A DNA stretch of 64,000 nt from Carcharhinus amblyrhynchos. Taxonomy: Eukaryota. This document shows positions 1 to 64,000 of the stretch, piece by piece (position 1 is the stretch's first letter; the number at the start of each line of letters is the position of its first letter). The DNA is taken from positions 26,660,001 through 26,724,000 of the forward strand of contig OZ336887.1 of assembly GCA_965287045.1 (NCBI GenBank). Reading direction: 5' to 3'. Made by a program: the position numbers and the translations under genes. The notes beneath the pieces are model-generated. The model had not been told where the DNA came from, made no database searches, and saw only the letters and a program-made list of their open reading frames with translations.

Positions 1-800
1 ACCACCAACTGCTGTTTGTAAACAAACAGGATCACTTGATTTTAAGCACCCCACTGGTACAGGTGGCTAGCTTGACTGTGAAATTCCTCAGGCTCAACAG
101 TGGGACCTGTCCTGCAAGTAGCAGAGCAGAGTGTGTTGCAGAAACCTTGGTGTCCACCTCCATTTTTAATGGACATCCATTCACTATTAATACCACGGTT
201 ATTGAGGCCACTTTGCCCTCTGATGTGGTTTAATGTTAACACATTCCGTTCTGGTAAAAGGCACTCTCCCTTTCTGCGGACCAATGTTGACTTCTGTCTC
301 CTTCCTGAACTCAGCAGGCTCTGTTTGTTCTTCCATCTTTGCCTTAAGTGAGCTCTTCCATCATATCTGAAACACTGTACATCTCAATATCTACGCTTCT
401 CTGGGTAGAGATTTCCCCCACAACTAAAGCACTTGTTAAAATTCCGTGTCTAATTGTGATGAAGGATTTGACTCCAATTTTCTAGAGCCATAACCCTTCC
501 TTTCTCTCCCCAGGCACCCTCCAACCTAGTGCCATTGCTACCTGTGGCCTCTGTTTCAAACTGGGACTTCACCTCCGAGCATGCTTTGCAATTCTCGTGT
601 GCCTTTTTCTGCAATTTCCATGAGTAAGGCTATCTTCATAGCATTTTATAGATCAAGCTCAGACTCTGCAAGCAACTTCTTTTGGATTTCTGCATTATTT
701 ATCCCATCCCATAACACATCATTTAGGCATGTTTCAAATTTGCAAGAATTTGCCAGCTTCCTTAACCTTGCATTAGAATTCATCTGGGGCCCTCTATTTT
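1..800 (-). mobile_element. Decayed Gypsy/Ty3 LTR-retrotransposon gag + zinc knuckle + protease
   Basis: Minus-strand translation gives RLRKLANSCKFETCLNDVLWDGINNAEIQKKLLAESELDL*NAMKIALLME (gag), CFSCGG...CFRYDGRAHL (degenerate CCHC) and VNGCPLKMEVDTKVS (aspartyl protease DTG-like motif); contains stops. Confidence 0.8.
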
Positions 801-986
801 GACATAGATACGAGGATCGGCTGCTTTGCTCCGGGAGTTAGTCTGCTGACAAATTAGGAATCTTTTATAAAACAAACTTTATTTAATAACACAGCTTAAC
901 TCAAGCTCTAACAAATTAAACAGCTTGACTATTAACAGTTGAACAATATTTAAAAATGAAAGGAAACAATGTTTTAGTTCCAAATA

Positions 987-1097
987 CAGTAAGAAGTCTC
1001 ACAACACCAGGTTCAAGTCCAACTAGTTCACTCGAACCTGGTGTTGTGAGACTTCTTACTGTGTTTACCCCAGTCCAACGCTGGCATCTCTACATCA
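987..1097 (+). mobile_element. Miniature Penelope-like fold-back element with 13-bp TSD
   Basis: Perfect 28-bp inverted repeat (987-1014 / 1034-1061) plus a 36-nt unpaired tail; TTAGTTCCAAATA duplicated at 974-986 and 1098-1110. Confidence 0.8.
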
Positions 1098-1203
1098 TTA
1101 GTTCCAAATAAGCAACATTCCTCCTACAGACTTAAAAGCTACTTTAAATATAATTAGCAACCATAGATGTACTTGCTATAACGGGTATAGACAGTTTTGA
1201 AGC

Positions 1204-1206
<3 letters not shown>

Positions 1207-1238
<32 letters not shown>
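1207..1238. repeat. (GA)16 microsatellite
   Basis: Direct reading. Confidence 0.95.
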
Positions 1239-1243
<5 letters not shown>

Positions 1244-1483
1244 TTTCTGCAGCTCGCAGAAAATATGCCTTTAAGCAATTCCCAGCCAGAATTCAAAAGC
1301 TGTCTCTCTCTGCTACAGACTTAGCTCCTCCCATTAACCACATCATCACAAGACCCTGCATACCTAAACCCACCTTCCATTTCTTTAATCAAAACCCTAG
1401 GAGAAATCTCCACTATAAACAAAAATCCATTAGCTTTATCCAAAGTAAACACCAAATTGATAAAATGAGCAATTACCCTCTAT

Positions 1484-2077
1484 CATAAGAACATAAGAAA
1501 TAGGAGCAGGAGTAGGCCATCTAGCCCTTCGAGCCTGCCCCGCCATTCAATAAGATCATGGCTGATCTGTCGTGGCTCAGTTCCACATTCCCGCCCTCTC
1601 CCCATAACCCTTAATCCCCTCGCTTATCAAAAACCCATCAACCCGCATCTTAAAAATATTTAGCGAGGCAGCCTCCAGCACTTCAACTGGCAGAGAATTC
1701 CAGACATTCACCACCCTTTGAGTGAAGAAGTTCCTCCTCAACTCCGTTCTAAACCACCCCCCCTTTATCTTGAGGCTGTGCCCCCTAGTCCTACTGTCCT
1801 TTCTGAGCAGGAGGAGTCTCTCCACCTCTATCCTATCCATCCCATTCATCATCTTATACGTCTCAATGAGATCTCCCCTCATTCTTCTAAACTCTAACGA
1901 GTACAAGCCTAGTTTATTCAGCCTCTCCTCATAGCTCAACCCCCTCAACTCCGATATCAGCCTAGTAAACCTCCTCTGCACTCCCTCCAAGGCCAAAATA
2001 TCCTTGCATAAGTGCGGCGACCAAAACTGCACACAGTACTCCAGCTGCGGCCTCACCAATGCCCTATATAGCTGCAG
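1484..2077 (-). mobile_element. Young 5'-truncated CR1-type LINE 3' end (copy A)
   Basis: ORF2 C-terminus LYRALVRPQLEYCVQFWSP...RNFFTQRVVN, 3'UTR and (TTCTTATG)n tail; near-identical to copies B-D; possible imperfect TSD CTCTAT/CTGTAT. Confidence 0.92.
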
Positions 2078-3361
2078 CTGTATCCCAGCTAAATATTTTC
2101 CAGACATGCCTGAAGAATAGGCCTGAACCTGTAAACTGTCTCCTTAAACATAAATACATATGTATATATAGCAACAGCACACTGTCACAGTACAGAGAGA
2201 AATGAACAGGCCTCTACAAATCTGGGCTATAGACATTTATGGTCAATTGTCTATGATCATGACCCTATTGGAGAGCAGCCATCACAGAACAAACCAAGGA
2301 CAACTTACATTTATACATCTACTTTAACAGGGGAATATGCAGACAAAACAAACAACAAAGCGAAGGAAGAGTGACTAGGAGTGACCCAATACTTGGTCAA
2401 AGTTCTGGGGTAAAAGAGAGGGAAGTAAAGAAGATTTAGGGAGGGAAATCCAAAGCAGGAGAAACATCCCTCATCTGTAATGTCCAATAATCATCATGAA
2501 TGCTTGAGCAGCAACAGAGAAATTGAATGCAAAGGACTTAGACTGACACCTAGCTTCAGTTCAGCTTTATAGAAAATTCAGCCGAGATGTTGTTGGATTC
2601 AAGAGTTTAGCTAAAAGGAGATTGGCAAGGGAAGCTTATTTTCAGTTGAGTTCATAACACTAGGAATGGGGTGACAGGACCCTTTAGAATTGCGTGGAAT
2701 GTAGGAAGTAGGCCTTTCAGGGACATATGTCTGCATCATGTTCTGGAGCGTTAACTGTGTCTCGTGAGCCGAAGACCGATGACCAATATTTAAAACTCTG
2801 CAAAAGTGATCAGTGGTTGAGTGGCTGTTCATGCTGAGAGAGAGAGCAGTTTAGAGAAACTAGCTCATGAATAGCAAGAAGAGAAAGGAAGTGTAGAAAA
2901 TTCTGAGCTTTCCTGGGGCTGAACAATAGTTGTATGATTTTGGATAACAGAGCATAACTATAACAGCGATTCTCAGAAGGTTCGAAACATTGTTGTACAA
3001 CAATGAAACAAGATATGCAAGGCATGAAGAAAAAAGCTGCAAAGGAAAAGACAAAAGCAATGTATGAGAGCAAAGGATTGCATAGAGACAATGATGGCAT
3101 GTTTTGCAGTTCCAAACCAAACCCCATATGGCGTTTTGCCTTTCTTGCACCAAGGTGAGGAACATCATCCAGAGATTCAATAAATCTTTGGTGAGGAAGA
3201 ACAAAACAAATAATAAAGTTAATTATTTCTTGGAAACCACGTATTTGGTTTGTAGGAGCTAACTAACTCTACAGGCCAGTAACTAGTGGGAAAGATAGCG
3301 GAGCAAATATGCAGCATCTGTAATATTTTGCTTTTATTTTAATGTTAATAATTAAAGAATG

Positions 3362-3778
3362 CAAAACTTGCATTTGCATATGGCTTTACGTGACCACTGG
3401 ATTCCTTAAAACATTTTACAGCCAATGAAACATTTTTAAAGTGTAATGTGGGAAATTGCACACAGTACGCTCCCACAAACAGCAACATGTTGATGACCAC
3501 ATCATTTGCTTTTTGTGATGTTGTTTGAGGAATAAGTATTGGCTCGGAAACCAGGAAAAACATCTCTGCTCTTTCTCGATAAAGATATGGGATCTTTTAT
3601 ATCATTCTGAGGGCAAAAGGCATTTTGGTTTAATGTCTCATCTGAAAACTCAGAGTGCATCATTCTCTCAGCACTATTAGAATATCAGCTTTGACTTTTG
3701 CGTTCAGGTCCTGGAATGTGACCCAAACCCAGAACCTTTTCATTCAGAGACAAGAGTGCTTCCAACTGAGCCACTGTT
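3362..3778 (-). mobile_element. DeuSINE-like (SacSINE1-type) ancient SINE
   Basis: tRNA-like head (minus AGTGGCTCAGTTGGAAGCACTCTTG...TCTGAAT), Deu-domain-like centre and L2-like tail, recognised from memory; similar degraded copies at ~33150-33450, ~40300-40590 and ~54050-54300 (+). Confidence 0.65.
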
Positions 3779-3789
3779 GACAAAACGGT

Positions 3790-5285
3790 TCAAAAGCTAC
3801 AGAATAGTGATAATGAGGGGCTTTTGTTATCCTAACATACATGAGGATACTAAAAGTTAAAAGGACAGAGAGATGTGGGAAGAATTATTTGTCGTGTGTC
3901 CAAGGGAACTTTGTTGATCAATGTATTTCTGGCCCATATAGAAGGAGACATTCCTGGATCCCAGAATGGATGAGTCAAGTGGATCCAATTTCAATAGGCA
4001 AACATTTAGGAAACAGTGATCTTAAGAAATAAAAGCACAGAATAGTGGAAAAACTCAGCAAGTCTGGCAGCATCTGTGGAAAGAGAAACACAGTTTAACA
4101 TTGTAAGTTTGTATGACTCTTCTTCCGTTTCTCTCTCTCCACACATGTTGCCAGACCTGCTGAGTTTACCCATTTTCTGTTTTCTTTTCAGATTTGCAGC
4201 ATCTGCAATATTTTGCTTTTATTATAGCATCATAAGGTTTAGGTTAGCTATGAAAAAGGATAAGGAGTAATAATACCTAATTGGAAGCGAGCCAATTTCA
4301 GTGAAATGGATCGAGGCCAGGAAAATTAGAATCAAAGATTGGCAGACAAAACAACTAGAACAATGGGCTGCCTTTAAAGAGATGGTTCAGATGCACTCAA
4401 GAAATATTGTAATGAGAGAGAGAGGTAGGGCAACCAACTTCAGAAATACCTGGATATTAAAAGAAATGAAGAGGAAGATAAAATAGGAAAAAAAGGATAC
4501 ACATAACAGCTGTCAAGTTGATAATACAAGTGAGAGTCATGCTGAATGTAGAAGAGTCAGAGGAATGGAGAATTGCAAATGTTACACTTGTTCAAAACAA
4601 GGACAAGGGTAAATCCAGCTACAAGCCAGTCATTTAAACTCTAGTGGGATACCTTTTAGAACTAATAATCTGGACTAAATGAACTGTTAGTTGGATAATT
4701 GGGGATTATTAGGAAAAGCCAGCATAAGGGTAAATTGTATTTAACTAATTTGACTGAGTTTCCTGATGATGTAACAAAAGGAGTTGATTAGGCTAAAGTG
4801 GAGTAAATGAACTTCCCAAACTTTTACAAATTGCACAATAAGCTTGCCAGCTAAACTGAAGCTCATGGAATGAAACAAAGTGGCAGCTTGGATACAAAGT
4901 TTGCTGAGTGACAGGAAACAAAAGTTTGCCGATAATTACTATTTTTTTGTACTGGACAAATTTGTTACAAGATTCCCCAAGGGTTGGTACTGGAGCCTCT
5001 GCTGACCTGATGTTGGGTGTGCAGGGCAGAATTTCAGAATTTGCAGATGATAGAAAACAGGGACAGACTGCAAACTGATGAGGAGCACAATGGTAGACTT
5101 CAAGAAGACATAGACACATTGGTGGATCAGGTGGACATGTGGCAGATCAGACTGAATGCAGAGTGATATATCACAGTGGGAAGAATGAGAAGAGGCAATA
5201 TAAAGCAGAGACCTGGGTCTATACGTGCACTAATTGTTGAAGGTGGTAAGACAGGTTAGAAAATGGTAGTTTATAAAGGCAAGGG
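3790..5285 (+). mobile_element. Old fragmented CR1 LINE ORF2
   Basis: Degenerate motifs (HLGNSD, NVTL-FK, CLTNL-EF, FADD) in the correct order with many stops. Confidence 0.7.
4027..4223. mobile_element. Penelope-derived inverted-repeat element (second family), inserted in CR1
   Basis: AAACTCAGCAAGTCTGGCAGCATCTGTGGA ... TCCACACATGTTGCCAGACCTGCTGAGTTT imperfect inverted repeat with tail; relatives at ~5815-5930, ~25300-25400, ~30050-30140 and ~62540-62650. Confidence 0.6.
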
Positions 5286-5385
5286 GCCAAATGGGTAAAG
5301 AAAGTGACCAATCTGGGCTGAATTAGACAACAGACTGCTACAACCCGAATTGAGCAATATTTTCTAGAAAGACGCTTCATCTTAC

Positions 5386-5444
5386 CACATGTTCAACTGT
5401 GGCTGATCTCCTCATAATTATAGCACCCGAAAAATCTGGTCTTT
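5386..5444 (-). CDS. DRG2: DRG2 exon 11, 59 nt (TGS domain); exons 12-13 not found in window
   Basis: (E)RPDFSGAIIMRRSATVEHV; ACAG acceptor after an 85-nt intron, GTAAG donor. Confidence 0.95.
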
Positions 5445-5529
5445 CTGTTCAAAATAAAATTTGCATTAAGTTGTTCATGTGCACACAAATTTAAAACATG
5501 AGTTAATTCTGTGTTGAATCTTTTCCTAC

Positions 5530-5618
5530 CTCCTCTCTTTTTTGTGTAGATGCAGATTAACGCAAGATATTCCCAAAGCATTTCAAGCAGATAGTCCAAA
5601 TTCAGCTTCATTTCACAG
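5530..5618 (-). CDS. DRG2: DRG2 exon 10, 89 nt
   Basis: (S)CEMKLNLDYLLEMLWEYLALICIYTKKRG(E); CCTAG acceptor, GTAGG donor. Confidence 0.96.
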
Positions 5619-6204
5619 CTAGGGAGATGGACACATTAGATACAGATGACAAACATGCTGACAAGCTCAATAATTCAAAATCAGGTAAGCTGTCCTAGGG
5701 ATCTTGCTTCTCATCTACAAACTGACTAAGATACTGATAGTCACAGTGAACGGGCAAAAACGTGTTAGCATCACAGAATCGGAAGTGACGCAACAGGGAA
5801 ATCCAGGAAAATACGAAATTAAAAATAGGAAATTAAGTATCATACTGGATTAACACAGCAGGGCTGGCAACATCTATTAAGTGAGAAACAGAGTTAATGT
5901 TTCAGCATCATAGTATTTTGCATTTATTTAGATATCCCATTGGGAAAACCAAAACAGCAAATGAAATTTCATGCTATAAATAAGTATTTCACAAATGTCA
6001 AAAATATTGATGATTTAAGAACATAGGTACAAGAGTAGACCATGCAGCTGCTTAAATCTGTTCAGTCAGATCATAACTGATATCTTAACTCCATCTTCTT
6101 GCTTTGATTCCCTAGCCATTAATACTGTCGCCCAAGTCTATCAATCCCAGTTTTGAAATTTTTTAACTGATGTCAGCCACAACAGCTGTTTCAGAGTCAC
6201 AGTC

Positions 6205-6460
6205 AGATTTACAGCATTGAAACATTTGGCCCAGCTTGTCCATGCCACTTTTTTTTTTAAGACCCCAATTACTCACATTTGGCCCATATTCCTTTATACC
6301 TATCTTACCCATGTAACTGTCTAAATGCTTGTTAAAAAGACAAAATTGTACCTGCCTCTACTACTACCTCTGGCAGCTTGTTCCAGACACTCACTACCCT
6401 GTATGTGAAAAATTTGCCCCTCTGGACACGTTTGCATCTCTCCGCTCTCACCGTAAACCT
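6205..6460 (-). mobile_element. CR1-type LINE 3' fragment (nested among older CR1 pieces at 6020-6980)
   Basis: HRFTVRAER...GKFFTYRVVSVWNKLPEVVVEAG motif. Confidence 0.75.
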
Positions 6461-7099
6461 ATGCCGAGGAAACAAGATCCAAATATCCAGTAACCTTTGA
6501 AGGAAGATGCGTTTCATAACATCATCCCTGAACAATCTACCTCTAATTTCAAGGTTATGCCCCTTGTTCTGGCCTCCCTCAGCAGAGGAAATAGCTTGGA
6601 AAGAGAGAAGCTATCAACTGCTTTAATCATCTTAGACATCCTTGAGCATGGCAGACCCTAATGTTGCATATTCACAGGAATACAAACCTATCCTATGCAA
6701 ACTACCCTCAAAAATTCACCCTTTTAATACTGGGCATTCTGATGAATCACACTGCACTCCCTCCTATCCTTTCTGAGGTGCAGTACCCAAAACTGAATGC
6801 AGTACTCCAGATAGGACCAAACCAGAACTCTGCATCTCCTGCATAACCTCCATCCTTTTGCATTTCAGCCCCATTTTGACCTAAATATCTCTTCCCATTA
6901 CCCATTTTAATTAATTTTGTTCCTATCCACCAGCTTTGAGAAATTTCAGTATCTGGACCTCTAAACCTCTTCACAGTTCAACAGTACAAAGGGTGCAATT
7001 TAACAAGTAGGGGAAGACGGAAAGGGACTTGGGAATAATCTTGTTCAATGGCTAATGTGGTGAAGTAATTTAAAAAGACAATTAGATGTTAAATTGTGC

Positions 7100-7470
7100 A
7101 ATATTCAACGAGTATTAAATGAATCTTTTACTGCCACTTCTATAAATCGTCTCCACCACAAAACAGATCTTCCTCTCCTTGCATTCTGAAGAATGCAAGA
7201 CTCTAGTCCACTGTCCCATCGTCCCCTAATGCTGTCTTTCCTTAACCAGCACTTGCCTAGGCAAACATAGGCTTCCCTCTCAGGTCCTGAAACACTTCTT
7301 CGGTCATTTACACTTCCAAACTCATCAGGGGTTGCTCGTAATGCACTCTCTTGTTTGCTGGGGAGGCTAAACACAGATTAGGTGCTCGCTTTGTTGAACA
7401 TTCCTATCTCACCCACACACATGACTCTGAACTTCCAGTCACTTGTCACTTAATTCTCCATCCCATGTTC
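7100..7470 (+). mobile_element. Penelope-like element ORF remnant (GIY-YIG endonuclease)
   Basis: LFAGEAKHRLGARFVEH resembles the PLE GIY-YIG motif YIGETKRRLxxRFxEH; a related ORF-end fragment lies at ~30150-30370. Confidence 0.7.
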
Positions 7471-7964
7471 AGGATTCTGATCAGAGATCACACTATTTAC
7501 AGCATTCCTCATTTATTTGATTTCTTGTGTGTTTTGCTCTTTGTTTAAAGAAAGTGAAATATCAGTCAGACCCCCTCCCCCTCGCGCTGCTGCTCATTAC
7601 TACCTAGTGATTTCTGCTGAAGCAGATATGTTATACCTCATGGGCACAGGATTACAGTGGCTATCTCTACTCTCCGTCATCACCTAAGCTCACAATAAAA
7701 ATTGGCAATTTGGCATCAACAGATGAAAAGGACTCGTTGAAATACAGAATACAATAATTGAGCAAGGGCAAACGAGCGAGGGGATGACGATGATGACACA
7801 TTATGTAATTTCTTCCACCAGCCTTATGAGGCCTACCCATGCTCAGTGCTTTCATTTCATTCAGAAGCCTAGAAAATATGGGGTTTTAAATTTCTGCACA
7901 GAATGCAATATACATCTGAAACGAGGAAAAGATTTTATAGCACGACTATATTTAAAAAGCTTAC

Positions 7965-8041
7965 CTAATGACTACACTGTGCCGCTGCCGAGCCAATCGG
8001 TCCACCTCCTCCAAGGAGATCTGATCAATTTTATTATAAAC
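7965..8041 (-). CDS. DRG2: DRG2 exon 9, 77 nt
   Basis: VYNKIDQISLEEVDRLARQRHSVVI(S), G4 motif NKID; AAG acceptor, GTAAG donor. Confidence 0.96.
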
Positions 8042-9277
8042 CTTTTTTAAAGGCAAAACAAAAACAATAAAATACTAGGCATTAACAAACAAATCACAGC
8101 ACAAGCTACATAAAAAGCGTGGAGTCTTTTTTTCAGTATTCATTGTGTAATGGTACAAAAACTGTTTAGTCAGTATACAAGAATTCATTTTACAACTGCA
8201 CAGAACTTGCATAATTCTGCAGGATTGGAATTAAGTATTTATGAAATTTGAATAAAACATGCTTAAGTAGCATTTTGATTACTAAATTAGATATGGATAA
8301 ACAAAGCATCTTAACAAAATCTTCTCTCATCTATGGAATTCGCATCTTTCCAAAATAATCTTGCTGCTCCTTTCCTGGAGGTAGCAATACCTGCTGAGTT
8401 ATAGAAACCAGGCACATGTTCTATACCCTCCACACTCAATGTATTGGCAAGTAGTCACCATAGAGGGCATCACAGCTAGCCCGACCTTGTCCTTGCCCAA
8501 TACTTGTACATATCCATCTTTTAACAGAAAGATGGTGAGTGAGTAGCAGCTTAAGGTCATATTCGGGCTCTACTGCCACAATGAACATATGGTCGGCAAC
8601 AACTACTGCACAAACTCAATGGGCCAAAAATGCCAAGAACAGTAAAACATTAAAGATATCATCTAACACGTTTTTGTAACAGATGACTTTCTTTTCTGGT
8701 TGACGATAGTTTACAAACCAGTGACTATCCAGTGGTTTCACAATTGGCTCATAACTTACAGGTGTATTTTACTTTCTTGTTTCTGGTCAATTTTGGGGTA
8801 TCTTGCTTTGAAAAGGATCATGGCAGTTTAGAAGGTTCAAACAGCAACATGGATTCTACCATTCAAATCAGGCAGATTATTTTCATGATGGAAAGGGGAA
8901 AGGTATATCATCTAAGGCAGGGTTCACATGAATGAGGATATTTATCCTCCAGAGACCACAGTCCCCTTACATTGCTTTTCTCTATATTAAGTACATGTTC
9001 ACAGTTGCTTTGGGACATGCTCTGTAACTGGCCCCAAAATTCTACAACTGCAGTGAGTGAAGGGTTTGACCTCATTTCACATTCACAGAAGTATTTGGCC
9101 TCTGCTCCCTACCTCTTAACTCTGACAGATATATCTTCCGCAGAGGCATTGGAGCACCTTTTATCTTCAAAATCATTACTTTCCCATCACCTTCTTAGTT
9201 CACGTCAGTTGCTGAGCAGGTTAAAAAAAAGAGTACTACATTAAAAATCGTCCATCTAGCGACTGAGTCTAACTTAC

Positions 9278-9375
9278 ATAAAGACAAGGCATGTGCACAC
9301 GGTTTCCAACCACCACATCGATAAACTGATCAGGAGTTGCATCTTCCCTGAAGAGAACTTCTGCATTAAAGATTT
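9278..9375 (-). CDS. DRG2: DRG2 exon 8, 98 nt
   Basis: (K)[32 protein letters not shown]; preceded by TCCTTAATG...CCAG, GTAAGT donor. Confidence 0.96.
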
Positions 9376-10113
9376 CTGGGGTAAAATCATTAAGGATCAA
9401 AAAATAACCTTAATTATTCTAATTAATACTATAATGGAGCCAATTTTCAATTGTTGTTGCTCAGTTAGTGTTGGAAAACAGGACAGGCAGTTGAAAGAAA
9501 TCCTCTTTCCCTGGTCACCGTGAGATAAACTTCAGGCAAGCCTCTAAATGGAGAGCCACTGGTTCCACACGAACCATACAGAATCCTACATAAATACACA
9601 AACTGCAATACTATATTCACAAGAGCTACTGCTAATTCTTCCTCATGCATGTGGGGACTGAAGGAATAGTATAACCTGCAGCCAACCATTCTGTGACTCA
9701 CCCCCTGGAGTTCTTCCCCATAGATTGAAACTAACTCAGCAGACATGGGAAAACCGGCGAATATAGTATATTTGGACTTGCATTCAAGAAGGTGTCACAC
9801 AATAGATTATTATTAAAAAAAAAGACTCTTAATATATTATCAGGGGTGGAGGATTAGTTAATGGAAAGAAAATAGAATAATAAGTTGGGGGTGGGGGCAC
9901 AGACTACAAAAATGAGGGTTGGGCCTGAACTGTTTGCAAGTTATATCAACAGCCTGGATGAAGTGACCACTGTATCCAAATTTGCTGACAATACAAATGT
10001 AGAGAGAAAAATAAGTTATTAGGAAATGCAAACAGGCTGCAGAGTGATGTAGATAGGTTAAGTGACTGGCCAAGAACACTGATATTCTGAGGTACCTGGA
10101 TGTCCTTGTACAT

Positions 10114-10339
10114 GATGTGGAGATGCCAGCGTTGGACTGGGGTAAAACAGAAAGAAATCTCACAACACCAGCTTAAAGTCCATCAAGTTTATTTGTAGCA
10201 AACGCCCCAAGCTTTTGGAACACGTTGTTCCTTCATCCCAGCCACCTGACGAAGGAACAACGTGTTCCGAAAGCTTGGGGCTTTTGCTACAAATAAACTT
10301 GATGGACTTTAAGCTGGTGTTGTGAGATTTCTTTCTGTT
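10114..10339 (-). mobile_element. Penelope-like fold-back element with 9-bp TSD and 92-bp inverted repeat
   Basis: Arms 10146-10237 and 10248-10339 (3 mismatches), 10-nt loop, 32-nt tail homologous to that of the 987-1097 element; TSD CTTGTACAT at 10105-10113 and 10340-10348. Confidence 0.85.
10240..10282 (+). ncRNA. Minimal hammerhead-ribozyme motif
   Basis: AGCCAC-CTGACGA-A-GGAAC-AACGT-GTTCC-GAA-AGCT-T-GGGGCT: both core boxes, 5-bp stem II, palindromic AGCT in place of stem III, stem I with one mismatch. Confidence 0.6.
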
Positions 10340-10896
10340 CTTGTACATCTCAGAAGCTTAACGTGCTGGTACAGCAAACAATTAATAAAGCAAATGGTAT
10401 ACCAGCATTTATGACAAAGGAATAGGCGTATAAAAGTGGACAAATCTTATTGCAATTGTGTGAAGCCTTGATGAGACCACAGCTGAGTACTACACAATTC
10501 TGGCCTCCTTACTAAAGGAAGGATATATGAGTCTTGGACAGAGTGCAACAAAGGCTCAACAGGCCGATTCCTGGAATTAGGGGTTTGTCCTATTAGGAGA
10601 GATCGGCAAGGCCTATAATCCCCTAGAATTTATGGGAATGAAAAGAATGAGAGGTGATCTCATCAAATGTATACAATTCTTAAGGGATTTGATAAAATGG
10701 ATACTGGGGGGGATGGTCCCAAGGCTGTGAAGTCTAGAACTAGGAGTCAGCAATTTAGGTCTGAGATGTTGAGAAATTTCTTCATTCTCAGAGGGGTTGT
10801 CAAACATATTGAAGACTAAGATCGACATGTCTCAGATGTAAAGGGAAATAAAGGGTATGGGGATACTGTGGGAGGGTGCAGTTGAGGTTCATGATC

Positions 10897-11235
10897 GGGG
10901 CGGCACAGTAGCACAGTGGTTAGCACTGCTGCTTCACAGCTCCAGGGACCTGGATTCAATTCCTGGCTCGGGTCACTGTCTGTGTGGAGTTTACACATTC
11001 TCCTTGTGTCTGCGTGGCTTTCCTCTGGGTACTCCGGTCTCCTCCCACAGTCCAAAAGATGTGTGGGTTTGGTTGATTGGCTGTGCTAAAAAAAATGCCC
11101 CTTAGTGTCCTGGGATATGTAGGATAGAGGGATTAGTGGGTAAAATTTGTAGGGATATGGGGGTAGGGCCTGGGTGGGATTGTGTTCATGCAGACTTGAT
11201 GGGCCGAAAGGCCTCTTTCTGCTCTGTAGGGTTCT
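10897..11235 (+). mobile_element. HE1/V-SINE-like tRNA-derived SINE, full length
   Basis: GGGGCGGCACAGTAGCACAGTGGTTAGCACT head with A/B-box-like motifs, central domain GGTACTCCGGT..CCTCCCACA, CR1-like tail; TSD ATGATC at 10891-10896 and 11236-11241. Confidence 0.88.
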
Positions 11236-12128
11236 ATGATCAACTATGACCACACTGAATGATGGAACAGGGGCTGAATGCTCCTATTTCTTATGCCCTG
11301 GAGCCATCTCTTCTGGCTTGGCTCCATTAAAGAGCCACTAAATTTCCTGCCTTGGACTGTTGAGCTACCACTCAATGCAAAGAGTAGCTCGTTAGCCCAG
11401 TGCAAACATGACTCCAATTAATATTGCATGACAATTATTAGTTGAGAAACGTAATTGTGCTGACCATCTGATATAGGAAAATGTTGAAAAGCACCAAGTT
11501 ATATTATGAAAAGCAGATTTTCAAATAATTAACTTGTTCAGGGAGGAAAATGATATCAGCATTCAAGACCTTGAATTAGTAAGAGGTTTAAATTTCACAC
11601 AAAGATAATTGGGATGATTGTCAAAATTAAGGATTAATGTGAAGAAAATTATATTCGTCGGAGTTGACTACAAAATATATTTAATTCAATTCTACAGTTG
11701 GCGGACACTGCAGGCATGGTGGAGGGAGTGTTTAATGTGATGAATGTGATGGAAGTGGGCTTCATTGTTCTGGATGATGTCGAGCTTTGAGTATTGTTGG
11801 AGCTCCACAGGCAAGTGAAGAATATTCCATTTTGGCTTATGCCTAGGTAGTGAAAGGTTTTGGGGAGTCAGCATTGCCTCTCACCTTGTAGCCATAATGT
11901 TTAAGTCGCTGGTTCAGTTACGTTTCTGGTCAATGGTAATCATGCAGGATACTGATGGTATTGAATTGGCAGAGGGACGTTTTTGGATGAAATATTAAAT
12001 AGAGGTTCCATTCTCCTCTCAGGTGGACATAGAATGTCCAACAGCACAGCAGGGCAACCCTTCATTGTGTACGGGCTAATCTTTATTCATCAACTAACAT
12101 GCAAGAAATTATCTAATTATTTCTCTCC

Positions 12129-12450
12129 GGGCGGCATGGTGGCACAGTGGTTAGCACTGCTGCCTCACAGTGCCAAGGATCTGGGTTTAATTCTGGCATC
12201 AAGTCATCGTCTGTGCGGAGTTTGCACATTCTCCCTGTGTCTGTGTGGGTTTCCTCTGGGTGCTCCGGTTTCCTCCCACACTTCAAAGATGTACGGGTTA
12301 AGTTGATTGGCCATGCTAAATTGCCCCTTAGTGTCAGGGGGGATTAGCAGGGTAATTAAGTGAGGTTACAGGGTTAGGGACTAGCTGATATTGTGGTCGG
12401 TGCAGACTCGATGGGCCAATGGCCTCCTTCTGCACCGTAGGGATTCTATT
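12129..12450 (+). mobile_element. HE1/V-SINE-like SINE
   Basis: Same structure as the 10897 copy. Confidence 0.88.
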
Positions 12451-13050
12451 TCTTTGAATGTGGCTTGCAAGATCTTGCTGAGTGCAAAATTGATTTTCTA
12501 CATTACAACTATGACTATACTCACACAGTATATCAATGGCTGTAAAGGGCTGCGGAATGTCCAGAAATTGTAAACATCAAGATATAACTGCCTCTCTTTC
12601 TAAGCAAAAATTCTGAAGGCAACATTTAAAATTCACATGTTTAAAGCAATACCAGACCTCCTCCCAGTCATTGTATCATCTTTCTCAATGCTGTAAACTG
12701 CTCCTTCCTTGCCTTCCATCTTGAGCATCTCCTTCCCTCGCTGCTCAACCACTTGCATGTGACTAATCCAAACACTGAAATCCCCCCCAAAACCGTGCCG
12801 CTTCTTTTAAAAATGCAGTTTTTAAAACTAATGTTTAGGCTGTACTTCTTAAGTTTTCTTCTTTGACTTGGTGCCCATTGTTTTCTGTTGTGCCTTGGTA
12901 TTTTTTTCCAAATTAAAGGGTGTGACTGGTATTATTGCTTACACAGAAAGAGTCTTCTTTCACAACCACAGCCTAGAGACATCAAAGAGAAACTTTACCA
13001 CGAAGCGCCAGATTTTGAAATTGCATTTCTTTCCGTATGGCAAAGGATAC

Positions 13051-13141
13051 TGTATTCATGCAGGATGAGTTGTACTAGTTTTTCCGAACACTGTGTCAAT
13101 GAAACTGTTGAGTTGAAAGAGATCCCACCACCTTTCTTTGG
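13051..13141 (-). CDS. DRG2: DRG2 exon 7, 91 nt
   Basis: PKKGGGISFNSTVSLTQCSEKLVQLILHEY(K); followed by the U12-type donor GTATCCTTT. Confidence 0.96.
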
Positions 13142-13399
13142 CTGAAAAGGAAGGAAGTCAAGTCAAGTTCAGAATCATAACAATTAGTACAAAATTAATT
13201 TCAGTCAAGGTTAAGAATGCGTCATGTTAGAATGAGTGTCCCCAACACAACATTCTTGTTGCAATCCAGCCAGCAGATTCTTTTCAGTTCCAAATGGAAG
13301 TAAGCAGAGTGGTTACTAGTTTTGTATACTAGTGCGAGAAGAAGCTGGGATCAGGTCATGACTTTTAAACTTCCTGGGTCTGAATAATGCAACAAGGTT

Positions 13400-14925
13400 A
13401 CTCCCTGATTGGTGGACAGAGACTAACCAGGGAACAGCTATTCTGATCAATCTTCCACTTTCCTGGATGCTTTGTACCAGGAGGCAGCCATGCCACTTTG
13501 GATAAGGTCATTTGGTCAGTGGTCAGACAGGAGGGTGTGACTGTGCATGCGGCAGTAAAAGGACCCAGATGGCAAGTATCCAGTGGATTTGAAGTCCTCT
13601 CAGCTTGTTTGGATGAGAGTGGAGGCTACAGGGTGCATGAGCAAACTGACCATGTCATCATGGTAGAGGAGGCCTTTCAAGTGGGGTAAGTACAAAGGAA
13701 TGCAGTGGTAGTAGGGGACAGTAGACTGAGGGGGATTGTCATTGTTCTCTGCAGCAGAGTCCTGATGGTTGTTGCCTGCCCAGTGCTAGGGTTTGGGACA
13801 TTTGCTCAGGGCTGGAGTGGAATTTGCAATGGGAGGAACAGGACTCAGTTGCCATGCTCTATGTGGGTACCAATGATATAAGTAGATCTTGGAAAGGGGT
13901 TCTGCATTGAGTGCATCAGGACTGGACAGTAAACTGAAAAGCAGAACTTCAAAAGTAATCTCTAGATTATTTCTGAGCCTCTTGCAATTCGGCACAGGAC
14001 GAATAAGATTAAAGAAATGAAGTGTGGCTCAGTAACTGGTGTGGGAGAAATGGGTTCTAATTTGTGGGGCATTGGCACCAGTATTGGGGAAAGTAAAATC
14101 TGTAACTTTGGGATGGTCTACACCCAAACCATGCTGGGACCAGTGTTCTAATGAACCACATAACTAAGGAAGAAGATAAGATTTCAAACGAAATGGTGGG
14201 GTCAAGGGACCAAATGTGGTAAATCAACGAGTTGAGAAAAGACAAGAGAGAAAGGTACTAATGTAGAAAACGAGGAACAGACCATGGCAGGAAGTGAGAG
14301 TAAAGGGAGCATAAATCTAAGAGTAAATCAGCAGGTGAGGTTAGAGTTTAGAAAAGAATAAAAGGACAAAATTAAAAGCTTTGTATCAGAATGCATTCCA
14401 AACAAATGAACTGAGAGCGCAAATAGAGATAAATAACTATGATCTGATATCCATTAGACACATGGTTGCAGGGTTACATAGATTGATACCTGAAATTAAA
14501 TAGCTGGTAACATTTACGAAGGACAAAAAGCTAGGAAAAGGTGGAGGGGTGCCTCTATTAATGATTACAGAGGGAGGGCCTAATTTCAGGAGGAAGAAAC
14601 AGGTTGAGTTAAGAAATGACAAAGGCAAGAAGTTAACCTTAGGAGGGGTGTATAGGCCCCTGACAGTAATCATATATTAAGATGTGGTGTAAAGGAAGAA
14701 ATAATGGGAGCTTGTCAAAAAAGGTACGGCGATAATCATGGGAAATTTTAATCTTGACTGGGGAAGTCAAATGGACAAAGGCAGCCCAGAATTCGTAGAA
14801 TGTTTTCAGAATAGTTTCTCAGAAAAGCATGTTCTGGCACCAACCAGAAAACAGGCTATGCTAGACGTGGTATTGTGCAATGGAATAGGATTATAATGAG
14901 CTCAGTGAAACAACTCCTGGGTACC
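13400..14925 (+). mobile_element. Old CR1 LINE 5' portion: ORF1 esterase-like domain and ORF2 endonuclease start
   Basis: VVVGDSRLRG / CLPSAR / WDGLHPN (SGNH-like) followed by GKGGGVPLL, LGGVYRP, IIMGNFN and MLDVVLCN (APE endonuclease) remnants. Confidence 0.72.
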
Positions 14926-15300
14926 CTCACCTGCCCTTCAGGTCCTGTCGCTTGCTCCTTCTATTTTTAACTATATCTTTTTAAGAGATTTCTGAGAGAC
15001 ATGATAATATGTTAACTACAAGCTTGCCTGTTCTTTTTGGGTGCCAAAAGAAGAAACAATGTGTGTTTATATTGCACATTTAGCACAATAAAATTACTTC
15101 ACAGAAGGCACAAAGCAGACATTGAGTTAACAACCTAGTTTATAAAGTCACACAAGGGAGAAAAACATCAACAATCCTCAAAAACACAAGCAGAAAACTG
15201 AAATCATTTACAAGATTTGTTAAACACTCAAATTAATTAGCTTGAGTTCATTAGTGGCAGTTCAACTTCAGCAAAAAAGAACAAAAACTACAGCCCTCAC

Positions 15301-15373
15301 CTTGAAGTAAATATTGGGTTTAGGCTTGTTTAATCGGATTCCTACAGACTCCAACTCCTTTTCCAGTAAACTT
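15301..15373 (-). CDS. DRG2: DRG2 exon 6, 73 nt
   Basis: (R)[24 protein letters not shown]; TTTAG acceptor, GTGAG donor. Confidence 0.96.
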
Positions 15374-16673
15374 CTAAAGTGAAAACAGAAGTATTGTTTC
15401 AGTTTATTCATCAATATCTGGGATCAGTTTAAAGGAAGTTTCATTCTTTTTATCAATACAAAAATCAACCAATCTGATTCTTAAACAGTCAATGGTAGTA
15501 GTAAGCATGAGATCCTTTCTCTCCCTCACCAGCTAAGACAAAGTGAAAATGCCTTTGTATCATGTCTTCTACAACCTGAGGAAGTGCGTTCTGAAGTTTG
15601 GCCACTGTTGTAATGCAGGGAGACAATAGGGAAAAATAGAAAATACGAGCCTGCTCCACCATTCATTATGATCATGGCTGAACATCCAGCTCAGCAGTCT
15701 GATCCTGCCCCCTCCAATATCCTTTGATCCCCTTCGCCCCAAGAGCTATAACTAGTTCCTTTTTGAAAACATGCAAATGTTTTGACTTCAACTGCATACT
15801 GTGGTAGAGAATTCCACTGGCTGACTACTCTCTGGATAAAGAAATTTCTCCTCTCCTTACTTTACACTGTATCCTTGGATTATGACCCCTGGTTCTGGAC
15901 ACCCCACCACTGGGAACATTCCACACAGCCTGGCTTGGTTTTAATGGTTTTGGAACTTGTTGGGCATATTTACACAAATGTTTGGCTATCTTAGAAGCTG
16001 TTTTAAGTCACTGAAATGCTGTTGGCCAATCTTTTAAAACTGTACTGGGAATGGGGATGGGTTGGGAAACGGCTGTGTTTCTGTGAGCTCTGGCGCTACT
16101 CATCTTTTAATCCTTTCATTTACTCTGATGCGCTGCCCTTATGTAACTAATATTGAAGTGAAAATTCCGCACTATGTCCCTGGAAGATTTCTGGTGAAGT
16201 TTTGGGACAAAGTGCTGAGTAAAGAGATGAAAATCCTCAATGGAAAGAAACAGCTCCCAACTGCTGATTCTTTTATTCAATCATGGATCCATTTCAACTT
16301 AAAGTTTGCCAATTACAAAGTTGTTACTGGGGTAAGGGGGGTTAAAATACAACTACAGAGTGGTATTCAAACTGTAAGTGTAGAACTCATCTAATCCAAG
16401 ATATACACAACAGCAAGTGGCTGAAGGAACAATTTGAGGTTGTGCTCAGCCATATAAATAAAAAGTCTTGAAGGTCAATCTCTAATTTGTGCTGAATTAC
16501 CCCAAGATAACCAAATTGGCAGTCAGGGCGCTTTAGCTGAAGCGTTAATCTATCTTTTCTCTTTCCACATTCTACCACTTTACTAAATTTCCATTATATT
16601 TTTGTCTTTTTAAAAAGACTGTGCATGGATATTTTAGCTGCTTCCATACAGACATACATACACACACACACAC

Positions 16674-16764
16674 CTCTGCACATCACCCTTTGTTGCATCC
16701 AGCATCATTATTACAACATCTGCTGTCCGAGCAACTGCAATCACCTGGCGACCACGGCCCTTAC
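16674..16764 (-). CDS. DRG2: DRG2 exon 5, 91 nt
   Basis: (G)[29 protein letters not shown](R); ACAG acceptor, GTGTGT donor. Confidence 0.96.
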
Positions 16765-17028
16765 CTGTAACAAATTCAAAAACAATATTTCAGCGATCTG
16801 TCACTCTAGTTAAGCTTCAGCAGCAAACTTATGATGACTAGTTATTGCATTTCCTGAAATCTGATTGAGTTGCTGTTCTACAAGTTTTTTGAAAGATAGC
16901 AGAGAGGAGAGGGGATTTCACAAGAGAACACAATTAATTTGCACTGATAATTGCAACCCAAAGTATTTCACAGACAACAAAATTCTTTAAAGTGTAGTCA
17001 TGGTCCAGATATAGAGAATATATAGCCT

Positions 17029-17366
17029 CATAAGAACATAAGAACATAAGAAATAGGAGCAGGAGTAGGCCATCTAGCCCTTCGAGCCTGCCCCGCCATT
17101 CAATAAGATCATGGCTGATCTGTTGTGGCTCAGTTCCACTTTCCCGCCCTCTCCCCATAACCCTTAATCCCCTCTCTTATCAAGAACCCATCAACCCGCT
17201 TCTTAAAAATATTTAGCAAGGCAGCCTCCACCACTTCAATGGGCAGAGAATTCCAGAGATTCACCACCCTTTGAGTGAAGAAGTTCCTCCTCAACTCCGT
17301 TCTAAACCGCCTCCCCTTTATCTTGAGGCTGTGCCCCCTAGTCCTACTGTCTTTTTTGAGCGGGAA
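17029..17366 (-). mobile_element. Young CR1-type LINE 3' end (copy B)
   Basis: Same ORF2 tail, 3'UTR and (TTCTTATG)3 tail. Confidence 0.92.
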
Positions 17367-17642
17367 CACTCACATTATCAATATTTCCAGAAGTCAGGAC
17401 AAGAAGGTTCAACCAGACATGTCCATTGATACTTCAGTTAATAAAATTGCTGCAAGAACCATATCCATCATTTAGAAAGGGTCTTTACTCTTGCATAATT
17501 TCCATGGCTCCTCTATCCTTCAAGCCAGAGGAAGAGCCTGGGATTGGAACTTGGGAACACAGAATTTTTTCATAGGCAACCCCAGACTCAAACCTTTCCA
17601 AGCAATTGCAAGCATTCCAACTCAACAAATGCACATACAGAC

Positions 17643-17703
17643 CTTGTGCTGCTCCTTCAATGATACCAGGCAGATCCAAAAGCTGAATGTTAGCTCCTTT
17701 ATG
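17643..17703 (-). CDS. DRG2: DRG2 exon 4, 61 nt
   Basis: HKGANIQLLDLPGIIEGAAQ(G), G3 motif DLPG; GCAG acceptor, GTCTGT donor. Confidence 0.96.
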
Positions 17704-18387
17704 CTGCATTATAAAAAAAAATCCTTTTTTAGCAAATAAAAATCTGCTCACAATAGTTTTGAGTTTTATTTTGTGGCTCATGGATGCAAAGATTTTTAAT
17801 ATTTATTTAAATTAAGGCACGTAATAACTCAACTCTGACTTCTTGACTCAGAAACTGACAGAGGTGGCAGTCAGCCTGCAACACAGATCTGGTTCCAGAC
17901 TCCCTTAGCCACTCTGTTCGACCTGTGCAGAAATATACAAGCAGCCCAGGATATCTCTCTTTCCAATTTCCTCTTCCGCTGATAAGAAAGTCCTTAAGTT
18001 CTTTCTAACCAACTTGGGTGAAATCAGGAAATTAACTGTGAACCTGAGCATATTCTCTGTGGTACATCACACTGAAACTTAACATTATACAACTACACAA
18101 ATCCTCTTGCTCCCTCCAGGCCAACAAGCACAATGATAACATTTTCTTAAATTCTCCTGGCTGTTAATGCCATGTGAAAATTAAAATGAGCACTGTGGGG
18201 GGACAAAGGATGGAGGCCTGTGATGTCACCAAATTTGGATCATAGGACCTGAACCTATTATGTTATTCAGTCCCTTGAACCTATTCTGCCATTCCATGAA
18301 ACTACAGTTGATCTACACCCTGTCATAAAATATCTGTACTTGCCACATATCTTTTAATGGTTTTGACAGGTTTTTTGATATTCAATG

Positions 18388-18745
18388 AGGAGGCAATGGC
18401 CTAATGGTATCATCGCTAGATTGTTAATCCAGAAACTCAGCTCATGTTCTGGGGACCCAGGGATTTGAATCCTGCCAGGGCAGGTGGTGAAATCTGAATT
18501 CAATAAAAGATATTTAGAATTAAAAATCTACTGATGACCATGAAATCATTGTTGATTGTTGGAAAAACCCACCTGGATCACCAGTGCCCTTTACGGAAGG
18601 AAATCTGCTGTCCTTATCTGGTCTGGCCTACATGTGACCCAGAGCCACAGCAATGTGGTTAACTCTCAACTGTCCTCGGTCAATTAGGGATGGGCAATAA
18701 ATGCTGGCCAGCCAGTGACGCCCATGTCCCGCGAGTGAATAATAA
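18388..18745 (+). mobile_element. tRNA-derived SINE, second family, inserted in an old CR1 3' end
   Basis: A-box-like TGGCCTAATGGT, B-box-like GATTTGAATCC, tail GGATGGGCAATAAATGCTGGCCAGCCAGTGACGCCC; degraded relative at ~58780-58960. Confidence 0.7.
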
Positions 18746-20474
18746 AACAAAATCTTAAATTTAAAATTAACAACTGATCAAGCATTACCAGTTGTGAAAG
18801 AGAGCTCCAGACTTCTATCATTGTGTGCCAGGTATTTCCTAATTACACTCTTGAAAGATCGGGCTATGCTCCAAGTCCTATGTTCCACAACCAGCAGAAA
18901 TTGTTTCTCACTATCTATCTTATCTGTTCCCCTTAATACCTTGAAAACCTCTCCCAAATTGCTTAACCTTCTAAATCCAACAGAATATAACCCTAGTTTG
19001 TGTAATGTCGCCACACAATTTAACCCCTGGAGACTGGGTATCATTCTGATCATTTTGGATCAAGTACCAACCTGGAGAAGAGTTCAGCTGGATTTCCAAG
19101 CATTTTAAGTCACAAATAAAAGGCCTTGATCAAGAAATCTTTTTAAAACAGGATTAAACTTCAAACAATATTTCTGAACGGAGACATGTTACGCAAACAA
19201 AAATGAAACAGAAATCCCTAATCATCCAACTGCATTGCTTTTTATTAAACTAAGAATCTTCAAGTATTTGCTTAGCTTAAATAAGTTTCAACAGAAATGA
19301 AATTCAGTCAACATAACATTTTAATTCTGCACAAATATCAACAAGTACACAATATGAATCAATAACAGAAGATAAAACTGAACAAATGTTTTGTTTTTTG
19401 CCAAGTAAATTAACTGCTATAAAATCTAATACAGAACCAATCTCTTCTAATTTTGTGAAAACTGCAAAATATCATGTGATTGAAGCACCAAGCGCACGTC
19501 TAATCAGAGCGGTGACCCTATGAGTACGATAGTCTCCTGATGGGCTCAGTTAGCAAACATCCACTCATATGAATCAACCATTCATTTGTCTTATTTTTGT
19601 TTCAGGAAACCAAGCCTGTTCTTAATTGACTAGAAAGGTTCCAGATTCAAGCCCCCAGTCAGTACCAAGGCAGCTCAGTAAGGGTAACAGCAGACCTGAA
19701 CTAAAGGGGATGAGGGAAAATGAAACAGGGCTATTGATTATTACCAGAAGCTCCGTCTTGAAAGGGTATGTGTTTGGACAATGAGTGGACAGTGTGGGGC
19801 ATGGTCCTCAGACTAAACCCTCTTTGAATACTGCCAATCATGCTGCTTATATTGGACTTCTAGCCTCAAAAACAAAGTCAGTGATGGGAGTTGGAACGAT
19901 TGTGGGCAAGTGCCTACATCATTCAGTAAAGGTCGACAGGAGAATTATATGTCGTTAGGTCATAGACCAACTATAACCTCATGGAACACCAGAATAGTCT
20001 CAAAGGAGTGAATAGCGGACTCCAATTTTATGATCCAAATTTGGTGACATTGATGAACAATGAGAGAAACCTCTCATCAGCCAGCATACACATAACTTGG
20101 AGCAAAATACTTGGTGCTTTATAACAGAGAAAACTAAAAAGGATCTAACAAAAACTGCACTGAAATTACTGCACAACAGCATGAAGGGAATGTTCTCCAA
20201 GGGAACGCACTAGGTGCACTACAATACTGCAATCTGCATTTACAGCTATCTAGCTGCTTTAAAAATTAAGATAGATTTAGTCATAACCAGTTGAATTCCA
20301 CAAATAACTGAAGTTTGAAGCTTAAGAAATAACCTCATCTGGTTAGAATTCAAATGCAAAGTATAATATACATTCCCCTGTCAAGGCCAGGGACAGAGCA
20401 TAACAGCAACTAGAGTCAGTCTCATGGCACAAACAAAGATCCAGTGTAGTTCAATCTTACTGAGAACATCTTAC

Positions 20475-20564
20475 CTCTATGACACCTGGGATACAGGTAA
20501 GAGTTGTGAATTCATATGAAGCTGCTTCACTTGCAGTGGAAGTCATCAAACTCAGGAATGTAGA
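20475..20564 (-). CDS. DRG2: DRG2 exon 3, 90 nt
   Basis: STFLSLMTSTASEAASYEFTTLTCIPGVIE (G2 motif YEFTT); TTTCAG acceptor, GTAAG donor. Confidence 0.97.
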
Positions 20565-22957
20565 CTGAAAGACAAATATTGGCCACAACTCAAGTACAAG
20601 CTCATCACAACAGAGAGTTACAATGCTTCAATTTAAGGCCAGTTACTAGCACTATTTCAGCCTATTTTTCTAGGTTACTACCAACTTTTTTTCATATGTT
20701 AGATCTTTCTCTTTGCAGTCCAATTTCCCCTGGGTTTAGAGTTCACGTTATTTGTAAGCAAAGGTGACCATGGCTCTTTCCATATATCAGACAACTTATA
20801 TCACTTACTAATCTTTCAAAATTTCAAAGCACTTAACATGCAACAAATTATTTTGTAAATTCGTCAATTACATGACAGGGTCTTTAATGTCTATTTCAGT
20901 CGCTGTAGGGTGTCCAAAAACTGGACACCTTTCTCTTGCACTCCAGTGAACCTTAATCCTGCCAAACCCAAGTCGGAGAAGTTTGGTGAGTTGCCAAGTA
21001 TTGATTGGCTTCAAGCAGCCGATGTGCTCCAGCAAAACTTGACTCCACCAGGCCCAGTGCAGATGCAGCTGCGTCAGACAAAAGACTCTTGCAGAATCCA
21101 ATGAGGTACGATATTTAGCTATGTATTGTACTTGGGGGGAGTCAGGACACATGCCTATCCTTGCTAAGATATTGAATTTTGATGCCATTAAGGCTACCCA
21201 ATAGAAGCACACAGGATTAAATCCAAACATTACACCTGATTCTCAATAGTCTAAAATCTATTAACAGGGCTCATCTCTTCTCACTTTGAGAAAACTGCAA
21301 AATACTTGATGCACCAGGCATACATCCAATCAGAGCTGCAATCCTATGAGCACGATATTCTCCTGATGGATTGGGTGGCAAACTGGCTGTCTTCTTGCAG
21401 CTGTCCCAAGTCAGTTCAAAGAGAGTGAAAGAGTACCCTACAATCTTGCATGAATAAAAACAGAGTTTTCAAATGCAAGGTATTTTTAAACATCATTTCA
21501 GTTTGATTGATTTTTTATTTTAAATGGGATAAACTAACGTAAGGAAGTGGGTGAGGCATGGAAGAGTTATTAAATCCAATGTGCGAGAAGTGAATTAATA
21601 TCAGCAGCAACAAGGCATTTAAACCTAAAATGCTTTGCGATCATATCACTTGGTTTTCCTGCAACTCTTATTCACTGAATTAAGGTGTTTCAATTTGAAT
21701 TAATGTGATTAATATCCCACCCTTTCCCAAAATCCAGCACATTTTCAAATCGAGCCTGGACTCAATCCCAAGATTGACGGATTTGAGGTACTCCTTTTTT
21801 TGCAGTGCTTTATCTGAGTGATACAAGCTCTGATAATAATGAGAAATCCTGCCATGGTGATCTCAACACAAAATTCTGATAATGTGTCAAGTGTTTTCAC
21901 GTATGACAAGTTGACAGGTATCGAAATGTGTGTACAATATTTCATCATGACAAAGAATAAGCAAGGTCGATGGTGGTCACAGTTTACAGTGTCAAGCACG
22001 TGCTGCCAAAATTTCACTAAATATATCTGGGTATGTATTAGTGACTTGCAGCCATCCTCAACTGTTGTGCTTTTCAATTTCATAGTCAGTGGCATCAAGC
22101 ACTGTGTGTGCTATCCTCTCTTTGCCGAGATGATCACATGATCCCACTGTGGAAACTACTCAACATGACCACTTTCTCACTCACTCTATCAAGCACCATC
22201 AAGACACAAAAACAAGGGGAACAAAGAAAAACCAGAGTGCAGACATATCCACATATATTTAGATTTATGTGGCCTTTTATTGTAAAGCATATCCTCTTCC
22301 AAAGTGAAAGTCAAAATTACTGCAGGAAACAATGCTGCCTTGGCGACCAATGTTTTCAATGATGATATCTAAGCTCCTTCATAGTGGAAGTGATGCAAAT
22401 TGAGCAGGGAACAGAAAGAAGTTTAACTGAAGCCATGAACAAGGAGAGGGAGACATATGACAAATCAGAATACTTTAAAAAGGATTGCAGGGTGCAGGGA
22501 GTGTTTCCCCTCCAAATCTTCCTCGCAGCACAGATTTTGAGCTCTGACCTGCTCCACGGAATTGGAAGCAGGAAAGAGAGGCATGGATCTAAACTGGGAG
22601 AACATCTGAAAGTCCAGTTAAAACATACGGCAGCTGTTAAAACTCTGTAGCAGGAGGGAACGTAATTCCTTCAACATACACCAAAGTTTCTACATAGGAA
22701 GTTGCATGGCTTTTTCTATTATAGCAGGGGCCATAAATTACGCATTTCACAGCCAAGGCCATGACACTGGAGAATGAGTTAAGGATGAAAAGTAATGGTT
22801 AAACTTGTACATCAAGGAAAAGAGTAGAAAACAAAGTAGGAAATGCATTGCAAAATGTCAGCAATTTGTCGAGAATAGCAGATGAAGTTTTGAGGGCAAT
22901 CCCAAAAGAATACAGCATGTACGTTTCAGATGCTGGGTAAATAGCAGTGTACCATTT

Positions 22958-23587
22958 CATAAGAACATAAGAAATAGGAGCAGGAGTAGGCCATCTAGCC
23001 CCTCGAGCCTGCCCCGCCATTCAATAAGATCATGGCTGATCTGTCATGGCTCAGTTCCACATTCCCGCCCTCTCCCCATAACCCTTAATCCCCTTGCCTA
23101 TCAAAAACCTATCAACCCGCGTCTTAAAAATATTGAGCGAGGCAGCCTCCACCACTTCAATGGGCAGAGAATTCACCCTTTGAGTGAAGAAGTTCCTCCT
23201 CAACTCCGTTCTAAACCGCCCCCCCTTTATCCTGAGGCTGTGCCCTCTAGTCCTACTGTCCTTTCTGAGTGGGAAGAGCCTCTCCAGCTCTATCCTATCC
23301 ATCCCCTTCAACATCTTATACGTCTCAATGAGATCTCCCCTCATTCTTCTAAACTCTAACGAGTACAAGCCTAGTTTATTCAGCCTCTCCTCATAGCTCA
23401 ACCCCCTCAACTCCGGCATCAGCCTAGTAAACCTCCTCTGCACTCCCTCCAAGGCCAAAATATCCTTGCGTAAGTGCGGCGACCAAAACTGCACACAGTA
23501 CTCCAGCTGCGGCCTCACCAGTGCCCTATACAGCTGCAGCAAGACCTCCCTACTTTTATATTCAATCCCCCTCGCTATCCCCCTCAT
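22958..23587 (-). mobile_element. Young CR1-type LINE 3' end (copy C)
   Basis: Open 179-aa ORF2 C-terminus; 5-bp direct repeat CATTT at 22953-22957 and 23588-23592 (candidate TSD). Confidence 0.92.
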
Positions 23588-23685
23588 CATTTACTCCAGC
23601 TTGTCACACCAATCCTTTACAGTCATGATTGTCAAGTGGCTTGTATAGTTAACATGAAGAGAATGAGAACTTAATTTGTTCTTAC

Positions 23686-23846
23686 CTTACCCACAGAAGG
23701 GAATCCGATTAATGCTACCCTGGCATCTCCTGATTTCATCACATCAAAGCCTTCCCCTTTTGATGATGCAGATTTTGAGGGTTCCAATAGTTGAGCTCTG
23801 TACTTAGCAAGCTTGGCCTTCAACAAGCCCAGGTGGTATTCAGTGG
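23686..23846 (-). CDS. DRG2: DRG2 exon 2, 161 nt
   Basis: (A)[53 protein letters not shown], including the G1/P-loop; GCAG acceptor, GTAAG donor. Confidence 0.97.
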
Positions 23847-24227
23847 CTGCAAAACACCAATCATATTATTGTGACGCTTAAAGTCACCACAGTCCCAAGT
23901 GTCCACAGGCTGTGACTGGTGGTGTCTTTAACTGGAGGATCACCACACATCAGGTGAGGGGCAATGTTGAGAATTGGGGCCTTCATGAATAACCTGGATT
24001 GCCAACAGACTCATTTAGTATAGTGATACCAATATAGACAAAAAAAGGGACAATTCAAAGATAATATTTGATGTGTACAATACTGTCAGTTTTTCCTCTC
24101 CAGGACCCATTATTGAAGAAAAGAGGAAGGGATTAATGAGGAAAATTTCAGGCCCAAACTTGGCAGAGGGGAGGCAGGTCACGCGGTGTCAGAAAGGATG
24201 GGATGGGAGGTGGGAGGGCATGCGTGC

Positions 24228-24878
24228 AGCGTGCACAGTGCCTGGGGGCGGGGGTGGAGAGTGTAATGTACATGATGGGGGAGGGGGTGTGTAATGTACA
24301 CAGTGCAGGGGGCAGAGGGGTGTAATGTACACGGTGCGGGGGGGGGCGGTGTAATGTACATGGTGCTGGGGGGGGGGTGCAATGTATACAGTGCCAGGGC
24401 GGGGGGGGGGGGGTGTAATGTACACGTTGCTGGGGGCGGGGGGGGGGTGCTGTAATGTACACAGTGCTGGGGGCGTAATGTACATGGTGCGGGGGGGGGT
24501 ACAATGTACACAGTGCTGGGGCGGGGGGGTGTAATGTACACAGTGCTGGGGCGGGGGGGTGTAATGTACACGGTGCCGGGGCGGGGGGCTGTAATGTACA
24601 CGGTGCCGGGGGGGGGGGTGCAATGTATACAGTGCCAGGGCGGGGGGGGGGGGGGGGTGTAATGTACACGTTGCTGGGGGCGGGGGGGGGGCTGTAATGT
24701 ACACAGTGCTGGGGGCGTAATGTACATGGTGCGGGGGGGGGGGGGGGGGTACAATGTACACGGTGCCGGGGGCGGGGTGTAATGTACACGGTGCCGGGGG
24801 CGGGGGGTGTAATGTACACGGTGCCGGGGGGGGGGTGTAATGTACACGGGGGCGGGGGGTGTAATGTACACGGTGTGG
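24228..24878. repeat. G-rich minisatellite (~21 units of ~23-40 bp) in DRG2 intron 1
   Basis: Unit core GTGTAATGTACAC(A/G)GTGC followed by a variable poly-G/GGGCGGG tract. Confidence 0.95.
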
Positions 24879-24905
24879 GTGGTGTATTTTATTCGGGGTC
24901 TTTAC

Positions 24906-24969
24906 CTTTGTTTTTCTGGGTCCGGGAGATTTCTTTCTCGATCTCGGAGATTTTCTCTAAAATCCCCAT
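24906..24969 (-). CDS. DRG2: DRG2 (developmentally regulated GTP-binding protein 2) coding exon 1, 64 nt
   Basis: Minus strand GTC-ATG-G (good Kozak) encodes MGILEKISEIEKEISRTQKNK, then a GTAAA donor; matches the DRG2 N-terminus as I recall it. Confidence 0.97.
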
Positions 24970-25130
24970 GACTGCGGTATTTCAGCGGAAGGTGTATTTT
25001 TGGGAAATTAGCGGAATATTTCCCCAGATTCTGGAAACCTCCCACGTGAGCAAACGCGGAACCGGAACCTGGTGCAACCTGGAACCGGCTCCCCCGCCGC
25101 ACCCGGGAGTTTGATGTCAGACTTCAGTTC
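24970..25130 (-). promoter_or_regulatory. DRG2: DRG2 5'UTR / CpG-rich proximal promoter
   Basis: Local CpG retention, E-box CACGTG (25043-25048) and several CGGAA ETS-like cores directly upstream of the ATG; TSS not determinable. Confidence 0.65.
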
Positions 25131-26240
25131 CGAGTTCTTCACCGCCACAATCTCAGCCTTTGCCTTTTCGACCCTGACATTTCCTTGTCATCGTAATTTA
25201 ATCTTCTCCGCTCTCTAATCGATCTCCAACTTCTTTTGCGTCACCTCCCCCACCCCCACCCCCTTTTCAATAAAACCCATCACACCCCTCCCTTTCTTGA
25301 AAGGTTAACTTTGTTTCTCTACAGAAATTGGCAGACTTACTGAGTTTTTCCAGCACTATTCTGATTCACACGTAAGATCTCCAGCAACCACAGCGTTTTT
25401 TTAAATCTCGCCTTTGTCCTCTATTTAGGTTCTTTTGAGATATTGGACTGATTGCTATTCAAATGTGTGTTTTTGCCTTAGGATCATTAAAAAGTGAGAA
25501 CAGTGTCAAAATTACTATAACACCTTACTGTAGTTATTATGACAAAGTGTGATATCTGCACTTTTCAATCTTCAAGTGATGATTCTGAAACTTTGGCTTG
25601 TCAATTCTCTTGATATACAAGCAATCTTTCACTACTTATGATTGCAAAAAGCACAATATTGTCCAAGTTCAATGAGTCCATAAATGGAATAAGGACTAAG
25701 TAGATTTTATTTGAAATGTTTAACAAACTATATTTTTGTTTGAATATGATGATCAAATTTTGTTGCATTCATTTGCACCAACCATGTGCTTCAAATTACT
25801 TACAAAGCTTTAACAAAAGTACTTCCATCAAAACAATTTAGTTAGATGCAAAAAAAATTGATCATCGCCAATACTTAGTTTTGGATGGGGATCAGAACTT
25901 TGCCCAGTACTAAGTTTTATGTATCATTTCTACTTTTCAATTGTGCACAAATGAGTCTAAGTACTTTGCTTGCAATTTTAAGGCCTTATTATGCCATGTT
26001 GCCACTTTGTGTATCTGACCCCCCCCCCCACATCCTACTATAAAAACTTATTATTCAAGCACTTCACAATTACTTATATCGAAGTTAATATTGTATTGAA
26101 GTGTTGCTCGTGCAGAGATGTTTATCGACCATGGCCTTGTTGGTAGGGATGACCTGTTCAAGCATGATACATTATATATTTTGCACTAAGAGTTTCACCA
26201 CAATCAGTAGAATTGGTCTTATTTACCAAATCAGTACTAT

Positions 26241-26488
26241 GATCATAGAAAATCATAGAAACCCTACAGTACAGAAAGAGGTCATTCGGCCCGTCGAGTC
26301 TGCACCGACCACAATCCCACCCAGGCCCTACCACCATATCCCCACATATTTACCCAATAATCCCTCTAACCTATGTATCTCAGGACACCAAGGGCAATTT
26401 TAGCATGGCCAATCAACTTAACCCGCACATCTTTGGACTGTGGGAGGAAACCCACGCAGACACAAGGAGAATGGGCAAATTCTACACA
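26241..26488 (-). mobile_element. HE1/V-SINE-like SINE (5' truncated)
   Basis: Reverse complement of the body and tail; a shorter tail-only piece lies at 32218-32312. Confidence 0.82.
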
Positions 26489-26779
26489 TGATACCTGACA
26501 CAAAATAAGCTATACAATTCTCATCTTGATTCACAGAACACTTTCACACCATCAGTTCGATACCTATTCGTACTTCACAATATTTTATAAAGCTTCAGAT
26601 GTTCCTGAAGATAAATCTAAAATTGTCCCATTGGTTAAAGCGGTCACGTTGTTGTTTTGTTAAACGTTGATGGGCTCACCATAATATTTTACTGAAGTTA
26701 CTATGCTAATACTGTAAATATTCCCATTCCATTCACTTGAATGCCGAGGAGGTGCCATTAAACTAACATCCAATTCCAC

Positions 26780-26830
26780 TTACCAGAGAGAAAAACAAAC
26801 TCCACAAAGTCTTTCACAAGGAACTTTATT
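26780..26830 (-). terminator. GID4: Putative GID4 polyadenylation site
   Basis: Minus strand AATAAA (26830-26825) followed about 20 nt later by GU/U-rich TTTGTGGAGTTTGTTTTTCTCT; ends a ~2.3 kb stretch after the stop codon in which I recognise no repeats. Other AATAAA hexamers lie nearer the stop. Confidence 0.6.
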
Positions 26831-29086
26831 GGACGTGGTACCCTCATTTATTTCACCACAGATCTAAAACTTAAAAGTTCCTGATGTCTCATGAACAATG
26901 TAATGTAATAAAACATTCATTTCCATGCTCTGATTTATACAATAAAATCAACTCACTTCCAAACCATTAGGTGCTTTCTTTCAAACTCAAGGTATATGGG
27001 CTGTTTCACCCTATTCAGCAGTCCTTCCTCCCACTTACACAACTTTTCATATGTCTTAAATAAAAACGGACTTTCAGCTTATTTATTGGAATTCCAAAAA
27101 TATGTAAAATGCAGAAGAAAAGGAATTCTTGACCTGTGAGAAATTATAAGTTCCTATTTTTCAAAAAGACTGCAACAGGATAAAGTAAAACACTGCCCTC
27201 GCTTTAAGATGTAGGATTCCAACATTAGAGTCCATTTAGATATTTTTAGGAGAGGTTTCAATTAAAACAACACATCAATCAATGCATAATCTTGATCCAA
27301 AGGTGAAAATTCCATCCCATCACTCCCATTTCACGCAAAATACATACATCCCCAGACAATCAGACAGACTAAAGCAGACACACATCTTAATTCAGGCATC
27401 ACATCTTTCTTGGCAAATCAATAAATCATCTATCAAGATTTAACTATGTTTATAGAAGTCACAATGGACAAAAATGCCGGTGCAATAAGATTAGTACAAG
27501 TGGCGGTATTACATTCCTTTGTACGTCATTGGTTCACAATGGTTGTAATAAAAGAATTTTTCTTTAACTTTACATAAAGAGGAAGAGATACCCTCTCCAT
27601 TGGATGTTAAAATGTCCATATTTTGAGTTGCATGAGAATTTCACTATGTTTTATGTTTTGAGATCTAGCTATAATATTGCAAGCTTTGCCATTTTATTCC
27701 ATACCAGATCCCATTGTATCTGTTAGATTTATTTGGAATGTTTGCACTGTCATAACTAGAATTTAACTGAAGTGAATGGAAGGGACATGAAATTTTCATC
27801 AGTCACTTGTGGGCGTTTTAACATCCTGCATATCTAGCCGTAACCAGCTGAAGAAAAATGGTTTTGCACCAATTCATTTAAACATCTATACTTTAAAAAT
27901 TATATTAAATAGGTTGTCCAATTTGGAAACCTCTTTTCCTCTCCACCACCCAATAGTTAAGTGCAACATCCTCCATCAACTGAATAGTCAGACCCATGGC
28001 TAGATCAAAGGTGATTTTCTTTTTCTTTATTAATCTTTTGTGCATACTCAACATGAAAACCCAATGCTTTGCACATACTCTGCACAAAAGCTTTTCCAGG
28101 AAGGGGCAAGGTGGGCTTCAACCTTCAAATGAGAAATGTACTGTGCATGGAATTTCCCACTGTTGTAAGGTGAAGTCAAATGTTTCTGTAAATCCAAAAG
28201 GAATTACATCATGAAAGGCACACAGTATCTTCCGTGAACATCTGGGTTAGCACCAACAATGGAACACCCTCCCTGCCACATAACACAAAAAAATTACAAC
28301 TCAAATGCCATGTGTAGTATGTATTAGCAGGAAATGACAGCCTGGCAACTGCTTTCAAAGGGTTTGGTTTAATCCTCAACTTCTCAATTAGGTCATAGGC
28401 CTTACTAACACTGCCAGGTATCCAATAGATATCTCATTTTAGAAATTCTCTATACAACTTGAGTCTTACAGAAGTCAGTTATTTATTTAGAGTATTTTAT
28501 TTTCACTTCTCCTCTCCCCCAATACTGTTTTGTGATATCTAAAACATATGCTGCTCTCTGTTAGTATAAGGCCACTTCTGTTCTCCCATAAAAACCCAGC
28601 ACAGAACATGTGCAACAGCACCAGTGGAGTAGATTAAAAAGACCATCTAAAGAATCCAAGCTTGATTAGCAATGTATAAAAACAGCAACAGCAAAAAAGG
28701 GGAAAATGAAAGACAATAGCACACTCTTGTCGTGCTATTGCCTCATTAGCTCTTGTACAACAAAGTTAGAACTACAAAAAGAACTCAACAAATCAGAGAC
28801 CAAAATTAAAAATCAGTAAGTGCAGTTTAAATTAGCATTAAAAATGAGATTAAAATGAGTTGTCTTTTGCTCGGTGAAAACAAGCTCCAACAGTCATGCA
28901 CTTGGATTGGATTATTGATGCTCGAGCTCCTCATCGTGTTGTGGTTGGTCTGTCAGCAGCAGAGAAAACAGTAATTGTTCTCATTGTTACAGAACACTTT
29001 TGTGTCTCACTCTCTTCCCCCGAACAGTTCCACCATCTGCCTACTCCCTCTCCCCAACTGTCCGAGGAGGGTTGTATTGATGAACG

Positions 29087-29150
29087 TCACCGGAACTCAT
29101 AGATGGGAGTGCTGTGTTCAGGGACATGTGTCAGGTTTAAAGACTGGTAC
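29087..29150 (-). CDS. GID4: GID4 terminal coding exon 6 (64 nt including TGA)
   Basis: (W)[20 protein letters not shown]-stop; AACAG acceptor. Confidence 0.97.
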
Positions 29151-30389
29151 CTGTTAAACAGAACAAAATACATCAAAACTTAAAGATTTAAACCTATTCA
29201 GCGCTTTTAACATTAAATAAAAACAACTGAATTTAGTGTGTGTGCGCGTGTGACTAAAGAGATCGGAAGACATTAGCCAGGGTTCTTGCTTATTATTCTG
29301 CCCCCTGATGAAAAATTTTCATGAAAGATTGAGCCAGGGAGGAGATTAAGCTCATCTGTGGTGTTTCGCAACACTGTTAAATAGCCTAATTGTACAATCT
29401 AGGAGCTTGCGACAGTGAAATTTCCAAGAATTGTCAATGTCCATTCAAACCGCAACCTTCACAAGGGAAAAGAGAAAAGGCTGGCAGGGAGATTAGAATG
29501 AAAAAAATGTGACTCCTGTACAACATAACTGTTTTATTACCCAGTCTGAAGTTCAGTTTCACAAACTTTTCACCACTATTGGTTAAATGCTTCAATTAGC
29601 AATGTGCGTCACCTCTCACTTTCAATGTTTTACTTTTACTAGTAAATCTTCAGGTGTCATTGTTTGTGGTAAGTCAGAGAATGTATTATTCTCAGAATAT
29701 AGCAACAATAAATAATGTAAAACAACACATTAATCTGCTCCGAAAGTGCAGTGACCTTGCCTCTCAGGCTACTTGATACAGCTGCTCTGCATTCTGGAAT
29801 TGAATGCCATCAGTTCCAGTTCAGATAGGTCATAATTCTGGCTTTGTTCACAAGGAAGCTCATGTCCCTTCACTAAGAGGCAGCAAATGATAAACTATCA
29901 GACTAACCTCAGATAACCTCAATTGTGAGGAAGTTACTACAATCTGTTTTGTTGAATAGTGTGAGTAAACATTTGAATAAATATGGGCTGATGAAGAGTC
30001 AATGTAGTTTAGTAAAATGGAAATCATATCTAACAAACTCAAAAGCAAAGTATTGTGGATGTTAGAAATATTAAATATAAAGAGAAAATACTGGAAATAT
30101 TCAGCAAGTTTGTCAGCATTTATGGAGAGAAAACAAGTTGCTTAGCAGAACACCCCTGTTCAGTCTGCATGATCACCAAGCTTCCAGGTGCTGGTCGTTT
30201 TAATTCTCTGCACTGCTTCCACTCTGACTTTTCTGCCCTTGGCCTCCAACACTGTTCTAATGACTTTCAACCCAAACATGAGAGACAACAGCACATCTTT
30301 TGACCAGGAACCTTACAATCTTCTGGACTCAACACTCAGTTTCATGATTTCTGATCATAACCTCTGCTTCTGTTTTGGATAAAAAGCAA

Positions 30390-31585
30390 GATAGAACCTC
30401 ACGACCTTACCCCTTCCCGTAACGAAAATACCCTGACAACCATTAAAATTTGCTTCCAAGTTGAATCCAACTTGCCACACTTCCCAGGATCCCATAGTTT
30501 TTTCCTTTTCTGTCTGGATTGCCACATTAAAAGATCTTGCTAAAATCTATGTAGATAATTAAATGTGCTACCTTGATTGATCCTTCTCGTGTTACCTCCT
30601 CAAAAATTCAAATCAAGTCAGATATGACCTTCCCTCATCAAATCCATGATGGACTGTCCACAATTAATCCCTGCCTTCCTAAGTGATGATTAATATTGTC
30701 TTGCAGAAATTTTTCTTACAATTTATCTAATACCAAGACTGACTGGCCTATAATTATTCAGTCTTTTCCTTTCCTCCTTTTTAATCAACCGTGCAAAGTT
30801 AGCAGTGTGCCAGCACTACAGCTTTAGTCACAGAAAATGACAGAATGATGGTCTTCTCTTGTTTCACTCAGCAGTGTGGAACACATTTCATCCAGGCATG
30901 GTTAATAATCTACTTCTCCAAAGGTACCAAAACATTTAATATTTCCTTCCTTGGAATATTTATCCCATCTAATATTTAACTTCTCCTTAACTATCTCTGT
31001 GCCTTTTCTGAAGCAAAGTATTCATTAAGAAACATGCCCATGTCTGCCTCCTCCACACATTGGTTCCCTTCATGGTTTCTACTGAGTGTTACCCTTTCTT
31101 TAGGTATCCTTTTGTTTTTATGTACTTAGAAAATACCTTCGGTTTTGACTTTGCTTGTCAATATTTTTAATGCCCTTTCTTTGATTTTCTAATTTCTTTT
31201 CTAATGTCTCCCCTGCACATCATATACTCCAGGCTTTCTGCAGCTTTAAGGTCTTAACACCTGATGCAAGTTTCCCTTTTTTGCTTTATCCTACTCAGTA
31301 TGTTTCTTGACATCCAGGGTTTTGTAGATTTTGGGAGTTCCAGCCTTTTTCTTTGTGGGAACATACTTGCTCCGAATCCTCACTTATTTCCTCTTTGAAC
31401 CCTCCCATTACTCTTATACTGTTGAACCATCAAGTACTTGTTTCTAGTCCACTTTTGCTAAATCACATCTCAGCTTAGTAAAGTATACCTTTTCCCAAAT
31501 ACTCCTGTTTAACCTTTGTCCTTGCCACTATCAACAAAATGCGCTCCCAACGATATCCCTTTTGTCTGCCAGCTTCATTCCCGGG
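30390..31585 (-). mobile_element. Old CR1 LINE ORF2 fragment
   Basis: Degenerate RT/linker sequence homologous to the 51-53 kb element. Confidence 0.6.
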
Positions 31586-31985
31586 GAATGAAGTCACACA
31601 GGGACATTATTTTTTTCAGTGGGAAACAGAGCTAAGACCAAAAGGAGTGAAACCATGATGAACCTTTGCATACAAGGCATGATGGGACTGAGGAATTTGT
31701 TTCCCAAAAAGCTGTGGATTCTGGGGGTTAATTGATCAATAGACTGTTGTCAGGCAAGGCCATCTGAAGATATATAAAAAAGCTGGGTAAAATGCAGCTG
31801 AGGTACAGATGAAAAAAAATTAATGGCTGAGCAGACTCAAGTATTGAACGGCCTCCTCCTGTTCCTACAATTATATGATCAATAATTAGTCAGGATCAAC
31901 TAATTTAATATATTGATGATTTCTGCAATCCTGGATGAATGTACTAAGATTTACTTAGATCAAAATGTTTACTAGTTCCTCTCAC

Positions 31986-32116
31986 CATTCTGAACTCCTG
32001 TGGTAATAATAGCCTTCTATTGAAGCTGTGGATTTTTGGAAGCAAATATAATAAAAGCCTGCGAAGGAAGCACCGCTGATGTCTTTGATTGTGTGATCAG
32101 GGACCAGAAACTGTTC
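31986..32116 (-). CDS. GID4: GID4 exon 5, 131 nt
   Basis: [43 protein letters not shown](W); ACAG acceptor, GTGAG donor. Confidence 0.97.
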
Positions 32117-35100
32117 CTGTTGGTGGAGAAAAAAGAAAAACTGGGTACAATTAAATCAATTTACAGAATAATCTAACAAAATATGCTATCGACTGGGCTC
32201 TATTTCCCAGTATATCATACCATAGAACCCTACAGTGCAGAAAGAGGCCCTTCGGCCCATCAAGTCTGCACTGAACACAATCCCACCCAGGCCCTACCCC
32301 CATATCCCTATATATTGAGAGTTTCTGAATTATTGCACTGAATGAATTTAATCAAAGACAATCGCATTGGCCAAAAAAAGGCTGATACTGTAAAGGAGAC
32401 ATGGTACACTTTGCACATTTAGTGCCAAACAAATGAGGAGACACTTGCATAGATTGGTGTAGTTAAAATACCCTGAAAAGCAATCTGCTTCTTGCATAGG
32501 TATGCTGTGAGGGAAAGCAACTACCATAGAGCAACCACATACAAATCAACAAGTTTTAATGGTGGGGAAACATTACATTAAATTTTCCTTATGAAAAGCA
32601 AAAGTTACAAAAAAAGAAAATGAGAGATAAAGTACTCAAGAAAAATACATTTTTGATAAAACAATGATAAACTGTTTACATACAAATAAGTACAAAGGAC
32701 AAAATGCTTGCTTGAGGCTGCAAAAGCACACAAGTAACTTTCTACATAATGGGGGAATAAACCTGTCCAATAAACTGCAGAATAGCAGCACTATTACATA
32801 TTAATCCACTCTGTTTGATGATTTAATTCCCATCTAAATTACAGCCTTTTAAAATTGAAATTAAAGTATTTTTTGTTTAAAGAATTTGCCCAATATCTTG
32901 CTGGAAAAATTAGTTGTAAAACTTGGCAATCATTTATAAAACTGAAGTGGAAAAGGGGAGTCAAATGCTATGTATGAAAACAATAAAAGGAAGTATCTGT
33001 ATTTATGTAGCACCTCAACATATCCTCAAGATTTCCCAGAACACTTTACAACCAATTTTAAGTCTCTGTTGTAGACACAGATTAACATTTTATCATATTT
33101 TCAGTTTAGATGAAAGGTCTAAGGTGAAACATGAACATATTAGATATCAGACTGGGCTCAAGTCAAAGTACTCTTGCTGCTTAGTTAGAATGTTCTTGAT
33201 TCAAATCCCAATCCAAAGGCCTAAGTATTTATGAAGCCACACTACTCTCAAACGGATGGACATGCTCCAATGTTGGGAGGTGTCTGGCCAACATTTATCC
33301 CCAACCAATATCATTTCTGTTAATCGTAGCTTGCTGTGCATCAACTGGCTTGTTTACAAAATTACAACAGTAGTACATTTCAAAAGTACTTTCCTGCATG
33401 TGAAACACTTTAGGATGTCCTAAATGCAAATACAACAGTATATATGCAATTCCGTTCAGATTCTCTTGCTTTGGTTGCTGTTTTACCAGTCATGTGCTTG
33501 CAGCATTCAGTTTTCATTTCAGATTTTTAGCACATTGATTTGTGTTTACCTCAGCTCAATTGAACTCTCACTCTGCTGCAATTCTGGTAGCAAAAGCCCT
33601 TCTCCTAATCTTGTACTCTTCTGACCGAACCCTTCAGCTTGTGACATTATCTTCAAACTTCTTGTAAGGCTACTTTTGCAACCATTTTTTCAACTGCCTT
33701 CCTTTGTGCTTCTGCCCTCTTGATTCAAAGTTGATTAATTTAAATTGGATAATTAAAAATTATTTTAGCATCAAATTACCACTTTCCTGTGTTATTTACC
33801 TTGCTAAATCTAAATTATTGGATAATACTTTGTCTTACGTAAAAACAACTTCAAATTATCAGGAGTATAGGGATCAGTAGTACAGAAATCATTTATTGCA
33901 ATCTATAAAATATACCATTTCCCATTCCCCCCCTCCACCATGTGGCATTTCAGGCCTCTTTCTCCTTAGAACCGCTCTGATAATAACATGTTGAGCTATC
34001 AAGGCAATAGTACTTTGCAGTACAAAAATTGATCTCGAATCTGTAGCTCTGATGCTCGCCTATAAAATATTACAACTCATATCTCCTTTTATATGAGTTT
34101 AGAGATAGTAACCATTGCAATTTGTGAAACATACTGATAAAAATACATCGACAGATTTGTAACAATTACTGTATTAGTTGTTTTGTTTGTCTAATTTAAA
34201 AGGAACAACATGATCCTATTGGTTATCATTGAACTGAAGTACTGGTCAAGAATCATCTAAATTAGAAAATAGTTCAGTTCATTTCAAAATTGATTTGGAA
34301 CTATCTGAACTGGATAACATTACATAGCAACTCCAAGCTGTAGAGGAACCCTTCTCGACAGCAATACCTGAACAGCTTTGCAGGGAAAGGGACCTGAAAT
34401 GAACAACCTCCACAAAACAGTCAGAAAGAATGTAAGTAAGGACAAAACCTTGCCAAAGAAAACATCATTTAGCTTATTCAGCCCATTTCATCATGGACTT
34501 GCTGCCAACTATCAGCTACTGATCACATATTTTAAAAAGGGGTGCTAAGTTCCTTCCATTTTCCCTATAAAGAAATATAAAGCAAATCTGTTACAATCTA
34601 TAACTTCAATCCCCTTCTCACATATTAATCCAGCTACTTATCTGCTTATAAAAGGTTGTTAATTTATCCTGAAACAATTCCCTTCTCTGGCAGTCTACTC
34701 TACACGTCCACTGTCCTGGTGTGACACTTCTACAACTTATTTTTTTGGGCAAATTGGAGAGTACTACGAATAAAACATACTCGCCTTGACTCCTTTCCCT
34801 CTGTGTGGCTCGTATTTTTAAGGTAGTAAGTACAGACTTTTAATTTATACACTTACTGTGCTGGCAGCCTTTGCGCACGAAGGATACTTTGAGGTCCTGT
34901 GTTTCGGGGTCGCAATCATGGAGGGAAGCTGCTGTGCATCGGCTGGTAGAGGCAGGCATGGCATCCACGTGTTGGAGCAGTTGTAGACGGGACTAAAAAG
35001 AGGTGTTGAGATTTATTTGAGTTGGAGGATTTTTATGGAGCAGTTGCAGAAGGATGAAGTCAAAACATTAATGAGTTCAACATCCTGGAAATCCTTTGCA

Positions 35101-36593
35101 ATTTGAGGCAATTTAGTTTATGTTGTGAAGGAAAAAAGATAACCACGGTTCCTCTGTGTTCTTAGTGCACACGTGGTGGTCGTGGGATAACAGCGCCCCA
35201 AAAGAGTGACTCTGGATGACCTCCCCTCCCTCCTAATGGAGAAGTGCCTTGCCTCTGGATGCCAGCCTGTTCCTCGCTTCCTTTCCACTTCCCTCCTTCT
35301 CTTTCCCACCCCACAAAGCAAATATTATTTGTGGGTTAAATGGAAATTGAGTTTCATAGAAAAAGAGAACTGATCGAATTCATTGATAGTTCAAACATAA
35401 AGTCAGCTTGCCTCATCATAATGCAGCATCACATCTTGAAAGCAAATCAGTACAATGACTGACAGCAATCATTGGAAGTTCAGAAAAAAATTGATTGCTT
35501 GTTCAAATGTTTCTGACGAATACATGAGGTTGCAGTTCTGTTAAAATAAAATGCTCTCAAAGTCAAACACCCTTTTCACTTATAAAGAGAAAAATATAAA
35601 AGCAGGAGTAAGCCATTTGACCCATGGAGCCTGCTCCAACATTCTGTAAGAACATGGGTGATTAGCTGCCTCAGTTACATTTCCCCCATACTATGCTTAG
35701 AACTTTGATTCCCAAAGTATCCAAAAACGGGTCCATTTCAGACTTGAATACATTCAGCAACTGAGTACTCACAACTCCTTGATGTCGAGAATTCTAAAGA
35801 ATTACAACCCCTAAAATGAAGGATTTCGCCTCATCTCATTCCTAAATGGTCAAACCCTTATTCTGAAACTCCTAGTTCTAGACTGTCCAATTAGGGGAAA
35901 ACACCTGCATTCACGCTACAAAGTCCCTTGAAATGTCTGTACGTTTAAGTAAGATCACCTCTCATTGTTCTGAATTATCGTGAGTATAGGCCTAGTCTAC
36001 TCAACCTTTCCTCATTCGACAATTCTCATATTATTGGGATCAATCTTATGAAACTTTATTGCACTCCCTCTAAGAGTAGGAGATCTAAACTGTACGAAGT
36101 ATCCAGATGTGGTCTTGCCAAAGCCTTGTACAATAGCACTGAGACTTGGTTACTCTTCAATACCTTTGTAACGATGGATAAAATACTGTTTGCTTTCCTG
36201 TTGCTTGCTATGCCTGCATAGCAACTCTGTGATTTGTGTACAAGGACACCTAATGTTGCTGGATGCCAACATTTCCTAGTTTTTCACCAATTGAAAAATA
36301 TTTTCCCAAAATGGAAAATGTCACATTTCTCTACTTGTATTCCATCTGCCAAATTTCTTTGAATTTACTTAACATGTTTGAATCCTTATGCAGTATCTTT
36401 GCATCCTTCTCATAGCTGTTTTTTTCCTATAAGGACACAAGAGATAGGAGCAAGCCTAGACAGATAGCCCATTGAGCCTGCTCCGCCATTCATACAGTCA
36501 TAGCTAATCTCAGGCTTCAACTACACTTCCTGCCCAATTGCATATCCTTCAATTCTCTGAGGGACCAAATATGTATTTATCCCCAGCCTGAAG

Positions 36594-36882
36594 TGTAGGT
36601 ACAGCATCCTTCGTCTGCAAATCCAAACAAATACAAAAATGTTCTAAAACATCATCTCATCTGAACTAATTGATTTTTAGTGCAGGAAGTCAGTGACCCT
36701 GATCTGACACTAACCTCACCGACCATAACCTGTATTTATTATTCATCTGACTTTTTAGCCATTTCATTTGCTTTAAACTATAACCAACTGAAGCCTCAGC
36801 CTTTGATACACAGTATCAAAAAAACCAAAGCGATCTCAAATGCGGATCGCAACAAGCCTTGAGGGTTTTAGATCAGCCTGTA
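36594..36882. mobile_element. Degenerate Tc1/mariner (Tigger-type) MITE candidate inserted in CR1
   Basis: Ends TAGGTACAGCATCC... and ...GATCAGCCTGTA interrupt otherwise contiguous CR1 3' sequence; TIRs are degraded. Confidence 0.35.
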
Positions 36883-37654
36883 CATTCAATGATGAAGCAT
36901 CCACAATCCACTGGGGCAGGGTAGAGAATTACCAACACCAACAACACAGTGAAGAAACTTCTCATCTCAGACCTAAGTGATCAACTGCTTATCCTGAATC
37001 TGTGGCCCCTTGACACACCAGCCAGTTGAATAAATCTCTATGTCTACCCTGTCAAACTCCTTCTGAATCTTGTATATTTCAAGATCGTTCTTCTAAACTT
37101 GAGAATATAGGGCCAATTTAGGCCCTCTCATAGGGCAACCCTCTCATCCCAAGGAGCAATCTAGTGAATCTTTGCTGTACTGTCCCAATGCTATAAATCC
37201 TTCCTTAAACAATCAAGACTAAAACTGCAGTATTCTAAGTGGATTAAGACTTAATTGAATAAATAAACTTATTTATTTATTAGCGTACTCCAAATTCTCT
37301 TGCAATAAAAGCCAAAATGCTGTTTGCCTTCCCAATTGCTTGCTCCATCTATAAGCTAACTTTGGGTTCCTGGAACCTCACACTCAAGCCTCTCTCAAGA
37401 TCAACATTTACAAGTTTAATGCTTTTTTTCAAAAGACATTCTGCTTTTCCATTCTTACAAAGTGAATAAACTCACACTTCCCCACATTATTGTCCACCTG
37501 CCACCTTATTATCCACTCCTGTAACCAGTCCATCTCTTGCAGAGTTACATTTCCACCCACTTATGTGCAGTCAGCAAACTCTGATATATTACTTTGTCCT
37601 TTCATCTCAGTGATTAATATAGATTGTAAATAGCTGAGGGCCTAGCAGTGATTG

Positions 37655-38275
37655 TTGCGGCACTCTTGCAGTACAAGCGTTGGCAAATCATGTTGCAGTT
37701 ACACAAAACCCTGGTAGCACTCATTTGGAGTAGTATGTGCAGTTCTGGTCACCACACTACCAGAAGGATGTGGAAGCTTTGGACAGTGCAAAGAAGGTTC
37801 ACAAGGGTGTTGCGTGGTCTCGAGGGCATTGACTATGAGGACAGGTTGGATAAACTAGGGTTGTTTTCACTGGAAAGCCATTGGGTGAGGGGAGACCTGA
37901 TAGAGGTCTACAAAATTATGAGGGGCATAGACAGGGCGGATGGTTAGGAAGCTTTTTCCCCCTCGTTGGAAGTGTCAATTACGAAGGGGCACAGCTTCAA
38001 AGTAAGGGGGGAAAGTTTAAGGGAGATGTGCAGGGGAAGCTTTTCATGCAGGGAGTGGCAAGTGCCCAGAACATGCTGCCAGAGGTGGTGGTGGAGGAAG
38101 CAGGCATATTAGCAACATTGAAGAGACAACTGGATGGGTTTGAATAGGGAGGGAATAGAGGTATACAGACCAAGTAAGGGCATAAGGTTTTTATTAGTTT
38201 AGTAACAGCACCATGAACGGCACAGTCTTGGAGGGCCAAAGGATCTATTTTGGTGCTGTACTTTTCTTTGTTCAC
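37655..38275 (+). mobile_element. CR1-type LINE 3' end
   Basis: MLQLHKTLV...VQRRFTRVLRGLEG...RGDLIEVYKIMRGIDR. Confidence 0.85.
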
Positions 38276-38696
38276 TTCACTGGTCACTGTGAACTTAAAA
38301 ACAGCCCCACTGTTTGCTTCCTGACTATTAACTAATCCTCTGTATTACCCAACTCCATGAGCCCTTTCTCTTGTCTTTTAACCTCTTATGTGGTGCTTTA
38401 TCAATTGCTACATCTATCGGTTCCCCTTTATATATTGTACTAATTACATTTTCAAAACACTCTTGTTTGTCAAACACAATTTCCCTTTCACAAAACCACA
38501 CTGACTTTTCTGATTATACCATGCTTTCCAATGTAAGGTTTCTTTAATAATAGATTCTATCACTTTTTCGACGATTGTTGTCAGACTAACTGGCCTGCAG
38601 TTCCCTTTTTCTTTCTCCCATTCTTGGGTAGATGAATTACATATTGCTAACTTTAAATCTGATGGGACCAGTCCAGAGCCTAAGAGTTTTAGGAAA

Positions 38697-39123
38697 TCTT
38701 GGCTGCAGAGAAATTACAAAGGGTTGTGAACGTAGACCAGTCCATCATACGAACCAGCCTCTCGTTCACTGACTTCGTCTATACTTCCCACTGCCTCAGG
38801 AAAGCAGCCAGTGCAATCAAAGATCCCATGTATCCTGGATATACTCTTATCCACTTTCTTCCATCAGGAAAAAGATACAGAAGCTTGAAAACATGTATCA
38901 ACCAACTCAAGCACCACTTCTTTCCTGATGTCATCAAACTTTTGGATGGTGTATCAACACTAAGCTGATCTTTCTCTTCACCCTATTGGTAACTGCAACA
39001 CTATTTTCTGCATCCTATTCTTTCCTTCTCCCCTAGGTACTCAATGAATGGTATATTTTTGTCTGTAACTGCTTGCAAGAAACAATACTTTTCATTGTTT
39101 TCTAATATGTGACAATAATAAAT
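38697..39123 (+). mobile_element. Rex/Babar-like non-LTR retrotransposon 3' end
   Basis: KLQRVVN...IKDP.YPG...LPSGKRYRSLKT...FFPDVIKLL; the same 3'UTR tail (TGTGACAATAATAAAT) recurs at 40143-40270 with (AAATC)n. Confidence 0.72.
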
Positions 39124-41889
39124 GAGAGATAGCGGATGTTCTGGCTATCTTTCAGGACGAGGGTGTAGACCATCAGATCCTGGGGATATTCTGAATTTTA
39201 GTTCCTTAAAATTTCTCTAGTACTCTTTTTCTGCTGATATTAAATTTACCCATTCTTCTTAGCAGCTAGGTTATCCCCAATGCTGGTATGCAAACTTGCA
39301 TCTTCTACAAATACAGATTGTGGAAACGGAAACGACATATTTGTTCAATATCTTTACCATTTCCTCATTACCCATAACGATGTCTCCTAATGTCTTCTAA
39401 GAGAGAAATGTTTACATCAGTAACTCTCTTCCTTTATATACTGTTGTAAAAACTCTTAAAATCTATTTTTTATATTCCTGGCTAGTTTGCTCCCATATTC
39501 TGTTTTTCCCCTATTTATCAACTTTTTCATGGCACTTTACTGGTTTCCAAAACATTCCAAAACCTCAAACATACTTTTTTTTTGCAAGCCTCTTTTTTTA
39601 ATCTTATGCCTTCCTCAACTTCCTGAATAAGCTATGAATTATTCTTTCTTGCTGAGTTTTGTATTGTCAGTTAACTGGGAGACATTAGTTCTCTTCAGCC
39701 AAGTCAATGACAAATCCTGCAACTAGCTTAGGCCTAAGCATTGGGCACCTTGCGGTATCCCATTAGTTACAGCCTGCCAATTTGAAAATTGTTAAGTGCC
39801 ACTGTTTTTTGTCCATTAACAAATGCATGCAAATTATACCCAATTCCATGAGTCCTAAATTTGTTTAATAACTTCTTCAAATGATTTTTTTTAAAAAAAC
39901 CCGAACACTACATCTACCAGTTCTTCTTAGCCACCCTACATGTTAAATGCTCAGAAACAGACTTATGAAACAATATCCCTTCCATATATGTGTTGATTGT
40001 GCCCAAATATTATTTTCTAAATGGCCTTTTTAGTGTTCCTAATAAAAGATTTGAGTATTTTCCCTAATACTGAGGCAAGCCTAAATTGTCTTGAATATTT
40101 CCTCCACGTGGATTTAAAGGTTTGAGTACACTAGCTATGACTAACACTATATTCTGCACTCTCTCGTTTCCTTCTCTATGAACGGTATGTTTTGTCTGTA
40201 TAGCGCGCATGAAATAATACTTTTCACTATGTTAATATATGTGACAATAATAAATGAAATCAAAATCAAACAATTTATGCTGATACTACAATGTAGTCCC
40301 GAAGGATTGCTGGATATTTTGGGAGTGCCATCTTTTGGATGAAACATTACACCAAAACACTGATTATCTGCACAGCTAGACACAAGACTAACTGACACTT
40401 CTTTTGAAGATTAGTAAAGAGTTCTTCTGATTTTCAAGCCTTTATTTGTCTCTCAATCAACATACGTTAAATAGTCATCCATTTCATTGCTGTGCACAAA
40501 TTGGTTGCTGTATTTAACCACAGAACTAACAATTAGATGCAAAGTGCTTTGGGATGCTCTGCAGATGTAAAAGGTGACACTTATACTCTTCTAATTCTGT
40601 GTGTTTATATGCAGCTCTTTCTTTCTTTGGTACAATTCCAAAATGACACCAACTTGAAATGCGTCCTAACTTCCAAAACATAGTGCAGAAAACATTAATA
40701 TATACAGCAAAATAAATAATATAGGAGTAAGTCAACAGATACAAAAATCTGATCAGATAGATAGAGATCTAATTGCTTGGAGGACCCTGGGGTCCAGTGA
40801 CAGACTCCAGTTTGAAAACCTCTGTTTCAAGACTCCAAGAACTGAGAAAACTTTCCAATGATACATTTTAAAAACAGGTTTTCATTTTCTGCAAAATATC
40901 ACATACTTTCACTATGATTCCTCAAACATTCCATATTAAGTTTCAAAACAGAAATGTTTAAGTATTTTCAAAGATTGACAAGAGTTCCAGAATTGACTGC
41001 ATTCTTGCTGATTCTTGTAGGCAGCTGCAGATATCTAACTATTGCAAAATTAACCAAATAAATCTAAAATAATTAATAAAGTTTGCAATCTGACACCTAA
41101 AGGACAAACACAGATCAAGAAGGGCCACTTATAGCCTTAGATGAAAGGCTGAGTGTAGCCATTTCTTCACAGAAGAACTGAAATCCACATTCTCAAAAAA
41201 TAGCAGCAGTATGGTGAACTGAGCATGTATCTACTCAATAAATGACTAGTAATGAAATCTGAAGAACATAAAACCTAGAAACTTCAGTATTAGAAAATAA
41301 CAAATCATAACGTGGATCCTGAAAACTTTTCCTGCTGGAATTGGAGATGATAAATGTACTTCAGATTTAATATAAGACTTAAAAAATGCGAGGTTGAGGG
41401 TCAGAAACATTTGATTATCATGTTCTCTATCAGGGAGCAACAGAAATGTAAACATTACAGCACAGCGCTTTTTTTTAAAGCTACAGGAAACAGGAAATAA
41501 CTCATTTTAAAGATTATAGGCATTTGAAAGGAGTTAATTACAGAAATTATCCATTCCTGTTTTTCAGCATCCCAATCAGATCTATAACTAAAGATAGAAA
41601 AGTGGAGTTTTTTTTTTAATGTGAATTACTTATATCTTAACTTGGTCAGTCCATTCTTGGTAAGTACAATATATATCGTCTCTGCAGAAATCTTCTATTT
41701 TTGGCTTCAAAATTCAGCAGGAAGCCAAAATGTTAACAAGCAACCCATAAAGAATATGAATCACCATTTTCTTCCAAATGAGGAGGCTTCAGTACAAACT
41801 AAACACTGCAATGTGTTCAGTGGAAACTGACATTTCCCAGTTCTGCCTCCAGTACCAGAAAGGACAGTTTTTTTTAAGTTCAAGGGTTT

Positions 41890-42222
41890 GAGTGGCACAG
41901 TGGTTAACATTGCTGCCTCACAGCACCAGGGACTCAGACTGGACTGCAGCCTTGGATGACTGTCACTGTGGAGCTTGCACATCTCTCCATGTCTGTATGA
42001 TTTCCATCTGGGTGCTCCAGTTTCCTCCCACAGTCCAAAGATGCACAGGTTAGATAGATTGACCATGCTAAATTGCCCCTTAGTATAGGTTAAGTTAATT
42101 AACCATGGTAAATGCGCAGGCTTACGGGGATAGGGTCGAGGGGAGAGTCTCAGTGAGATGTTCTTTTGGAGAGTCAGTGCTGACTCAATGGGCTGAATTG
42201 CTGCACTATAGGGATTCTATAG
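41890..42222 (+). mobile_element. HE1/V-SINE-like SINE
   Basis: Diverged head, central domain and tail. Confidence 0.8.
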
Positions 42223-42589
42223 TTCCATGGCAAGCACAATCACTGATTAATCATTTAAATCCATCTTCTTGTGAATGATAAAGACCTCCAAGTTCAAAAG
42301 ACTAAGGGGCTCCAGTATTCCCACCAGGCAAGGAGGTTTTAAATGAAATAAAGTTTTTTCTTAAAATAGGGAGCTGGCAAGGATCTTTTAAACTGAAAAG
42401 GTTTCTTCCCCATCCCCCAAACTCCACAGTATGCACCCTTCTGCAAAAGTAAATCACATTTGACATTGTGGCTTATAAATTTTCAGTAAAACTATTACTT
42501 GTTCAAATTATTTACTTTCAATCAAAATTATTCTTTAAGACACTCCAGGCAGTTGATCTGTAGTGGGGTTACTTGTCACTGAAGCTGTC

Positions 42590-42945
42590 ATAGAAAAATA
42601 TCTCACAGTAATCTATAAAATTTTAACAGGACTAGACAGGGGTAGATGCAGGAAGGATGTCCAGAACCAGGAGTCTAAGGATATGGTGAAAACCTTTTAA
42701 GACAGAGATGAGGAGAAATTTCTTCATCTAAAGCATGGCAAGTCTGTGGAATTTGTGACCACAGAAAGCAGTTGACGTCAAAACATGTACAAAATCAAAG
42801 TTAGATGTAGTTCTTGAAGCGAAGGGATTCAAAGGATATGGGGGGAAGGCAGGAACAGGTTACTGAGTTGTGTGATCAGCCATGATCATAACGAATAGCG
42901 AAGCAGGGTCGAAGGGCCAAATGGGCTACTTCTGCTCCAATTTTC
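42590..42945 (+). mobile_element. CR1 3' end, diverged
   Basis: FKTEMRRNFF motif and 3'UTR GGGCCAAATGG.CTACT.CTGCTCC. Confidence 0.75.
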
Positions 42946-43574
42946 TAACCAATCACAGGTCGATATCTTGCTCAAGATGCACTCTCTAGCCAAATAAAAA
43001 TGAACAAAATTGCCCCCTTTTTGAAGGGACACAAAGGAGCAAACATGCAAGTAACAAACAAGATGTACAATAAGATGGAGGCATGTGCCTGTGGTCCATT
43101 GCAAAGTGAGTTGCTTAATTCAGTCATAGCACTATAGGTAATTGCCAAGTAGAGACCAAAGGTTTCCCTATGGGAAGAGAAATAAACTTGAGGACAGGTA
43201 ACCGTAGTAAATAGTCTCATCTTCCTAGGTTACTTTTACTTGCACTCCTTTGCCTTTGCTTTCGTTGGAGTTCCAAGTGAAAGAGAATTTTATGCTGATC
43301 AGTCAGCTTATGAATGAAGGCCAGAAGTACAATCTAAATTGGAGTAACATTGGTCTATTAGAAAATCATTAAATGGTGCATTTTTACACACAAGCTTCTC
43401 CAAGGACTTCCTGTATGTTCTGCACATAATGTTATTAGATTATATTGGTAGCCAGGCAGACTGGTTAGAAATGTGTTATACCCATTTCTAATGTTGGGAG
43501 ATATTAGAAGAAATGGAAAATTGTTTCTATTTGCATTGGGAATGCTCCATATTATAGAACTATTGGAATAAAGT

Positions 43575-44140
43575 TAGATGCTGCTTTAGGCCTCAACTGG
43601 AAGTGTATACAGTTCTGGTCACACTGCAGAGAGGACATATTTGCTCTGCAGTAAAGAAGAGATTTACAAGAATATTGTCAGGGCTTGAAAATTGCAGCTA
43701 TGAGGGAAGATTGGATAGACTAGATATGCCTTCCTTAAGATAGTGGAATCTGAGGCGTTACACAATTGAGGTGTACAAAATTATGAGGGTGCTAGAAAGG
43801 GTAGACAGGGAAGACTGGTTTCCCTTACCCAAGAGGTCAATTACTAGGAAGCATAGATTTAAGCATAGATTTAAGGTAATTGGTAAAAGGATTAGACAGG
43901 ACATGAGGAAGAAAAGCTTTTTCACCCAGAGGATGATGGGCATCTCAAATTCACTGCCTGAATTGGTGGTTGAGTCTTAAAAAATGGACCTAGATCAGCA
44001 CCTGAAGTGCTGTAACCTGCAAGGCTACAGATCAGGTGCTAGAATAAAGTAAGTGGCTAGTTCTTTTTATTCCCCTCTTTTTTGACCAGTGGACATGATG
44101 GGCAGAATACTCTCTTTCTGTACTGTAATTTTTCTATGGT
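43575..44140 (+). mobile_element. CR1 3' end, diverged
   Basis: VYKIMRVLERVDRE...FFTQR...NSLPELVVE. Confidence 0.75.
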
Positions 44141-46358
44141 TCCAAGGATCTTAGCTGAAACGATAATGCACAACATCATGGGATTCAGGAATTGGAATTT
44201 TTTTTGACGATTTCTGAGAGAAGTATGAATGTAAGTTCATTAACATGCAACAAAAGTTTTACCTTGATAACTTGCATCCAACAGGTGACGGATACTGTGA
44301 CCACTAAGCAATATAAAGGCAAACTCCATACCACAAATGGCATCCAGGGCACAACTACCTAAGGGTGCCCAAATTGTCATATATTAGAACATACTGGGAG
44401 CAAACAGACCAAATAAGAATCATTGGCCGATTAGAAAGGTGAAAAGGTACCCTTAGTTACTTGTTTTGTCAAAGAATTATTCTCTCCCTGAGCAGGGAAA
44501 ACAAAATGAAGGTGTCAAAAATCCAGAGCAAACAGGATTTCCTAGGTAATAGTTTGATAATCAATTATACGCCATAAAGTATGACTTTTGATTCTTGAAG
44601 AACCCTGAATTAACATCAAAGGGCCTACATTATATAGAGACAGGGCCATTTATGTGTGGTCAATGATATCTGACAAGATTATTCCTTTTTTGGTGCAATA
44701 TAAGGAAATGCAGATGGTGAATCGAAGAGGTATACAGATAGGACACACTGTGGATTGCTAATTTGCTTTTGTTAACCAACCTGAAGTTCTTGCTTTTTCA
44801 AAGTAAAAAAAAAATCAATGTTTATCTATTGTAGTATTAATACATACAGCCACAGTGACATAGCCTGAGTTTTCTCTCACAAAGTGGTAGATTGGAAGTC
44901 CAGGAGGAAGAAAGGTGAAATTGAAGTAGATGCAAGAGCAAATTAAAGTTGAGGTTCAAGGGAAATAAACCACTACTAGGGCACATTTCACAGCAGCAAG
45001 AACAAATGCTAGGTCACAGTTAACATGGCTCCCTTGGAGATCAAGGAGAGGGATCTTGTGCTGTAAAAGGACCAGGGAAATGAATGTCACTTCCTACTTT
45101 ATTCTCAAATGAAGTTACCTCTTCTACTTCATCTGCAAATCTATATCACACAGCTCCTCCGTGCTTCGTACATCAGAGAATTAGATTAAACATAACAATT
45201 CTCTTGAAAACATTCACTTCTCACTGTACACATCTATGCAAGTGCTCTTCAGGATAAGGTATCTTTCCTGAGTAATCATCCCCCTTCTTTGGGAAAGCAT
45301 TTCTAAGTGAAACTCACTTTTTTGGGCTATCAAGGTGGGGAAGTTCCTTAGAGCTTCTTGGACATCACTGCTATAACTTCAGCGGATGTCCTGCTTGTGC
45401 ACAAATGTAGGATTTTCACTGAGGTCACAGTGGTGACGATGAAGTGCTGTGCACACTAACATGTCACCCCCAATACTATTCTACGTTTGGTATTTTTTAG
45501 ACATACATATAGTCCAAATTATAGTAATCCAGTTCAACAGATTAAAGAAAAAAGTCTGTTGTTCTTTAAAACAAAAATAGTCCAGAGCAACGTAGCCATA
45601 CAACATGCTAGTGCTCACTCTCTGCAGCATTGCAGATTTCATAGAACAATTCATTTTCTACCACAGAATCTCCAGCTTTAACAATCTGCACATAATGTCT
45701 GCAACAAAGTTTAAACATTTCTCCTGCTTGCAAAACTCTTCCCAGTATCATTATGAAATATTGCCCCAAGGTAGCAATTATACTAGTAATCATTCATTTG
45801 ATAATTGCATTCACAAGTGTATCGAGACACGTGAAGCATAAGGTCCTGGCTTCAACTCCTCACTAAACCAAGTCAACCGGAAGGGCATTATAGTTGGGAG
45901 AATTAATCAAAGTTCCTGCTCCTGATCATTATCCAGTGATTGCAGTGGAAATGTGCAACTTTGTGGATAAGATCTTGGTGCAGCTGAATTGTCAAACAGT
46001 CTGACACACACTTCCCAAGGCATCATAGCCTATCAACAACTTCAGGACAGGATGCAAGAGAGAAAATGTAAATATTAAGATCTGATCATCTATTAAGTCA
46101 GGTTATTGGTTTGTGCAATAAGCCAAGAAAAGGCCTCGGATTTGTCCCTTGGAAGATCAGCACAAGTTTACCAAGACGTTTTCCTGCTCACAGCAGCAAT
46201 CAGTGATTTGAGAAAGTATTCTGAAATCTTTATCCTGGCTTCACTCAATTATGCAGTAAAATAAAATTACAATACTACAATGTGGTCAGAGATCCTCTGT
46301 GTTTGCCTGTTAGGATAATACATAGGTTTCAACACACATACTTAATAATCTTTGTTAC

Positions 46359-46460
46359 CTTCCACCTCATGAAGACAAAATCACTGTTCTTTAACTCTTC
46401 ATAATCAAATTCATCTGAGTTAAATGTTTTTGCATATTGGTAAAATGCCAAGAACTTCCC
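46359..46460 (-). CDS. GID4: GID4 exon 4, 102 nt
   Basis: [34 protein letters not shown]; CCCAG acceptor, GTAAC donor. Confidence 0.97.
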
Positions 46461-48299
46461 CTGGGAAAAAAAAATTTTAAAAAGTAAGCACACCAAAAAG
46501 CCACAGCACTGCACATACAACACTAAAATCCTACAGCAGAGGAGATATAAGGATTTGAAGATGCATAATCCTAGTCACTGCACAAGAAGGTTAAAATTCA
46601 GAAGAGGGACTAAAATTGCTGAACAAGGCTTTGTTAAGAAAACAACATAGGTAAATTATAACAATTGTGTGATTTTCTTAAGTACCACAGTGTGCTTTGC
46701 CTACTTATGAGAAAAAATTCAATCTCTAATTGAAAATTTGTTTCCAAAAAGAATCTAATTTCTCAACCAAACAACGTTCTAAGTTCTAAAGATCGACAGT
46801 CACATCATTGACATGCATTCAACTTTGACATGCTTTGAAATATCAAAACAGGAAATGCTATTTGCATTTATCCCATTTGCGGTTCTGGCAGTCCAACCAT
46901 AATCCAATTCCTATAACATGGCTAGTTTATTTGTTAAATTTCATTTTCCTGGAGGTGCAGAATTTTCAATAGATTTTCACGATAAAAATCTTTAAAGGGT
47001 TCAAATGTAATCTCTTAAAAAAGTCCCAATTTTATGCTCAAAATTTTTAAGTTTAACACTTTTGATTCAAGCTACATTTGTTACTTTTGTACAGTTTTGA
47101 TCCCACAAATGCAACGTTTTTCCTCAGAGCTTCAAGAACCATGAACTTTCCAACATATTTCATGCCTCCATATAACAGACTCTGCAAAGGTGGACTTCTT
47201 CCATGAAGGTCACAGAAACCACATGGGACATTTTTTTTTTGAAAAAGGACATATTAAGCAGCTCCGACAGTAAGTGGATAAAGATATTGTCTGGTGTAAC
47301 ATTGAGTCACACACTCCAGAAGGTTCCAGGTTTTCCCAGTTAGGTGATATCAGACAAGGCAGTAATTGAGGGGAGTTAGAGGTTACATCTCAGTTTAATA
47401 TCCCTGAGTTAGAGAGCACTAACTTGATATTTTGAGTTTATCTTGGGATAAATAACTTGTGCTTCTCAAAAGTTAAGCTTGGTTGCTGCAGAAAGTAGTT
47501 TTATGAAAGACCAATAATTTTCTCCAGATCTGCCAATGTCACTCTTTAGTTAGGTGCACAGGTGAGCTGGAATGCCTTTCTCTTGAGCAGTGCCTTATCC
47601 TGAAAAATGACTGACCCACCCCAGAAATTTCTCAATCCATGTCAGTGAGATGGAAAACTCAACATGTGGACAAATTTCAGGGAAAGCACCACCTTCGACC
47701 TCTCCATGGCACACAGGTAACATGTCCATTTAGTAATAATTGATAATCATATTTACAAGAAATGTCTCAGAAGCTAAATGGAAAATGACAGAAACTCTTC
47801 GTTGGTTGAGGCTGACACGCACAGTTGCAGGAAGAATGGGAACTTTCTTGTACATCCAGTTCTATACCTCATCTAGGAGTGATCAATATTTCATTCCCAG
47901 AATTGGTATCTTTCACTTTGATCAAGTCAATGTTCATGCAAAGCAACCCAAAACACAATGGGCTGAATTTTAACACTTACCTTAAACCATCAACCTCTGC
48001 ATTTAATGGAGCACACAACCAGCCTGCTCCCACGAGGCAGGTTGATGATTTAAATATTTTGGTTTTACAGTGATTGGCCAGATTTCTCATACCTTAAAGC
48101 GGCATAGAGAAGGCAAGTGCCTTTACAGCACTGCTTGAGGGCCAGGAGAAGTGCTCAACACCCACCCGGATCAATAACTGGATGTACCTGCTCTGTGGCT
48201 TGTTCATGAATCCCCTCTGCCTGATTATGTCACTGTCAGGTAATATTCAGGCCAGTGTCTAAAAATGCAAGATTAAAGTGTAAAACATTTCTCACGTAC

Positions 48300-48407
48300 C
48301 CAATGTTTCCTATCCACATCTTCATCTGCATCCCATTTTCTTGTTAAAAATGGATGTTTTTTACTGATTATTTCTCCTTCAAAGAAGGTCGTAAGAGTTG
48401 GATATTC
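48300..48407 (-). CDS. GID4: GID4 exon 3, 108 nt
   Basis: [36 protein letters not shown]; ACAG acceptor, GTACGT donor. Confidence 0.97.
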
Positions 48408-48673
48408 CTGTAACATTTGAAATTGAACAAAGAATGTAAAGTTATACCATTTCATGACGAACTCTTACAAAATTAGCTCTCATTATTATTAGACTATTTC
48501 ATAACTATTAAAGAACAGCATTGACATTATAAACTGTTGGCACCCTTCAGGAAAAAAGCAAAAAAAGCCCTCTAAAAAGTTAGTTCCTCTAATGTGCAAG
48601 GTCCTACTGGCCATTTACAGCACAGATATTAACATATTTCACAGCAAAAGGATATTGCTAATAGTATATTAGT

Positions 48674-49068
48674 GGGGAGATCTCATTGAGACGTATAAGA
48701 TGATGAATGGGATGGATAGGATAGAGGTGGAGAGACTCTTCCCGCTCAAAAAAGACAGTAGGACTAGGGGGCACAGCCTCAAGATAAAGGGGAGGCGGTT
48801 TAGAACGGAGTTGAGGAGGAACTTCTTCACTCAAAGGGTGGTGAATCTCTGGAATTCTCTGCCCGTTGAAGTGGTGGAGGCTGCCTCGCTAAATATTTTT
48901 AAGAAGCAGGTTGATGGGTTCTTGATAAGAGAGGGGATTAAGGGTTATGGGGAGAGGGCGGGAAAGTGGAACTGAGCCACGACAGATCAGCCATGATCTT
49001 ATTGAATGGCGGGGCAGGCTCGAAGGGCTAGATGGCCTACTCCTGCTCCTATTTCTTATGTTCTTATG
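48674..49068 (+). mobile_element. Young CR1-type LINE 3' end (copy D)
   Basis: Same family in the opposite orientation; (TTCTTATG)2 tail. Confidence 0.92.
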
Positions 49069-49317
49069 TATTATTCAGATATATAGGTGAAGGGCATTGT
49101 TTAATTACATGCTTTGATCACTTATGAATAAAGGACCAAGGCTGCTGGGCATTACCGGGTCTGCAGTGCTTCCTCAGCCCCCAAAATGACATTGTAACAC
49201 AATTCAGTAATGTTCCTTTAACATTTTTCTTTACGTAAAGTGTCCCTTAGGGGCTATTAACTGGCTAATAGGTTAATTTGTTAAATGTGCCTAATTGATC
49301 CATTCCAAAGCAGGAGA

Positions 49318-49602
49318 ATGGCACAGCGCCAGGGACCCTAGTTCAATTCCAGCCACGGTCACTATCTGTGCAAAGTTTGCACATACTCCCCTTATCTGTG
49401 GGGTTTTCTCCAGGTGCTCCAGTTTCCTTCCACAGTCTAAAGATGTATGGCTTAGATTGATTGGCTATGCTAAATTCCCTTTAGTGTCAGGGGACTAACA
49501 CGGTAAATACATGGGGTTACGAGGTTAGGGCTTAGGTGGTATTGTTGTCAGTATAGGCTCAATGGGCTGAATGGCCTCCTTCTGCACTGTAGGGATTCTA
49601 TG
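49318..49602 (+). mobile_element. HE1/V-SINE-like SINE
   Basis: Body and tail match the other copies. Confidence 0.8.
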
Positions 49603-50599
49603 AAAAAAGTACAAAGTACTGGAAAACTGCAGTGTTGTAGGAGAGGCAAGAGACAAAACAAATTCAACAAACTCTCTTGGTAAAGAGGAGCTCTGTGTCT
49701 TGATTTCACCAACTGGCTTGGATTCTATCAACAGATAAAGGCTTTCACTTAGAAGGGTAAAGTTTAGACTTAATTGCTTTTTATCCAGAGGTTGGAGATA
49801 GTGTTTGGAATGGACTGCCACGAGAGACAGCGGCAGTCCATTTGTCAAAACATCAGTTTTCTTTGCTTTTGATACTGAACTAAAAATACATACTGCTTAA
49901 TATTAAATCCCCGTTTGTACCAATGCTCACAGTTGTTGCTATCCTGAAGTAACTTTCAGTTTCCTTGTCATTCTTATTATTTGACCAAAGAATTTTTGCC
50001 ACCATTGTCAAATTGCATTGAAACTCTGTAAAGTCAGCCTCTGACTGGTGATCATCACTACTACGGATATGGGCTTGAAAGCCAATTCTGGAGTAAGCCT
50101 AATGAGGAATTATGAACAGTTCCAATCAACAAATGCAGCAGATGATTTAAGATTGCTGGCCTTTGTGTGTTTTGTGTTGCGACCTATTTTTGCACTTTGC
50201 TGTATGGGCAATTGATTGATTCTATAAAACCAACCAGACTCCTCAACAATGATCAACTTGGCCCTGCTCCAATAACAGTAGGATATCATATGATCCTTAA
50301 ATTCTACACCATGGGCTCCTTAATGGAGAAGATAATTTGCTACCTGGGTCCCAGGGGTACTCAACAGACCAGTAGTTACTCAGTATTTCACCAAATCAAT
50401 GCTTTTGTAAGGAAATGGTTAATGAGATTGACTTGAAATTTATTAAATGCTGTATCACAACTGATTTTTCTGTACATTTATCTTTTCAGCAGAGGCATTT
50501 AAGTCAATTTAAAATAAAAAGAAGCGCTGGAAATATTACGGTTCGGTAATCTGTGGAGAGCGCAACAGAGGTACAGAACCAATACTGCTGTATAAGAAT

Positions 50600-50910
50600 A
50601 AGGCTGTTCGGCCAAGTGAGTTTGTACAAACTCTCCAAAAGAGCATCCCACCCCTCCACCCTATCCCTATAGCCCCACGCATTTAACATACTTAATCCAC
50701 TTAACCTACACATCTTTGGACGCTTATGACAATTTATCATGGCCAATTCATCGAACCTGCACATTTTTGGACTGTGGGAGGAAATCGGAGCATCCAGAGG
50801 AAACCTACACCGACACAGGAAGAATGTGCAAACTCCACATAGTCACCCAAAGCCAGAATCAAATTTGGGTCCTTGGCACCGTAAGGCAGTAGTGCTAATC
50901 ACTGCGCCAT
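50600..50910 (-). mobile_element. HE1/V-SINE-like SINE
   Basis: Reverse-complement copy (minus TGGCGCAGTGATTAGCACTACTGCC...). Confidence 0.8.
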
Positions 50911-50984
50911 TCCTATAGTTAATGTTTTGAGTCAAATGTGAATCTTGCAGAAATGAAGGTAAGTAAAAATATGATGGCTTTTGA

Positions 50985-52995
50985 AACACACAGCAGTACA
51001 GCACAGTACAAGCCCTTCGGCCTCAATGATGTGCCAAGCTATGTCTAAATCCAAGATCAAGCTATCCCACTCCCGATCATTCTGGTGTGCTCCATGTGCC
51101 TAACCAATAACCGCTTGAAAGTTCCTAAAGTGTCCGACTCCACTATCACAGCAGACAGTGTATTCCACATCCCAACCACTCTCTGAGTGAAGAATCTACC
51201 TCAAACGTCCCTCCTGTAACTCCCACCATTAACCTTATAGTTATGCCCCCTAGTAACAGCTACATCTACCCGAAGTAATAGTCTCTGCACGTCCACTCTA
51301 TCTATCCCCCTCATCATCTTCTAAACCTTTTAAGTTGCCTCTCATCCTCCTCTGCTCCAAAGAGAAAAGCCCTAGCTCCCTAAACCTTTCCTCATAAGAC
51401 CTACTATCCAAACCAGGCAGCATCTTGGTAAATCTCCTCTGCACTTTCTCCAATGCTTCCACATCCTTCTTATAGTGAGGTGACCAGAACTGCACACAAT
51501 ATTCCAAATGCGGCCTCACCAAGGTCCAGTAGAGTTGCAGCATAACTCCACGGCTCTTAAACTCAAACCCCCTGTTAATAAATGCTAACACTATAAACCT
51601 TCTCCATGGCTATGAGTGGCAACCTTCAGAGGTCTGTGAATATGAGCCCCAAGATCTCTGTTCCTCCACATTCCTCAGAATTCTACTGTTGGCCCTGTAA
51701 TCTGCATTCAAGTTTGCCCTACCAAAATGAGTCACCTCGCCTTTATCAGGGTTAAACTCCATCTGTCACTTTTCGGCCCAGCTCTGCATCCTATCAATGT
51801 CCCTTTGCAGCCTGCAAGAACCCTCCACCTCATCCACTACTCCACCAATCTTGGTGTCATCAGCAAATTTACTAACCCACCCTTCAGCCCCCTCTTCCAA
51901 ATCATTGATAAAAAAAAATCACAAATAGCAGTGGACCCAGCACTGATCCCTGTGGTACACCGCTAGTAACTGACCTCCAGTCTGAAAATTTTCCTTCCAC
52001 CACCCTCTGTCTTCTATGAGACAGCCAGTTACTTATCCAATCGGCCAAATTTTCTTCTATCCCACACCTCCTTACCTTCTTCATGAGCCTACCATGGAGA
52101 ACCTTATCAAATGCCTTACTAAAATCCATGTATACGACATCAACTGCTCTACCTCATCTACGCACTTAGTTACCTCCTCAAAGAATTTAGTCAAATTTGT
52201 GAGGCAGGACTTGCCTCTCACGAAACCATGCTGATTGTCCCGGATTAAGCTGCATCTTTCCAAATGGTCATAAATCCTATTTCTCAGGACCCTTTCCATT
52301 AACTTATGACCACCAAAGTAAAATTAACTGGCCTATAATTACCAGAGTCATTCCTATTTCCTCTCGGAGAACAACATTCGCCCTCTCCAGTCCTCTGGCA
52401 CAATCCCCGTGGACAGTGAGGACCCAAAGATCAAAGCTAAAGACTCCACAATCTCATCCCTTGTCTCCCAAAGTATCCTAGGATGTATCCCATCTGGCCA
52501 AGGGAACTTATGGACCCTCAGGTTTTTCAAAATTGCTAATACATCTTCCCTCAGAACATCTACCTTCTCCATCGCATCAGCCTGTATCACACACTCATCC
52601 TCAAAAACTCATCCTCACTAAGGCCCCTCTCCTTAGTGAGCACTGAAGAAAAGTATTCATTCAACACCTCAGCTATCTCTTCTGACTCCATGCACAAGTT
52701 CCCACTACTATCCTTGACTGGCCCTAACCTCACACTGGTCATTCTTTTATTTCTCATATAAGAGTAAAAAGCCTTGGGGTTTTCTTTTATCCGACCCACC
52801 AAGGACTTCTCATGCCCCTCCTAGCTCTCCTAAGCCCTTTTTTAAAAACTCATTCCTAGCTACCACGTAACCCTCAAGCGACCTAACTGAACCTTGTTTT
52901 TTCATCCTTACATTCGCTTCCTTTTTCCTCTTGACAAGACATTCAACCTCCTTTGTGAAGCATGGTTCCCTCACTTGGCCATTTCCTCCCTGCCT
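50985..52995 (-). mobile_element. ~2 kb CR1-type LINE ORF2 (RT domain through 3' tail), frameshifted
   Basis: [69 protein letters not shown] in successive frames. Confidence 0.92.
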
Positions 52996-53046
52996 GCCAG
53001 GGTGGAAATAATAAAAGGGAAATCTTTTAGGATAAAAAGGAGAGAG

Positions 53047-53346
53047 TGGGCAGCACAGTGGCACAGTTAGCACTGCTGCCCCACAGCACCAGGGACCTGG
53101 ATTTAGTTCCGGCTTTGGATCACTGTCTGAGGAGTCTGCATGTTCTCCCTGTGTTTCCTCCAGGTGTTCTGGTTTCCTTCCATAGTCCAAAGATGTGCGG
53201 GTTAGGTTGATTGGTCAATGCTAAATTGCCCCTTAGTATCAGGGGGATTGGCAGCGTAAATATGTAGGGTTATGGGGATAGGGCCTGGGTGGTATTGTGG
53301 TTGGTGCAGTCTCAATGTGCCAAACTGCACTGTAGGGATTTTATGA
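53047..53346 (+). mobile_element. HE1/V-SINE-like SINE
   Basis: Head, central domain and tail present. Confidence 0.82.
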
Positions 53347-55458
53347 TTAAGTGGCAAAGACATCCTTGAACACAAGGCAAAGGGAGTGTAATGATAATAA
53401 AGAAACAAAGTATTTGTCCAGAGCAAGAACAATTCACTATGTCCCAACCTCTTCCTCTCTCCTAAGTGCCACTTATTACCATAACATTCACCAATCTCTG
53501 GCTCACAGTATCCCGATTTGTGTTCACTTGCACTGTCACCTTTGACCCTTCAGTTTAGTTTCTTCATTAAAACACATCAGTCCAGGTCAATTTTATCAAA
53601 ATGCCATTTCCTTGGCTTTACATTTACAGTTTGCTCAGAACCACTCATGACCGTGTCCATCCACATACAAGAGCCAAGAATAATTATCATTGTTCTACAA
53701 CCAGACCCTGAGGTGCAAGATACAATTTCCAGGGCACGGAAAATTCCACAAATCAGAATTGCCATTTGTGATTTTCTTCCAATACCTTAATTTTACATCA
53801 AAACGAAAGAATGCTTATGAAAGTATACCTCTGTGGCTTTGAATATTTGTTCGTGTATTTCCAAAATCTGTGCTTGCATCATATTTCACTCTTTCAATGC
53901 GTAATTATTTTACAATAATAATAAATACATTTTGTCCCAAATGCCTGCCCATATTTTCATGAGCCTCTGGCTAAAGTAAGCTTGCAATTTCTTCATTGAC
54001 GAGTTTAGCTGCTAACATTTGTAGAGTTGTGCACTACTATAGCTGTCACCCTTTGTAAAACGGTAAGCAAAGTTCCGAACTGCCTGCTTTGATCTTTGAG
54101 GTGGATTGTGTCACTATTCAAAGAAGAGATTGACATTCTCCTAGTTTCCTGGCCAGGACCACCAAAACGGACCAACTGGTCTTTCACCTCTCTGCTGTTT
54201 AGGTTACTGCATTTTCTACAGAAGAGTCACTGAACTTCAAAATAATTAATTGTATATGAAGTGATTGGAAATGTTTGAATCGTGCACTGTATACACTTTT
54301 TTGCCTCTCTCCAAATTGGTGATCCAACAAAACACTGTTATCGTCAGCATTTATTAATCTTAAAACATAGCTGGGGCACTTATTAGAGGGAACAGCCTAG
54401 GATTAAATAGATAAGCACGTGCAGTGCGAGAATCCAAGACACCAAATATTACACTTACTAAAATATTAAAGTAAGGATATTGGAATTTGGTCAACTCATT
54501 TAATGTCACTTTCATATATTTGATTCTTTTCTAAATTAGACTGAAATACCAACTACAGTATACTGTTTAAGTGATAAGAACATACGAATTGGAGAAGTAG
54601 ATCATATGGCCCTTCGAGCCTGCTCTTCCTTTCAACATGATCATTGCTGATCTTCTGCCTCAACTTCAATTTCCTGCCCAATTCCACTTCCCTCGATTCC
54701 TTAAGATATCAGATTCAGTCCATCTCAATCTTAAATATATTCAACAAAGAAACAGCCACAGCCCTCTGGGGAAGAGAATTCCAAAGACTGAATCAAATTT
54801 GTTTTGGAAATAGAGACTTTAAGGTGATAGAATTGGAATGTCTGTAATTTTGAAGAAGATTAACTAAACTAATTCAGCCAACTTATTCACAATGTATAAC
54901 GCCCCAGAATTAGGGGAGATGCATTTAATAAAATAAATTAGTAGAGAGGAAAATCAGATCAACTCTTTATTCAGAAAAAAGGCATTACATTTGTATAGGA
55001 CTAGAAGACCACAGAAATAAGATGAAAACTGGAACAAAAGGCGATTAGATGCTTTTCTGGTATGAGAAAGAAAAGTCAATGCTATTGCATTTTATAGTAT
55101 TTTCCATTCATAACCATTTTTACTTTGAGGTATTGTATACTGATATTGCCAAACTCTGCAAGGGCAATACCATCTACACCAGATAGGAGATACTTTGCTC
55201 ATGTTGAATTGTCTTATGAGAGCTTGACGAGAATGTTGAATCAGTTTTATGAGCCCAAGTTTTTCAAAGGTCTAGTGGACTGAACATGCATTCTGATCCA
55301 TACAAATGAAAAGGGCCAGATTTAATTTTTGATCTGCATCAAGTTGGCTAAGCTCAATCAAGCTTTTAGCTGGGTCACATTTTCCTCAATTCCTCTCGGC
55401 TAGAGAGGAGAAAACAAAATCTAATGATCAGAACTGTCTGCTGAAAACAACACATATG

Positions 55459-56389
55459 GGACGGAATTCTTCCAAAAAAATTCAAAGTGTTGAATTCATG
55501 TGAAAACTGGAGTAATTCACACTGGTTTATTCAGTGGAAGTACAGAGAAGAATCTCCCACACTCTGTGCACTGCAGAGGCCACCAGCATGAATATTTTTA
55601 AATTTCAGGGGGCAGGGCCTATTCATGCTGGAGAGGCTGAAGATCTGTGCATGCACAGTGGTCCCGCACTGCCAGCTTCCTGGCCAGCTCGATTGCTGGC
55701 CAGCCCTGTGACCCCTGTAATGCCGGGTCTCTGCACCCCCATGGCCCAATCGCTGGCCCCCTGACCATTCCCAGGTCCAGCCCCAACACCTCTCCCCACT
55801 GCAATCTCCAGCCCCCTCCTCCCCAAACTGACCCCCTTTCCCCAAACTGACCCCCTTTCCCCAGCCCATCCTGTTCGCTGGCCTCCCTCCTTTCCCCATC
55901 GATCACACGGCAGCAACCCCACTGTCTGCCTCCTAGGTTCTGCCCCCACATGCTCCACTCTATGCCCAATGGGCAGTGGCAAGGTGCCCCTGGGCATTGG
56001 CACTTTGTCCTTTGGGCAGTGCCAGGGGGCCCAGGCTGGCACTGCCAGGGTGCCAATGCCCAGGGGCACCTCCCCCCTTCCACCTGACCCTCTGGGGGCC
56101 CTGATTGCCCCCCCCTTCATTCCAGCAGGATCAGGCTGCTAGCTCCCTGAAACTGGGGAGCGTGTATAAACCCCGCTGGTGAGAAATACTCTGGCAGGGT
56201 GGGAGACACTAGCAGGCCCAGAGACATCAGTCCTGGGCCTGCTAATGATATTAAAATGACTATTTAAATATTCTGTGCATCTCTCCTCTGATTTCCAGAG
56301 AGGTGACACTGCCGCCAAGACATAAGCAGGGCGCAAACGCTCATGCAAACCTCACGAATTGGCCGCTGTGGGATGGGAGAATCACGGCC
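55459..56389. mobile_element. Non-autonomous DNA transposon (PIF/Harbinger-like MITE candidate)
   Basis: Imperfect TIRs GGACGGAATTCT / AGAATCACGGCC (9 of 12 match), 3-bp ATG duplicated at 55456-55458 and 56390-56392, GC-rich interior with palindromic TGCCC..GGGCA motifs. Confidence 0.6.
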
Positions 56390-56771
56390 ATGGTCTTTGG
56401 GCAAGAAGAGGATTGGCTTCACTGTGATGTTTTCCGTTATCAAATGGTCAACCAATACTTGCTATTTAGACTAATACATGAAGACTGGGGACTCAAAAAG
56501 GGTGACTGCGAGTCAGCCCCATTAGGAGAGAAAAACTGGGACAAAAACTTTCACTGATTCAGGGCACATTGAACCTTACATGGAGCTTTGCTCTGCAATG
56601 CTGGTAGAACACTCTGGAACCACTCATCTTGCCCGACAACATACCACAATACAGGTCAGAAGTAAATATGCTTAAATTTAACTGAAAAGTGAAGTTAACT
56701 GTACACTAAAATAATTATCGTTATTGATTGTTTTTCTGGCACATTATTGTGTTTAATTTAGCACATCTTAC

Positions 56772-56831
56772 CTCAGTGAGCCCCTTGATCTTTAGGTATC
56801 CACAGAGAAAGGAGTTTTCCATGTCAACGTG
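56772..56831 (-). CDS. GID4: GID4 (CTLH/GID E3 ligase Pro/N-degron receptor) coding exon 2, 60 nt; exon 1 not found in window
   Basis: HVDMENSFLCGYLKIKGLTE; TTTCTGTAG acceptor, GTAAGA donor. Confidence 0.95.
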
Positions 56832-59800
56832 CTACAGAAATAAACAAACGAGTATTCAGAATTTGCTTTGCTTGCAATTACCAAAACAATCAGAGCCATG
56901 GAAAGTTATTTAGATAGACAAGGGGATTAGGGGAATGTTTTTAGGCAGAGATATTAAGATCTTGAACATTTTGCCATGGAAAGTGTTGAAGAGACCTTTG
57001 TACCCTTCAAGAGAAAATAACCATGGGATAAGTATTTGAAATTAAGCAAAATGCAGAGTTATGGGGAGTGTGCAGAGCATAAGTCTTGGATTAATCTAGC
57101 AAAGAGCCTGCATACACTTGATGAAACGGAAATAACCTCTGACATGTTAATGATTGCCAATACTTATCAAGAAAAAAAGTGCAATGTTTTCTCCTTTCTC
57201 TTGGAAATACTGAGCTATGTCAGGGACAATTCCATTGTTATCATCTCACATTGAGTGTACAGAAATAAATAAGTTACAAGGGCATACGGCCCATCCAATC
57301 TATCTTAGCATTCATGCTCCATGTAAGCAAATAGTTATAATTAGATTAAGCACCTTGGTCCCACTATCTCATCATCCTTTCTTCCTTAACCCATCCATTT
57401 AATCTAATCTTGAATAATGATAATTACTGCCTCGAGCACCAGCCCTGGAAATAAATTTCAAATTTTCACAACTGCATGTGGAGAAGTTTCTCTTGCCCTC
57501 TCTACATTTCCTCATGGAATGCCTAACCTGTCCAATCACTTCACTTTTTTTAAATACCATGATATTGTCCAAAAGACTCAATTTTTAAAAAGTCTCTTGA
57601 TATTTGTATTCCTTCACACCTGGCCATGTCCTGCAAAATCCGCGTTGCAACCTCTCAACCTCAATATCCTTGATTTTGGTCACAAGGAATCCACAGAGGA
57701 GAGTTCCATCAGAGTATTTATAGCTTCTGCTCAAAACTTCGGAGTTCATTTTGCAACTTTCGAGTTTGAAACTGTCCTTTACTCGTTATAAGCTTAACGA
57801 CACAAACAACTTCCACATTTTAAATGGACAAAGCTGCCAATTGTACTTTTATGTGTTTCTTCTCATCTTAAGTAAATGCAGTAAAAACATACATGCCATC
57901 CTGCTAGTTACATAATTTGATTTCATTTCTGAAGCTGAGAGCCACAGTCTATAATATCACTAACAGAATAAAGCACCATTAAACAATGACTAACTATAGT
58001 GAGTTGTAAGGGAGATATACAGATTAGCCTACAGGAATCACAGTGCCAGACCCACCTTCCCATCACTATGATCAGAGAAGCTGCTTTGTCAAAATGTCAT
58101 GAATACATACCTCTGCTTTAACTCATTTTCGTCAAGTCCAATTTTTGCCCAAACCATCCCACAGCATGAGTGACTGAGTGAAATTACACAACCATCTCCA
58201 CTGGGATACAAGTGTCATTGCATGCATAATTTCTCAGTGAAAATGATGGCTGGAAAATGTGAAAAGTTCCAAAAACAGTTTGGCTAGCAGTAAATTATAA
58301 AGCTGTCAGTCAGCTGAGCAATTTGTATCACATTAAAAACTGGAAAAACGCTAAGCAAAGGGTAGAATGATTTACAGTTGCAGGATCTATCTGCCCATTT
58401 ATTTAATCTTGTGCATTTCAAAACTCTACATGTAGTGGTTAAGTTCATCAGCATTTTAGTAATGTGAAATCCACCAAAACATACTTGTAGATAGTATAAT
58501 GTTGGCACAGCTGTTCATACTAGGATCTCACTAGAAGTCAAATGTATGTACTTATTAACAAGGGTTTGGAAATGGATTTTTTTTTGGAAAAGTTTAATCT
58601 GAGGCTTACCAATGGGCACAGTTTGGGTATGGTGTGAAATTGTTATGGCATAAGATCAATGGCCAGAGATTGCAAATTCATGTCCTTCACTGCAACTTCA
58701 AAAATTGAATTTGTGGGTATGGAAGCAAACCAGATTGTTGCAAAAGTGCAGCCAATGTCCAATAGACAGTCTTGCCATTCTTACATGGCATTCCTGCATG
58801 GTTTGGCCAACATGCAGACAATGTGGGTGGCTCTTAATGTCTTTAGAAGTGGTCAACCAATACACTCAGTTGTACAAGTAGTAGCTTCAAATAGAAGACT
58901 TACTTATTCAGGGTAATTAGGAAAATAAATGCAGCCCCGTATTCCCCACATCCAGAGAATAAGATAATGCCAGTGGCACAGTATAACAGAGCCAAAAGAG
59001 GACTCGGCATCTGAAGGTTCACAACAGTAGAAATGGTACTTTGGTACTACAAGCCCATTCAAGTAATTTCAATAAACTATGTGGCGTAGCTACATATAAA
59101 TCCCCAACAACAGAGTTTCTGGCAAGGAGCGGCAATCTAGCAAATGAGTCAATGAGGTCTGCAAACTACAGCAAATCTTCTGCAATTTGTAATGTTCTCA
59201 ATGCTGTTTAATGACCATCTGTACCAGGCAGCAAAGGTTATTCTTTATAATTAACAACTAAAAAGTGAGTGAAAAGTAACTTCCTCACAGAGGAAATTGG
59301 ATAAAAGTTGCTCCAAATGGCAGAAGATATAAAAGGCAATAAAAAGGAAGAGCAATGTCAGTGAATGTTTATAAGTGACACAACTTCCTTTTAAATTGAG
59401 AAACCTTGGAGAAAAGCCAAAGCTTCAAAACCAAAACTGAAAATAGGACACAAATTAGCAGCTTTGAGACACTAATTTTAGGTTTCAAAAGGCTGTAGCC
59501 ATAGGATGAAGGAAAAACAAAGTTTTGACATCAGCATTGTTTTTTCTGGGGGTACAGTCAAATACAAAAGAAATTTACATAAAATTAATTACTTTTAAAA
59601 ACGTTAGAAGAATGTTCAGTGGTTTCCACTTTTGGCACCAAAATGTTTGCAAAGCAACAATTTGATCCATTGCAAGGCTCCTCCTTCTGTCCCAATGCTT
59701 ATACAAGTGTTCCCCTTCATTCATGTGACAACTCCAATTCCCATACAAGCCAGCCTTCTGCCTTATTGAGCGAAGCTGCCAAGTTAAGAAAATATATTTT

Positions 59801-61179
59801 TATGTTGATTTAAAGTGAAAATTGCTGTCACATCCTATACATATAAAGATTTGTGTCAAATGTAGTTCACATACAGGTCAGAATGGGAACACAACTCAAA
59901 TTCCCAGCTTTTACTCTTGTTCCAAAAACAGTTGGCACACGACAACATGCCAAATTACCAAGTTCAACCTGTGTAGAAACAGGTAAACTTGTGCAACAAG
60001 ATAGGGTTTCACTGCATCATATTGTTGGCAATAATTATTAGTTAAAATTTTTGTCCCAGTTGAGTCAATAAAACTCAGCCAGCACACTATTACAAGCATT
60101 TCAATTCATTTCAGCAACTTGGCCAAGGGAGGGGGTATCTCATCTATGATTTCCATTTTGTCTTCCAATGTCCAGTTTCCAAAACATGTGTGTAAGTACA
60201 AAATATGATCAGGATCAACTGTGATGCCTAGCCTACTGACAATCACTGTTAGAGTCACATGTTAAAACATTTTGCACTATAGGATGAAGGGAAGCCATAG
60301 GCTAGGCAGGACTTCCAGGGTTTTCAGACCATATGAAAGAATGGGATAGAAAATATTGGGCAATGGCTGAGCATTAATTGTGAGACTGCAAGGAGGAGAG
60401 AGAAGGTACAATAACTTGGAACAAGAGCGAAGTCAAAGGAGCAGTGACAATAGTTGCACTGATAAAATGTACTGAAGACAAACAAAAATGGATCAAGTTT
60501 TGATGAAGACTATTTCTCCTTGGAGAAACACAGTGAAGCAAATTACAAACAAAGGAGGGCATAGCTTTCTTTAATAACGTTCTATTATTTGTGGTCATGA
60601 GGTATGCCAATGCAGTCTAACTGAACAGATTTTCTTTCCCTATAGCGCCATTCTGGATCCACCTGGAACCTCCCCAAAACAGCAAAATCCAGATCGTTAG
60701 TATATCACCAGGTGAATTTCAGACACAAGTACACTGCATCCCTCTATAAAGCACAGCAGACTGAAGCTTGAAATACAATCATATCAAAACTTTGCACAGC
60801 GATGTCCAATCTGACCATATGCAGCCTACAAAGCCAATCCATTCAGTTCTATTTGAATTGACATTTCTTAGTTGTCGACTTGTCTGATTTGAATTTTGAG
60901 CCTTTGCAAAATCTGTTTGCCATACCGTTGCCTTATTGGTGGATAAGTCCTAAATCAGAACACCAAGATCTCTTAATACCAGCAACTTTAGATATTCAAA
61001 AAATACTGAATTAGGATTTAAGTTGCAAATCCTAGTTTTCAATTAAGGGTATTTTACCAGAGTGCAGCAGATGGCTAGTTTCAAATCTCTATTGGCACCA
61101 GACCAATAATAAAATGATTTGCATGGTGCAGATTATTCACTCCTATACCTTCCTGGCTAACACTCAAGCACTATTTTTT

Positions 61180-61740
61180 GCTTCAATCAGGCTGGTGGTT
61201 GCTGAAAAACTCCACGTTTACGTGAAGAATTTATCATTACTCATATTGGAATATTTTGATGTGTATTCAGCCTAATTATAGAGGCTGCTACCCTTGGAAC
61301 AAACTCTCAAGATCCACTCTAAATAAACTACAACTCAAAAATTCCTATCGCCTGCATCCTATCATGCTTCAAGAAATTTCGCTATTATATTTGTCTTTGC
61401 AAAGCTTCACTCACCTTCCAATGATAATTGCCTTTCCCTCCATCTGCAACCTCCACCATCCCACATTCCAGGTTAATGTCTGATCTTCCAACTCCAGTTT
61501 TTTCTTTGCATTCCTCTTTCTCCACTCTGACTTTAGTAGCACAACCTTCAGCCATCTGGAGCCCCATCCTGAAGCCCCTCAAAACTGTTAGCATTCTCCC
61601 TCATTAAAAAGCTACTTTAAAACATACTTCTTGATATATGTTCGCCTCCCCATATTTTTCTTCTAGCATTTCTCCACATTCTTTTTCATCTGTATGAAGT
61701 ATTTTGGGATATCTTACTATATTTAGCTGTTTATAATACA
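61180..61740 (+). mobile_element. Old L2-like LINE 3' remnant
   Basis: Degenerate ...CCTTCAGCCATC...TTAAAACATACTTCTTGA typical of L2 3' ends; similar remnant at ~12600-12900. Confidence 0.45.
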
Positions 61741-62726
61741 TGTTATCTTTCTGACCACTGGCAGGTCCTAAATGCTAAAAGAAAACCAACCAATTAGTTT
61801 GTAAGGCAGGCTTCATAGTATCAGTCTACAAATAAAGGTGAATTTGTATGTCCAAAACTACTTCACCAGACACTGGCCAGATTAGTCTGGCAACAGCTAT
61901 GAAAGTCACTTTTTACTGCTTAGTGGTATCCCAAAACAACCCCAGCTGGTCCATTATGGACACTGACAGCAAAGCCAGTATTGCTGACTATACAAAGTTG
62001 CCATGTCCTGTTTACAAATTCCTGCATTGTAAAGGTAACACACCTTTTATTCATGTTAAGGACAGAAAATCTGAAAGACACTGAAATAACTGCAGTCACA
62101 AATACACATGGCCACTATGACTCCAACCACAAAATTCATAAACACTAAATAAGAGTGGGTCACACCATATGACGTTTAGAAAGCCACTTTGATTTGACCC
62201 CCTAGTACATACAGACAATGAGTGAAACATCTTTCCACTGGCCAAGTTAAAAATTCAATTCAAACTTCTTTTTACGGATTTAGGTTTGACTCACCACGAT
62301 CTATTTAGTGCAATCATGTGAAGCAATCAAAAAAGTCAGCAAAACAAACATTTTATGAGCATGTCCAACTTTGATGAGTTATCATTATTATATCCAGTAG
62401 CTTGTCAAGATCTATCCACAACACTGGAGGTTCAATGCATACCTCAAGCAGCAGGATAAGTCTAAGTGACAGATTCTGAAATGCTCAGCAATCACCAGTA
62501 GTAAGGCTGTACTTAAAATGAGTTCCAACAAAATATGATAAACCTGAAATATAAACTCCCCATTCGACTCTCCACAGGTGATACCAGATTAGTTGAATAT
62601 TTCTAGCATTCTCTTTTATTTTTTAGATTTTAGCAGTAATTTGCTTTTTGTTTGATTGTTTAATTCGCTATCACTTATCTTTCAGGAATCGTTCTGCCCT
62701 TCTTTGTGATGTGATTACGTGTGTGT

Positions 62727-63048
62727 GAGGCACAGTAGCACAGTGGTTAGCACTGCTGCTTCACAGCTCCAGGGACCTGGGATCGATTCCTGGCTTGGGT
62801 CACTGTCTGTGTGGAGTTTGCACATTCTCCTTGTGTCTGTGTGGGTTTCCTTTGGGTGCTCCGGTTTCCTCCCAAAGTCCAAAGATATGTGGGTTAGGTT
62901 GATTGGCCATGCTAAAATTGCCCCTTAGTGTCCTGCGATGCTTAGATTAGAGGGATTAGCAGGCAAAATATGTAGGGATATGGGGATAGGGCCTGGTCGG
63001 GATTATGGTCAGTGCAGACTCGATGGGCCAAATGGCCTCTTTCTGTAG
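62727..63048 (+). mobile_element. HE1/V-SINE-like SINE
   Basis: Closely similar to the 10897 copy; tail abuts a CR1 3' end. Confidence 0.85.
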
Positions 63049-64000
63049 AACATAGAAAAACTACAGCACAAACAGGCCCTTCAGCCCACGAGTCGCACCA
63101 ATCACATCCCTACCTACTAGGCTTACCTATAACCCTCAATCCTATTAAGTCCCATGTACTCATCCAGAAGTCTCTTAAAAGGCCCAAATGAATTTGCCTC
63201 CACCACCACTGACAGCAGCCGATTCCACTCACCCACCAGCCTCTGAGTGAAAAACTTATCCCTGACATCTCCTATGTATCTACTCCCCGCACCTTAAACC
63301 TGTGTCCTCTTGTAGCAACCATTTCAGCCCTGGGAAAAAGCCTCCAAGAATCCACTCGATCTATACCTCTCAACATCTTAAAGACCTCTATCAGGTCACC
63401 TCTCATCTTTTGTATCTCCAAGGAGAAAAGACCAAGCTCCCTCAACCTATCCGCGTAAGGCACGCCACCCAATACAGACAACATCCTTGTAAATCTCCTC
63501 TGCACCCTTTCAATAGCTTCCACATCCCTCCTGTAACGAGACAACTAGAACTGAGCACAGTACTCCAAGTGGGGTCTGACTAGGGTCTTATACTGCTTCA
63601 GCATTATCTCCCGACTCCTAAACTTAATCCCTCAATTGATGAAGGCCAGTACACCATAAGACTACTTAACCACATCCTCTACCTGCGAGGCCGATTTAAG
63701 AGTCCTATGGACCCGGACCCCAAGGTCCTTCTGATCCTCTACACTGCTAAGAGTCTTACCCTTGATATTATACTCCTTCATCCCATTTGACCTGCCAAAA
63801 TGGACCACTACACATTTATCCGGGTTCAAGTCCATCTACCACTTATCCACCCAGTCTTGCATCCTATCTATGTTGCGCTGCAACTTCTGACATCCCTCCC
63901 AACTATCCACCACACCACCAACCTTCGTGTCGTCAGCAAACTTACCAACCCATCCCTTCACTTCCTCATCCAGGTCATTTATGAAAATTACGAACAGCAA
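63045..64000 (-). mobile_element. CR1-type LINE 3' part (runs off window)
   Basis: KFADDTKVGG, RRDVEAIERVQRRFTRML, MRGDLIEVFKML; TTCTATGTTTCTA tail. Confidence 0.9.

Follow-up and report, generated by a model that had tools for sequence, protein, structure and literature searches.

A hammerhead-bearing hairpin in a U12-type intron of DRG2 as the likely head-to-head stub of an autonomous Penelope-like element

Introduction

A U12-type intron of DRG2, in the 64,000-nucleotide stretch of Carcharhinus amblyrhynchos DNA analysed here (the window), holds a near-perfect inverted repeat with a hammerhead motif on one strand. Is this a mobile element in its own right, kept in an orientation that spares the host transcript, or the debris of a larger one? 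A preliminary description favored the former, a non-autonomous, ribozyme-bearing derivative of a Penelope-like element (PLE) whose core was broken on the host strand in keeping with selection against self-cleavage. We argue that the hairpin very likely consists of two head-to-head copies of the last 125–137 nt of an abundant autonomous PLE, left by what was likely one target-primed insertion and likely inert since. The layout is already described for PLEs, whose insertions can combine an inverted pLTR, a one-sided tail and a 9–10 bp target-site duplication (TSD), according to the available text of PMC3846280 and PMC8557442.

The insertion and its host intron

The host intron spans 9376..13050 on the minus strand and is of the U12 type with GT-AG ends. 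It opens with GTATCCTTT at 13050, a site of the form RTATCCTT, carries a branch-point motif of the form CCTTRAY at 9396-9389, near the 3′ AG at 9377-9376, and joins its exons in frame. These exons encode a DRG-type GTPase and match Pfam MMR_HSR1_Xtn at positions 2-27 (below the cut-off) and 29-59 (above it). In the accessible tables of PMC6717393 a minor intron is listed for human and mouse DRG2, with a 5′ site that differs from the window's by its last letter, and DRG1 is absent from the minor-intron entries. Splice sites, branch point, reading frame, Pfam match and tables together confirm the position given in the preliminary description. Single-exon searches of the PDB gave no hit that identified DRG2, and the preference for DRG2 over DRG1 also leans on known protein sequence.

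The hairpin lies ~730 nt from the 3′ splice site, in an older decayed LINE fragment (9930..10800, plus strand; limits approximate) that repeat depth also marks and that we take by eye to be CR1-like. Two arms, 92 nt each and 97% complementary, face each other across a 10-nt spacer. The tail-bearing arm (10146..10237, minus) is element-sense on the DRG2 strand and truncated within the hammerhead core; the tailless arm (10248..10339, plus) is element-sense on the plus strand and ends ~33–36 nt short of the ATG position, on its upstream side. The tail (10114..10145, minus), which only one of the arms has, corresponds to the 32 nt that directly precede the ATG of the ORF in full-length copies of the element. 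The unpaired spacer (10238..10247, plus) is at once the extra 5′ reach of the tailless arm and the 5′ strand of hammerhead stem I, and its junction has ~2 nt of microhomology between the arms. All three mismatches between the arms fall at CpG sites. The insert folds at −170.8 kcal/mol (z = −23.6; 0/200 shuffles equally good), and fold and coordinates agree with the architecture first described: two 92-bp arms, three mismatches, a 10-nt loop and a 32-nt tail.

The TSD needs revision. The 9 bp originally reported are an exact repeat (10105-10113 and 10340-10348), but the duplication is more likely 13 bp, with one mismatch between its left (10101..10113) and right (10336..10348) copies; 12–13 nt is the mode in short hairpins, found in 22 of the 38 with a called TSD (50 examined, of which 7 had no TSD call and 5 no tail match). 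The longer TSD explains in part why the left flank and the right-arm end are 71% alike. Read on the minus strand, the last 3 nt of its left copy also serve as start codon of the element, and the ends of other family copies accumulate at 10110-10113.

Inside the duplex, the DRG2 sense strand carries the element's AATAAA (10188..10193, minus; mirror copy at 10292-10297, plus), which is conserved in 99/116 family copies and is followed, within the U12 intron, by a GU-rich stretch. Pairing in the duplex would mask it as a potential intronic poly(A) signal. On the same strand (10114-10200) the tail is able to base-pair with two upstream stretches, both conserved, around the internal start site, as alternative stems or a pseudoknot; these sequences are too conserved for a covariation test.

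Contigs from organisms B and C (~2–2.5% flank divergence) run 20–28 letters into the element from both flanks, an overlap that is consistent with a shared insertion but shorter than the 31-letter rule for calling one. In a contig from organism G (flanks ~6% divergent) the site is empty, with 42 letters against the window's 280; the organism E contig begins at 10306 and is compatible with both a filled and an empty site.

A second, smaller hairpin of an older subfamily (974-1110) has 37-nt arms, an 11-nt spacer, one tail and no hammerhead; it is flanked by a 13-nt TSD (974-986, 1098-1110) and oriented opposite to the main hairpin. Because the last DRG2 exons were not found within the window, it probably sits in a later intron of the gene. 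A GC-rich tandem repeat, degenerate and open in more than one reading phase (24150-24950), lies close to the first DRG2 coding exon at ~24957.

The parent element

A DNA search with the hairpin returned 4,934 candidates, the top scorers being hairpins of the same size with flanks and centers of their own. Copies that run 5′ into a GIY-YIG/RT reading frame were reached through a pattern located immediately upstream of the hammerhead core. One long copy, L041, is identical to the window arm at 92/99 aligned letters, with one gap, and continues into the end of the ORF. Such continuation of the arms into an RT/GIY-YIG ORF bears out the Penelope-like origin proposed earlier. The autonomous element, present as a direct tandem in L161, has a 3,026-bp unit and an 893-aa ORF (RT plus GIY-YIG); many open frames of 917 codons, recovered with an RT query, contain this ORF. 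Numbered from its ATG, the window's tail covers −32 to −1 and its hammerhead core begins at −127, with arms that extend to ~−125 and ~−137.

The 893-aa ORF P0001 matches Pfam RVT_1 (E 9.6e-10), and its GIY-YIG endonuclease was read, without a Pfam call, from the motif VYLIRCKKGCPEAWYIG and downstream residues. Set against the description in the accessible portion of PMC8557442, P0001 has a DKG motif and a CCHH motif with two cysteines inside GIY-YIG; RT is joined to EN by a CX4CxxC linker, and that source gives a CX2-5CxxC linker as common to Neptune and Nematis. By linker and motifs we place the parent provisionally among PLEs of the Neptune/Nematis type. Its family shows partial tandem pLTRs, an inverted 5′-truncated copy and a one-sided tail of 30–40 nt.

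The ends of the element number tens of thousands in this genome: a 21-mer of the older subfamilies has 48,464 exact matches and a 25-mer of the young subfamily 15,203. The young subfamily (L161, L163-L186) includes many intact 893-aa ORFs at 98–100% identity and probably is, or recently was, active. In the first 5 Mb of G000:C1 several loci are present in two to four copies whose flanks are shared, as segmental duplications or assembly redundancy.

Head-to-head insertions and their origin

Head-to-head insertions form a continuous size series from <200 bp to >3 kb; the window's arms come from one source, and its insert belongs to the short end of this series of the 3,026-bp element. Exactly one tail is present in 67 of 71 such insertions (none in three, two in one; L029, L030, L060, L074-L081, L084, L086, L090 and segmental duplicates were dropped), and the inverted pLTR with a single tail reported for the window is thereby found to be general in this set. 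The tail arm runs to the ORF's ATG, most tailless arms stop between −30 and −45, and the same one-tail layout recurs in kilobase-long young copies.

Several observations tie the two arms to a single source. On the window's arms a mirrored variant pair (10183/10302) is a minority letter, at ~3–5% of family depth. In the 28 hairpins most similar to it, ranked by likeness to the query and hence a sample biased towards it, 8 rare variants are mirrored on both arms, against ~0.5 expected by a rough hand estimate, and 98 are unmirrored. Arms diverge by 7.2% within a locus and 10.2% between loci. For old hairpins the one-source signal is modest, as the partner arm is the nearest arm in just 6 of 28, and arm-to-arm conversion after insertion could be an alternative source of mirrored variants.

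Arm lengths are paired as well. In 38 young insertions read by hand (six duplicate loci and the ambiguous L306 dropped), the 5′ ends of the arms lie ≤25 nt apart in 26 (permutation mean 8.3, 0/20,000); in long pairs they lie ≤45 nt apart in 10 of 15 (permutation mean 2.3), with near-symmetric junctions such as −652/−650 and −406/−405. Both excesses over permutation mean that one arm is not independent of the other. In 28/37 (p = 0.003) it is the tailless arm that is longer and in 9/37 the tail arm, and 12 of the 38 young pairs are asymmetric by 40–811 nt; given these asymmetric pairs and the nine with a longer tail arm, no single joining route covers all cases. The junctions of L138 and L140 contain short inserts that were copied from element sequence close by. 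Short templated insertions of this kind are a signature of polymerase-theta end joining.

We posit that the RT/endonuclease would cut the two target strands ~13 nt apart and that two cDNAs, one per strand, would be primed at two sites of one RNA, the ATG and ~−35. Synthesis would stop near the 5′ edge of the hammerhead, and the cDNA ends would then be joined, either as one cDNA folds back or through microhomology, at positions that nearly coincide; any hammerhead function would have belonged to the parent RNA. Two-site, two-strand priming is what we infer from genomic products, and the two start sites appear to resemble those of an anole element studied in vitro.

A mini-element, palindromic like a MITE or akin to a retrozyme and transcribed and re-inserted as a unit, would account for the thousands of similar-size hairpins (7 and 19 short pairs per first 100 matches listed), and non-autonomous PLE derivatives do exist as tandem retrozymes, according to the accessible text of bioRxiv 10.64898/2026.07.22.740005. 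We give this reading next to no credence, and consider it largely refuted. Read as a unit that moves by itself, the non-autonomous derivative of the preliminary description is not supported: the window's junction pattern has a single match in 2.9 Gb, all 28 nearest hairpins differ from it at junction or center, the size series runs unbroken up to full length, and the arm extends into the ORF elsewhere. Retrozymes, moreover, are head-to-tail tandems and the window's insert is head-to-head; neither a fixed unit in many copies nor a head-to-tail tandem with at least two hammerheads was found. One older-subfamily junction does recur at three places (L128, L133, L250; tail on opposite arms in two), and it may reflect rare copying of a hairpin as a unit or a favored templated insertion. 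Another reading is that the second arm needs no priming of its own, being made by self-priming on an antisense template, as proposed in PMC3846280 (available text), or by fold-back of the cDNA started at the tail. Near-symmetric junctions even in long copies and the near identity of young arms (0 differences in 613 nt at L295) speak for it, yet we judge it unlikely: fold-back of a tail-first cDNA predicts that the tail arm always reaches further 5′, which misfits most cases, as the tailless arm is usually the longer, and fold-back of a tailless-first cDNA cannot yield a tail without a second primed cDNA.

The stop zone

If two primed cDNAs made the arms, where did they stop? The anchor samples were drawn from the first 8–15 Mb of one contig. 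A downstream anchor gave 61 deduplicated arms. Of these, 22 terminate within 19 nt on the upstream side of the core, a rate of 0.036 per nt at risk; the following 171 nt hold 8 ends, or 0.0024 per nt. The zone was chosen after looking at the data, and its repeat in 70 young insertions is weaker: 0.016 per nt inside it, ~0.004 downstream of it, 0.006 immediately upstream, and 0.001 within the ORF. Arm 5′ ends thus accumulate immediately upstream of the hammerhead, where the RNA perhaps starts. At the edge of the stop zone lie an initiator-like and a TATA-like motif. A similar initiator/TATA-like pair is described in the available text of PMC3846280. Hammerhead-cut RNA is not supported as the main template, with ends ≤5 nt from the cut in 3/61 older and 1/64 young copies.

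These observations invite a strong-stop model, which we hold to be doubtful. RNA would start ~142–145 nt upstream of the ATG and be polyadenylated after the AATAAA ~80 nt upstream of the ATG position of the downstream repeat, so that RT would have no start sites outside the 5′ UTR. The two cDNAs would reach the 5′ end of the RNA; longer copies would need a retrovirus-like strand transfer across the −142 to −60 repeat, and failed transfers would leave paired short arms. If true, the model would give one account of pLTRs, partial tandems and the pile-up of ends, and would link a telomerase-related retroelement to LTR-type strand transfer. In a cap-G test for an RNA start at −142/−141, the base before truncation is G in 11/20 and 8/24 non-long copies (60 loci), letters that junction microhomology gives equally. 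Of 16 full-length copies, a single one has its end between −146 and −126, a result that makes a simple single-start model less likely. The conserved YAG at −142/−141, tried as a splice acceptor, was rejected for now: truncated copies share no upstream exon. In the literature outside subscription, to which our search was confined, no paper states a strong-stop or polyadenylation model for PLEs, nor does a shark PLE paper.

The hammerhead and the host transcript

The plus strand carries a minimal type I hammerhead (10241..10281) with a predicted cut after 10276. It consists of stem I, the core CTGACGA (10246-10252), stem II (10254-10268), GAAA (10269-10272), the palindrome AGCT and U17 at 10276, and the span 10246-10276 shows the conserved core, the unpaired base 9/10.1, G10.1-C11.1 and the palindromic 15-16 region. 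AGCT is present in 120 and U at the cut site in 80 of the family's 131 distinct motifs. In helix II, 83 distinct blocks hold 289 paired cells against 250 ± 4 in shuffles (0/2,000), a figure inflated by related copies among the blocks; because helix II covaries across subfamilies, the hammerhead was maintained in parent lineages. Core, stem II, palindrome and covariation uphold the motif as first reported, with one correction: the second pair of stem I, formed in 80/131 motifs, is an A.G mismatch in the window copy and had been overlooked. The youngest lineages (L161 minus 4545-4580, family alignment) have A.C or A.G at this pair, and their stem II still covaries. The hammerhead search that the preliminary description had proposed, run against Rfam, gave no hammerhead in the insert at E≤10, only generic miRNA-hairpin matches below gathering scores.

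Within the hairpin the motif is predicted to be sequestered. In fold predictions, which leave proteins and kinetics aside, the pairing probability of stem II is 0.999 for the motif alone and <1e-6 in the insert and in transcription prefixes, and the 92-bp duplex is predicted to bury the hammerhead on both strands. On either strand, the antisense arm would be transcribed first and would then capture the hammerhead.

Could selection still have favored the insert's orientation in DRG2 because it keeps a cleavable ribozyme out of the pre-mRNA, with editing or small RNAs as the means by which the hairpin regulates the U12 intron? The core is indeed broken on the host sense strand, as first noted (CTGA lost, GAAA lost), the duplex is long and near-perfect, the insertion seems common to organisms B and C, and tandem retrozymes are depleted in Xenopus introns, as the accessible part of bioRxiv 10.64898/2026.07.22.740005 has it. 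We nevertheless find this very improbable, since both lesions are default outcomes. The core is broken on the DRG2 strand because the arm is truncated there and a CpG transition at 10216 removed the GAAA; in the 28 similar hairpins CTGA is missing from 16 tail arms, 15 of them by truncation, and the G of GAAA is lost at the same CpG in 9 of 56 arms. The intact plus-strand core, for its part, is predicted to be unable to fold, its stem I is mismatched and its H17 is U; as it is predicted to be buried too, orientation in DRG2 should hardly matter. PLE minimal hammerheads had no monomer activity in the accessible text of PMC4209133, and in that of PMC11167929 activity needed the element's protein. 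The orientation of a single locus, finally, is a coin toss, and organism G lacks the insertion. Selection against cleavage at this hairpin is not supported. DRG2 pre-mRNA would carry the 92-bp duplex, which is a plausible ADAR/Dicer substrate and probably a neutral passenger.

Implications

The locus is probably an ordinary stub of a Neptune-type PLE, one of what are probably several thousand such stubs, a total extrapolated from listed matches. Taken together, the family is a fossil record of an unsolved insertion mechanism. It supplies constraints that are testable in the in vitro Poseidon system: one tail, paired arm lengths, a tailless arm that is usually the longer, and a stop zone at the 5′ edge of the hammerhead. 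Thousands of near-perfect hairpins of 60–100 bp could also be a large source of dsRNA in this genome.

Comparison with known systems

In L1 twin priming, two target-primed cDNAs are joined by microhomology to give an inversion. There the cDNAs copy two different parts of the RNA, whereas one and the same part is copied in both of the window's arms, whose stopping points almost coincide. Closer in layout are Pen2/Pen2a of Adineta (PMC3846280; scheme in PMC8557442), which in the available text share the head-to-head arms, a one-sided tail of 30–40 nt, a short junction overlap, a TSD of similar size and heavy 5′ truncation. Unlike these, the window's stub has no ORF sequence, its tail ends exactly at the start codon rather than at codon 22, and the copy number runs to tens of thousands. 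Non-LTR retrozymes, as presented in the accessible text of bioRxiv 10.64898/2026.07.22.740005, are likewise non-coding, PLE-derived and equipped with a type I hammerhead, but they are head-to-tail tandems with at least two ribozymes per strand; the window holds a single inverted insertion with no sign of movement as a unit.

The motif itself resembles the metazoan PLE hammerheads of PMC4209133, so far as the accessible text describes them, in its intact core, the extra nucleotide between 9 and 10.1, G10.1-C11.1, the palindromic 15-16 region, a long covarying helix II and a short helix I; it differs from them in lying inside a 92-bp duplex and in a helix I mismatch common to part of the subfamily. 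The nearest mechanistic parallel is PAc, the Poseidon element of Anolis, whose protein, according to the available text of PMC11167929, both cleaves and extends the two target strands and initiates at a pair of RNA sites on either side of the tail, with a hammerhead upstream that is dispensable for insertion. That text reports no paired arm lengths for PAc. In PAc the starts lie 111–118 nt into the ORF, and hammerhead and ATG overlap, whereas the window's family would start at ~+2 and ~−35 and has its hammerhead ~95–130 nt upstream of the ATG; the parent described here also has the CX4CxxC linker, which Penelope and Poseidon lack in the accessible descriptions.
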